From Amphiscolops sp. MND2022 (taxonomy: Eukaryota), in NCBI GenBank assembly GCA_964187785.1, contig OZ076420.1, positions 18,538,001 through 18,602,000 on the forward strand: DNA of 64,000 bases. The letters run 5' to 3'. Both the position numbers and the translations under genes were made by a program. How positions within the stretch are numbered: the stretch's first letter is position 1; the number at the start of each line of letters is the position of its first letter. The notes under the pieces are model-generated. The model saw nothing but the letters and a program-made list of their open reading frames with translations, made no database searches and had not been told where the DNA came from. Below are positions 1-64,000 of the stretch, one piece after another.

Positions 1-99
1 AGGAAAGTGAAGAGAAATGAAAAGAGGAAAAAATGGGTGGTTGGAAAAAAGTTTTGATTATTAGTAAAAAAAGTTTACAATGTTCAAAATTCACGTTTT

Positions 100-3000
100 T
101 TGTTTTTTATATGTCAATCAAAGTATTAATCATCATCTTGAAGAGATCTTATCAGAGGGGCGTGATCATGTAGTGAATTTCGCAACGTAGGGGTATCAAC
201 TTAATAGGGATAAGCGCTGGGATGGGGAGGTGAGGGAAAAGATGTATATGTGCAGTAATTATGGCGTAATTGCGAACAATGGCTGAGATAGCACTGGAGA
301 AAGTTGTAGCAATTATTGGCGGGAATTTGTATACGGAGTGGTGAAAATTTATATACGGAGTGGTGGAGCATTGTAAGCGGGGGATTTGATTTTTTGCTAA
401 TTTTGAGGGGGGTCGAAAATGATTTACATTATCATATACATTATTCATAATTTTATTAAGTTCAATTGCTTGTTCAGAGAGGAGTTGATTGATGTACTGT
501 TCACAAAGTTTTAAATCGTTGTTATATTGATTTAGTTTCTGTTTTGACGCAGCTGTGCGAACTTTTCGTTTTGTCGGCGAGCCAGTTTCAGATGGAGGCA
601 GTTGAGGAAGGATGGCGGGGCCTTCGTAGTTGCAATACCACGAGTTAGTTGACGAACTGCGGAGAACTGTTGTGAAAAGGCCGAAGTAGCAACAGCATCC
701 TGGGGCAGAAGTGGAAGATGCGCAGAAGGTGAAGACTGGGTGGCTCTAGGCAGCAGTGACAAGATGGATGGCAGTGGCGACGATGAAGATATCGTATTCG
801 GGGACACAGTGGAAATAACAGTGGCAGAGTGAAGGTGGATGAAGTTGAAGAAACAGGCGCTGACAGAAGAGAGTCCGATAATTGGTTGAGATGAGGGTAC
901 GCCAGAGTGGCGGAAGGAAAAGGAGTTCAAGTTGCAGAAGAGAGAGATGTCATTATGAAATGATGAAGAGTATGTGTGATAACTAAAGCAAACATTTGGT
1001 TAATGTTTTTGCAGATGTATTTTATTTTGTTGAGTGGTAGTTTAAAAGGTGTTTTTGTCGTGTTGTGATCAAATTTATTGATTGGAGTCGAAAACATGAA
1101 GATGAAAGGACAATTCAAGAACTTTTTAAGATATTTTTGTGACATGGCCCCGAAGTTGAATGTTTTTTTTATAGATTGGCATAGAGATTTTGACGATAGA
1201 GTGTTTTGGAAAGATTTTACGACTATTTAAATTTAAATATACTTGGGAAATCTCAAACTTTTGGATAGTAGTGATTTTGAGAAGATTCAAAGACTAGTGT
1301 ACATCTCAGGTGATGGAAAACACATAGTGAACTAGAGAAAGTTACAACTGAACATGAAACAAGTTAGGGAGAAAAAACGGAAAGTAAATTTTTGATGAAA
1401 AGAGACAATTATGTTTTGATAAGAAAAGGTTAACGTTATAAGATTTTTGTCACTTTTTGAAAAGTTAACAAGTGGAGTCTTTTGTGAAAATGTGATAAAA
1501 CAAACTGGATAGTGATTGAACAAAATGTGAGATCAAAAATGTCAAAATGCGATCTTAATAAATTTTTCCAAAATTCTCCAAAAAAATCTCTTTGCAAAAA
1601 AGAGCTCTCTAATTTACTCTTTTCTCATCAATTTGGCAGCTTCTCTTCTATCATTAACTGCTCTTTCCTTCACCTCTTTACTTTTCAAAAAGTCAAAAGT
1701 GAACATAATAAATTTGCGAGATGCCAATTTAAACTTGTCATTTAGACAATAGGACAATTGAAACATTTGCATTTTTGAGAAGTAAAGAGGTGAAGGAAAG
1801 AGCATTTATTGATACGAGAGAAGCTGCCAAATTGATGAGAAAAGAGTAAATTAGAAAGCTCTTTTTTGCAAAGAGATTTTTTTGGAGAAATTTTGGAAAG
1901 GATTTATTGATTTTTTTTACCTGAGAGGTGAAAACGTGTAAAATGAAATTGGCAGATGAGTGGAGGTTTAAGAGGAAGGTATGAAGGTAAAAAAGGGGAA
2001 AGTTTAGGAAAACTTTGCGATTTAGGAAGGAGTTTCAAGAAGAACAAGTTTTTTCAGAAAATCGTTAACATGTATTGTAGATAAAGTGGAGAAGACTTTG
2101 AAGGTTACGACACGTGTCAAAAATGTGATTCAGAAACGTAAGGGATCAGTAGTAGGAGAAAGTTCAACATGTGGGCGAAGAAAATTCAAAATTTCAATGA
2201 TAAATTTGTCGGTTGAGCAAGGAAAGGAGTTGATGCAATCATAAGGATTGACTGTTTGTAATTCATATGAAAAAAGTTGGAGGAGGTACAGTTGAAATTT
2301 CATGATTTGTGGATGAAGCGACAAGTTTAGGAAGAGCTTTATTTAGGAAGATCGGAAGGAGTTTGGACTAATTTTTCATATTCGGGAAGACATTTGCAAC
2401 ACTATTGGGAACATGAGTGGGTAATAAGAAATCATCATTTAGGTCGAGGGCTTCTTGAGGAACGAAAAGAGGACGGGTAGGGTCGTGATATGCAGCGAGG
2501 AAATAGTATTGTTTGACCGGGTCATATTTACGATTTATGCCGACAGTGTAGAGGTGGTTTAAGGAATAGTGAGAATGATAAATTATTTGTGAAGTAAGTT
2601 TGTGGTTTTGGCAAAAAAATTTTGTAGATGTTTTTGCCCTAGAAGGAAATGGTTTGTTTTGTGGTGGAGTTTTATTACCAGAAAGAGCAGCTGTAATATC
2701 ATTGGAGTAGCATTAAGGTCATGTTGAGTTGGTTTTTAAAGTTGAATTGGATTTTGCAAAAGCGTATACGTTCATTTTGGTGAAAGAAGAGTTGTTCTTG
2801 GAGGCATGTGCAACATAATGATCAAATGATCAAAATTACGACCTTGTGGAAATCAAAATTTTTACGTTGCAGGGGTCATGTATAAAGAATAAGAAGAAAG
2901 GAGATTAGCTTTAAAAATCGAGTGAGCGCGCAGAAATTCATCAGTCATATTATTGGTTTGACGAGGATTTTTTTGCATGTTGATGTACAGGAGGAAGAAT

Positions 3001-3480
3001 ACAAGGGTCAATAAAAACAGGATCTTCAAGAATGTTAAAATTTTCTTAGAAGGATCAGTATAGGTGGCAATATCAATAGTGACTTGAAGATTAATAGATG
3101 GAGGAGTAGGTGAGTGGCGAGTTTTAATAGTAGAAGAGATAGGTTGATTATGTACAGTGGAAGTACTGGGTGGGTTGAAGTGGGTTGAAGAGGAAGGTTG
3201 AACATCAGGTAGAGTGGGTTCAGGAGTAGGAATTGAGGGTACCAAAAATGAGGGAAAGAGGTGATGACAGAGTTACAAAACTAGAGATATATTCTTCTTC
3301 GCAAGGAGTTGAAGTCATTGTTTCAATATGGCTATCCATAACCTTTTTATGGATTGTAGAAAGTTTTACGGTGAAATGAAACTGTAGTGGGTGAGATTGT
3401 ACAATATAGTTTAAAAAAATAGAATTAAATTGATGAAAAGTATAGGTGATCGAAAAGTTAAAGACGTTTGAATGCAACAC
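100..3480 (-). pseudogene. Decayed ORF(s) of unknown function 3' of env in element A
   Basis: Same strand bias as the rest of element A; open fragments 2862-3245 (hydrophobic ILFLLTLVFFLLYI), 2130-2324, 532-930, 152-448; no recognisable domain. Confidence 0.4.
1558..1907. repeat. Inverted repeat, ~135-bp arms with ~80-bp spacer
   Basis: 1558-1690 (..AAAAATCTCTTTGCAAAAAAGAGCT..CTTCACCTCTTTACTT..) is the reverse complement of 1773-1907 with a few mismatches. Confidence 0.9.
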
Positions 3481-4016
3481 AATTTGAAAATGGTAGATAG
3501 TAGAAAGACGATTAATTTTTTTGCGAAAGATTTGAGAAATGAAAGCGAGTTCAGCGGTTATGAAAAAGCAACTGAGCGATTAGCAAAAAGACAGAGAAGT
3601 GATGAAATTTATAGAAAGAAGGATGAAGAGGCTTGAATTTATTCAGCTGAGAAGTGACAGAATGAATAAATTTTAACAGGACTTTCGGGTTGATTGAATA
3701 AAGTATTGGCAGATGTTAATGGGATTTCAATAATTTTCATAGGTTGTAGAGTAGAAGAATAAGTTTTGGTTGATTGCCGTACATTGTGTATGGGAGAAAT
3801 ATTGGAGGAGTTGTCAAAAACAGTATCTTGAGGAGAAGTAGAATTATGTAGACAAGGAGGAGAAGACTATGAAGGTAATAGGGAATTACGAGGGGAAAGA
3901 TTATTAGGAAGATTCGTGTGTAAACTATAAGTAGGAGGAGGGGGTGAATTGTTTCCAGTTATTCGAGGACTGGTAATAAGAGGGTAAGGTGGAGAAGGAT
4001 TATCAGGGGGAGATTG

Positions 4017-6520
4017 CTAAGGTGAGGATCTTTGCACGGTATGTTTAGTTTCAAGACTCAAAATTTTGTATTGAGTATTGGGTTTATACTCAATAACTTT
4101 GGAATATTTTAAACTTGGGTTGATAGTAGAATTAGAATGAGAGGGCGGAGGTGTATCATAATCATCAGAATCTGAGTTAGAATAGGGAAATTTAAACATA
4201 GCAGTCATCATTGCTTTGGTTACGGTTCCAAAATAGCCATAGCCAAAAGCTGAAACAAGGGAGTTTTTTTGAAGAATTTTCTCAACTGTGAAAGAGCTGT
4301 ATAAAGGAGGGTGTTGAAAGCAAATTTAAGAAAAAGAGAGTGGAAATATAAATTCCACATTGGGTTAAAATATAATATGGGTAACTAAAGAGTTTGATGA
4401 AAGCATTGGTGAAGCATTCGGAGATAGAAAAAGGAGTTATGTTTAACAGTCATGGAGACCAACTCGAAGAGACTTGTAGGGATTATTTGGGAGGAGTTTA
4501 CAATATTAGTTGTCCATGAAATCATAACTAACCGCTTTACCATGAAGTTGTAATGTATTATCGGAACGTTATTGAAGAGAACACGATTCCAGAAAAGTTT
4601 GAAATCTTATTGAGGACAAATATCTGCAATTTGAGCAGTAAAGGTGTTGAGGCTAATAGCGACTTGAACTTGAGTGGGGGCAAAGAGTAGAGGAGGAACT
4701 TTTATTCATTAGGATGTGGAGTTAAGACATAATACTGATCAGTGTCGGGGTCAAGAACAATAACATTTTGTCGATTGTTTTCACATGGTATTTGATTAGC
4801 ATATTCAAAGGTTTGACGAGTGATAGGGTCAACATACATGACAGTATCAAGGAAATTAACAGGGATTTTGTCAAAACGTTGTTCAGCTTTTTCTAGAGGC
4901 GAAAGATGACGAGGACAGTCATATAGCCAGGCAGTTCAGCCTTCGACATATGAAAAGGAACTACGATTTTGAGTTAGGAGAAAACCAGCGAGTTGTGGAA
5001 TTTTAACTGACATTGCGAGAATGGTTAAAAGTTGAGTTCTTTTGACTTCACAAAATATTTGGAGGGTGTGAAGTTCAGCGACTGACATACTTTCAAGAAC
5101 ATGGTTAATGGAGTAGTCTCTTTTACTATTTTTTGGGCTCCATAACCAAGAGTGGCAAAATTGTTGACGGAGTTTTTTAAAGCAGGAAAAAGCAATTGAT
5201 TTTGAGTGTGAATTAGTTTACAAGGGATACGTTGGGTGGAGAGTCATCATATTGTTCATTTTCAGGTATTTGAAGAGGGTTACGTTTACAAGTGTGTATA
5301 TTAAATTTTTCTTTAAATGTAAAAAAGAGATCAGCGTCTTGAGTGGTATATAAAGGCGTGGTTTTGTTGCAAAACAGTTTACGTTCTGGGAAAATTTCAA
5401 AACGAGAGAGCGAGCCAGGTTTGAGATTTGGAATCATTGTAAGAGGTTTCAGTAGGAACATTAGAATTAAAGAAGTGTTCGGTTTCAAGCCAATAACGGT
5501 TATTAAGTTTAGACTTGCGTCCAATAAACGAGTGAATTGAAAAGATTAACCAGATGTCGTCAGGGAACCAAACAAGAATTTGGTTAATGGGTTAAAGTAG
5601 TAGATTCCCTAAAACCATCATCGATGAAGCAAGGTAAAGTGTGTCCATTATAGACCAACTACCTTTCTCAATTGTATAATCATAGCGGTCTCAACAAACA
5701 TCTGTTTTTTTTAGAGTTGAGATTAAAACAAGTTGAGAGCTGGTTATTCGAACAAAAGCACCATAATGAAAAGTGTTGAGTTTAATAATACGGAAAGGAG
5801 GTTGTTTTGTTTCAAGTAGGCGTTGTTTTTGAATATCATCAAAAAAAGTGAAGGAGTTACCATAATCAAAAGCATTAAATTGAGGATTATCAGTACCATT
5901 GAGTTGACGAAAAGCATGTTTGCATTCGTAGGGTCCAAAGCACGCGGACTTTTCATTGTGTTCTGATGATAATCAGTACGATCATGACGATGGTCTTTAA
6001 AATCGAATTGTGCACAAACAAATTGTTCATGTTTAACCTAAGCTTCGCAGGTCAATTCTTTGAGACGTTTAGCTTTAGAGGAGACAAGAACATTAGCAAT
6101 AGCACGAGTGCTTTCTAGGGCTGAAGGGGGTTGAGCACAAGGTTGTACTCGATTTAAACTAATTTGGCGGAAGTTATGTTGTGTAGAACAATCATAGTGG
6201 GAAACCAATAGATCAAAAATGTGAGGATCAATAGGTCCTACTATTTTAGTAGAGGAGTCAAACGAAAGGATGAGAAGAGTGAAATATTTGAGGAGGAGGA
6301 AGAGAAAAAAAAGAAAATAGTGTTGAGAGTGAGATTTGATGAGGAGAGAAGTTGAAATTGAGCAGTGTATTTTAAAAACGTAAGTGTTTAAAAAGGTGAT
6401 AGAACCGTAAAGAAGACTGAAAGGAGGATGATCACAAACGAAAAGGTTGAGATTAGTAGCAATGAGAGGATGTGGTAATGAATTAAAATTGACAGTAGAA
6501 TGAGACGGAATTGGATGAGG
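4017..6520 (-). pseudogene. env-like glycoprotein resembling chuvirus/class III fusion proteins, frameshifted
   Basis: Hydrophobic N-terminus near 6500; SHYDCSTQHNFRQISLNRVQPC (~6200-6140); LTCEA..FVCAQ; AGFLLTQNRSSFSYVEG*TAWLYDCP..DKIPV..MYVDPITRQTFEYANQIPC (~5000-4780); TM-like YPYYILTQCGIYISTLFF (~4380). Confidence 0.7.
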
Positions 6521-7825
6521 ATTTAAATCTCAAATTTAACTTCAAGGTTTGTAGTATCTAGTCTCTTAATTGTTTTTAGACGACGTTCGTCGGTATATTG
6601 AGTATTAGAATTTACTTTATGAGTGGCAAGTTATAGAAAGCGGGGATCTTGACGAGGACTAGAGACAAGAGAATCTTTGACATTCAGCACGAAAAGGTGT
6701 GGGTGGAGAAGAAGATTGACCAGTGGTAAGGTCAATTTTTAGGAGGTGCGTATCAGAAGAAAGAACAAAAGAGTTTTGGGAAGTGGTTCGGGAAAAAAGG
6801 TGTCCAGTAGACAAAAACAAGACGAGGACAACTAAGAGCTTATGTGATAGAATCAACATCACTCAAAGGATATTTTTCACTGAGTGTGTCAAAAGGTTCA
6901 AAAACAGGGATTGTTAAAAGTTTGGCGGTGGAAGGAAAGGCTCAGGTTGAGAGTATATGCACGATTTTGAATGAGAAAGTGGAGGATCAAATTGAGAGTG
7001 TCTACGATGACCTTTAATAGAAGTAGGATTTAAGGTTGATTTACGAGATTGAGGTTTGTTAACAAATCTTCATATCACTTCGCGTCAATATCACTATGAT
7101 CAGTAAAATGAGGATGAAGAGAAGGAGAATGAGTTGATGTGGTATCAAAAGTAGTCAAAGGGAATTCAGTATCAGAGAGAGAAGATTTGAATATTTTTGT
7201 GGTAGTAGTTAAACAGGAGTTGTTTTAGGAGTGACTGTAGGATTATTAGTATGAGTAGTAATTAAAGAGAAGGTGATAGCGGTTTAAAGGAGGACGATGT
7301 GAGACGAGAGAAGAGATTTGAGAGGAGTTAATAGCATCAGTAGAAACTGTGGAGGCAACAGAAGAACTAGAGTCTGTAGAACTAGGGGATGAAGGAACAG
7401 GAGGATCCAGGATGGAAACAAGAAGAGTTATGAAAAGTATTATTAGGTGTTGTTGGTATATAATGTATTTGTACGCTTAAGAATTATTTTGTCGAGGAAT
7501 GTGTGTTAATAGATATGTGTTTTATTAGGTGGTAAATTTCAAAAAAGCTGAGAGATTCATTAGCCTTAGTGTTTACCCGACTGTTCGATCAAAGATTATG
7601 AACAAAATGAGCAAAAGGTATTTATGGAAATGGCAAATAAATAGATTGTGAATGTCAAATGCCAGGCATAAGTAAGTGTCTAGACAAAGGACAATTCAGC
7701 GAAAATCTGACAGGTAATGCAATTATAGATTCATTTTAAAGTTAAGAGGGGAAGCTTTTAGTGGGTTTTGAGTTATGGTAATCTTTCGGTGGGCGAAGAA
7801 GTAAATTATATGGCGAATGAGGAGC

Positions 7826-9700
7826 TCAAATATGAGTGGGAAAGGTTTGAGAGTCTTGTGAAGTTTCAAAAGAGAGATTGGGGGAGTCAACAACACGTGC
7901 ATAAAATTGAAGAAGCGAGGTAGAATGATAAATAGAGTTTTGGAGCATTTCAAAATCAGAGTCTGTGGAGTTAAAAGTATCATCTAAATTATCAATTAGA
8001 GGAGTGGAAGAAGGAAGATTTTGATAAATAAGGAGAGATTCGAGATTTGAATTTGCCTGTGCAATGGTTTTGATAGAAGTGAGTAGGTTAAAAGGTTCGA
8101 AAGGGGTGTCAAATTCAAGTTGAGGTGATTTTAGAAGCAATATCTTGATAGGAGTCTGTATCCGGGTCGTTAAGATTGGAGGGAGTTGAATATGGACGGA
8201 AATATGAGAAAATACTAGGTTCTTTGGGATAAGATGGCAAAACGTGATTGCAATGAGTGTGAAATGTAGAGCCATCTTGGGCCATATGTTCATACGTAAC
8301 ATCGGAGAGATGTTGAATTTTTTGTACGGGACAATTCGGAGGGGTTTCGGTCTCTTGGAGGATTCAACAGGTTTGAAGTTTGTGCGTATAACAAAGGCGT
8401 TTAGAGGAAATGGTTTTGACTGAGTTGTTTGAATTGTCGAGTTTTGTGAAGTGAATTTATTAGTTATATGACGATGAACAGTAGAATATATTTCTAGCAT
8501 TGCATGTTCTGCTGATACAAGACATAAGGAAATAGGTTTGTTGAGGAGTGAATGGAAAAAACGATTAGATCTTTGTCACTGTAATGTGCATGAGTGGGAA
8601 GTGAATTACAGTGTGTGGCAATAGAGTTCCTATAAGAGTCACGTAATAAATTGAGAGGAAATGGTCAGGGGAAACCAGGGTGTGTGGGGAAAACAATTTC
8701 ATCTTGGGAACTTTTAGGTTGAGAAAAAGGGGTAGTTTTGTGAGCATAGTCATACATTTGAGTTTGAATTGACCAATTAAAATGAGGATTTTATAAAAAA
8801 AACGCAGGTGAACTCCAAGATTATGATTTTGGACTTCGACTAAACCATTTGTCCAAGCGGAACATGGAGTACGTGGAGAGTGATTGTTATTTAAGAGAGG
8901 GAAAAAACGGGCCATATCTCGATTAATATAATCAGTGCCTCGATCAGTGACGAGCATTGAGGTGGGCCAAACTTAGTAATCCACTGATGGATTATTGTTT
9001 GAATAGCATATTTGGAGTAAATATGAGGAGCAGGGTTAGTGACAACAAAGTGACTGAAACTATCAATGAAAACAAAAATATAAGAGTTTCCTTGTGACGA
9101 AGGAGAAAAAGGTCCTTCAGGGTCCATGAAGACTCTATAGTTAATCAAATTGAACTGGGTTTCCAATAAAAGGTAAAGGAGGTGCAATAATATTGGATTT
9201 AATACAAATATGTTCGTTAGTTTGGCATTCAATACAATCATGACTGAAAATAGAAAAACCATTAAGGTAAATGAGAAAAATGATAAAACTGGTTGAAAGT
9301 TTTAATGGAGAGTTTTTCACCGGAATGACCATGTGAATGGATTATATCGGAAGCAGCACAAAAAAGTTTAAATGACGTTTAAATAAACGAGTGCGAGTGT
9401 GGTTAACAGAGGGGTTTAGTTTTAAAAAGACTTTTTCAAATATTTTGGAGTTGAGTGTATAATAACAGATTAGATGGGAGTTTCGGTCAAAATATAAATG
9501 TTGAATTTGCTTGTGAAATGTATAGAGAAAAAGCTTTGATTGAACATCTGGAGGCAAAGTGAAAAGTCTTTGTTGTTGTAGAAACAGTCGCGAGAACAGG
9601 GTCATTTCTTGAACTCGAAGAACAATGGGTATTATTCAAAAGGTATTAGATGGAAGGAAAAAATTTTCAAGAGCATTACAATGAGTTAAAAAGGATGGAC
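7826..9700 (-). pseudogene. Integrase of element A (fragmented)
   Basis: ORFs 8891-9262 (C..C, DPEGPF, FIDSFSHFV), 8565-8957 (TDRG, GLVE) and 7826-8500 (GPY-like PLRIVPYK). Confidence 0.9.
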
Positions 9701-9899
9701 AGAATAATGGCATAGACTGGATCATCATCTTCATACCAAAAAAAAATTGTTTAAAAGAGGGTTCTGTTGAAGCAATTTTTCGACTTTATTCTTTAGATAA
9801 GTTTTTTATTCTGTTTAAAAAGCATGATACAGATCTAGGAAACGCAATCAAGAAGAGTGTATGTGACGGTGTTACCTTTATCTTGGAATAGTACCGCAA

Positions 9900-11300
9900 C
9901 AGTTGGATTAGTACCGGCAGTATGAATAATCTGAAAGTTTGAGAATTTTGTTTATATCATTTGAGCTTTGTATTGTCTTAGTGTGAGGTCTCCTTTGCGA
10001 GTAAAGAGAATAAAATAGAATTATGATATGTGAAAACAGTGATTGGGACATTGGAGCCAATAATATTAAATTCATATTGGGGAAGGGCGAACGTTATAGA
10101 TCATAGTTCTCGATCATAAGTAGGAAGTTTTTGTTCTTGAGTTGGTAAAATACGGGAGTTATAAGATATATCTTGTCGGTGTTGGGTTGAAGTAAAATTG
10201 CTCCTAGACCAATAAGAGAGGCGTCAACAGTAATATTGAAAGGATGAGTGGTATTGCCAGTTCAGCATCTTTGGAGAGAGAAGTTTTACCTTAAGAGTAA
10301 AGATTAGAGAAGAGTTTGTCTAATCAAATGTCAGGAGTCCAATCAAATGAAACATTGTCATTTAGGAGGGTATAAAATGTTTGAGTGAAATGTGGAGTCT
10401 GTTTAAATATTTGGAGTAAACTTCATTGAACCGATCAATCGCATTAGTTCAGTTAGAGAAGTGGGGGTTTTCAAATTGTGTACGTCATCAACTTTGCAGG
10501 AGAGACGTTTACTGGTTTTATTTGCCAATTCCATGTCAAGAAACTTGACAGTGAGGAGGATTTAAAATGATTTGGGAGCGGTTTTAAGGTTGTCTGAGCT
10601 ACATATTTGGTGTAACGGTTTAATTAAATCTAACATATGAACTTTGGTATTAGCAAGAAAGAGTCTATCGTCATTATAAACAAGTGCAAGGCTTTGGACA
10701 ATGAGTTTCTGAAAAAATGAATACATTTGTTTTGTGAAACAATTTATTACTCCTTTAAGACCGTAAAACGTATTAAAGGCTTAAAATTTATCTCCAGTTG
10801 AGAAACTAGTAAAAAAGATGATTTTTTCATCTAGCGGGGCTCGTGCAAAATTATATGAGATCAATTGCAGTTTTGATTTTTTTAACGCGTGCAAGTTGAG
10901 AAGCTATAGGTTCAGTAGGCCAAGATTAAGAGGATTGATCAGTGTTAGAGTTCAAGTGTCTGGCGTCAAGAACGACTTTAATTGTATATCCATGAGGGAT
11001 AATGAAGAGTGAATTTTTAAAAGTTGTACGATAGACGGATTTATCACAGGGAATGGAACCAATTTGTCTGAGAATATTGTGGTTGCCTATTTCATCGAGT
11101 AGCTTTTTGAGTTTGTGTCTATAATGAATATGGACTATGGTATGTCTTAAGGTTTGAAGTTTAGCACTTGGTTTGAGGCGAATTCTAAAAGGGATGCTTT
11201 TTTTCACCAGCATCATTACGATGAGTAGCATAACGACGTTGATTTTTAATCAAAATGGATCAGAGTTCTGAATATTAATCATTAGTGACATCAGAGTATT
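9900..11300 (-). pseudogene. Reverse transcriptase / RNase H of element A (fragmented)
   Basis: ORF 10926-11231 (FRIRLKP..IKVVLDARHLNSNT), degenerate YxDD near 10670, TVDASLIGLG near 10225. Confidence 0.85.
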
Positions 11301-11749
11301 CAAATTTACATTTTCAGAAAATGTTGGTTATCTGGGGAGTATGGTGAAGAAGGAAGTGGACAGTTTAACAGTTGGGAATCTTGTAACTTTTTGATTTCAC
11401 TATTAGTTTTTTCGAGAGAGGAACGAGGACCAGGAGGTTTTGGTTCTGAGAGATCTGGGTAAAATGAATGAAAGAGAGTGTGTTATAAGGATTATCAATC
11501 CTTGTGGTGGTTTAATAATTAAGGCAGGATCTTCAATGTAGCCCATATTTTCTTGTGAGAGGTTGGCTCAGTGATGGGTAATATTTTAAATTATAACGGA
11601 GCAACTGTTGGGTTCAGTTTTAACATTTTGGTAAACTTGGAGGAAGTTAAAAGTAGAGTTAAAGCGAGTATTGGGTTATGGATGAAGAATGACTGAAATA
11701 TGATTTCGTTTTCAGAGGTATTGAATGTTAAATGAAGGCTAGGGTGAAT

Positions 11750-12260
11750 TGGGAAATGAATAACTTGAGGAACCTTGGGTTTAAAATAAGTTTTGTTTTA
11801 ATTTTATTTGTATAGGTGCAAGAGAAATTTGGGTAGTCTGTTTTATGGGCAGCAAAAGGAAGGAGTATTGACATGAGATTCATGAGGTGTATTAAATGCA
11901 AGAGATATTTTATCGATATAGAGAGTTCTACATATTTTTCAAAGAAAAGAATTCCAAGAATAAAATATTTAATATTGGCGACTGCAAATGGAACTGCAAG
12001 AGTGCGAGTACATCCGTGATTGAAGGTATGGAGTGTGAGAATCACATGAAACAGGATAGAAACTTCAGCGTTTTTGGCAACTGTTACGGTTTTAAAATCA
12101 ATATTTCTGGGAGTGGATTTTGAACATTTGAGAAAGTGATCGGCTAATATTGTGAACGTCGGTAAGTTTAAAACACAATGGAGGCATCGCTGTCTAGCAA
12201 GAAATAGAGTTCTAGTTTAGAGGGCAAAGAGGTGTCTTCTGGTGTTCTGAAAATGTATAG
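11750..12260 (-). pseudogene. Aspartic protease of element A
   Basis: LELYFLLDSDASI (DSG decayed) near 12200; ILGILFFEKY in ORF 11728-12045. Confidence 0.7.
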
Positions 12261-12399
12261 ATTAAGAAACCAAGTAGAAAGAGCTAATGCGTTAGCATGA
12301 TCATTTTAAAGAGTGAAATATTGTGAACAAGAGAGAGATGTTTGGATGGTACAAAAATATTTCAAACTTAAGTTCTGTGGAGGGGGATGATGAACAAGT

Positions 12400-13260
12400 G
12401 AAGTGGGTTGTTGAGTGAGGTTAAGAGTGGGTTTGTATCGGTAAATAGAGAACGATAAGGTAATTTATAGCGTCTAAAAGAGGGGTTATTTTCCCTAGGG
12501 GAGTGTTCGTGAGAACGAAGGTAAGATTTCTTTGGGCAACGAGAGCATGTGGAGTTATAGTATGAGCGAGAAGGATAATATGTTCGTGAAGGAGATTTTC
12601 TATAACACTGGTCATAGCGAGATCGGTTACGATCTTAAAACCGAGAATGGTAATGAGAAGAGCGGTTTTGATAATATTTTGAATGAGAGTTTGAGCGAGT
12701 GTGAGAACGAAAATTACATCGCGAATCCCAAGAGAAATTTCAGGAATGACTACTTTTACTTATACTATGATAACGAGGAGCTTGGTTATTATATTTGTTG
12801 GAGGGTGCTTTAAATTGTTGATAATGGAAGGAGTAGTTGATTTTGATTCAGGTTTAGATTCATTAGGCATATTCGTTCTTCGATAACAAGTGGAGTGAGA
12901 ATTATGAATTTTATGGCAAAAGAAGCAATATTTTTCCAATAATGGATTAGATTTGTTATCAGGATCTAAGCTTGTATTTGTGCAGATTATGTGGAGTTAT
13001 CTAAAACAGTGGCGTTTTGGTTGAAATTATTGGAAAGAGTTTTAATTTCAAGAGAAAGTTCTTGCGGTTTAATTTTTTCAAGTGTAATGACTTCTGAGTC
13101 AACCATGTTAACAAGACAATGGAAGGTTCAACTGAGCTTGAATTGTTTGACTTGACGTTTGTTGGCAAACCTTTTAACACTTTGGTAGACCACGAGTAAA
13201 CATTTCATTACGTTTGAGATCAATGGTATGGGTGTTCATAATACCAACCTTCTTGGGCAT
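12400..13260 (-). pseudogene. C-terminal gag remnant of element A (RS-rich tail)
   Basis: EMFTRGLP/FANKRQVK/LVNMVDSEVITLEKIK at 13210-13060, followed by Arg/Ser-rich low-complexity sequence. Confidence 0.55.
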
Positions 13261-13466
13261 AGTTTCAACTTCTAGGGCATAGTGTACAACATTCTCCCTA
13301 TCTTTTTTGACAAGGGGAGTGCTTTGAGTTTCGCATGGTATGTATGTTTTCGCGAGTAAAATTGTTTTTTCGAAAATTTAGAGAAAGAAAAACCAATCAT
13401 TATTATAAACTTGAGGGACACGATCAAAAGACAAACTTTTAGCGTAGTTTTAGCTACACTGTGGCT

Positions 13467-14636
13467 CCAACAGTGCAAGGACAATCTTTTCTACAAACTC
13501 AATTAGATGCGTGGTACCCCATAGATTCCACAGACATGTCTTCAAACGCGCAAAATTGATTGAATTTCACTAGTTTTGTGGAAACCGAGACACCGTGAAC
13601 GCAATTCTGTGGAATCCCATAACATATATTTAAAGAAGTAGACGTGCCGTGGAAAAAGAGACAGCTGTCGGCATCTTTCTGGCTTAGTTTTCTTGTTTCT
13701 CAGAATCTGTATCTCGTATTCCACAACTTGATCTCAGAATCCGCAGAAGTGTCGGCTACTTACCTTTTATCTCTGAATCAAATTAATTTACTTAATTGAC
13801 AATATGGACGCAATACTTGTTTACCTCATGAATGTTTGGTTCCAACGACGGTTTCCCATAAGTTCAAGAGTTCTGGGAATTTTTTTTTCAAGTACAATCA
13901 CTATGGTCTAGTTTTTTTACCATCGACATTTTCTTCAGAAATGTTTTCAAAATACAAATTACAGCATAAATTTGACATCGAATATATATAGCCCGAACCA
14001 GGCCTTGATTGGTAAATAACTTTTGCATTAAAATGGTGCTGAAATCCTAATCTGATCTTGGTTCTAATGTGGAGGGGCGTATTTAACGGGAAATATCCAA
14101 CCGTTGATAATGCAATGAGGAAAACATGACAGACAATTAGTTCCAATCATGGGTTTTATTTTAAAAATGATTTATTTTGGTCTCACGTCCTAAGAGGGCA
14201 ACTATATTTTAACACCTTGAAAAGTAATACTTAGACTGTCAAAAGTAATAAAAGTTGGTTTCATTTTGGGGTCTTTTTTATATGATATTTTCCAATATTC
14301 ACAAATCTAGGAATCTAGGAAATATAGAAATCAAAGAAAACTAGAATTTTTGCGGATTCCAAGAGATTAAACCGAAGAGCAATTCCAAATTGGCGGAATC
14401 TAAGATAGCTAATTGAATCCAAGACGGTTAAGTGGCTCATTAAAAATATTTCCGTGAAAATTGGGTTTTGAATCCGCGGAAGCTAAGATTTTCTTACTTT
14501 CCGCAACATCATAGGTTCGGCTTTTCTTAGCGAACATCAAAGTGATTAAAACTTTTCAAGCGTGTCTCGGATTCCGCAAAAACTTTTCGTGGTTTCCGCA
14601 AAATACGCAGAAAAAGCATGTCTATGCACTGTAATG
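13467..14636. mobile_element. Non-autonomous DNA transposon, older copy of the 35842-36947 family
   Basis: Right end GCATGTCTATGCACTGTAATG (14616-14636) matches right TIR GCTTGCCTGTGCACTGTAATG at 17/21; left end CCAACAGTGCAAGGACAATC is a decayed TIR; CT flanks both sides; internal GGATTCC/GAATCC repeats. Confidence 0.65.
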
Positions 14637-15382
14637 CTGTATTTAGAACCATGATTCCCAGGAAAAGGAATGTCGTTTTTCCTGGGGTTTATGTAGTGCA
14701 CCTCAGGGGGCTAATGCACAATTTGTTGTGGCTTTGTTACCGTAAAATTGATAGTTACTTAAAAACTGAATTCATGATATATATGTATTCTTGTTCTCCT
14801 GAATGTGTTTATGCCTTCGACTAGAAGACAGAACGGAAAGGCTAGAAGGACTAGAGAAATAAGCTTATTGTACGTTCTGGAAAACATGGACAAAAAATTA
14901 GGTGATGGAAAGTCTAACCCTATTGAGAAGGATTTACCTAACACTAACAAAGTCTCAGTCAGTCATAACGACACTGAGGCCGTTTCCAATGATAAAAAAA
15001 ATCGTCGCAAGACAACGAGATTTGGGACTTTAATGTCGAAAACGAAATTCCTAGACATGATAGACTGATGATGTTGATGGAAGTACTCTCAAACGAAATA
15101 AACATGAGACTTTCTCAGGAATTGGATTACTTGATGTCCATGATGCACTCTCAGATCAACAGCTCTGCAATCAGTGATACAGTTAATCCCGAGACACAAA
15201 ATATTATAGTTTCGCTGTCATGGGGACAGAGGAACGCTGAGTTTGGAACTTCTGTTAATAACCAGGTCTGTTAAAAACCAGCGTAGCAGTGGAGAAACAA
15301 ACGGGTTAATAACAAACTTAACCAAAAAATGACTCTACATCTGCATTTGATCTGTCGGACACTGGCGACATGAGTTCCTACA

Positions 15383-15392
15383 TGGTGACAGG
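15383..15392 (+). promoter_or_regulatory. Putative primer binding site of element C
   Basis: CA|TGGTGACAGG, the same junction as the TSD-validated LTR/PBS boundary of element B. Confidence 0.6.
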
Positions 15393-15396
15393 CGCT

Positions 15397-17984
15397 ACCG
15401 TTACGCAACAACCGTTTCCCCAATTCCTGACTGGACGAATCCACTCTCAACCCAACCTTGAAACACAAGACTCGACCCAAACCGTATCCATGGAAACAAC
15501 TCTGCCAATGCTACAGCAATTACCACATGAACAGATAAGTTGGTATGATAGTAAACTTGCAGAACCAATCGACGACGATCCGAATATCACAGCCACCCCA
15601 GTGACATTCGACCATAAGACTGAAAAATTTGAACTCTTCGAGGACTTGTTCCATACAATGCTCTAAATGCAACAAGGAATGACAGAGCAAATGAAACTTA
15701 ACCATTTACAATCGTTGCTGCGAAAGGAGCACTGCTGACAATTAAGAACATCAATTCAATTAACTGTTGTCAAACTCCAGAGGACGTGCAGGCCATGTTC
15801 CGAAGGAATTACAACAAGCCGGAACCGCAAGTTACAGCAAAACACAAATAGGCACAGACTAGAATTTGACCCAAATGTCATGAAATTTTCCGGTTTCCTG
15901 GAAAAATTAATCCAAAGTGTCGGAAAGAATATTGGCGAAAACACACAGGGCATAATTGACATCCTATAATACGCCAAACTGTCATCAAAACTGGAACGAT
16001 CTGTCAATATGGTCCAATTGGCGAATGGTACATTTGACGAGATCGTGGCACATCTCGATCGAGAACTAGAACTTAACGCGCTGGAGGAGTCTGACGATTT
16101 GACGAAAGCCGCAATGGCATCAACCTCCAGCAACAACAAAAATCTACTGTCTTATGACAATGACACAAACAGAAACGCCTAATGCACTCACTGCAAGGTC
16201 AATGACCCTTCTTTGGAAAAATTGTCCAAAAATAGTAAGAAAGGGGACATGGACAGAAAAGATGGCAAAAAAACTCCAACTTCCTAATCACCGAACTTGC
16301 GGTAACACTAATCAACATGCAGAGAAATGCTGGAAAAACGCTGGCCCACACGTACGTCCTAAGATGACAAGAGCCGTTGATAAAGCAACGGACACCTCTG
16401 GAGATGAGCAAACGTCCAAAAAGGGTGCACTACGATTATGCATCTACATCTTGCCAATCGAAATCCTGGAAGACTGAGTAAAAAAACTAGTTGAACAATA
16501 ACTCTAAATACACGACTACATGTCGATACGACAACATGTCTCATCCGATCCTCCAATCGTTAAATATTTTTAATTTAGCAAAGATATAGATGGGACACAT
16601 TCTGTTGTCTGGCAGCGACAGATGGAAAAAACTATATCAAAACTTACAAATGTGCCCAGAATGATTGCCCAGATCCCTATATGGCAACAGACCGTTACGC
16701 AACAACCGTTTCCCCAATTCCTGACTGGACGAATCCACTCTCAACCCAACCTTGAAACACAAGACTCGACCCATACCGTATCCATGGAAACAACTCTGCC
16801 AATGCTACAGCAATTACCACATGAACAGATAAGTTGGTATGATAGTAAACTTGCAGAACCAATCGACGACGATCCGAATATCACAGCCACCCCAGTGACA
16901 TTCGACCATAAGACTGAAAAATTTGAACTCTTCGAGGACTTGTTCCATACAATGCTCTAAATGCAACAAGGAATGACAGAGCAAATGAAACTTAACCATT
17001 TACAATCGTTGCTGCGAAAGGAGCACTGCTGACAATTAAGAACATCAATTCAATTAACTGTTGTCAAACTCCAGAGGACGTGCAGGCCATGTTCCGAAGG
17101 AATTACAACAAGCCGGAACCGCAAGTTACAGCAAAACACAAATAGGCACAGACTAGAATTTGACCCAAATGTCATGAAATTTTCCGGTTTCCTGGAAAAA
17201 TTAATCCAAAGTGTCGGAAAGAATATTGGCGAAAACACACAGGGCATAATTGACATCCTATAATACGCCAAACTGTCATCAAAACTGGAACGATCTGTCA
17301 ATATGGTCCAATTGGCGAATGGTACATTTGACGAGATCGTGGCACATCTCGATCGAGAACTAGAACTTAACGCGCTGGAGGAGTCTGACGATTTGACGAA
17401 AGCCGCAATGGCATCAACCTCCAGCAACAACAAAAATCTACTGTCTTATGACAATGACACAAACAGAAACGCCTAATGCACTCACTGCAAGGTCAATGAC
17501 CCTTCTTTGGAAAAATTGTCCAAAAATAGTAAGAAAGGGGACATGGACAGAAAAGATGGCAAAAAAACTCCAACTTCCTAATCACCGAACTTGCGGTAAC
17601 ACTAATCAACATGCAGAGAAATGCTGGAAAAACGCTGGCCCACACGTACGTCCTAAGATGACAAGAGCCGTTGATAAAGCAACGGACACCTCTGGAGATG
17701 AGCAAACGTCCAAAAAGGGTGCACTACGATTATGCATCTACATCTTGCCAATCGAAATCCTGGAAGACTGAGTAAAAAAACTAGTTGAACAATAACTCTA
17801 AATACCCGACTACATGTCGATACGACAACATGTCTCATCCGATCCTCCAATCGTTAAATATTTTTAATTTAGCAAAGATATAGATGGGACACATTCTGTT
17901 GTCTGGCAGCGACAGATGGAAAAAACTATATCAAAACTTACAAATGTGCCCAGAATGATTGCCCAGATCCCTATATGGCAACAG
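15397..17984 (+). repeat. Head-to-tail tandem duplication, 2 x 1294 bp, of the gag/gag-pol region
   Basis: 15397-16690 equals 16691-17984; ORF track repeats at offset 1294; two substitutions noticed; both copies share the same stops. Confidence 0.95.
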
Positions 17985-18904
17985 ACTACACTGCAGACTT
18001 TGAAACTAAAATTCGTCCGCTACAGACAATCGAAGTATACAACCCCCATTAAATCAACCCAGACTACGATACTGATCCTTACTGGGACGATTCCCTGAAT
18101 AATCAGCAGAAAATGCAATTCAAATGCAAAGAGTACCATCCAACTGACGACGACGATTCCCAGATAGCGGACAACAAATTATCTCGGGCCCTCATTGAAC
18201 TTTGGCAGTCAAATGCTGAAATGAAAGCAACAAGTGAAAACGAGGAGAAGGATACCAACATGAAAGAGAACCTCGGGCTACAACCGGCGTACTCGATGAG
18301 GAGGACAGCTTATAAAAGACGGATGTTATATTTCACATTGAACTGATCAATATTGGTGCTTATCTAGCGCAATCCCTGATGCCGACCTCATGAAAATCTT
18401 CCTTCGAGACCCACAATCAATAGTCGAGGCCCTGCATCGACCTTCTAAAGCATGGTTGCAAACAGTCAATTAGAATCGCTGAAGAGCACAGTCGACTTGA
18501 AACATCGAAGTTGAAGACATAGAAATTCATGAGACATTTATAGTAATGGAAAAATTAACTTGCCCGATCATAGAAAACTCAAAGGAACCACAGTCCTTAT
18601 TATGCTTCAAGGAATCCTCAATTTTCCTATGCAATTTAAAACGGCAGATCACAGGTGATTAAATGTCATGGAGCCCATACTTAACACGGAAGACGTGGCA
18701 ATTCCGCCAAACGGCCACACAGGCGTTATCATTCAAACCCAGACCTACTCCGAAAATGCAGTCACAAAATTTCCACAGCCCAGTGACATTCTGCATGATG
18801 AAGGGGATGTAATTTTTTGCACCGCAGTCGTCACACTGTCGGAATGGATGGTGAAATCACATGTCAATAGCTCAGCTATTGACATGTACTTTCACCATCC
18901 ATGC

Positions 18905-19007
18905 AAAATAGCTATATGCAGTCATTTTTTGAGGTTGTATGGTTGATCGGTGAAGGCTTCACCGATCAACCATACAACCTCAAAAAATGACTGCATATAG
19001 CTATTTT
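18905..19007. repeat. Perfect palindrome, 51-bp arms with 1-nt centre
   Basis: AAAATAGCTATATGCAGTCATTTTTTGAGGTTGTATGGTTGATCGGTGAAG-G-CTTCACCGATCAACCATACAACCTCAAAAAATGACTGCATATAGCTATTTT. Confidence 0.95.
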
Positions 19008-20178
19008 CTCGGTCAAGACACAAAAAGCATGTCAAACCAGTAGACCGAATGTCCACATGGCATGTACTGAACGAAAACGAAGATCATTCGACTTACTATA
19101 TCAGCAGACTGTTTAAAGCGAACCGGAACAACGACCAATAGGAACAAAATTAGTTTCCGACATTCGAAAACCAAGGGGGACGAGGAGTTCCACAGGCCAA
19201 TTCCAAAACGAGTCCTAGAAGAAGCAACTTCAGAGAAGCCTAAAAACTGGACCCGCAGATCAGTAAAGAATCACGTCACAAACTCCCCAGTAACTTTTTC
19301 TGGAAGGACTCATTGCTTCAACAGTATGGAATAAAACAAATTGAAATGCTCCTATTCGAGTTTCCGAGTTTCACAACATATTCGCACAACACATTGGCAA
19401 AAACTAAGAATTCACAGTCAAACTGACCCCAAAGGACAATTTTTCTGTTTATAGGCGGAGAAAGTCTTCCAAACTCAGTCGACCTAAAAGAGGGCATACT
19501 AGTCGAACTGGCATACTAGTTATTTCACAGATATGTCATTAGCACCACACTGCCATTTTCAAGTTTCAAAATACGCAAAATAAACAAGCCAAATACAGAA
19601 GAAAACTAATGGGAAACTGAGACTGCTAGTCGACCAGAGGAAGAGCAAAAACCTCAGATGATTATTTAAAACAACTATTTTAAACAATAATCAGCCAGTG
19701 AGCACCCTCACAGACGCTGCTCAACATATCGAAGCAAAGACACATGTCTGCAAAGTCCACTGTACCTTAGCTTACCAAAGCTTCCTCAAGTTCGCCAGCA
19801 GGACGTTTGCCTACAAGAGATTGGCGCAGGGCCTTAGCAGTGCTCTGTCAGCCTTCTCAAAGCTTCATGCGAGAATGCCCAGACAGAGATAAGAGTGGAC
19901 GAATGTGCCCAATGTGTGGACTTCAACGGCATGGCAGCCAACGATGCCCGATGCCAATCACCTCATGAAGAAGCTGAGAGCAATGTTTGAATGCATTAGA
20001 GATGCCGGAATACACCTGACAATGCACAAAAGCGAGTTTGGTGCGATCTAAATTGGTTTCCTAGGAAAAGGGATCACCCCAGAGGAAGGCAAGCCTCAAA
20101 AAGAAAAACTCACAACCTTCTTGAAAAAAAACAGACTTCCCGAAATCCAAAAAAGCCTTACGAGGATATCTTGGGTTT

Positions 20179-20378
20179 NNNNNNNNNNNNNNNNNNNNNN
20201 NNNNNNNNNNNNNNNNNNNNNNNNNNNNNNNNNNNNNNNNNNNNNNNNNNNNNNNNNNNNNNNNNNNNNNNNNNNNNNNNNNNNNNNNNNNNNNNNNNNN
20301 NNNNNNNNNNNNNNNNNNNNNNNNNNNNNNNNNNNNNNNNNNNNNNNNNNNNNNNNNNNNNNNNNNNNNNNNNNNNNN
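20179..20378. other. Assembly gap (200 N)
   Basis: Run of N. Confidence 1.
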
Positions 20379-20399
20379 TAAGGCACAAACTTTGATAGC

Positions 20400-20760
20400 T
20401 TTGTTACCGTAATATTGAAACTTACACAATAACTGGATTGTGGAAGTATTTTCTTATGCTCCTGTACGATTTTTGTGCCTGTACGATTTTTATGCCTTCG
20501 ACTAGAAGACAGAAAGCAAAGGCTAGAGAGGTTAGAGAAATAAACTTATTGTCTGTTTTCGATAATATTGATAATAATTCTAACCCCAGTGTGCGGGAAA
20601 TAACTAATTATATCAATGGCTCAGTCAGCCATAACGACACTGAGGCCTTTTCCAATAATAGAGGACATTCATCACAAGAGAACGAGACGAGGGACTTTAA
20701 TGTCGAAATCGGAATGAACGGTTTAAAAACAACAATCATTTTTAAAAGAAAGGTGTAAAA
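20400..20760 (+). mobile_element. Second, diverged copy of the element C LTR/gag-start region (possible 3' LTR, or a separate insertion)
   Basis: GCTTTGTTACCGTAA and TTTATGCCTTCGACTAGAAGACAGA..CTCAGTCAGYCATAACGACACTGAGGCC shared with 14730-14985; encodes MPSTRRQKAKAR. Confidence 0.7.
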
Positions 20761-21077
20761 ACGAAAACAAGTACTCTTGGTCTGCGTTTGTATTACCGGA
20801 CACTGGTAATCTGAGTCCGTACAGCAATCACTGAAATGAAAACCCTGAATAACAAAAACCCTAAACTCTTTCTTCTCAATCAAAAGACATGTTACGCCTG
20901 AGAAAATATCGTTACGAGCATAGTTCCGAAAAGACATATTGATTAAAAAACTTGTTTTCAAGACAATCGGTGATTTCCGCGGAACCCAATTCTCGATATT
21001 TGACAAACTGAGACATTTTGGAAGTCCAGTTTTATTTTTTGTAGACGCAATTTTTCGCAGGGTAGAGGCATCGAGAT

Positions 21078-22678
21078 TGTTGGAGTTCCCTACGGCGTAA
21101 GACGACGTCGCAGTGGAACCACCATTTTGCTTATCTCTTTCCTCGTTCTGGCTTATGATCTTTTCCATTATAGCTTTTAACATTGCCATTTCGTCGTGTA
21201 AGCGATTAAACCTTTTTTCGTTATCACGTTGTGTAGAATTTTCGTTGGTTGGCGAATTTCTACCAGACTGATTTGTTTCATCTGCGGAATTGCTAGAAGA
21301 TTCCATGTTCGAGATAAGATCAAGATTTGTGGTTTTAGTAGGAGAATGGGTGAAGAATTCGTCAATACCTTGCCAATATAGTTTTAGGTCTATCGATTGT
21401 ATACGTTTAAGAGCAGTTAAAGCAAGTACTCGAACAGTGTAGCTATAGCGTCGTGTGTGTTTTTTGGTGGCCCCCTCACCAGATCGATGGCAAGACTCAA
21501 TTCTTACCATAGCTTCGTTCTCATTGGTCGTTGTGTGTGGTGCCAATTAGCTATTGGTCATGTGACCAGTTTCTGCATGTCGCAAGAGGGCTACCAACTA
21601 TAAATCGCGCGCTAAATCCATTTGAATCAATTAGCATGAATTTATAATGAACTAACACCAACAGGCGCTTGTCCTGAGTCATGGTAATTACTGCAAGTGT
21701 GCTAAATTGATGTAAAATGGACAGAAATCAAGTTCTGATCTTCGGAGATGTATAAATGATGATTTGCTAGCACTGAATGAATTACAAGGTAAAAAACATC
21801 CAGTTTTGTCGTTTCCCCATCGTTCTACACCAGTTGATCACATTAATATGGTAGTAGATGAAATACAGATGAAATGGGTGTAGTCGGTGGTCTGCGCAAT
21901 CAACTAGATGTGAAAACGATGAATCGTGTGAGCAGGGGAGAGTAATTCAATAGGTGAGAGTAGTTTCATCGTTTCTTCATCGTCAGTGACTTTCGTCCTT
22001 TGCGATGTCCAAACGATGAAAGAATTTCATCGTTTCTTCATCGCTTGTATGTTCGCGTCAAACTAACAATTATTAACGTTGTATAAACGATGAAACATTT
22101 CCATCGGTTTTACATCGTCGTGTAAGTTAGCGTCAATTGAAGAAATAACAAGTTTCATCGGTTTCACATCGTCATTCTAAATTCTCTTTCCTGGCTGTGC
22201 TATTTGGCCTGACGATGTAATATAGATAAAACTTGTTCACTTTGTACTAGAATAAGAGATTCAGCACAGATTTCATCGTTTTAGCATCTTCAATAAATTA
22301 TTAGACTTGTCACGTTAGTTTGCTCTGAGGCAGGAGCTTCCTAACGGTCTTAGTTCTATTTTCTCCATTTAGCGGTCCAGTTTGACCGAGAAAACTATCT
22401 TCCTTTCTCGTGGCAAGCCATTAAATATAAAATAGCATCATTTGCTTGTTAGCACGATCATGAATTCCGGACAAACGAAACTAGAATGCTCAATAGTAAA
22501 TAAATAAATAGCTCAAATCTTACTAGGGAAATAGGGGATTAGGTACAAGTAACGTAGGGTTGCTCACAACCATAGATCTTATTATATGACATCATATTGC
22601 CCATATCTAAGTACATAAGACATATTATTTACATTACAGATATTTAGTAGATTATATTTCCATCATGCTGGCATGACA
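21078..22678 (-). repeat. 3' LTR of element B (1601 bp)
   Basis: Minus strand TGTCATGCCAGC...CTCCAACA; colinear with 37506-39063; lacks the 79 bp at 37804-37882 that hold the gag ATG. Confidence 0.95.
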
Positions 22679-22849
22679 CTCCCGGGGGGATTTGGAAGGG
22701 GAGCGCAGGGGCCAAATGTGCAGAGGATGGTTGTCGCAGCGTGGGCTTTGACATTTTCCTTCGTTGGTCTCAGGGGAGTAGCCTTCGTTGGTTCTCAATT
22801 GTTTGGTGCCTTCGTTGGTTTTGTCTCATTTGTATCTTCTCTGAGAAGG

Positions 22850-23600
22850 AGACGTCTTTCATCGGGTTAATATCGGCTGTGAACTTGGTTATTTCGGTTA
22901 GAGTTGGACGCGTCAGTTCTAGTTCTTGGCCCGTCGAATGTCCGCGGATCGGCTTCTTTGGCTGTCAGGAGTGGATGTAGAATCTCGTTTTATAACTAGT
23001 GTGAGTTGGCGGAGATGAGGTCATAGTTGTTTGGTTCATCAAAGAGAGTGAAACAACATGTGAAAAAAGTTGAATGGACTGTGGTTGGAATTTCAAAACA
23101 AGCGTGAACGAGAATGAGGTAATATTGAATGAGCGGTTGCGATAAGAATTCCAACTGTGTGCGAGCAGGAAACGTTCAGTTATTGTAATTAGTCATTAGG
23201 TCAATAGTGTAGCCACAATTTCGAGTGCGTTTTTCCGCTGAGTGTGTAAATCATTCAAATTGCTAACGACGCTGGCACCTGCATCTAACTATTTGAGAAG
23301 ATTTTCACTGAATTTTGAGTAAATAAATGTAGTCAAACCGTAGTTTCCTCTGCTAGTTGGTGGAAGGAGATAGAGAAATTGCATCAATCTTGAAGAATTT
23401 TGGTCAGATTTTTCTTCTTTTTGACTTGATTATTGTTAAATGTAGTCGAAACGTTGTTTGTTCCTTTGAATTTGGGAGATAAATCTGTGTCATATCACGG
23501 TTGATCAGGCCATCATAATTGTCGTTTATCCATGTTTTCGTTTCGTCAAATTGATTGCGCAATAATTATCTACCTTCATTCATGTTCTATTATTTCAGAT
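22850..23600 (-). pseudogene. Decayed sense-strand ORF just upstream of the 3' LTR, unknown function
   Basis: Protein-like frame with scattered stops (FHQLAEETTV*LHLFTQN..CGYTIDLMTNYNN*TFPARTQLEFLSQPLIQYYLILVHACFEIP). Confidence 0.4.
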
Positions 23601-23632
23601 TGCAATCGCTGTTTCTTTGCTCTATCGTCACG

Positions 23633-26600
23633 ATGTCGGACAATCGAGAGTCAATTGAAGAGATGAATGTACTGAGTGAGTAATCGAACTTCCATCGTTA
23701 TCCCAGTTCAGGTTTTGGGCACGCGTATTTTTAATGTTACACATTATTTAGCTGCTGAAGAAAGAATGACGCCGTCCGGGTCTGGGAGCCCAAGAGTCTA
23801 TGCAGAACTCACTGGTGTGGGTCCAATTACGACGGTCCAAACTCCCATATCGCATCATCCGTTGGTGCCCATGTATCCCCAATGTGAGTCATATTCCGTC
23901 TGTTCATCAATTCCATCGTGTATCCATCATCAATCAATCGCCATGTTATTTCAGTTTACACTCCTTGGCAACAACCGCTGGGTTCTTTGTCCTTGGGGTT
24001 GTACGAAAGGTACTTGCGTAGTACCGTGAGAGAAGAGCCTGCTAGTGCCAGAAAGTCAATTTTCATGTGTACTGTCTTTCTTGGCTAGCTCTGTTAGCGT
24101 ATATATGCTGGTTACATGAGTTTCATGGGTTTCTCATCGTGATTGTGGTAGCGATGTAAGAACGATGAGTGTTGTTATTTTCAGTCCCTCGTGAGGTGCA
24201 GTCAGTTGTGAGCCCTGTCGTTCAACATTTTGTGTCTGTGGCTTGTGGACGTGAAGTGTCTGAGCCACCGTGTGACGTTGCTACCCAAACGCGTCGCCAG
24301 TTTGCAGTTGGGTCTCCTTCTGAGATTCCAGACAGCGTCGGGGCGGTCTCTGATGATGAGCAGAGGGAGTCAGAGGAGATGAACCTTGATGTAGCTGAAG
24401 ATGTCGTGAGGCCCTCTGGAAGTGTTGCCGTTGTGGGTGAGGCGGGGGCTTCCATTTTGGATTCATCTGTTCCTTCGTCGTCGGCTGTTGGTAGAAGGCC
24501 AGTTCGGGCAGGTAAACTAAACAGCTTCATCGATCATGCGATTCACTGTTTTCTAAGTTTTCAGTATTTTTTCTTGACTACTTAGGCGATTATTTAGGTT
24601 TTGTTTTCGATTTTGTTCTTTCTTATTTCTCAATATTTCGTTTTCAGTGTTTTTATCGTTTTTACATCGTGGGAGTTTTCTTTAGCTGATGCAGTTAAAA
24701 CATCGTTTTTTCATCGTTATAGTTACTAGAACTGAAGTCCCTTCTGTCCTGCGGTTCGTCGTGTAAGCGATTAAACCTTTTTTCGTTATCACGTTGTGTA
24801 GAATTTTCGTTGGTTGGCGAATTTTTACCAGACTGATTTGTTTCATCTGCGGAATTGCTAGAAGATTCCATGTTCGAGATAAGATCAAGATTTGTGGTTT
24901 TAGTAGGAGAATGGGTGAAGAATTCGTCAATACCTTGCCAATATAGTTTTAGGTCTATCGATTGTATACGTTTAAGAGCAGTTAAAGCAAGTACTCGAAC
25001 AGTGTAGCTATAGCGTCGTGTGTGTTTTTTGGTGGCCCCCTCACCAGATCGATGGCAAGACTCAATTCTTACCATAGCTTCGTTCTCATTGGTCGTTGTG
25101 TGTGGTGCTAATTAGCTATTGGTCATGTGACCAGTTTCTGCATGTCGCAAGAGGGCTACCAACTATAAATCGCGCGCTAAATCCATTTGAATCAATTAGC
25201 ATGAATTTATAATGAACTAACACCAACAGGCGCTTGTCCTGAGTCATGGTAATTACTGCAAGTGTGTAATTATTACTGCAATTACTGTTCATCAATTCCA
25301 TCGTGTATCCATCATCAATCAATCGCCATGTTATTTCAGTTTACACTCCTTGGCAACAACCGCTGGGTTCTTTGTCCTTGGGGTTGTACGAAAGGTACTT
25401 GCGTAGTACCGTGAGAGAAGAGCCTGCTAGTGCCAGAAAGTCAATTTTCATGTGTACTGTCTTTCTTGGCTAGCTCTGTTAGCGTATATATGCTGGTTAC
25501 ATGAGTTTCATGGGTTTCTCATCGTGATTGTGGTAGCGATGTAAGAACGATGAGTGTTGTTATTTTCAGTCCCTCGTGAGGTGCAGTCAGTTGTGAGCCC
25601 TGTCGTTCAACATTTTGTGTCTGTGGCTTGTGGACGTGAAGTGTCTGAGCCACCGTGTGACGTTGCTACCCAAACGCGTCGCCAGTTTGCAGTTGGGTCT
25701 CCTTCTGAGATTCCAGACAGCGTCGGGGCGGTCTCTGATGATGAGCAGAGGGAGTCAGAGGAGATGAACCTTGATGTAGCTGAAGATGTCGTGAGGCCCT
25801 CTGGAAGTGTTGCCGTTGTGGGTGAGGCGGGGGCTTCCATTTTGGATTCATCTGTTCCTTCGTCGTCGGCTGTTGGTAGAAGGCCAGTTCGGGCAGGTAA
25901 ACTAAACAGCTTCATCGATCATGCGATTCACTGTTTTCTAAGTTTTCAGTATTTTTTCTTGACTACTTAGGCGATTATTTAGGTTTTGTTTTCGATTTTG
26001 TTCTTTCGTATTTCTCAATATTTCGTTTTCAGTGTTTTTATCGTTTTTACATCGTGGGAGTTTTCTTTAGCTGATGCAGTTAAAACATCGTTTTTTCATC
26101 GTTATAGTTACTAGAACTGAAGTCCCTTCTGTCCTGCGGTCAGTAGGGTGGTTGCATCGGTTTTCCATCTGATTTTGTTTTAGTGGCGTGGAATAGCATT
26201 AAAGCGACGTGGTTTCTGCACCGTTATGCAGGAACTTCGCTTGGTTTTGCTCGGGAGCATCGTTCGTCCGATGCGTATGTGCGGTGCCTTCTATGCCGTT
26301 GCGATCTGAAGGTCGGCAGTCGAGGAATCTCAACATTTCTTGAACATTGTCGCGGTGTGATACATCATAAGCTGGATTGCATAGTGCGTTTACGGCGTGG
26401 TCTGTTGCTACGAAGGCCAACCGGTGCTGTGATGAGAGTTGCAGAAGCAGCTCAGATGGAGTTACGCGGGCTATCGATACCAGACGTCGAGGTGTGTCCT
26501 TCGTTGTCAGTGCAGGACGTATTTCGGATTGAGTCAGGAGGTGGAAGTATCTGGAGGTCGACCGTGCAGGAGGTGCCTGATACGGAACGCAGCCTTAGAA

Positions 26601-28934
26601 TGTTTCTTTGTGTAGTTGTTGACGCGCTCTATCGAGGTGGAGACGTTACGGACCTTACCAGTTTGTGGGACTCCTTGGCTACAACGGACGTCTCTTATGG
26701 AAGTCTTTTCGGAGGCAGATGTCGAAACGAAGTCGTAGTTGTTAGTATATGTTTCATGAGTTACATGTTTACATGTATTACATGTTTTTAAGATTTAATT
26801 GGGCTTCATAAAATGAGGGAATTGTTTGAGGTATTGAACGGACTTTTTGAAGAGTTATTTGGTTGTAATGACACTAATTGGTGATTTGTGTGTGATTGTA
26901 AGTGTTTTAGGCTTTTCTGATCTTCGGAGTGTGGCCTTATGTTGTCCGCACGATTTCTGCTTCGCTGTGTGGTGAAAGTCCCCTTGGCCTGTACTTGGAT
27001 CGGGATCGTAATGTGGTTCGTTGCTCGGTCAGTGTGGCTGAATCAGTTGCAGTACGTGGTGTGGTCTTGTTCGAGGTCATCGCGACTGAGAATTGGGAGA
27101 GGCGAGTATCAGAGTGGCTCGCAGATTACTGGGGTTGTGTGGTGGATGACTTTGTCCCAGTGGGGATCAGTTGTGGTTGTCTCTCATCTGTGGGGGTTTG
27201 CTGGAAGGAGACGGTGGTCGTCGTGGTTTGCAACTGAATCCTGTGCAATTGTGTTCCAATCTGCAGATTGTCACATCGGCTGGATCGTCCGTGTTCGACG
27301 GGCAGGACGTTCATGCGGTAATGGTCTTTCTTCTGGTGAAACTACGTGATTGTTTGACTGATCCTGTGCTGCTCAGTTGTCCTGCTTTGTTGCGAGTTAG
27401 TGAGATCTTATACTTGGTTGTTAATTGTTACTGTTAATGGAAATGGAAAAACGATGTGGATGTGAGTGAAAATTCATAAGTACAATGTGTTCGGTCACGT
27501 GTCTTTGTTTTAGTGTGTTGTGGCCGGTGAGATCTCCAATTGGGAGATAGTGTCTGTTCTGGAAGAATTTCGTCAGTCATGGGATGGCTTTGTGGCTTTG
27601 ATACAGCGTCTTGACCAGATGGGGGAAGCGCAGATCCCAAGCGAATGGAGTCGTTGATCTTGCAGGACTCCCTGGTCAGGGCTCCCTTTGAAATTTCATG
27701 CTGTGGGATTGGTATATTCTATTGCTTAGATTTTCCCTTTTGTTACATGTAAGTTTGTTTATACAGGTTTAATCGTGTATACATCGTGTGTTGTGAGAGA
27801 TGGGGAAAACATCTATAGGTTTCATCGGAATTATGTCCGTTTGTGTGTAGCGGCGATTTCAAATTCTAAAGTGTTTGTCAAGCATAATTCCGTAACATGT
27901 GGGGGGGTATAGATACTCAGTTTACGTCGGCGCGTACCTGGTCATTGACTTATTGTTATTTTATCGTTGTGCTTTAGTACTCAAGAGCATGAAACAGACC
28001 ATCAGTGACCACTTGCATCGAGGATTGTATGAAGTCAATGAAGTGTTACGAACTGTCCGAGAGCTTTGTTTGATGGTTGCAGTGCCTGCGACAGTGCCTG
28101 AGTCTTTTGAGCTGCACCGCTGGGCTGGTTTTCAATTGACCGATTTACGATTGAGTGCGGGGAAAGAGTCGCAGATGTATCGGACATTCGAAACTCATCG
28201 CGGCAACTAGGCTTGTGGGGGGAATATCGTGAGGCAGTTACTGTTGTTGAGGAGTTCTTGATTACTGTTGCAATAAACTTGCTACGGATGCCACAAGTAT
28301 CTGATTAGGTCAATATGGCTCTATCTTGTTGGTGTCCTGATGTACTAATGCGGGGAAGTGTCAATGAAATGCAGAAACCATTGGCTATTTTCTCGAAGCA
28401 TTAGAGCGGAATTGTGTTATTGCCGAAGAAGAAAAGACTCTTATGTCTGAATCCTACGTATGGTTCGTCAGGCAATTTCGAGATGACCACACTAATGATT
28501 GTGCCTCAGATTTCCATGAGAGTGAGTTGTTGCAGTACGGTGCTTCAGATGTTACTTTGCGGCGGATGATGCAGTTATCGTTATGTTTGAGCGGCAGCGT
28601 TAATCAGAGTATAAATATGGTCAGAATTAGCTTGCCAGTTTTGTCTTCAGAGCCTTTGCGGAGCATTTTCCGCACAATTAGGAGTTGGTGTGTTGCGTGG
28701 GGCGTGCGTAGTCTACACAGTATTTCTGATGGACTAGTTATGGAGAGTAGTGAGGCTGTTGGGAGAATTGAAGATCTGCGGAGCGTGACTCTAGAAAGTT
28801 TGTGGGAAGAAGTTGGAAGAGAGTCTCCCGAAGGTTATCGTGATGCTGTTTTGGAGCGACTTGGTTTCAATGCGGAGGGAGGAAGGATTGAGAGTCCGGA
28901 GTCCGTTTGTTGTAGTGTTCTTGATAAATGCTGA
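23633..28934 (+). pseudogene. Spliced antisense gene inside element B: C2H2/BED-like zinc finger plus hAT-transposase-like remnants
   Basis: ATG 23633; phase-matched intron 23676-23751 (GTGAGT..TTTAG); intron 23884-23954 (GTGAGT..TTTCAG); GTAAAC donor near 25896 in phase with acceptor 26183; VRCLLCRCDLKVGSRGISTFLEHCRGVIH; ESPLGLYLD; C-terminal LRRMMQLSLCLSGS. Confidence 0.6.
23900..26140 (+). repeat. 856-bp direct duplication (23900-24755 / 25285-26140) separated by a 511-bp copy of 3' LTR sequence (24756-25266)
   Basis: Direct identity; insert matches 21191-21701 including the 3'-LTR-specific 79-bp deletion; short filler TAATTATTACTGCAATTA. Confidence 0.95.
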
Positions 28935-30210
28935 GCATCTATTTTTTGACCGAAGGAGTGTGTGATGCGAATTGAATATTTCGGCAAGTAATTAATTATT
29001 ACTTCGGTGTTTACTTTTATTCAAGGATTTCAAGCAATTTGAAAGGACTTTGAGTGTCGGTTATCGTTCTATAGACAGTTTATTTGTGAATTACATGCAA
29101 GACGTTTTTGTAGTGACTTTTGGCAATAGCGTTCATGTATGGGCTTTATTTACATGCTTTGACTCTTTTCATGTAACTTTGAGGAGATGTGTGAGCGATG
29201 GAAGATTTCCATCGTAGTCACATCGTTACAAAGGCTTGTGTTAATGTGGCGTTGATGTGGGTGGTGATGAGTGAATCGGTGAAGTGTTTTCATCAATTCG
29301 CCATCGTTGAATTGGGATAATGGAAATTTTAATTGAATTTTACAGGTGATGGGCAATCGATGGGAAGTTTCCATCGTTTTTCAATCGTAGTACTTTTCAG
29401 ACAGTTTTGTGAGGCGTGGTGTAGACGATGGAGATTTTCCATTGTTTTTGCATCTTTGCGGTGAGCTTGTTTGGCTCGCCTGGTGGTAAATGCAACGATG
29501 TGAGAACGATGAAACATTTTCATCGTTTTCTTGTCGTTGTTTGTTGACTAGTTAAGTTTGAGTGGAGGAGAGTTGGTGATGAGTTAACGATGAAAGACAT
29601 CCATCGTTTTTCATCGGAGTGATTTTTGGCATTTTGTTAGCGTTTGAATTGCAGTTTTTGTATATTTTCGGTGTCCTCAATCAGGGCGGTAATGAACCGA
29701 AAGTCAACCCAAGGCAGGGCCTATGGTCTGTTGACGATCGAGGAGATTTTTTTTCTCACTTTACTGAAGGTAATTGTAGAGAGAAGGGAGATGTAGAAGT
29801 GATGGAGAAATTCCATCTCTTTTACATCAAGCTGTGATAATTTTTCAGTCGAGTGCGATGGTTTGTCTAATTGCCATCTAGCTGATGGTAATCAAGTTTT
29901 CATCAACTGAGGGTCGCTAATCAGATGTTGACACGAGGCGAAGCCTACGAATTATCAACAAACAGGTCATGGAACTTCAGATTGATTTTGTGGCATGGTC
30001 GGAGAGAAGATTGGGATGAGAAAACGATGGATGTGAACCCTCATTGAACTCACTTGAATTTTATGTGTTTTGGAAGCGATGTGGTACCAATGGAAATGTT
30101 CCATCGGTTTTACATCGTTTCTGATAATTTCACAGTTTCTTCACGGTGGAGTGTTATTTAACCATCGTTTTGATGTGAGATTGTTGTTTACATGTTTTTT
30201 CTGTCGTTTT

Positions 30211-32311
30211 CTACTGCAGAGTAGTGTTTGTTTTGCGTAGAGCGCTTCGAGCAGTTGAGATTTTATGAATTAGGAAGTCTGAGTAGCGTTTCGGCTGAGG
30301 GTTTTCGCGTAGACTATATTTGCTGTTATTTGTCCTCGTTGCTATCAAATTTGTCGTTTCGTCATCGTTCACCTGTTGGGGTGTCTCGGTGTTGGCAGGT
30401 ATTGTTGGTGGTTCTGGCTGTTTCGTTGTGTCTTCAATGATTTCTTGTGGAATTATCTCATCATTTTCGTTGAATTGCACCTGTGGGGCGTTTCGAGGCA
30501 GGTCGTTTATGATTATTACCGGTTGTGGTGTTAACGACAGTCGGTTCGGTAGTCGATTCAGTGGTCTGTCGTGTCTGATTGCCTGCCGATAATCGGGCGA
30601 TTTTAATCGAATGACTCTTTCAACTGGTGTTTCTTCATCAGTTTCTGGTTCGTCCGAATCGGAGTTGATTTTTTTTGTAGGAATGTGGGAATCGAAAATG
30701 TCGGAATCTTCCGTTCGGTCCGTGTCAGCGTATACTGGTTGGTTACTGATGTCCACGTCTTCTACAGGGAATTCCGGTTTGAAGATTTTCAGTCGTATAC
30801 GATGAACGCATTGTGTTTTGAACGTTCCTACCGCTCGTATGATGTAGTTACTGTCGGACAGCACTTTCATCACTTTGAACGGACCTTTCCAGTGGAAGGT
30901 CCTAAACTCTTCTTTACAACCCTGAGAGTCGTATTTGGGGTCAAGTAGGAAAACAAGGTCGTTCACTTTGAGCGGTTGTGCTTTGGCTTTTCTGTTATAA
31001 GTTTTGTACTTGTGGTATGCAGCTACTATGTTGTCTGTGTTAGTCGGTAGATTTCGTTCATGCGGTTTAGGATCTGGTTGACGTCTCCAAACTTGGTGTC
31101 GATTCATTTTTCAGGGTTAGAGTATTGTAGGTCCAAAGCGTTGTTTGGAGTGCGTCCGTGAAAGATTTCAGTTGGTGAACATTTCAGAGAAGTGTGGTAC
31201 GGGCCATGATTGCTATGTCGACATAGCGGTCCCATTGTTGTCTGTCTACATTTACATGTATTTTAAGGATCTTTTTAAGTTTTGCATGACTTCTCTCAAC
31301 CATGCCTATGGTTTGTGCTTGTTTTATTGTTGCATGGGAGATTTCAATGCCAATGGCTTTGGTCAGTTGTTGGAATAGTTCGGCGGTGAACACGGATCCT
31401 TTGTCAGTCAGGATGTGCGTTGGGACGTACGCGTGTTTGGCGAGTACCGACAGTAGAGCGTTAACGACGGATGGTGTGTCGGGTTTTCGTAGTGGTACAG
31501 CAAACAAATAACGCGAGAATACGTCGATTGCGGTCAGGATATGTGTGAATCCGTTTGATGCAGGCAGTGGCCCGACTATGTCAACTTCCATCAGATCAGT
31601 AGGGCCGTTACACGGGTCGTATTTTTTCTGCAACGGTGGACGGATCTTTGATTCGTTCGTCGATTTCGATCGCATGCAAGTTTAACAGCTTTCGAGTATT
31701 TTTTGTGTTTTTTCAGCAAGACTTGGAGAGTAGTAGCGTTTGCGTAGTTCATGTAACATCTTCTTAGAACCGGGGTGTCCCTGTACAGGGTTACTGTGTA
31801 AGGACCTGATTATTTCTAACATCACTTGATCAGGTACGACGATTTGTTTATGGGACTCAAGGCCAGTATGGTCATGAAAGATACGGTACAGAACTCCGTT
31901 TACATTTTCAAGGCGTTTTCGGTTTTTGTGAAGTTTTTGGAAAAACGTTGTTATCAAGTTCACAGGGTTTGTCAAAGTTGTTTCGCCAGACAAAATTTTT
32001 AACATAATTTGAATGTCTCTATTCGTTTTTTGAGTTAAGATTAGATCGACTCCCCCTGGGGGGCTAACCTCCTTCGTTACTGGGTGTAGTAACGATGTTT
32101 TTACGATGAGTCTTGTGTACACTGGTATATGAGCGTCAGTCATTAGTTTGTAGATCTGAGGGGGGCTTGTGTGATCAGTCTCAGAGGCCCGTGGTGTGGA
32201 ATGTACGCAGTTCATCGTTTTGTCATCGTCACTGGCTGTCGTCGCTACGTCAACTGTTTTCATCGGTTCGCCATCGTCGATCGTCACTGTCTCAGAGTTA
32301 ATCACTTTCAT
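30211..32311 (-). pseudogene. Integrase of element B (HHCC, DDE, GPF motif), interrupted by stops
   Basis: LHSNPVQGHPG..ILESC*TC; VDIVGPLP; LTDKGSVF; GMVERSH; WKGPFKVMKVLSDSNYIIR. Confidence 0.95.
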
Positions 32312-32341
32312 CGGTTTTGCATCATGTGACTTCTTCTGTTT

Positions 32342-33800
32342 TCACATTTCAATTTCTATGTGGTGTACTGGAATGGAATCAGTTAATTTTAGATGAACAC
32401 GTTCTTCAGGTCGAATTTCCAACCTGGAAAGGTAATCCGCTGCGGGATTCTCTACACCTGGTACATGTGCTAAAATAAAATTAAACTGAAGCGTCTGGTC
32501 ACAAAAATTCCAAAGTGACGGTGGTATGTGTTTGGCCTGAAAGAAACGGGTGAGTGCTTTATTATCTGTCATTACAATTATAGGTTTCTTTGCACCCCAC
32601 AGAATGTGGCCGAACTCGTCGAATGCGAAGTGCATGGCTGAAAACTCTTTAGCGTACATTGTTAATGACATCTGTCCATTCTGAAATTTCTTAGAGCCAA
32701 AAGCAACTGGTGCGTACTTCTTCAAGCTACCCGATTGTGTTTCAGAGTAGTCTTCTATTAAAAGAACATAACCTGCTGCATGTTCACTCGCGTCACACAT
32801 GATTACTAATTGTTTATCCGGAAGGGGAAGTTTCAATGACAGTTTAGTAGCCTTGAGTAAACTTTCGTTAATGTCAAAAATTACATCTTTGTGACGTTGT
32901 TCTAGTTTAAAAGTAGTGACTCTTTTGATTACCTCGTGAAGAACGGCTGTTTTGTCTGCCAATCGGGGAATGTAGGACCTGTAAAAGTTGACAAATGCTA
33001 AGTACCGTTGGAGAGCTTTAACTGAATTGGGAGGTTTGAGTGGCTTCAGATAATCAGTTATTAGTTTTTCGATGGGTGCTATTCCAGTGCTAGAAATTGA
33101 TTTGCCAAGGTATTCAAATTGTTGTTGGCCGAATTCACATTTATTCATGCTGAGTTTCAAACCAGCTTTGGACAACTGCTGAAAAACAAGTTCTAAATTT
33201 TCAATCAATTCATCAGGCGTATTTGCTGCTATGCCTATGTCGTCAACATACTGGGCACAGCGGTCCGCTTTGACCAAGGGGTCCAAGTACTCGCGGACTA
33301 CGTTGGTGAAGGCTGAAAGAGAAAGGTTAAGACCTTGAGCTAGTCTAAGAAAAGCAAAGGTACGGGATCCAAAGTTAAAAGACAAAAGTTGGATTGACTG
33401 CTCGTCGGCCATTGGAATGCAAAGGTAGGCCTGGAAACAATCAAGTTTACAGAAATATTTTTTCCCGTCCATGTGTTGAGCAGCGTCTGAAACAGTTGTG
33501 ACTGGGTGGTTGTGTTCGCCGTAATCGTTCTTGATTAGGTGGTTGATTCTCCGCAAGTCAAATCCTTAGTTTACCATCCGGTTTACGCTGTGCAAATATC
33601 GGTGAAGAGTATTTGCTGTAAGGAAGAGTAGTTATAATCCCGTACTCCTGCATTAACGCTAATTCTACAAGCAAGTCATCTTTTAGGTTAGTAGGGGTAG
33701 GGAGACTTTGGGAGTACACTGGTTCTTCATGCTGGGATGTTAATTTTACTTTAAAATCAGTGTTCATGCCTATGTCTAAACGATGTCTAGCAAAAATGGA
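32342..33800 (-). pseudogene. Reverse transcriptase - RNase H of element B
   Basis: YSSPIFAQRKPDGKLRI, frameshift, then LRRIN..KLDCFQAY..QYVDDIGIA..CDASEHAAG..TDNKAL..ADYLSR. Confidence 0.97.
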
Positions 33801-35065
33801 GTTGTACTTTACCAGCAACTCCTCTACTTGAGCTTGTTGAGACGGAGAGAGAAGTGATTCCTCCCACTTGAAGTTCTGCAGGAACTTGACTTGTTCTTCA
33901 TGGGAGCGGGTAGAATCGAGTTTCTCCAGTTCTCTGAGGGCCAGAATCTCATCGAAAATGCGTCTTTCGATCTTGTTGAGTTTATCTGGTTCACTGCACG
34001 TCTTTGGTGTCGGGTACCATTTTGTAGACTTCATCTCGTGGTTCACGAAGAGTTGATTGATCACTGCTGCTGCATCGTCTGGGTGATCGGTGATCAACAT
34101 CAGGTGTTCGACTGGCATCGGTGTGATGTTGGCTGCTTGATGGGGCGTTGGTATTCTGAAGTGTGCCAGGTTGGTGTTGGTTTCAAGTGTGTACACGTTC
34201 TCATTGGGGTTGGTGACCTTAATCATCGTTTTTCCATCGTCTAGGTCAACCACTGCTGGAGACACCAAGAGACACGTCTTGCGCATGAATGCTGGAGTCC
34301 CTTCTACCGTGCCAGTTGTACGTGATATGTCCGCGTCACTGTGGACCTCAATCAATGGTGGGGAGGGATGGTCGTTCTGCTGCTGGAATACAAATTAATT
34401 CACCCAGTTTTGAACTTTTTATTCGTCTGTTGTCCCACTTGCATTGACATCATGTGGTTTGGATAGTGGACTAAATGATTTTTGATGTCAAGGTTGACCG
34501 AATATTTTTCAAAGAACGACATTCCAATCAGGATTGTTCCCATTGTTGGGAGGACTAAAAAGACTTCTTCAAATACTTTTCCTGCTATGAAAAAGCGTAA
34601 AAGGACTTGTTTTCGAATGCGGACCAAGTTGGCGTTAGCTATCTGAACTTTGAAGTTAGGGGGTAGTAATTCGTCTAATACTGCTTCTGGATGAGCAGCG
34701 GTGATTTTGCGTAATTCTGATTCCGAGATTGCGCTTTGCACTGCTCCAGTGTCTAAAAGACCTTGGTTTTCGAAATTGTTAAACTGGAGGGGAACAAACA
34801 ACATCTTATCCTTTTTATTTAAATTGGTTATTGGTTGCATGTTTTTAGTATTTGAAACACTGTTCTTGTCGTTTGCATGTGTTTTACTACTAAGCAGTTT
34901 TGTCGATTTGTCATCTGTTGAGAGTCGGTCCGTTGGTTGTAGATGTGGGGACATCTCTTTGGCATCGTGCGCAGGCCTCAATGCGTCGTTATGCCAGTTC
35001 ATCGTTTGCTCATCGAGTGGGTTTTCCAATGGAGTGAATTTGTTGGTAGTCTTCATTGACTTCAT
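33800..35065 (-). pseudogene. Aspartic protease and PR-RT linker domain of element B
   Basis: GLLDTGAVQSAISE..ILIGMSFFEKY; ~150-aa beta-rich linker (TGTVEGTP..LLVSPAVV..IKVTNPNENVYTL). Confidence 0.9.
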
Positions 35066-35841
35066 CGGTTGTTCATCGGTTTTCTGGTTTCTTCGCAGAT
35101 AGACTTCGTCTGCTTTGCGGGAATCACCAGAGGGCTGCCAAGACCTCTGATGACGATTGTGTTGAGTTTGTTGAGTCGAGTGAGTTGTTGAGTCGAAAGT
35201 TGAATGCGCACGTCGGTTGTTTGCGGAGTGAAATTGTGGCTTTATTGAAAATCCTGTTCTTCTTCTGAGGACATGTCTGCTTTGTCCTCTTGGATTTCCA
35301 GTTGGTTCATCGGACGTTGTTGCTGTTTCAATTCGCGTCGCCGTTCTTTGTTTTCCTGGTCGTCAGTTCGTTTGTTGGGAGTTGTCCATACGGGGTGCTC
35401 GTTTGTTTGGGAATTCGTTTTCTGCGATCTCTAGCTGAATGCCCAGTGTGTCCGCAAATCTGGCAAACGAGTTTTGGGTTGTATTTTGGTTTGTCGTCTT
35501 CCTGTCGTTTGGCTGGTTGTATGGGGTCTGGCTTGGTTGTGCCATTAGCCTCATCTCGTTGTCGTCCTCGGCATTCTTGTTTTCTATGTCCTTGTTTTCC
35601 ACAAAAGAAACATTTGCCTTTGAATCGTTTGGTCTCGGTTTTGGGTTGGGCTTGGTCAGATTGTGTGAATTCTCTCTTTGTGGTGTTATCAGACATCTGG
35701 TTGAATGGTTGGTACGAGGATGTGGTTTGTTGAAGTACGTTCTGGTACTGGTATTTTCGGAGCAGGTATGTTTTGATTTCTTCGGGGCTGCTGTTTTCTT
35801 TGTTCGCCATTGTTAGCTCTTGTTGGATTTCGACGGGTAAT

Positions 35842-36947
35842 CATTACAGTGCACAGGCAAGCCTTATTTGCTGAAAGCGCAGCATAGTGCGTTCAATATC
35901 GTGGATTCCAAGACCATACCTTTAACCGTGCAAAATTGGCAAATTACGTCATTTGTCCCGGATTCCACGGATTTAGTCCTGGATTCCAGTAACATATGCT
36001 TAGCTGTACGAACTGTCGGCATGCAGCGGTGTCCCGGATTCCACAAAAACGTAAGTTTTCCGAAATGAACCAATCAGATTGCAGAAATCGTAAATTTCCT
36101 GGATTCCACGACTTTATGCTGGACGCGATACGCGGCATTTCTTGTTTGAATTAAATTCAAGTGGATGACTGAACAAACATGATATTATGCACTACTTTTC
36201 GTATATTAATTCAAAATGATTCAGACAATCACACCAATATCACACAAAATTTTTGTATTTTTCAGTTTACAATCACAATCTGCCATTATTTGATGACTTG
36301 CTTCATTTTTGGTACCAGTCACGAGTATCTTTATTCGTACTTCTTGGATTTTTTGTGTCAATCCGTTTTTCGCTTCAAAATCCGTTTAAAAAATCTTGAC
36401 GCAAATGACACTGGTTTCCATTCTTGGTTATATTGCTGTTGCAGCGTCGCTTATGATTCTAATTTTCTAATTCGTTTAAAATGTGTCGCAGCGCCATGTT
36501 GGAGCAATACTTGTTGAGTAAAATTGCAAAATTGCGTATTATATTACACAAATATTCGTATTTTCAAGTTTAGTACCAGTTTTGAACAAACTGCCAGATC
36601 ATCACAATCTGCCATTATTTGATGACTTGCTTCATTTTTGGTACCAGTCACGAGTATCTTTATTCGTACTTCTTGGATTTTTTGTGTCAATCAAAACAAT
36701 TTCCTTTGATATAAAATTGAATTAATTTAAAATGATTATTCAAAATCAGCGGACCAATCAGAGAGCAGCGGCAAAAGTGTCATTATAGCAGCAGTGTTGG
36801 CGTGGAATCCAGGACAAGCACTGTCGTGGAATCCAAGAAACGCTTAACATCAAAGAGAAATTTTGTCCTGGATTCCACGACTTTTCTCAATTTTCGTGTC
36901 CCGGATTCCACGAAAATCAGCGAAAAGCTTGCCTGTGCACTGTAATG
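35842..36947. mobile_element. 1106-bp non-autonomous DNA transposon, 21-bp TIR CATTACAGTGCACAGGCAAGC, 2-bp TSD AT
   Basis: Perfect TIRs 35842-35862 / 36927-36947; AT at 35840-35841 and 36948-36949; empty site restores the gag frame; subterminal GGATTCCA repeats; internal ~90-bp direct repeat (~36271 / ~36601). Confidence 0.95.
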
Positions 36948-37492
36948 ATTTCCCGAAGAGGAACATCTTTATGCATTTGTCAGCTTCGTCGCCGTATGCT
37001 TGTTTGGCGATTTTCTTAAGGTCTTTGAGAAAGTCTCCGAAAGTTTGAGTGGTTGGGTCGTACTTGGCTTCGTTCCATTTGTATCGGGCGACTTCTCGCA
37101 TGTCTTCTTTGGCGAATTCCTTTCTGAATAATTGGAGAACATCTTGTAGTGTGGTTGTAGAGCTGATTGTGATTGTTTGCCAAAAGTCGATGGCTTCGTC
37201 ACGGAGTAGGCTTTGGAAGAAGTGGATTTTATCTTCTTCCGTGATTTTGTTGGCAATTGGTCGGAAGTGATTCAGTAACAGATGTTCGAATTCATTATAC
37301 TTGTCTTTAGTTCCACGGAAGTTTGGAACATGTGTTTGGAGTAATTTCCTGTTTGTTTTTTGCAATTTCCGGGGTAGATCTTGGATGGCGTTAAGTAGTG
37401 CAGATTCCGTGGTGTTGCTGGGTGCGTCTTCGTAGTCTTTGTCATATTTGTCATCGTGGAACTGGTTTCGATGATTTCGGCGAGTCCTGTTG

Positions 37493-37505
37493 ACTCCTGT
37501 CACCA
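37493..37505 (-). promoter_or_regulatory. Primer binding site of element B, tRNA-Leu-like
   Basis: TGGTGACAGGAGT directly after LTR CA; 12/13 match to TGGTGTCAGGAGT, the complement of the vertebrate tRNA-Leu(CAG) 3' end as I recall it. Confidence 0.8.
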
Positions 37506-39063
37506 TGTTGGAGGTCCCTACCGCGTAAGACGACGTCGCAGTGGAACCACCATCTTGCTTATCTCTTTCCTCGTTCTGGCTTATGATCTTTTCCATCATA
37601 GCTTTTAACATTGCTGTTTCGTCGTGTAAGCGATTAAACCTTTCTTCGTTATCACGTTGTGTAGAATTTTCGTTGGTTGGCGAATTTCTACCAGACTGAT
37701 TTGTTTCATCTGCGGAATTGCTAGAAGATTCCATGTTCGAGTTAAGATCAAGATTTGTGGTTTTAGTAGGAGAATGCGGAGAAGAATTCGTCAATACCTT
37801 GCCGTTTCTAAGTACTTTCGCTGACTCTATACTCATATGCGAGGAAAAGTACGGATGTAGGATAAGAGTTGAATTGTGAAGGAATATAGTTTTAGGTCTA
37901 TCGATTGTATACGTTTAAGAGCAGGTAAAGCAAGTACTCGAACAGTGAAGCTATAGCGTCGTGTGTGTTTTTCGATGGCCCCCTCACCAGATTGATGGTA
38001 AGACTCAATTCTTACCATCGCTTCGTTGTCATTGGTCGTTGAGTGTGGTGCTAATTAGCACTTGGTCATGTGACCGGTTTCTGCATGTCACAAGAGGACT
38101 ACCAACTATAAATCGCGCGCTAAATCCATTTGAATCAATTAGCATGACTTTATAATGAACTAACACCGACAGGCGCTTGTCCTGAGTCATGGTAATTACT
38201 GCAAGTGCGCTAAATTGATGTAAAATGGACAGAAATGAAGTTCTGAACTTCGGAGATGTATAAATGATGATTTGCTAGCACTGAATGAATTACAAGGTAA
38301 AATACAACAAGTTTTGTCGTTTCCCCATCGTTCTACACCAGTTGATCACATTAGTATGGTAGTAGATGAATTGCAGATGAAAGGGGTGTAGTCGGTGGTC
38401 TGCGCAATCAACTAGATGTGAAAACGATGAATCGTGTGAGCAGGGGAGAGTAATTCAATAGGTGGGAGTAGTTTCATCGTTTCTTCATCGTCAGTGACTT
38501 TCGTCCTTTGCGATGTCCAAACGATGAAAGAATTTCATCGTTTCTTCATCGCTTGTATGTTCGCGTCAAACTAACAATTATTAACGATGTATAAACAATG
38601 AAACATTTCCATCGGTTTTTCATTCAGCACAGTTTTTCAAGAGATTCAGCACAGATTTCATCGTTTTAGCATCTTCAATCGATTATTAGACTTGTCACGT
38701 TAGTTTGCTCTGAGGCAGGAGCTTCCTAACGGTCTTAGTTCTATTTTCTCTATTTAGCGGTCCAGTTTGACCGAGAAAACTATCTTCCTTTCTCGTGACA
38801 AGCCATTAAATATAAAATAGCATCATTTGCTTATTAGCACGATCATGAATTGCGGACAAACGGAACTAGAATGGTCAGTATTAAATAAATAAAAAGCTCA
38901 AATCTCACTAGGGAAATAGGGGATTAGGTACAAGTAACGTAGGGTTGCTCACAACCATAGATCTTATTATATGACATCATATTGCCCATATCTAAGTACA
39001 TAAGACATATTATTTACATTACAGATATTTAGTAGATTGTAATTCCATCATGCTGGCATGACA
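37506..39063 (-). repeat. 5' LTR of element B (1558 bp)
   Basis: TGTCATG...CCAACA; followed by PBS; flanked by TSD. Confidence 0.95.
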
Positions 39064-39497
39064 GAGATCCTATTATTTATTTAGTTAATCCAAGGTTTTG
39101 AAAACGCATCAAAAGTTCTAGGTCGCATTTGGTTTTCACACCATCGTAGTTTGTCAACTTTTATTACATGTACATAGTATGTACTTTGAGTTTGCTTTTG
39201 TGATTAAACATTTTGTTTAGGCTATTTTTGCTATCTGACGGGACCAATATTACGATATGTAGATGGAAAGCGCTATTTATAGTAACTTAATACGTGCGTG
39301 TCCTCCCTGTCTATGTATATGTACCCTGTTGACAACTGATTTAGTTTTTAACGAGCGTTCAAACCGAGTTGTCAAAGATAAATACCCAGGACCAATTCAA
39401 ATGACTTCCTGACTTCCATCATGAATATCTTCAACAAGGAGACAACAAAAGATTCGGGCTAGGCTCTATGGAGTGAAGGATATAATGTAACAGCACC

Positions 39498-40007
39498 CTC
39501 TGCAGCTGACTTTGCAATTTTGACATGTTCAGAAAATTTGTCAAAAATTATAATTCGATTTGTGACGTAGCATTGAGCATGTGATTGCTCTTTTCGCTGT
39601 TTTCGTCATTTTCAATGCGAGACGAAGACGAGAGCAGACCGAGCGAGAACACAGGGAATGACATGGCCTGAGAGCCCATATAGACTGTGAAAAGTCAAAG
39701 AAAAACTTTTTGAGGTGCTAACCCCGGTTTTTATCGTTTCTCAGCATTAAGCTACCTTAAGTAAAAATGAAACCGTAAAAATGAGTCTTTTCGCTCAAAG
39801 ATCCTTGTTTGGTATTTGGAGACACTGCGTCCCAGCTTGTAGCTGTGTGGTCTTTCATATTCATGCGAGAGCAAGTTTTGTCAGTTTTAGATACTATTCC
39901 GATGCCAACCTGGAACTGGAAATTTAGCTTATCCCTGGCATTGTTTTTCTGTGCTAGTTAAGAGGTGGTCTTTAGATGGTCAGGAAGTTGCCCGTTACTA
40001 TTAGCAA
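39498..40007 (+). repeat. Dispersed repeat, copy 1 (copy 2 at 63448-64000)
   Basis: Shared TTTGACATGTTCAGAAA..GCTCTTTTCGCTG..GACCGAGCGAGAAC..TAGCTGTGTGGT..GCCCGTTACTATTAGC. Confidence 0.85.
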
Positions 40008-41718
40008 TCAAAGACTAGGACCGGTTGGACAGTATGCGTCGAAGCACCCATGGCTCCGGGACGTATTTCACCCCTGGAGGTAAAATTGATCTGTGGCGAT
40101 GGGCGCCTGTCCTGAGTGATTCAACCATTTCCCCAGGTTCCTTCACCTCTGTTAACGCGTTAAGCGACCGATAACAGTTAGCCGTTGCCGTTACATGATG
40201 TCGGAAAAGAAAAATATGGAAACTATTCTTGAAGTGAACAACTCAAAGCCAACCCTTGTTGAACATGCTTGAACTTTTTACATGTTCTTCAAAGTTACCA
40301 GCAACTTTTATTGTGATTTTTTAAAACTATTAGGGAGACTTTAATGCGTTAAATATTCCCTGTTGTAATCAACTTTTATCAAGCTGCTTGAAAGAGTCAT
40401 CAAAGTTTTGGCGGCAATTTCAAGGCGTGAAGTTCTGCAAGTTTCGTTATGGGTCAGTTCTAATTATAAAAGCAGCTGAGACGTCAAAAGTTTTGCCGCA
40501 AATTACCTCCAATCACATGTGAACAACAAACTGGAGTCATATTCAGCGTCCTATTTGAGAAGCGGTGATTAGATCATGCGACTAGTTGAGGAATCAATGT
40601 GTGAATACAACGTGATCGTTTCCATAAAGAAGGGTGAAATATTTTCAAATTCAATTGCAATAGTGGAAAAGGCCGTGTAGTTCTACAAGTTTTACCACCG
40701 CAACTTTACTGAATTTTATAGGTTTTATAAAAAATTACCCTGCATGCAGGCCTGCAGCATGTAAAGTGTTCCAGCAGTCTCAACTAGGGAATAGAAAAAG
40801 CTTTTGAAAATGTCAAAAAATACGGGGCGTAAAGGTTCTGAAACAATCCCAACACACAAGAAATTACTTCACTGGAAAAAGAAACAGAAATATTGAGAAT
40901 GAAAATGAGGACATTACACAGACAGCCTCTTGGAATCAAAGAAAAATCTTTCTGGGGAAATAAAACTTTCCTTACCTGAAGAGTAGGCGTCACTTGTGAA
41001 CGTCATGCAAATTCAGATGAATAAGGCTACTAGTTCTGCAGTAAATGACGAAGTGACTCCTAACATAGAAACAAAGTGGAGAACGTGCCGGTGCGGTAAA
41101 GTATTTTTGGTACGTGTCCATCCTCTTGAATCTCCAAAATATGCTTTTTTTACTCAAAAAGAATTCTCAAAACAGTCACTACATAATCAAATCTTGGTAA
41201 AAGCTATGTTTAAGTTGTGTCTCAGGTCCATTTTTCAGCAGAATATCAAACACCAAACTTGAAAAGTATAACGAGTGCCACAAAAAAATGAAAATCAATA
41301 TACATAGTAGTATTAGGTACACAATGCTACAAAGACACTGAAGACAGCTATTGTCGTAGGAGAAAACGATAAAAGGATTTTTTGGGATTTTGAGAAGTAC
41401 TTCTGGCGAAAAAGTGCTAGTAGCAAATGTTTTTACGGTATCAATCAAATTAACAGGAATATTTTTGTTTTAAAATGAGTGGAATCACCGAAATGGTAGT
41501 TTCAAGATTTCAACAAATTTTCCTTCGCAGTTGCGCAAAAACTAACGGGGAAAAGAAAAAGTTTTCTTTGCTTTAGGTTTTTTCGTCAATATGTGGAAAG
41601 GAATATTCTGCAATTTGATAAAGTTCATGAGCGAAAATGGGTGTGTTAAGTTTTTTGTTCCCCTAGTGTAACAATTAAGTTCAACTTGTAAAATTCAGTT
41701 GCTAATGTGCCCCGTTAA

Positions 41719-42027
41719 GGTTTAGAAAAGTAAACTATTTCAAATGCAAAATGACACTTTTTGTTAAAATTTCATCCGTTTTTTAGTTCCAGAAAATACC
41801 CCATAAGTATCGCCTTATGCGCCACTACGCGTCTTACCGGTGACCTATATCAAAAAAGTTTTCAAAATTTCTAAAAGTTTTTCCTTCAAGGTTTCGTTTT
41901 TTTGGAAGTCTCCCGTTGGAAAAACGTTGTTTTCGATTTTTATGGGGTAGTTTCTGAAAATAAAAAACGGATGAAATTTTAACAAAAAGTGTCAATTTGA
42001 ATTTGAATTAGTTTACTTTTCTAAACC
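41719..42027. mobile_element. 309-bp MITE with ~90-bp TIRs, GG..CC ends and TTAA/TTGA flanks (Kolobok-like)
   Basis: GGTTTAGAAAAGTAAACT..TACCCCATAA vs TTATGGGGTA..AGTTTACTTTTCTAAACC; TTAA at 41715-41718, TTGA at 42028-42031. Confidence 0.75.
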
Positions 42028-42029
42028 TT

Positions 42030-42470
42030 GAGCAGAGCACATTAGCAACTGAATTTTACATGTTGAACTGTTTACATGCCTGAGGAGTCCTGTATGCTCG
42101 CAAAACGTTTGATTCCTAGTGAAAAATTGAAGGCACTTTGATAAAAGCAAAAAAGAAAATGTCAAGTCGGAAAAACGTCGGTCAAAATTCTGATATGGCG
42201 TGCGGAGAAAAATAATCATTTCGATATATCCTAAGATGCCAAAAATTGTAAAAGTGGGGACGCTTTGTGTATTTTGAAAATCCAATTTGTTGCAGAAAAT
42301 CAAAAAATTGTTGGAATAAAGTCTCACAAAGCAGAAAAATCAAAGAGGGGCTCGTCCGATTTTGCAAATCCACGAAAAAAGTTCTGGGCGAAGCAAGGAC
42401 TAGAACCCGTTGTCCCAGTCCGCAGCCGGACTGGATGGCGGGAGCAGGCGAGTTGGCTATAGGCGAGGAC
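42030..42470 (-). repeat. Dispersed repeat with a Pol III B-box-like motif (possible SINE family; related copy at 63050-63420)
   Basis: Minus GGGTTCTAGTCC near 42400 followed by CCCCTCTTTGATTTTTC, loosely parallel to GGGTTCGATTC..GGGTCCCCCTTTGGGTTTTTTTCGG at 63064-63150. Confidence 0.35.
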
Positions 42471-42859
42471 AAGGCGAAACTGGCAAAACAATATTTCGAA
42501 ACCTTTTTTATTTTGATTGAAATAAGCTGACTTGACAATTAGTGAACTACCAAAGCCAGAAAAATCTAAACCGGAAATAACTACCAAATGAACAGATTAA
42601 AATGATTGCACACATTTACGCCAAGACGCTAGAGCTAGACAGGAAATAAGACCGTTATTCCACCAGAAAACAAAATCGAAATATGAGTAAATTAAGATCA
42701 GATACAAATGATGAAAAAAAAAACATTAACAGTAGAGTTTAAAGCTTTACGTCTTTTTGAGAAGAAGGCAGCTTAATTGCAGCTTTGAAGAGCAATCAGT
42801 GCAATTTAGGACAATTATTTGTCGAAGGTAAACACTTTTGGTAGCGCTGGCTAGAATTT

Positions 42860-43200
42860 TTATAAGTGTGACGTCACAACTACGTAGACAAACTGAGAGA
42901 ATTTATTTGTGACGTAACAATCCCGTCAAAGCGAAGCTAGTCTAAGTTTACGTCAACACTACATCAACAGCGGCAGCTGGCTAAACCTGGCAATTACTTG
43001 ATTTTGACGTCAACACTGCGTCGCAAACCTATGAAACTAGACATTTTAGCTAGTATTTAAATTTACGTCGGTACTATTTTAGCAGAGAAGTACCAGTTAT
43101 GACCGATTTCAATATACGTCACAAATACGTCAATCAAAGTCAATAAAAAACAACAAAAGAAATTCATATTTTAACGTCGAGATTGCGTTGTCTACGATGG
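42860..43200. repeat. Degenerate repeat array with a TGACGTC/TACGTC core roughly every 45-60 bp
   Basis: GTGACGTCACAAC, GTGACGTAACAA, TTTACGTCAACAC, TTGACGTCAACAC, TTTACGTCGG, ATACGTCACAAATACGTCAA, TTAACGTCG. Confidence 0.55.
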
Positions 43201-44399
43201 AAGTCACCCTGAATTAGGTCTTTTGGCCACTTTAGCAGGGCGTCATAAATGAAATTCTTTTACTGGTTCCGTTACAAAAGCTACATTTTATGATCATGTT
43301 GAATAAATTTGAAACATAATTTGAAGGTATATGCAATGGAACTCTGATCTTCTTGCTATCAGGATCGAAATGAAAATGTGCATATAAGTTGTACTGAAGA
43401 TGTTTCCTATGAGTGCTCCCTTTGTGCCTACTAACCAAAGCTATTTTGTAAATTTGTACTTCGACGCAGTCATGTCGTTAGTCAATAAAGCTTGTACTTT
43501 TTAAATACTTTGTATGTACGGATGAGTCTCGACTGTTGCTATTATTTGACACTCATTTAAATAATGTAGATTATGATTGAAATGCGTTACTACACCATAT
43601 ATAGTTAAAGTGCAGTTCGTTAAACCTGTTGAGGTATTTAACATTCGGGTGACATTGTCACCCCGTTATATGATGCGCTAATTTGTATGTGGTGGTAATT
43701 TTGAGTGTGAATCTACTCGAATAATTGGACTCTTGTTAACACAGCAGACTTTCCTTTTCAAGCGTTAAACAGTTTACATTTTTTGGTATATAGTCATAAC
43801 TTTCTAGTCTGAAAATTGCAATCAACTAATAGGTGTTCATGCTCAGTGTTAGCTCGGCGACACATTTTCCCGCCGTTTCAACGCCGTTTCAAGCAAAACT
43901 CGGAAACACTTGATCGAAAACATGAGATACTTCTAGTTTGCTAAGATTGATTAAAATCTACTTCCCGAAGTTGAAAAAATATAGCGACGTCGGAATGAAA
44001 TGATATGATCACGGCAAAGGACAAGTATCAACTTAACCATGGGAGATTATGTATTTTGACGAAATGTCGACGATGTTGATTTTCCAAAAAAAGTGTTCCA
44101 AAAAACAGAATAGGACTAAATGTTCGAAGAAACCTAAGGTACGCCGTTGTGATCAAATGATGCTAGGATGTGATGTTGTCGGTATATACATTCAATTTTT
44201 GTAAAACCACTTTGTACAAATTTTGTTGTCTGCTTTGTCAACAACACTTTGTTGAAACAAGCGTTCGTCGATTTATTCACACAAAATCTTGTTTTCGAAA
44301 AAGTCAAAAAGAATTCAAGAAGAATGGGAAAAACAACCAATAGGAAAGCACGGAGAATCTACTTGAATGTATGCTTTCTCCTATTTTGGTAAAAATAAA

Positions 44400-45370
44400 G
44401 ATCCAGGTGAACCAGACGTATTGGTTGCGGGTCCCTGCCATGCCAATTTGCCACGGGTTAAGAACAGTGCTCTGGAAAGCTTAGGAGTGTCTTTTTGAAG
44501 GAAGGGAGAACATCTGAAATGAAAGGACTGATAATCGAGTCACCGAGAGAATTGTTAAAAGTGCTGAAATCTAAACCTCAAGATCACGCTCTAAGAGAAA
44601 AAGAAACCACTCAGGAAAACGCGCCAAGGAATCTCTACACCCCAACTAGATCTGTTAGTGTGAACATCTCTCAAGATAACGACACTAACGCTAGTCGTAA
44701 CACGACGACAGGAGTCTTAACCGACTCCACCAACCAGGTAAAAAAAGCTAAAGCAGTCAACCGCCGTCAAAGAAACGTCCCTCAGTAGCAGGAACACTCT
44801 TTGCCCTAGACCAGAGTGACACCTCCACTATACCCATGCCGAAAACGCTCACCGGTTACTTCCAACAATGGATGGTGACTCCGAAAATTTCAGGTTGTTT
44901 GTAGACTTGTTTCGAAACAATTTGAAACAATATACTCACATTTCACGATGATACCAAGACTAACTACTTTCACTCTTTGCTCCGTGGTGACGCGCTACAA
45001 GCGTTCCAAAACTTAGAGGACACCAACAAACTCCATTGGGGACATAATGACGGCATTTCATCGTCGTTTCAGCGACTATCAATCTATGGTGACAGCACGC
45101 TGCAAATGTAATGTCCTCAAATTCGATCACACCCAACAAAATTTACATAAATTCTTAGATATCATGTAACAAAACGCCAAGAAGCCTTCGGTTCCAATGC
45201 CCAGCATTTCATAGACATAGCAATTTATACCAAATTGCGGTATCACGTCAGAGAGATACTCAACAGGGCATTTTTGGAAGACAAGCCAAATCGTACAACG
45301 ACATCGTACTTCACTTGGAGCGAGAAACACCACTCAACCGACTAGGAGCACAAGACGAAGTATCTATGTT
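44400..45370 (+). mobile_element. Gypsy gag fragment D (same gag type as element C)
   Basis: MDGDSENFRLFVDLFRNNL.. NYFHSLLRGDALQAFQNLED; decayed. Confidence 0.7.
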
Positions 45371-45379
45371 TCTATTGTA

Positions 45380-48300
45380 ATAAATTTGGAATATTCAAAA
45401 TAGAATGCCAATAATTGAAACGAGACAAATGGCAACAGGCCCGTGAAAACAACGATCCAAACAACAAAAATCCAGGCAACCAACCCAAAAGTGACACTTG
45501 CGGCAAAAATTGCAAAACGGACGGTTGTTGAAACGGAGCTAACGCAGCTGACAATCCACGACCAAAGCTTCCATTCCACGCAGAGCGGAATACGGAAACT
45601 ACTTTAAAACCAACCTCTGCTGAAGAACCACAAAAACTCGATCTCGACGAAGACCCTGCTAACAAGAAGGTTATCAGTATTCTGTACTTATCACTGGGTG
45701 ATGCCGCGAGAAAACAATTAATGGGCAAATATCCGCACACCGCCCTGTGGGACTTAAAGGCCCGAGAGTTAATCATTTTATGTATCGAATGCTTTCAGAA
45801 AAAGAGGAATAGAACTCTAGACAGACATCGAGTTTTCTCAAGACGTCAACAGCCCGGCAAAACCCTATTTCATTTCTGGCACGCCATAAATGGGCTTCCA
45901 GCAATGGGCGACTTCGGGGAAATAATATCTACTTTAGTTTTGGACATGTTTAAACTACACATGAACAATAAGAAGGTGCAAGGAGAAGTGTTGCAATAAG
46001 AAGTTTCCTTAGAAGCAGAAGGAGATGATGCAGCGATTGAAGAATCGTGATAACGGAAAAAGTTTGCGAAGAGTAAACTATATCAAAGAATCGGATGAAG
46101 AATTTGCAGACGACGACAAAGAGCACCTAGTGTTGTGTGTATATGGAGACGGCAGCAAACATTTCTACATGGAAGGGACAATGTGTGGCAATTATTTCAA
46201 AGCAATTATTGACACCAGGTCGCCAGTCTCTTTTTTTACAAAACGGGCGTTACACAAAATCGTGGGGGAAAGAAAAGTAGTGATCAGGGATATGATCGAG
46301 GGAGAACGTTATGTCGAATATAACAAAAAACCCCTGGAATTACTTGGATACCAAATTGTACGGCTCGACGTCTCAGGAATAACAGTGTCAAAAGCCCGCC
46401 CGAGTCTTAGGAGCACCTAATTCGTGAAAATCAATTGTGGGCCGTGATTGGCTAGTTGCTCTCCGCTACAAACTTACGCAGCTAATAGAAAGAAGGGAGT
46501 GTAAAACAAATAAACAAAAAGTAAATTTTAAAGAATCGATCTGCGAGATAAGTCTCGAGGAAAAACGAAACCCCGAGGCTCTGCAATTAGTGAGGGAATT
46601 ACCAAAATTGTTTAAACGGAAAGGCCGTGTGAAGTATTACGAAATCATCAAAATTAAAATGGAAAACGATGCAAAAATTATCCAACAAAAAGGACGCCGA
46701 GTACCAATTCAGTATCAAACTCATGTAGCTAAAGCAATTGACAACCTGTTAAAGGAGGGGCATATTGAAAACAATGATGAAACTCAAGATGATGTGTTTA
46801 TTCAGCCAACAGTAATAACTGTCAAAAAAAGATAAGTCTGTGAAAATTGCCTTAGATCCGAGAGCGCTAAAGCAATCTATAGTAAAAGACAAATACCAAA
46901 TGCCTAACATAGATAATTTAATCGGCATGATTGCAGAGAAATTACATGAAAAAAAGGGAGTCGTGGTATTCGTCGGTAGACATGACTTATGCGTACGGAC
47001 AAACTCCCTTACAAGAATTAACTATAAGACACTGCAATTTTCAAACTGTTAAGGGAAAATCCACGGGCACCTATCGCTTTACAACGGGATTTTATGGCCT
47101 TACTGTAATGCCAACAGAAAGTCAGAAACTAATGGACATCACTTAAAAGGAACCAAGCATGAACATTTGAACAAGGTGAGAGAAGTAAAGAAAATTCAGG
47201 ATGAAGCGAATTCGCAGTTGAAGGCAGAAAAATGTATGATCGCACAAGAAAGCAAAGGATGATTGAGGTACAAACAAACGCGAACAGGTATATCCTCAAT
47301 AAATGCAAAAGCACAAGGAATAAGCAAAATGTTGAGACCACCGAATTTGGAACAATTGCGCTCAATTCTTGGAGCGGTCAATCAATTTAACAAATTCATC
47401 CATAATTTGGCGAATATTAGTTTCCCAATTAAAACACTTTTGAAGAAAGACGCGGACTGGATATGGAACGCTGAACATGAAAACTCATTTGTGAAACCAA
47501 GAAATTCGATCTGTTTTCGATGCAAACAAGCAAGGCCTAGGTGCAGTTTTACAACCAAGTCAAGTCAATGGTGAGTTGAAACCAGTTTGCTTCGCTTCTA
47601 GGTTTTTAACAGGTTTTGAGTCAAAATACTCCATTGACAATTAGAACTATTAGCAATAGTGTGAGTGGTTGAACATTTTAGAAATTATGTATATGGTGTA
47701 TAGCTTAAAATCAGTTCTGTTCACAAAGCACTAAGGACGGTATTGGAACCAAATAGGGGAAACAAAACGTTTTCCAGCAGGTTAACAAGAAAGGTAGATA
47801 GATTACTCCCATTTGACTTTGAAGTAGTACACGTGGCAGCCAGAACGTTAGGAATGGCAGATTATCTGTCGAGACATTCCACAGAACTACAAGGATCATA
47901 AATAAAAGCAGAAACCCTGTGGAATGAATGGTTCACTGTAAATAGCGTAATTATGTTTTAGGTAACAACGAAGCAAGCAGCGAAAAAAGCAAGCCGGCGG
48001 TAAGTGCGAATGAAGCGAATGCTGTTAACCGCCTGAATCAAGTAAACCGAAGACAGCCAACCAAAACGCAGGACAAACGCAATTCGCGGTAAACAACTAG
48101 GAGCCATTGTAGTAATACCGCGCACATTCGCAAGATGAGTCAAAGTCTGCCAATGAAATTACTGAAAGAAAAGCTTTTGCCGGTGAAGTACATCGCTGAT
48201 AAACTAATTCAACGAGTTATCCGTTTAGTGAAAAAATATAATAAAGCCGGAGTTACCCGTCTGCCGTCCCTGTGGATTCCCAGCTTTCTCGCTTGATGAC

Positions 48301-50190
48301 CGCGATTCCCTATACATGGATAATAGATTGGTTATAGCGCAATCAATGAGGCCAATGACTAATGTGCTCTCTTCATTATGGCCATCGGGACCGAGACGCA
48401 ATGCTCGCAATGATTGAGGACATCTGGTGGTCCCGCATTCACCGGGAGGTAAATGACCAGGCACGGTTGTGCGAACAAGGTCTCGAATCAGGTTAGAATT
48501 TAAAATACATGTTGAAACAAAAACAAACAAAGAAAAAACCGGAGGTGAAAAAAACAAAACAAAGAGGTGGCTCTAGAGTTTGCGGGACCCTTCCAAAATG
48601 CTAAAAAAGGGGAAAAAGTATTTATTAGTATCTGTAGACCATTTTTCGGGATGGCCAGGCGCGAAATTTTTACACAGCCCAACAACTGGAGAAGTCATCG
48701 AATTTTTAAAAGAGTATATCGCACAGTACGGGTTACCAACGAAAATACGCCCGGATCCAGATACAGTATTTGTGAGCGAAGCATTTACTCAGTTTTGGGA
48801 AGAGTTCGGAATAAACCACATAACCTGTCCGATTAGAGACTATAGGGGCAACGGAAAAATCGAACAGTTGATCCGAACAATTAACGAGCGACTCTGGATG
48901 AATAAGCAAATTATCCTAAATAGGGTTATATCTGGACTGTCTGAAATCTTATACTCATTGGGAATAAGTAAGAAAAGGACGAGAAATCGACATTTGAAAA
49001 GCATATGCTGAAGGAGCCAAACACGGTAAAATCTAACTTAGTGAGAAATATTCGGGATTTTTCTGCCTAAGACTCACAAGTGGAATTCCAGCCCTCGGAG
49101 TTTCATAACGAGACTGACTCTGCAATATTGGTCCGCGAGTGAACCAAGGGTTCCAAACTGGAAGCAGCCTTTGCCAGAAAAACGAGAAAAGTGGTGCAGG
49201 AAACTCAGCACACAATCGCGATAGCACCCGAGAAAGCGAAGCGGCCAAAAGTTTTTTCAAAAAGAGACATCGCATGCGCATCATCAGAGCAAAAAGTGAC
49301 GCTCAAGAAAACTGGAAGAAGAGCCGGAATAGATGATACGCCCAGCTCGAGTGAATCAGAGCAACCCGCCACCAAGAAGGGAAAGGCAAAGAAATGGGGA
49401 AAAGCGAAAGCCCCAGATATGGCCATCGACTTTGATGAAGGAGCGCCCCTTTCCGTTTTTGACATCTCGTCAACCACCACAGTAAACGAAACAGCACCCA
49501 AAGGAACTGCGGGACAAGGCGAACAGAAAAAGGAAAAAAAGAGTGCAAGACTGAGGAAAGTGCCCCGAAAGCGACCAGCATTTCTGACAATGTGACCATT
49601 TCCGTAAAAGCCACAACATCGTGGCAAGTAGAAAGAGGAGTGTCTGAAAGAAAGCATGTCCACTCAAAAAGATATGGAATCGACTTAATCACGAAGAACC
49701 CGGAAACTCGGCTTGAGGCCGGATGAGAAGTTAATGGGGAAAACTGCTAAACCACATCATCATCTAAACATGTTTAGTTGCAGGTGTTACCTGCTAACTA
49801 GTATAAACTGATCATATTACTGATTTTAATTAGAGTTTGTATTATCGTATTATCAAGTAGTTGTGGGTTATGCCCAAAAAGGGGGAGTGTAGTAGAGTGA
49901 TGAATCGGAAACAGTTTTTAAATAAGTTCATGTAACATTGTCTGAACCTAAAATTTGCTACACCTCATTTGCGTGAGCCTTAGTTTAAAAGACACTACCT
50001 CAACATTCTAAACTCATCATCAATTCACATTTATCCCCTCTATTGTTTTCATTCAATTCGAGAATTCCACGTCAACATAGTTACAGCGCGCCTGCGTTAT
50101 GGGAAACAGTGGACGTTAGGGCATACATCATAGAAGATGCCCCCAACTTGAACAGCAGCATGTAGCTGAATCCCGACGGAAGACTGGCAA
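45380..50190 (+). mobile_element. Degenerate Gypsy element E (gag-PR-RT-RH-IN, PPT, start of 3' LTR)
   Basis: gag LYLSLGDAARK..YPHTALWDLKARELI..RNRTLDRHRVFSRRQQPG; PR IIDTRSPVSF; RT IALDPRALKQSI..VDMTYAYGQ; IN LVSVDHFSGWPG..RPDPDTVF..GKIEQLIRT; AAAAAGGGGGAG|TGTAGTAG at 49888; LTR end not resolved. Confidence 0.88.
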
Positions 50191-50199
50191 CATCGCCAA

Positions 50200-51400
50200 C
50201 AAATTGCGAATTTACACAAACACACCGCCAAAAAAGAAAACCAAAAAAATTACCCACACTGGATAACAGTTTATGATGACCATTATATGACTACCAAAAG
50301 ACCACTGCCAGACTCCAACCAGGAAGGCAACTACATCTATGATAAAGACTACAAATGCGATCCTTGGGATCGCCAAGACATATACGACTAATATACTCTC
50401 ACGTTCAAAGTCCACACCGACGCTCCCCCAGAAACTCACAAGACAAAAAAGCTCCCAAGGAGCACACCACCTCACAATCGTCCACGGAAAATGAATCAGG
50501 CTCCACCAGTACAACAAAACCAATCTTCCCGGGCGAGTTCCCAGCCTAACTCAACTCCATTAAGGAGTACGTAACAGAAATGGACGGAGACAACTACAAA
50601 CCACTACACTCCACCACACCAATGAAATAGCAACGAAGAATGCTACTATTCCTGCCGCTTGAATTCGGGAAAAAAGTTGACGGGTTAGTAGACTCTGGAG
50701 CAGTCATCAACGCCATGACATGATCTCACTACACTCTGGTGAAAGTCAACTGCGACTAGTGTTTCACTAATGGGTACCCATTATCACCTTTTACATTCGA
50801 GTGCCCAACGCACAACGAGGACAATCGATTGCCACTGCTGACATCCAATTCAACATCGGATCGCATCCCTTCGCAGACACGATCGTGATACAATTGTTCC
50901 CAATAATATGTCTGAACTTGCGAACCACAGCGAAGGAACAATAAACCTGGCGCACGTCGAGATAATGATGGCAATGACCGAGGAAAAGAAGAGATGCAAC
51001 CGGATCTTCTTCAAATAAGAGCCGACGGAAACCTACCATGACCGTGTCGACGATAATCGCGACAACCACCATAGCAGGAGCAATACAGTCATTGCCTAAA
51101 TTCGATGAAACGAACTATATAATCGTCACGCCAGCGCCCGAAACGGCGAATAACAGAACCATATACCAGCAAACGGCCTACACAACAGCGTTCCCCTACA
51201 CTATAGAAAACCGAAACAAACTGTCGGAATTCCAAATCCTTAAGCCAGAGGATACAAAACAATTAGGCTCTATCAACGGAGCCGCCCTCAAAGAACTCGG
51301 AGTTCCAGATTACACACACAAATATGCAAATGAGATAATGAAGGCAGGAGAGTGCGACCAAAAGGACAAATGTTTGAGGTTATCACCCCGTAAATTTCAG
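50200..51400 (+). mobile_element. Gypsy fragment F (gag end, protease, PR-RT linker)
   Basis: LFLPLEFGKKVDGLVDSGAVINAM near 50640-50720; linker ORF 51038-51412. Confidence 0.75.
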
Positions 51401-51751
51401 GTACAAATATGATTATAGACCCATTGAGAGTCCACATATACCCCACGGTCATCGTCTATAGTTGTAGGATATAGTTCGAGGAAACAGCAGAACACGATTT
51501 ACAACCTTATCCTAATTTTATTGATCAGGAGTGCAGACCAGTATGACAATTTCCAATTGCAGGCATACTACTGCCCTTTTTCAAGTCATTGCAATGACTC
51601 CCATCACTTTATATTACGGGACCATTTTTCTTTTTCCGTTTTTAATCGAAACTACAACGAACTGCCCAAAAACAGTAACAAGTAATGCCGAAATCATACA
51701 AAGCAATTAAACAACGAACTTTACAGTCTATCTATAGAAGACCACAGCAGT

Positions 51752-52496
51752 TTATTTTCCTTTCGAGCAAGACCTCTTCGCACTGGATCCCCCATCTTTT
51801 GTCACGGATCTTNNNNNNNNNNNNNNNNNNNNNNNNNNNNNNNNNNNNNNNNNNNNNNNNNNNNNNNNNNNNNNNNNNNNNNNNNNNNNNNNNNNNNNNN
51901 NNNNNNNNNNNNNNNNNNNNNNNNNNNNNNNNNNNNNNNNNNNNNNNNNNNNNNNNNNNNNNNNNNNNNNNNNNNNNNNNNNNNNNNNNNNNNNNNNNNN
52001 NNNNNNNNNNNNCCACAAACACCAGGACGTCTTTGTTGGGCGCTATATTTATCAGCACTGGCTTCACGTTTGCTTTTTTGGCCGATTTGTGGTTGAATAA
52101 CCTGGCAAGGCACCTGTTGTTCGGATGCTCCTTGCAGATTTCACTGGAAGCGTCGATGAGATGTTTCTGGCCTAGTTGGAAGAGATACTCGGTTTGGTTG
52201 CTTGGTATTTCAAGGAACTCGTTCAGCTTCATACCTTTTATTTCTTCCCCATGGTAATCAGCCAGAATCTCTTCTTTGTCGATCTTCGCTGTCGTGATAA
52301 CCCCACGACCAAGACCTTTCACTTGTACGTCGCAGATTGCTGGCCAATGCTGCGACTTGCACCGTTTGGAAAGTGTCTTCTTGAAGCACTCCGATTGTTC
52401 GTGCTGGGCTGGCAGGAACAAGACATCGTGACGGGGGGCAACTGATGGAGTCTGCAGTGCCTCCGGATTCAGGCGATCAGTGACAATCTTGAATGT
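51752..52496 (-). CDS. Terminal exon(s): SET domain, PR-Set7/KMT5A-like; C-terminal motif lost in gap
   Basis: QHWPAICDVQVKGLGRGVITT..LADYHGE..YLFQL..IDAS..C.EHP..RLFNHK..ANVKP; acceptor TTTCAATAG at 52497 in phase with the upstream GTTTGT donor; candidate stop TAA within AATAAA at 51752. Confidence 0.85.
51813..52012. other. Assembly gap (200 N)
   Basis: Run of N inside the SET exon region. Confidence 1.
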
Positions 52497-52617
52497 CTAT
52501 TGAAACAAGGGATAAAAATAACATGATATACTTATGTTTTTCATCCAATAGTTATTCAAGCAGTCTTTTAAAGCAGTGTAACAACTGGTTAATTTCTAAG
52601 GTTCGTGAATAACAAAC

Positions 52618-54420
52618 TTTTTTGAGATCTTCTTCTGTGTTCCAGGAGTTCTTGTTGTAGAACTCAATGAGCCTCTGTCTGGTGGGGTTGACCTGGTTTC
52701 GTTTGTTGCTGCAAAATGTGATGATTTCTTTCGCTCGCAACACTTGTCAGGCATAACGCTGCGCATTGAGGCGTTTTGTCACACATGCGCTCAGTTGTCG
52801 TTCAGTGACCTCGTTGGCATCAGCCCAGATCATGTCGACATTTTTCCAGATCTCCGTTGTGGCCTGTGACTTCTTTTTGAAGACGGCGTCGCAGGATGTT
52901 GGCAGGGCAAGTGCTTGGTTGGCATAACCCTGCAGCACATCTTCCACTGTCTCCCGTGAATTCTTTTGCATGTACAACAAAATACAATCATTAACGAGCA
53001 ACGAAATTTTTCACAAGAATCAATTAACATTGTAGAAGTCAACTATGAAACGACTATACTAAAAGACAATTTTGAAAGTTTATAACTATTGCACATAGTG
53101 ACCGTTCAATTACTATTTTTGAAATTCTTGTACCTTGTCCATAAACTCTTCTGCAATTTTTCTGGGGTTAAAATTCATGTTTCCTTTGGACGTGACGAAG
53201 AAAAGTTCGGTCTGTACCTCTTCGGTGCCATCGTCCCGTGGGAACACCTTCTTGACCACTTGTGGGGATTGTCTTTGGAAATTGGGTCTCACGCCAAGGT
53301 GATAAACCCGCATCGCATTCACCACCCAAGAGCATATTTTATGCTGCGATCGAATAGTGTTTCCTAAAACAAAAGGTTTAAAATTCTAGAAAAGTGTAAC
53401 ATGACAGATACTTTTCATAAAGTGTTTCTTCATTATTACTTCTCTTGATTATTTTATGCTGCGATCGAATAGTGTTTCCTAAAACAAAAGGTTTAAAATT
53501 CTAGAAAAGTGTAACATGACAGATCCTTTTTATAAAGTGTGTCTTCATTATTACTTTTCCTAGTTATAAGAAGGTTTTTTCCATTCAATGTTCTGCTTCA
53601 TGTTTGCCAAAAATTGCAACAATTACCCAAAGATGGTTCAAGGCTCAGTTCGTACATGGTGTCCTGGCTTAGCTCGTCAAGCTGTGACACAACTTGGGCG
53701 ACGGCATGTACTGTCATAGCTAAAATGCTCTTCGCCATCACAGTGACGGGCTCAACATACATGTATAGATATGTGACAATGCCGTGGAAGAGTGTCAACT
53801 GTTGTTGGAACGTCAGCGCTCCACAAGTGTTGTACGCTTCTGCAATTTCCCGAACTGTCTTCTGAATTTGGGGGCCTACTTTCTCCGACCACTCCTGTCG
53901 GGGCAATTTTGTTCCTGGTTCAATTAAAGTCTTGGCAGTGAAATTGAGACTGCGCTCCAAAGTGCCGGTGCTAGTAGCAAGCGCAGTTGCCTCATAATGT
54001 TTTAGCCACGCTTGATCACTGGAGTTCGTGGGTGATGTGCTGCTTTGAGTATAACCGTTGTGACATTGGGGTGTTTTTGGGTCGAGAATTTGAGAGAAGT
54101 TAGGCGGGCACGGGATTGGATGGCCTAAGTACGACTCGTGGAAGGAGAAGTTACTATGTTGAAGCGGTGCAGGGGTGCTATGAAAATGATGATTAGCATC
54201 TTAGTTAAGTGGTTGTGGAGGCTGCATAGGAGTTAGAAAGGGGCTGCTGCTTTATGAATATTGGGTCAAATCACTGTTGTTAATTGAGAGACTTCCCAAG
54301 GAATCAGACATTCTGAGATCTAGTTTGAGTTTGTTTTTGAGTTTAGCAAATAAGCAGCTGGTCGATGTGGGTGAATGATAGTTGAATGGTTGTCCTTTGG
54401 CATGGAGCTCTTTAGAATTT
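52618..54420 (-). pseudogene. Exons encoding a low-complexity region, a degenerate tyrosine-recombinase-like segment and a pre-SET linker
   Basis: Exons ~54420-53627, 53363-53134 and 53042-52618 join in phase; motifs SILAMTVHAV, AMRVYHLGVRP, LFFVTSKG, LTSTML; in-frame stops at ~54253, ~54202 and 52748, and a frame break after LTSTML. Confidence 0.55.
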
Positions 54421-55298
54421 TATGTTGAATGACTTGGAAAGTGACAAACTCAATTCAATGACACCTATCATTTTTCAATTAACTCCCTAAATATCAATTT
54501 TTAATTTTATGGCTTGGTTGTGAATTTTACAGTAGAATGGAGGCATTGATAATTACACATAATGTGAAGAATCTATAATTACATGACAGGACACGTGGAT
54601 GGTTAATTGGAAAGTAGTAGTCCATGAGGACAATTTAAATCGCTCGGATTATTGAATTGCGCATTAGAATTGAGGCAATAATAAATAACCATGATCTGCA
54701 GAAACTACAATTTGATGATAAACCATGTGTAAGATTAATTTGAAGGTGGTGGTTCATGAATTTAGTTGTAAATTTATGGATTTTTTACAACGATAAAGCT
54801 ACTGGTTGCGACTCAGGAATTTTTAAAACTAACAATTATTCGGATTCAGGAAAGAATAGTATTTTCAAAAGAAGACCTTTACACAGAGGGTTTAACATTT
54901 GAAGAGGGATGTCTTCGAATGACTGAAATCCAATTTAATGTCTCTGGGAGCAAAAGCAAAAACAAGAGTGTGTTCGTTTGGACAACTGAAATCAGCTGTA
55001 ACGACTCCGGGAGCGAGAGTTTTGATTTAAACGAAATTTTATTGAACAATACATTGTTTTTAGCTAAAACTTTTGGCTAACAACGGTTACCTCTATGGTA
55101 GCTGCGTATTAGACGAAACATGTGTAAGTTTAGTTTGAAGGTAGTGGTTCATGAATTTAGAGGTACATTATGGATTTTTCAGAACAATAATGCCACAGGC
55201 TGCGACTCCAGAATAAAAAAAACTGTTTCGAAAATTTATTCTGGTATCTTCTAAAAATTTCTAATCTCTCTAATAAACAATCTAAAATCAAAATAATT

Positions 55299-55994
55299 TC
55301 AGTTTGCACAGTTAAACTCGTGTGCTGACGGGGCAATTGCAGCAATATGCTTGAATCTGCTGAACTCAGATTGCTTCCAGGGCTGAGCTGTTAGAGAGGA
55401 GGTCACGAACTGCTTTTGTTCCAGGTCCCATTCTAAAACAGTAACACAGGCAATAGTTAAAGCGGATTTAGGAAAAAACATTGTTTTCAAAAGAAGACTT
55501 TTAAACAGAGGGTTTGATGATTAACAAGGGGACTTTTCGAATGACTGAAATCAAATTTACCAACTCCAGAAACCAAAGCAAACACAAGAGTGTGGTCGTT
55601 CGGACGACTTAAGTTAGTTGTTACGACTCCAGGAGCGAGTGTACAGATTTGAACGAAATTTTTTCGAACTTTTAATTGTTTTAGCTATACTTTTTAGTTA
55701 ACAACGGTTACCTCTATGGTAGCTGCGCATTGGCCGGGGTGAGTCCATGATCCCCCGCGTGAGCAGTGTCAGGTAATCTACTGGCAAAGAGAGATCATCA
55801 ACTTCATATGGCTCGGTAGTGACATCTGGGACTGTGGCCTGGTGATCAAGCCCAACTTTTACTTCAACCTTGACATCGAAGCGCAGTGAGGCTTTTCTGA
55901 TGTCCTTCAGACTGGTTCGGCAAAAACGGCCTCCGCTGTACAACTGTAGAGTCGGTTCAATGTCCAGTGTCTCAATGCTAAAGGCTGGGAGAAC
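55299..55994 (-). CDS. Exons with ELM2-like and SANT-like motifs
   Basis: Exon 55994-55712 (VKVGLDHQATVP, cf. ELM2 IRVGxxYQAxIP) joins in phase 1 to the exon at 55432 (QPWKQSEFSRF, cf. SANT WxxxExxxF); stop at 55299 if no further splice. Confidence 0.5.
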
Positions 55995-56128
55995 CTAGAA
56001 CAAAACGATTGTTATTAAGTGGTTACAAAAGTGAATACCATAACATTACTTTGACTTATTATCATGAAAGTTAATTCAGGTTACCAAAAAATGCTTTCAG
56101 TAGGTTAACAAAAAAATATAATGCTAAC

Positions 56129-58071
56129 TTCTTTTGTAGAGGCTTCTTCCTCCTTGATCTTTGGAGTCATTTTTTGAAGCAGGCTCCTGTACCGGTCATT
56201 GGGCGGCACTCGCATCTTGCGGTAGTTGAAGAGGATTACACTCCACATTGTCGCCAAAGTTGGATATCTATAGTTAACACAGGAAGCCATGTAAAAATGC
56301 AAATAGGAATTTTGTAAAGTTAAAATGCTCCGGGGTTACGAAACACGGTTGAAAACTATAAAAGTGGGGATTGATGTTTTTATTTAGTATTATATTTACC
56401 GTAAATCCTCTTCCTCGTCAAAATGGGCATCGATAATTAAATCACTGTGTCCAGAGCAGAGGAAATTGGCACCTAGTGCCACGCTGTCGCCATGGGTAAG
56501 GACACAGTGAATCCATTTTGAAGGTAAAATAACAGCGTCGCCTGCCCTTGCATGGATCCTGTGACAGCCTCCTCCCTCCAACTGCTCCAGGTCTCCAAAT
56601 GATGTGGTTCTAAAAGACACACATTATAATTAAGACGGGTTTGGATGAAAATTGGCTCGACGTTTCATTTGGCTGTTTTTACAAAATCATGTTCCTGTGG
56701 GGGCAATTGTTTTTTTTCAAGAAATAATATCTAACAAGCTTCTTGGGTCTTTCTCGCTATACTGCTTGAAGAGCCTCAAGTTCTTCCTCGTTGGCTCGAC
56801 CAGCCAGAAGATTTTTTCCCCAAACAGAACCACATAAAACACGCTGGTGCTGGCAAAGTCGATGTGCCAGGGGGTCACACACTGATCGTTTGACAGCAAC
56901 AGGTAATTCCAAGTGCTCTGCGTTAGGAACCCGTCATCAGCCCCGGCTACCAATTTTGATTCCGCAAAACGGTCGACTGCGGCATTCTTCACGCAATTGG
57001 GTGGTGAGAAGATCTAAATAAAGCAACGAGTGTATTTGGTTTGTTTTTGTTTTGTATATTTTGGATTACATAGTAATTCATTCATATCAACAGTGACAAA
57101 CACCTTGCAAAAAACGGATAAAAAATCTACAAAAGATAACACTAGTTTTTATCACCTTGTGGCCAAGAGTGATGTCGATCACATTCACCGGGAAGAGATC
57201 TTTTTCTGCTGCTTCCGTTCCCGCGCGCTGCTCTGCAAGATACTCTTCTCTGGTCAAATGTCGCTGCTGAAACAAATATCAAATTGGCTGCATAAGCAAA
57301 GTAGAATTGAGAAAACAATAACTACACATGTGGTGAAGAATCTACCGCTGGATGATAAACCATTGCAAAACTATTTTGGAGGTAATCGTTCATGATTTTG
57401 AAGCTCATTGTGATTGTAAAATTTTGTGGATTCTTCGTTCCGATATATGTGAAGTATAGATACTATACTATATGTAAATATAATTTATGTAAATATATTT
57501 ATAACTGGATTCCAAAATTTTTATTCAGAAAAACACAAACTCTGAAAATCGAAGACAAAATCTGTTTCCCTTAAAGTGCCCTGCATGTGTACATGTCAAT
57601 TGTTGCACTCCCCAGATGTATTCAGAAGCTCCCATTTCACTTTTATTGAAACAAATTAGTCTAGTGTTACAGTTGTTTCTTTCTGACCTACGCCAATACC
57701 TGGTAAAAAAATATACGGAAAACAACAAAAGTTGTATATATAAATCAACTTTCAAAAAAACATGGTATCCATGAAATAAAGTTTTTAATTTCACCTTATT
57801 AAGTTTTGCCGACTTTGCTGCAATCGGGACATCGGGGTTAGCCATGTAACGAAGCATGTGCTCTGCTAAGGGCAGAAACTGCGTCGCTGCTTCATTGGGG
57901 ACATGCGGAATCACCAGACCTTCAGCGTGCTGCTTGGCGCCTCTCCATAAGATGGGAAAACCATGTAACAGGTAGTTCAACACCAGCTTAGACTGGTTTT
58001 CTACAGCCCCATTCCACAAAACGCACTTTTGGACGGCACTTTGTTTGGTCCCCTCAATGTGCTCGTAGTAC
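56129..58071 (-). CDS. JmjC domain, KDM2/KDM7(PHF8)-like histone demethylase
   Basis: Phase-consistent exons 57266-57156, 57013-56736, 56609-56400, 56267-56129; VTPWHIDFASTSVFYVVLFGEKIFWLVEPT and VILPSKWIHCVLT..ALGANFL; RYP..MW after the domain; N-terminal part in exon 58071-57795; join across 57795-57266 unresolved. Confidence 0.9.
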
Positions 58072-58267
58072 CTAAGAACATTCAAAAAACAATACCTAAA
58101 AGTTTTTATTCAGTGAAAAGTTCCACCCTTACTTCCATGGCAAGTATCCTCACCTTGAAAAAACAATTAACTCTCAAAGACTTCAAGGCATGAAATAATT
58201 ATTTTTTTGACTTTCTTTGCTGTTGTTCAACTGAAAAAAAGCTTTGGTTTTGACTGATTATCCTTAC

Positions 58268-58866
58268 CTATAGCTGCCTTTCTTGGCTGACTTTCTGGGG
58301 ACTCGTGAGAAGGCCATGTTGGGATATCGGTGATGGGGAGCTCGGTCACGGTGCCTCAGCAAGTTGCTGCGGGAAGAAAACTCCTGACCACATGCGTCAC
58401 ACGTTTTGCTTTTCAGCTTCCCCGTTACAGTCTCTGTAACATTAAAAGATATGTACTATAGCATCTCCTTACAAGAAAGTTCTCATAATGGGGGGTACGT
58501 TCCTATTTCGCCAGCACAATTGTAACACGATAAAAAGTTTGATATGAGCAGGTTTTTACTGTAACGAGCACGTTTTTGCGAAGCATAAGTATTACATGTG
58601 AGGAATAACTTACTGTATTTCCTCAGAGGCGGAAAAAGACCTTCTGCCAGCTCCATTGCCCTCGTAGCGCAGCTCTCAGTCCGTTGATGCCTTTTGAGGG
58701 CATCCTTAGTTGACACCGGCAGCAGACGTTTGTCACAAGAAAAGTGACTACTTCCTGTGGCTTCAGCCTGTTCGGTCTCAACACCTGTGCATTTTCCAAC
58801 ATGGCGGTTGAAATTGAAGAGCTTCTCTGTCTGGTAGGAGCATTTGGGGCATTTCTTGAGCGGCAT
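58268..58866 (-). CDS. First coding exons with three C2H2-like zinc fingers
   Basis: Exon 58866-58614 (CPKCSYQTEKLFNFNRHVGKC; decayed second finger CDKR..ALKRHQRTESC) joins in phase to exon 58433-58268 (CDACGQEFSSRSNLLRHRDRAPH); acceptor CCAG just upstream of the ATG. Confidence 0.8.
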
Positions 58867-58910
58867 TTCCTGGATTTTAAAAAAATGTTTAGTATTTTCG
58901 AATAATTTTC

Positions 58911-59065
58911 TGTCTTAACGCTCCTGGAGTCGTTGAAGTCTTGAATATTATATATACAAATTAAGTTGTCTCAACGCTCCTGGAGTCGTTAAAGTCTTGA
59001 ATATTATATACCAATTAGGCTGTCTTAACGCTCCTGGAGTCGTTAAAGTCTTTAATTTCTTATAT
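58911..59065. repeat. Three tandem ~55-bp units with near-palindromic core AACGCTCCTGGAGTCGTT
   Basis: Cores at 58917, 58973, 59027. Confidence 0.9.
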
Positions 59066-59569
59066 ATAAATATTTGGTGAATTTGATCAGGCTTTGGAAG
59101 TGGAGTTTTCAACTGGAGTCAATTAAGAGGATTCGAGAGTTCGAAGTAAAGCAACTGTTTTGTAGCTACACTGGTTGATTAACAACTTCAATACATGTAA
59201 CTCCATTGCCGAGGTCGCTAGATGATTCACAATGACAAACAAAAACTTGCGTGTCATGCTAAATACATGTACTTCCTCGTCGTAACTGAACAAGCATTAC
59301 ATGTAAGTAAGGTAAAAGAATTTTGAGGAACGAATGTATATCTTTCAATAATGTTCAAATGTTTCAATAAAATAGTTATGACAATTTTTTTTGAATTTGT
59401 CAAACAGGGTGATATAATTTGGTATCATTTGAACGCTTGATATTAAGTTAAAACTAGAAATCAGAAAGTTTTAGAAAACAGCTTTTTCTAAAATTATTTT
59501 TTTAAATTTCAATTGATATAAAGTTTTTCCAATTTGAAACAGGGCGACGTGCTTGATACATTTCATTTG

Positions 59570-59754
59570 AACGCTCCCGGAGTCGTTTCAAAATTACCAG
59601 TTTCTTTGAAGTTGAAATGACTTTCTGGCTAAAAGGACGATGCGTGAGGCATTCTATTTGAATGCTCCTGGAGTCGTTCTAAAATTAACTTCTCCTTACA
59701 CGTGATAAGAAGTGTTTGAGGGGATACATTTTATTTGAGCGCTCCTGGAGTCGT
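59570..59754. repeat. Three more spaced copies of the CGCTCCTGGAGTCGTT motif
   Basis: Cores at ~59570, 59661, 59737. Confidence 0.85.
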
Positions 59755-59796
59755 TCCAAAATGAACTGTTTCATTACACTTCATATGAGAAATGTA

Positions 59797-60279
59797 TTGG
59801 ACCATGTGATCTATTTCCCCCCCAAACTGCGATGGGGGGGGGGAAATAATACAGTAGGTTCAAATACTAGTTTTAAACGAATTAATTATGTCGACATAAC
59901 ATTTTAAACAGTCAAATACCATTATGTCGACATCGTTGCGTTGAAATTTTAGTCTAATAAAATAATTGATGTCGACATAATCACATCTTTTTCATTGATT
60001 GACAGTTAAAATAAATCATTATTCTTTGAAATGTGCTTCCAAACGGACATACTTCCATATTTACAAAACTACGAAATTTGCATTCAGCATTTAAAAAATT
60101 TGGGTCTTTTGCCACGAAGTTTAAATTCACGCGTTTGTTAATATTTGTAAGCATATCAACTTGTTTTATTCATTCAATAATTAATATACTTGTGAAAAAG
60201 CCGTTTTCGTTTTGGGGGGGGGGGGGGGGGAATTCCTAACAAGGTGTACCTGGGGGGGGAAATAGATCACATGGTCCAA
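59797..60279. mobile_element. ~480-bp MITE, TIR TTGGACCATGTGATCTATTTCCCCCCC, possible TGTA TSD
   Basis: 59797-59823 is the reverse complement of ~60253-60279; TGTA flanks both ends. Confidence 0.8.
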
Positions 60280-60514
60280 TGTATTTTTAAAAAACAAAAA
60301 TGTTCAGAACTTTCCCCGGTTCATCCCGGAAAGTAATTTAAGAATTAAAATCTAATTTGAAAAACATCCCCCCAACAAATTTAACTTCTTGTCATCTGAG
60401 AAATTTATATTTAAACGGGAGAGATTTTGAACTTTCTTTCCGCCGAAAAATATTTTTTCCAGAACTGAAGTTGGGGCTCAAACTCTTGTATTGATATAAT
60501 AATGAATTTATAAG

Positions 60515-60900
60515 AAACGAGGATTCCACAAAATTTAGAAGTGCAAATTCACACGAAGCGAAGAATCCACAAAATTTTAGTACCTATTTAGTGAAGAATC
60601 CTCGCGAAATAATAATTGCATTAATTGCCAAACTGAAGAATCCACAACTTTTGAAGAATCCACAAAAATTTTAGTGGACCTAATTAGTGAAGAATCACCG
60701 CAAACTAATGATTGCTAATAATTGCCAAAATGAAGAATCCACAAAATTTCAAGAATTCAGGAAAACAGTGAAAATTTTGTTTCGGCGATTCTTCGCAGGT
60801 TACACACGGTATTAGTGCAAGAATCCAGGAAAGTGTTCCACTCCACTTTCCTCATTTCTTGAAAACCCATGTATTGTAATCGAAGTGAAGAATCCACACC
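60515..60900 (+). repeat. Array of GAAGAATCCACAAAA motifs (probable subterminal repeats of a DNA transposon)
   Basis: About eight copies; shares the GAATCC core with the 2-bp-TSD family; no TIR found. Confidence 0.6.
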
Positions 60901-60959
60901 ACACTGCAACAGATCTGTTGCAGTCAAAACTTCCCTGTTTGGCGTCGTAATGTAAAAAT

Positions 60960-61560
60960 AGTCCAAAATCGGAAGACAAGTGTGTCGGAAACCGAAGATG
61001 AAGACGATGATGACGATGAAGAAATGCCGGAAGAGACCGGCAACCGAAGCTACGATACATCAGAACGGGACGGTCGGTACGAGCCGATACGAACCAATCC
61101 CGAAGAAGACGTAATCCAAATCCACACCGACGGTGAAATCCCACAGGGTGCAAATATTGAAAATAAAACACGGCGATCTAACCGAAACACAAATAAACCG
61201 AATAGATACCATACACTGGAAATTTATGGGGATAAACGATATTTAACTTGTTACAGGTCCGAACTGAAATACCCGAAAGGGAACACCACTACCGATAACG
61301 AAACATAAGCCAGCCGACTTCATGCCTGATGAAACAACCTCCCCCGGAACGTCAGCATTCAACTAGAAGAAGCCCGGAGAGAGGGGGAAATGTAATACGG
61401 TGTTGATCTCGGATGAACTCAGACTACCGAACAAGGTGTATATACCGAACTTTAGATTTATATTTTTTAGACAATAAACGTATAATTTTGATACGAGATA
61501 GAGGTACAAAATACAACTGATCTTTTATAGTCTTGTCCCATCTTAACCTAGCTTAGAAAT
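60960..61560 (+). mobile_element. 3' end of Gypsy element G: integrase tail, PPT and LTR start
   Basis: ..RRSNRNTNKPNRY; GAGAGGGGGAAA|TGTAATACGG at 61391; LTR end not resolved. Confidence 0.65.
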
Positions 61561-63447
61561 ACAACACCCTGAATGCAATGAAAAGAAAAGTTTATTTGAT
61601 TGAAAAGGAGAATAAAAACTTTGATGTTTAAGAGGAAACAACAATCCAATGAATGCAATTTACCAACAAACTGGAAAATGGAAAAATGGATTCTGTTCGT
61701 GGGGAACTTTTTGAGTTTGTAATAACAAACTAACTATAGTTAGGGGATATTCTCAAGTAGGTCATTTTTTGGGGTGGTTTTTGATTCTTAAATAGATGAA
61801 TATGGGGAGGAGATAATTAGGTTGATCCAATAGCAGCGCTGGAGATGTGTGCGACTTGAACCTCAAACCGGTGGACAAGCAATGGGCTGAGTGGGAGTTT
61901 GAAAGCGCAGAAAACAACGACATTGTCAGAAGCCGAAAAGTAAAAATAGAAGCCGCACATGGAGGCGTTTCGGAAGGTGTTTCCCAACAACCGACAACAT
62001 GGAGGCTGAAATTCGTCAGTCAAAAGTTTTCATTCGAAGAAGCCAGAGATAATTGCCAGCATTCTCTGGACTATTGGTGGAAAACTATTCTCTGGACTTG
62101 ATGGCACTCTTTCTCAGGCCCAGTTTCTGTTCCAGGAAAGCGGCAACGAGCCGAGTTGGTCCGGGTACTTCAAAATCAACAATTCACATTTTGTGGACAT
62201 AGATAACAAGACTGTGGACAATGGCGTCTTCAACTGGAGGCCTGGAAATCCAGGGGATCCCGGAGAACGAAAAGTGGTCTTTGGTTGGGATGGCTCTTGT
62301 TTGCAAATAGACGTTGGCGATGATTTCGACAAATTCAGATCTGTTTGCGACATGAGTTAAACTCCGAAAAACTGGAAGAAATAAGGTAAAAACATGGCCG
62401 AGAAAGATACGTTGTCAGTTTTCATCTTACATACAACAAGATCAATTATCAGAACTTAGTGGAAGATTCACTTTATAAATCAACTCATGTTTTTTTCAAT
62501 TAAAAAGGTGCTTTAAATTTGGATTATCTGAGTTGTGAAACGAACTAAAGACACCCCTGTATAAAACTATTTTATGGACTTTGCAATGTTTTCGACATGG
62601 AAGGTGGTGTTAAAAAGAGCGATAGTTTGTCGAGAACAAAGAAGCATGTTTGGTTTCAATGTCCCTTGTTAGAATCTGACCATTGACAAGTGAAAAAACA
62701 ACTATACTTGCTTCTTTGCGACAGTTATAAAGACTATCAGTGCTCATATTCAAGGGAACGTGCACTTATTCAAGGGAACCGGCTTATAGGAAACGTGCAC
62801 TGTTATTAAAACGTGCAAGCCGAGTGAATTCAGAGCACATTTATATCAAGAAGTGACTTCACCAAGTAGAAGTTTCTAGCTGAATTTTGTCATTGCATAG
62901 GGCAAAACATGTTTTTTAGTCGGCGCCTTTTCCCTTAAGGAAAAAAACCCGACTATTACAGTTAGTAGTTTTTTTTCAGTTGACAATCTCACTCTGAGTG
63001 GTCCACTTTTTTACAATCTTTTGTTCATTTGTTCAACTAATTTTCTGAGAAGCAGGAGATCGTGGGTTCGATTCTCTCACTAAGCTACGAATTTTTTTAT
63101 GCTTCCAAAAGCAGAGGCGAGATCAAAGGGTCCCCCTTTGGGTTTTTTTCGGCACTATGCTTTCGACTTTTTTTCGAAAATTTTCGAACTCTATCAAACG
63201 GTACCCCCTTGAATTTTTTGAAGTGTTTGGTTTGTAAAAAACGTTTAATGAGCCTAAATGGCTTCTTTTTGAGTTTTTCGGCATTGTGCGACTTTTTTTT
63301 TAAAAAAAAACACTTTTTTTGAAAAAAAATTAATTCTTTTCAAATGTTTCCAATAGTTGTTCCTTGAATATTTTTGAGGCTTAGATATGGCGCCGACTTG
63401 GGACGTTCCCGTCTTGTTCAACTTTGCTATGTTTTGTAACGGGAACC

Positions 63448-64000
63448 TCTGGCACAGCCGATTTTGCAACTTTGACATGTTCAGAAATTTTGTCAAAAAT
63501 TCTAATTCGATGTGTGACATGGCACTGAGCATGTAATTGCTCTTTTCGCTGTTTTCGCCATTTTAAATGGAAAACGAGGACCGAGCAAGACCGAGCGAGA
63601 ACGCACAGAACGGAACGGAACAGCTTGAGGGCTTAGAGAACTGTGAAAAAAGACTTTTTTTGGTGCTAAACCTGGTTTTCATTGTATTTTATGCTACCTT
63701 ACATAGCGGAAACCAGTAAAATAAGTCCTGTAGCCTAATTATCCTTGTTTGGTGCTCGGAGTCCTTGCGCCCTAGCTTGTAGCTGTGTGGTTTGCCATAT
63801 TCGTGCCTGTTTTCATGTACTTTCACTGGTTTTGGCTAGCTCGAGCGCTAATTTTGGCAGTTTTGGATCTTATTCCCCATTTTAGAAGTTATTCCCATGT
63901 CACCCTGTAATTGGAAATTTACCTTATTTTTGGCATTGTTTTTATGTGCTAGTTGAGCGGTGGTCTTTATAGAGTCAGGAAGATGCCCGTTACTATTAGC
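63448..64000 (+). repeat. Dispersed repeat, copy 2 (copy 1 at 39498-40007)
   Basis: Colinear similarity to 39498-40007. Confidence 0.85.

Follow-up and report, generated by a model that had tools for sequence, protein, structure and literature searches.

The window, a 64,000-nucleotide stretch of Amphiscolops sp. MND2022 (contig OZ076420.1), carries on its minus strand two tandem genes, which we call gene A (58866-55299) and gene B (54311 to an assembly gap at 52012). Both lie within a repeated unit, and the features are listed in Table 1. A preliminary description of this DNA had proposed a locus of zinc-finger, JmjC, ELM2/SANT, tyrosine-recombinase-like (YR-like) and SET segments, and it was borne out in part, both in what it observed and in how it interpreted the locus.

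Table 1. Features of the locus, from the left end of the repeated unit towards the assembly gap (positions in the window)
Feature	Position	Strand	Remarks
Left end of repeated unit	60559..60952	-	three-copy similarity begins at CATTACGACGCC (60952); 13-mers in first 400 bases
Non-coding 5' region of unit	58867..60558	-	97.7% identity to copy L005
Gene A exon 1	58614..58866	-	ATG at 58866; C2HC/C2H2-like finger 58851-58789
Gene A exon 2	58268..58433	-	C2H2-like finger 58401-58330
Gene A exon 3	57795..58071	-	aa 140-232; 31% identity kept in deep lineage L006
Gene A exon 4	57156..57266	-	
Gene A exon 5	56736..57013	-	JmjC first half; H319 56866-56864, D321 56860-56858, K336 56815-56813
Gene A exon 6	56400..56609	-	JmjC second half; H396 56509-56507
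Gene A exon 7	56129..56267	-	
Gene A exon 8	55712..55994	-	ELM2-like motif (VG..Q...P), retained in paralogs, statistically not significant
Gene A exon 9	55299..55432	-	TGA 55301-55299; SANT resemblance of tail by eye only
Spacer between genes A and B	54312..55298	-	repeat-bearing
Gene B exon 1	53627..54311	-	ATG at 54311; in-frame stops 54254-54252, 54203-54201
Gene B exon 2	53134..53363	-	
Gene B exon 3	52618..52962	-	in-frame stop 52749-52747
Recombinase-derived region of gene B	52618..53864	-	aa 150-420, across introns; catalytic Arg, Lys, Arg, His, Tyr all missing
Gene B exon 4	52013..52496	-	SET8/KMT5A-like SET; Pfam match 52310-52053; runs into gap
Assembly gap	51813..52012	.	
Letters beyond gap	51735..51812	-	match neither SET C-termini nor copy L005

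Gene A consists of nine exons and eight introns, all GT-AG and joined in phase, and its reading frame is open over 616 aa up to a TGA terminator. Every splice site is retained in a 98% copy of the locus, L005, and 57795-57266, a join previously left unsettled, proved to be an ordinary GT-AG intron. The JmjC domain is divided between exons 5 and 6, which scored 17.3 and 25.4 bits, respectively, against a Pfam cut-off of 24 bits, each score being lowered because the domain is split across two exons. When exons 5 and 6 were searched with phmmer, the only solved-structure matches were PHF8, KDM7, KDM2A and PHF2 (E 2e-10 and 2e-6); the JHDM1-type enzymes PHF8, KDM7A and KDM2A were the best and nearly the sole matches. 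The E values were 2.3e-10 for PHF8, 5.5e-10 for KDM7 and 2.4e-9 for KDM2A, and matches outside the PHF8/KDM7/KDM2 clade stayed at chance level (E > 0.5; JMJD6, for example, 2.1). The Fe and 2-oxoglutarate ligands were all in place (H319, D321, K336 and H396), so that both the iron triad (HxD...H) and the Lys that binds 2-oxoglutarate are preserved; the 2-oxoglutarate-binding Thr, at -3 from the first His, aligned with that of PHF8. These results agree with the ligand set and the KDM7/PHF8-type assignment given in the preliminary description, and indicate that gene A, intact here, encodes a zinc-finger protein with a predicted PHF8/KDM7/KDM2-type JmjC lysine demethylase domain.

Gene A differs from PHF8, KDM7A and KDM2A in its accessory parts and in its location within a repeated unit. 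Pfam found no PHD finger, CXXC or F-box in any gene A exon; instead, the protein has two weak C2H2-like fingers and a C-terminal tail. Three fingers had been counted earlier, and our scans reduced them to these two patterns, both under the Pfam cut-offs. The ELM2 and SANT assignments fell back to motif-level resemblance: ELM2 gave a Pfam E of 0.098 over 21 residues, which is not significant, SANT gave no Pfam match, and profiles of exons 8 and 9 against solved structures returned nothing relevant. The exon-5 ORF, used as a search query, retrieved two proteins only, both of one species.

Gene B has its own ATG, conserved in copy L002, and four exons with the SET domain at the end. The SET piece scored 24.9 bits in Pfam (cut-off 22.4 bits), all 12 of its 12 Protein Data Bank matches were KMT5A/SET8, and the KMT5A family profile matched it with an E of 8e-27. 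A full predicted model of a gene B relative, P0013, matched SET8 with a Z of 16.9, compared with 13.8 for MLL1 and 8.2 for Suv4-20. The proposed PR-Set7/KMT5A likeness was thus upheld, and the H4K20 monomethyltransferase KMT5A/SET8/PR-Set7 is the sole family that the SET piece matched. The part of gene B corresponding to the C-terminal catalytic tyrosines and post-SET segment of KMT5A falls in the assembly gap, and the SET domain of paralog L004 has Phe at the position of SET8 Tyr334. Beyond the gap, the sequence from 51812 downward matched neither the C-termini of 186 family proteins (blastx, E up to 10) nor copy L005; therefore, continuity of gene B across the gap lacks support, as does the tail 51812-51752, to which the locus had originally been extended. 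By this comparison, the letters beyond the gap probably lie outside gene B. The stops noted earlier in the 3' half are real: with three in-frame nonsense codons and its 3' end lost in the gap, gene B is a pseudogene here.

Unlike KMT5A/SET8, gene B has its SET domain fused to a 400-aa recombinase-derived N-terminus. When this recombinase-like region was compared with fish-type relatives by hhalign, they aligned over 77 columns with 84% probability (E 7e-6). The fish proteins (unnamed "hypothetical" proteins of Melanotaenia, Zoarces and Dissostichus) are tyrosine-recombinase-SET fusions that share a SET clade with gene B and have an N-terminal region homologous to its own. They retain the RPG...HKT...ARR...HS...HY motifs and, in a fold search, a Cre/Xer-like recombinase fold, whereas gene B has none of these residues. 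In the alignment columns, neither gene B nor any of the seven relatives of its subfamily has the catalytic Arg-Lys-Arg-His-Tyr set, and therefore the domain cannot cut DNA. The predicted model of P0013 had low confidence across the region, and fold searches with the full model returned SET domains only, which swamped it; a word-indexed search with the P0013 region found three proteins only. The first 200 aa of gene B brought no usable matches in a language-model search, nor did a profile built from the fish-type N-termini retrieve any Protein Data Bank sequence. No JmjC gene lay within 10 kb of the recombinase-SET genes at two fish loci. Judged by these alignments, the middle of gene B appears to be a remote, catalytically dead homolog of the genuine fish fusions, and the earlier "YR-like segment" is to be read as such a derivative only. 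Gene B is best described as a predicted SET8/KMT5A-type lysine methyltransferase fused to a putative tyrosine-recombinase-derived domain without catalytic residues.

Kojima and Jurka reportedly described, in 2011, Crypton-derived host domains (DUF3504) in ZMYM2-4 and QRICH1. Those domains have a tyrosine-recombinase fold without catalytic residues, presumably for binding, and the same may hold for gene B. The DUF3504 domains sit in single-copy host genes, whereas the gene B domain sits in a repeated unit, and no DUF3504 match was obtained in Pfam scans.

The unit copy in the window spans at least 9 kb, from 60952 down to the gap. A three-way alignment showed that its left boundary is identical in the window, L005 and L003, and that the flanks are unrelated in each: a Polinton-like element, a retroelement-rich region and another sequence. 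The 13-mer TGTGGATTCTTCA occurs in five direct copies within the first 400 bases of the unit (one mismatch allowed) and in inverted orientation downstream of gene B. Tandem repeats of 56 bases (58911-59071) lie immediately upstream of the gene A ATG, and the spacer between the genes contains 100-base repeat modules and a 272-base duplicate of intron 8 together with the last part of exon 8 (54841-55110). A search for the left end in inverted orientation gave nothing, and neither a right end of the unit nor terminal inverted repeats nor a target duplication could be defined. The sequence TTACGAC, suspected as a short direct repeat bounding L003, was rejected because its "flank" recurs inside L003's own tandem units.

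When further genomic copies were searched for, the gene pair was found again as L005 in another assembly (97.9% identity), as the 75% paralog L004, and as a deep paralogous lineage, L006/L007, at roughly 30% identity. The flanks of L005 differ from those of the window on both sides; instead of being a separate insertion, it could represent the window locus itself, as an allele whose flanks have been rearranged. In the other assembly, gene A of the window lineage is present in only about 3-4 copies, and the 3' half of the unit forms tandem arrays in L002 and L003. Between the window and L004, dN/dS was 0.165 for gene A and 0.181 for gene B, with dS above 1; between the 98% copies (window and L005), the values were 0.71 and 0.38. 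Decay in these two copies is reciprocal, gene A being frameshifted in L005 and gene B stopped in the window. In four runs (X1-X4), the region is split among short unitigs of high depth, and coverage of the SET end is about tenfold greater. Their reads behaved like unspliced DNA, the sole joint being a 55154-57419 deletion form.

Beyond gene B, some copies hold a further ORF. An ORF family with RAG1/Transib-like character stands tail-to-tail with gene B in L004, L010 and L002, and it is multi-copy, with protein clusters of up to 40 members. Its language-model features were nearest to RAG1 RNase-H/ZnC2/ZnH2 clusters (score 0.95, 176-179 shared features), and HMMER gave the assignment no support. 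We treat the RAG1/Transib-like identity of this candidate as a lead only. Compared with Transib/RAG1-like transposons, the window copy is missing this ORF, and no transposase was found in the window or the readable part of L005. Transib termini have a CAC-type heptamer, whereas the unit begins with CATTACG, and the 5-bp target duplication of such transposons was not seen for the unit.

The preliminary description had put forward a candidate writer-plus-eraser cassette, either a single protein or a gene pair, possibly transposon-borne. One gene, with alternative splicing that skips the exon 9 stop and joins JmjC to SET, would account for the two halves keeping the same strand and order in the window, L005, L004 and L003. 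Against this, gene B begins at its own conserved ATG, its relatives stand alone as ORFs of 640-660 aa, and the spacer is repeat-filled and varies from 1 kb to 3 kb among copies. L006/L007 carry a minus-strand 410-aa ORF between the JmjC and SET genes, on the opposite strand to them, so no single transcript is possible there, and no joined JmjC-SET form was seen in the four runs, whose reads resemble unspliced DNA. We regard the single-gene reading as very improbable. The alternative of a gene pair, possibly transposon-borne, holds. Genes A and B are shown to be distinct units that have been duplicated together many times and have meanwhile been under purifying selection.

Whether the unit moves is a different question. 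A non-mobile, lineage-specific host gene cluster, expanding in tandem and owing its boundary and repeats to segmental duplication, would fit the tandem arrays of the 3' half, the low copy number of the window lineage, and the failure to find terminal repeats or target duplications. It fits poorly with three copies that end at the same nucleotide beside unrelated flanks, with reciprocal decay of copies, and with a pair that adjoins the multi-copy RAG1-like ORF family, and we consider it improbable. An autonomous Crypton-like element, with the N-terminal part of gene B as its tyrosine recombinase, draws on the remote homology to true recombinase-SET fusions, but the loss of the whole catalytic set in the window gene and its seven subfamily relatives makes it highly unlikely.

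We consider it probable that the locus is one copy of a repeated, most likely mobile unit with a two-gene chromatin module as cargo. In such a unit, both proteins would work for the element by controlling the methyl marks on the element's own chromatin, protein A by stripping repressive methyl groups (H3K9/H3K27/H4K20) and protein B, the SET8-like enzyme, by depositing H4K20me1. Targeting to DNA, perhaps to the 13-mer repeats at the unit ends, may be the task of the fingers and of the dead recombinase domain. Since the short window copy lacks a transposase, it would need the enzyme in trans, and the likely source is the RAG1/Transib-like gene after gene B in the paralogous copy. A more specific proposal is tentative and, in our estimate, has the odds against it: a DNA transposon family with genes for both a writer and an eraser of histone methylation, which it uses to set the chromatin state of its own copies, and in which longer copies also carry a third conserved protein and the RAG1-like transposase, and a disarmed tyrosine recombinase is the arm that targets the SET8-like enzyme to the 13-mer end repeats.

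Transposons are usually viewed as targets of host chromatin silencing, and our literature search found no published description of one carrying SET8-like and JmjC genes. The window copy, short and half-broken, contributes an intact gene for the demethylase, a left boundary that could be defined, and the reading of the recombinase domain as dead. If true, the proposal would join three themes, namely RAG1-like transposases, recombinase-derived DNA-binding domains and H4K20/H3K9 methylation, and an element in which purifying selection has kept a demethylase paired with a methyltransferase, even between lineages only 30% identical in protein sequence, would be a parasite editing its own chromatin.

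The preliminary description had joined about ten minus-strand GT-AG junctions in phase and offered two readings, a single writer-plus-eraser protein or a gene pair, possibly transposon-borne. The junctions were indeed in phase, but they belong to two genes rather than one. Gene A, the JmjC gene, has nine exons, and its eight GT-AG introns, including the 57795-57266 join that had been left open, are in phase and give an open frame of 616 aa. All its splice sites are conserved in the 98% copy from another assembly, and its exon borders coincide with the break points of tblastn matches to the 75% paralog. Gene B, the SET gene, has an ATG of its own (54311) about 1 kb downstream of gene A and comprises four exons joined in phase by GT-AG introns; its Met-Ser start also opens the ORF in paralog L002. 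This separate start argues against a single protein, as does a deep paralogous lineage (loci L006 and L007, 96% alike over 11 kb). There, a JmjC gene is followed by a 410-aa ORF on the opposite strand and an intronless dead-recombinase-SET gene, and one A-B transcript would be impossible because the opposite-strand ORF intervenes. Since its JmjC and SET genes are diverged (31–35% identical to gene A and 27–42% to gene B, respectively), the JmjC-SET pair must be old.

In the Pfam search suggested by the preliminary description, which we ran exon by exon on gene A, JmjC was divided between two exons, with exon 6 at 25.4 bits (cut-off 24) and exon 5 at 17.3 bits. Against solved structures, both exons matched PHF8 (E 2.3e-10 for exon 5), KDM7 and KDM2A, and no other family rose above chance level. 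The iron and 2-oxoglutarate positions are filled by H319, D321, K336 and H396, confirming the JmjC domain with intact ligands. Three zinc fingers had been listed, but only two finger patterns were found, with weak C2H2 matches in exons 1 and 2. As for the ELM2-like and SANT-like motifs, the only Pfam match in exon 8 was ELM2, with an E value of 0.098. Paralog L004 keeps both the ELM2-like VG..Q...P motif and the Trp-rich tail; because profiles of the two matched nothing relevant, ELM2/SANT stays an unproven resemblance.

The SET domain in the last exon of gene B scored 24.9 bits (cut-off 22.4), and all 12 of its solved-structure matches were KMT5A/SET8, in agreement with the type first proposed. 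A profile of eight longer gene B relatives gave E 8e-27 for KMT5A versus 8e-10 for MLL1, and the predicted model of the relative P0013 aligned with SET8 at Z 16.9 versus 8.2 for Suv4-20. The complete SET domain of L004 ends in ELRFNYGD, with Phe at the position of SET8 Tyr334, the residue restricting that enzyme to monomethylation. The stops described in the 3' half lie in gene B, at positions that are sense codons in every other copy (CAA, CAT and CGA in L005); in contigs of four sequencing runs (X1-X4), each is changed to sense. The SET frame enters an N stretch at 52012, and gene B in the window is a pseudogene truncated by this assembly gap. Neither continuity nor frame is supported across the gap, because the letters beyond it matched no family protein by blastx, up to E 10, and nothing anywhere in L005.

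Queried with the SET piece, a set of 1.8 billion representatives yielded 148 proteins, and N-terminal similarity was common to all but one of the long SET-carrying relatives (single linkage). One subgroup, from fish and unnamed eukaryotic contigs, retains RPG, HKT, ARR, HS and HY motifs, and its confident predicted model (pLDDT 84) matched only tyrosine recombinases in a fold search (XerA, Cre, XerH, Tn1549 integrase and lambda integrase), showing that true recombinase-SET fusions exist. Gene B falls in a different subgroup (P0013, P0023 and others), which aligned with the recombinase core over 77 columns (hhalign probability 84%, E 7e-6) and in which all five catalytic positions, as well as the tyrosine, are missing. 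The YR-like segment noted earlier therefore holds as remote homology but lacks every catalytic residue, and the N-terminal region of gene B appears to be a dead recombinase derivative. No JmjC gene was found within 10 kb of two fish recombinase-SET loci. In Dissostichus eleginoides, many recombinase-SET genes lie on one 312-kb contig (P0010, P0156-P0161), and one annotated protein, 3363 aa long, has the appearance of several such units read together. This suggests that a recombinase-SET element that looks active forms arrays in notothenioid fish.

The A/B unit is present once in the window, and four related copies occur in an ENA assembly that is apparently of the same species. Similarity among the window, L005 and L003 starts at an identical nucleotide (CATTACGACGCC, window 60952), outside which the flanks differ; that of L005 is Polinton/Maverick-like. 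The 13-mer TGTGGATTCTTCA occurs five times in direct orientation just inside the left end; in L005, L004, L003 and L002 it is found inverted downstream of gene B. A right end, terminal inverted repeats and a target duplication of the unit were sought, and none was definable. With a common left end, different flanks and multiple copies, a gene pair on a mobile element is most likely.

In runs X1-X4, which behave like unspliced DNA, the region was broken into short high-depth unitigs, and over the SET end depth rose about tenfold, consistent with tandem arrays. Contigs of these runs (depth 18–42) also join window 55154 to 57419 across 8 other letters, giving a form of the unit in which the JmjC exons are deleted. 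The joints fall in repeated 100-base modules; these are found in intron 3, within the spacer and, in L004, as three copies upstream of exon 4.

Features of the window and of related loci (window positions unless a locus is named)
Feature	Position	Strand	Remark
Gene A, ends	ATG 58866, TGA 55301-55299	minus	in-phase exon joining
Gene B, in-frame stops, window copy	54254, 54203, 52749	minus	codon comparison among copies
L005	window 52013-60956		97.9% identical; sequence comparison
L004			about 75% identical; A then B, one strand; spacer 3 kb
L003			gene A gutted; gene B; 3'-half tandem repeats (about three)
L002			gene B, then seven further 3'-half units, spacing about 2.1 kb
Head-to-tail arrays	L002:2600-16200, L003:9200-13800		gene B exons 2-4 (SET included) and downstream 13-mer
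About tenfold higher word depth in runs	52014-52213		fits L002/L003 arrays
Repeat, gene B intron 1	53335-53556		107 bases, ~115 bases apart, 97% identity; duplicates exon 2 splice acceptor
Spacer copy	54841-55110		copy of 55463-55731 (gene A exon 8 end and intron 8), 80% identity
Complete SET domain	L004:16903-17445		
Left flank of L005	L005:202-5565		protein-primed polymerase B with endonuclease VII domain; adenovirus-type protease
Sub-repeat array	L006:424-1997		period about 183 bases; upstream of JmjC gene
Inverted copy of array	L006:7436-7890		downstream of JmjC gene; arrays bracket gene
Retroelement remnant	45700-49600	plus	opposite to gene B, just past gap
Integrase core domain of remnant	48580-49008		E 2e-9

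L004 (extended as L010) and L002 carry a multi-exon ORF tail-to-tail after gene B. Relatives of this ORF in the same assembly group into clusters, the largest with 40 members. Language-model features of one relative, P0184, adjoin RAG1 RNase-H/ZnC2/ZnH2 clusters (score 0.95, 176–179 shared features); a second such comparison was weaker, and HMMER found no match for the ORF. A RAG1-like transposase for the unit is thus a lead. A homolog of the 410-aa ORF is also present in L004/L010. Both ORFs are absent from the window and from what is readable of L005, and the window copy resembles a truncated, non-autonomous version of the unit.

Comparing the window with L004 over 377 codons of gene A and 547 of gene B gave dN/dS values of 0.165 and 0.181, respectively, at dS above 1; judged by these ratios, both genes stayed functional as copies of the unit accumulated. 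In the comparison with L005, the values were 0.71 (gene A) and 0.38 (gene B). In L005, JmjC exon 5 is frameshifted and gene B is open, the reverse of the window, and these young copies are in decay.

The preliminary observation was thus largely real. Full-text literature searches gave no description of a transposon carrying SET8-like and JmjC genes. Other kinds of mobile elements with epigenetic enzymes are known, among them TET/JBP-carrying transposons of fungi and DIRS elements that have a methyltransferase-like domain.
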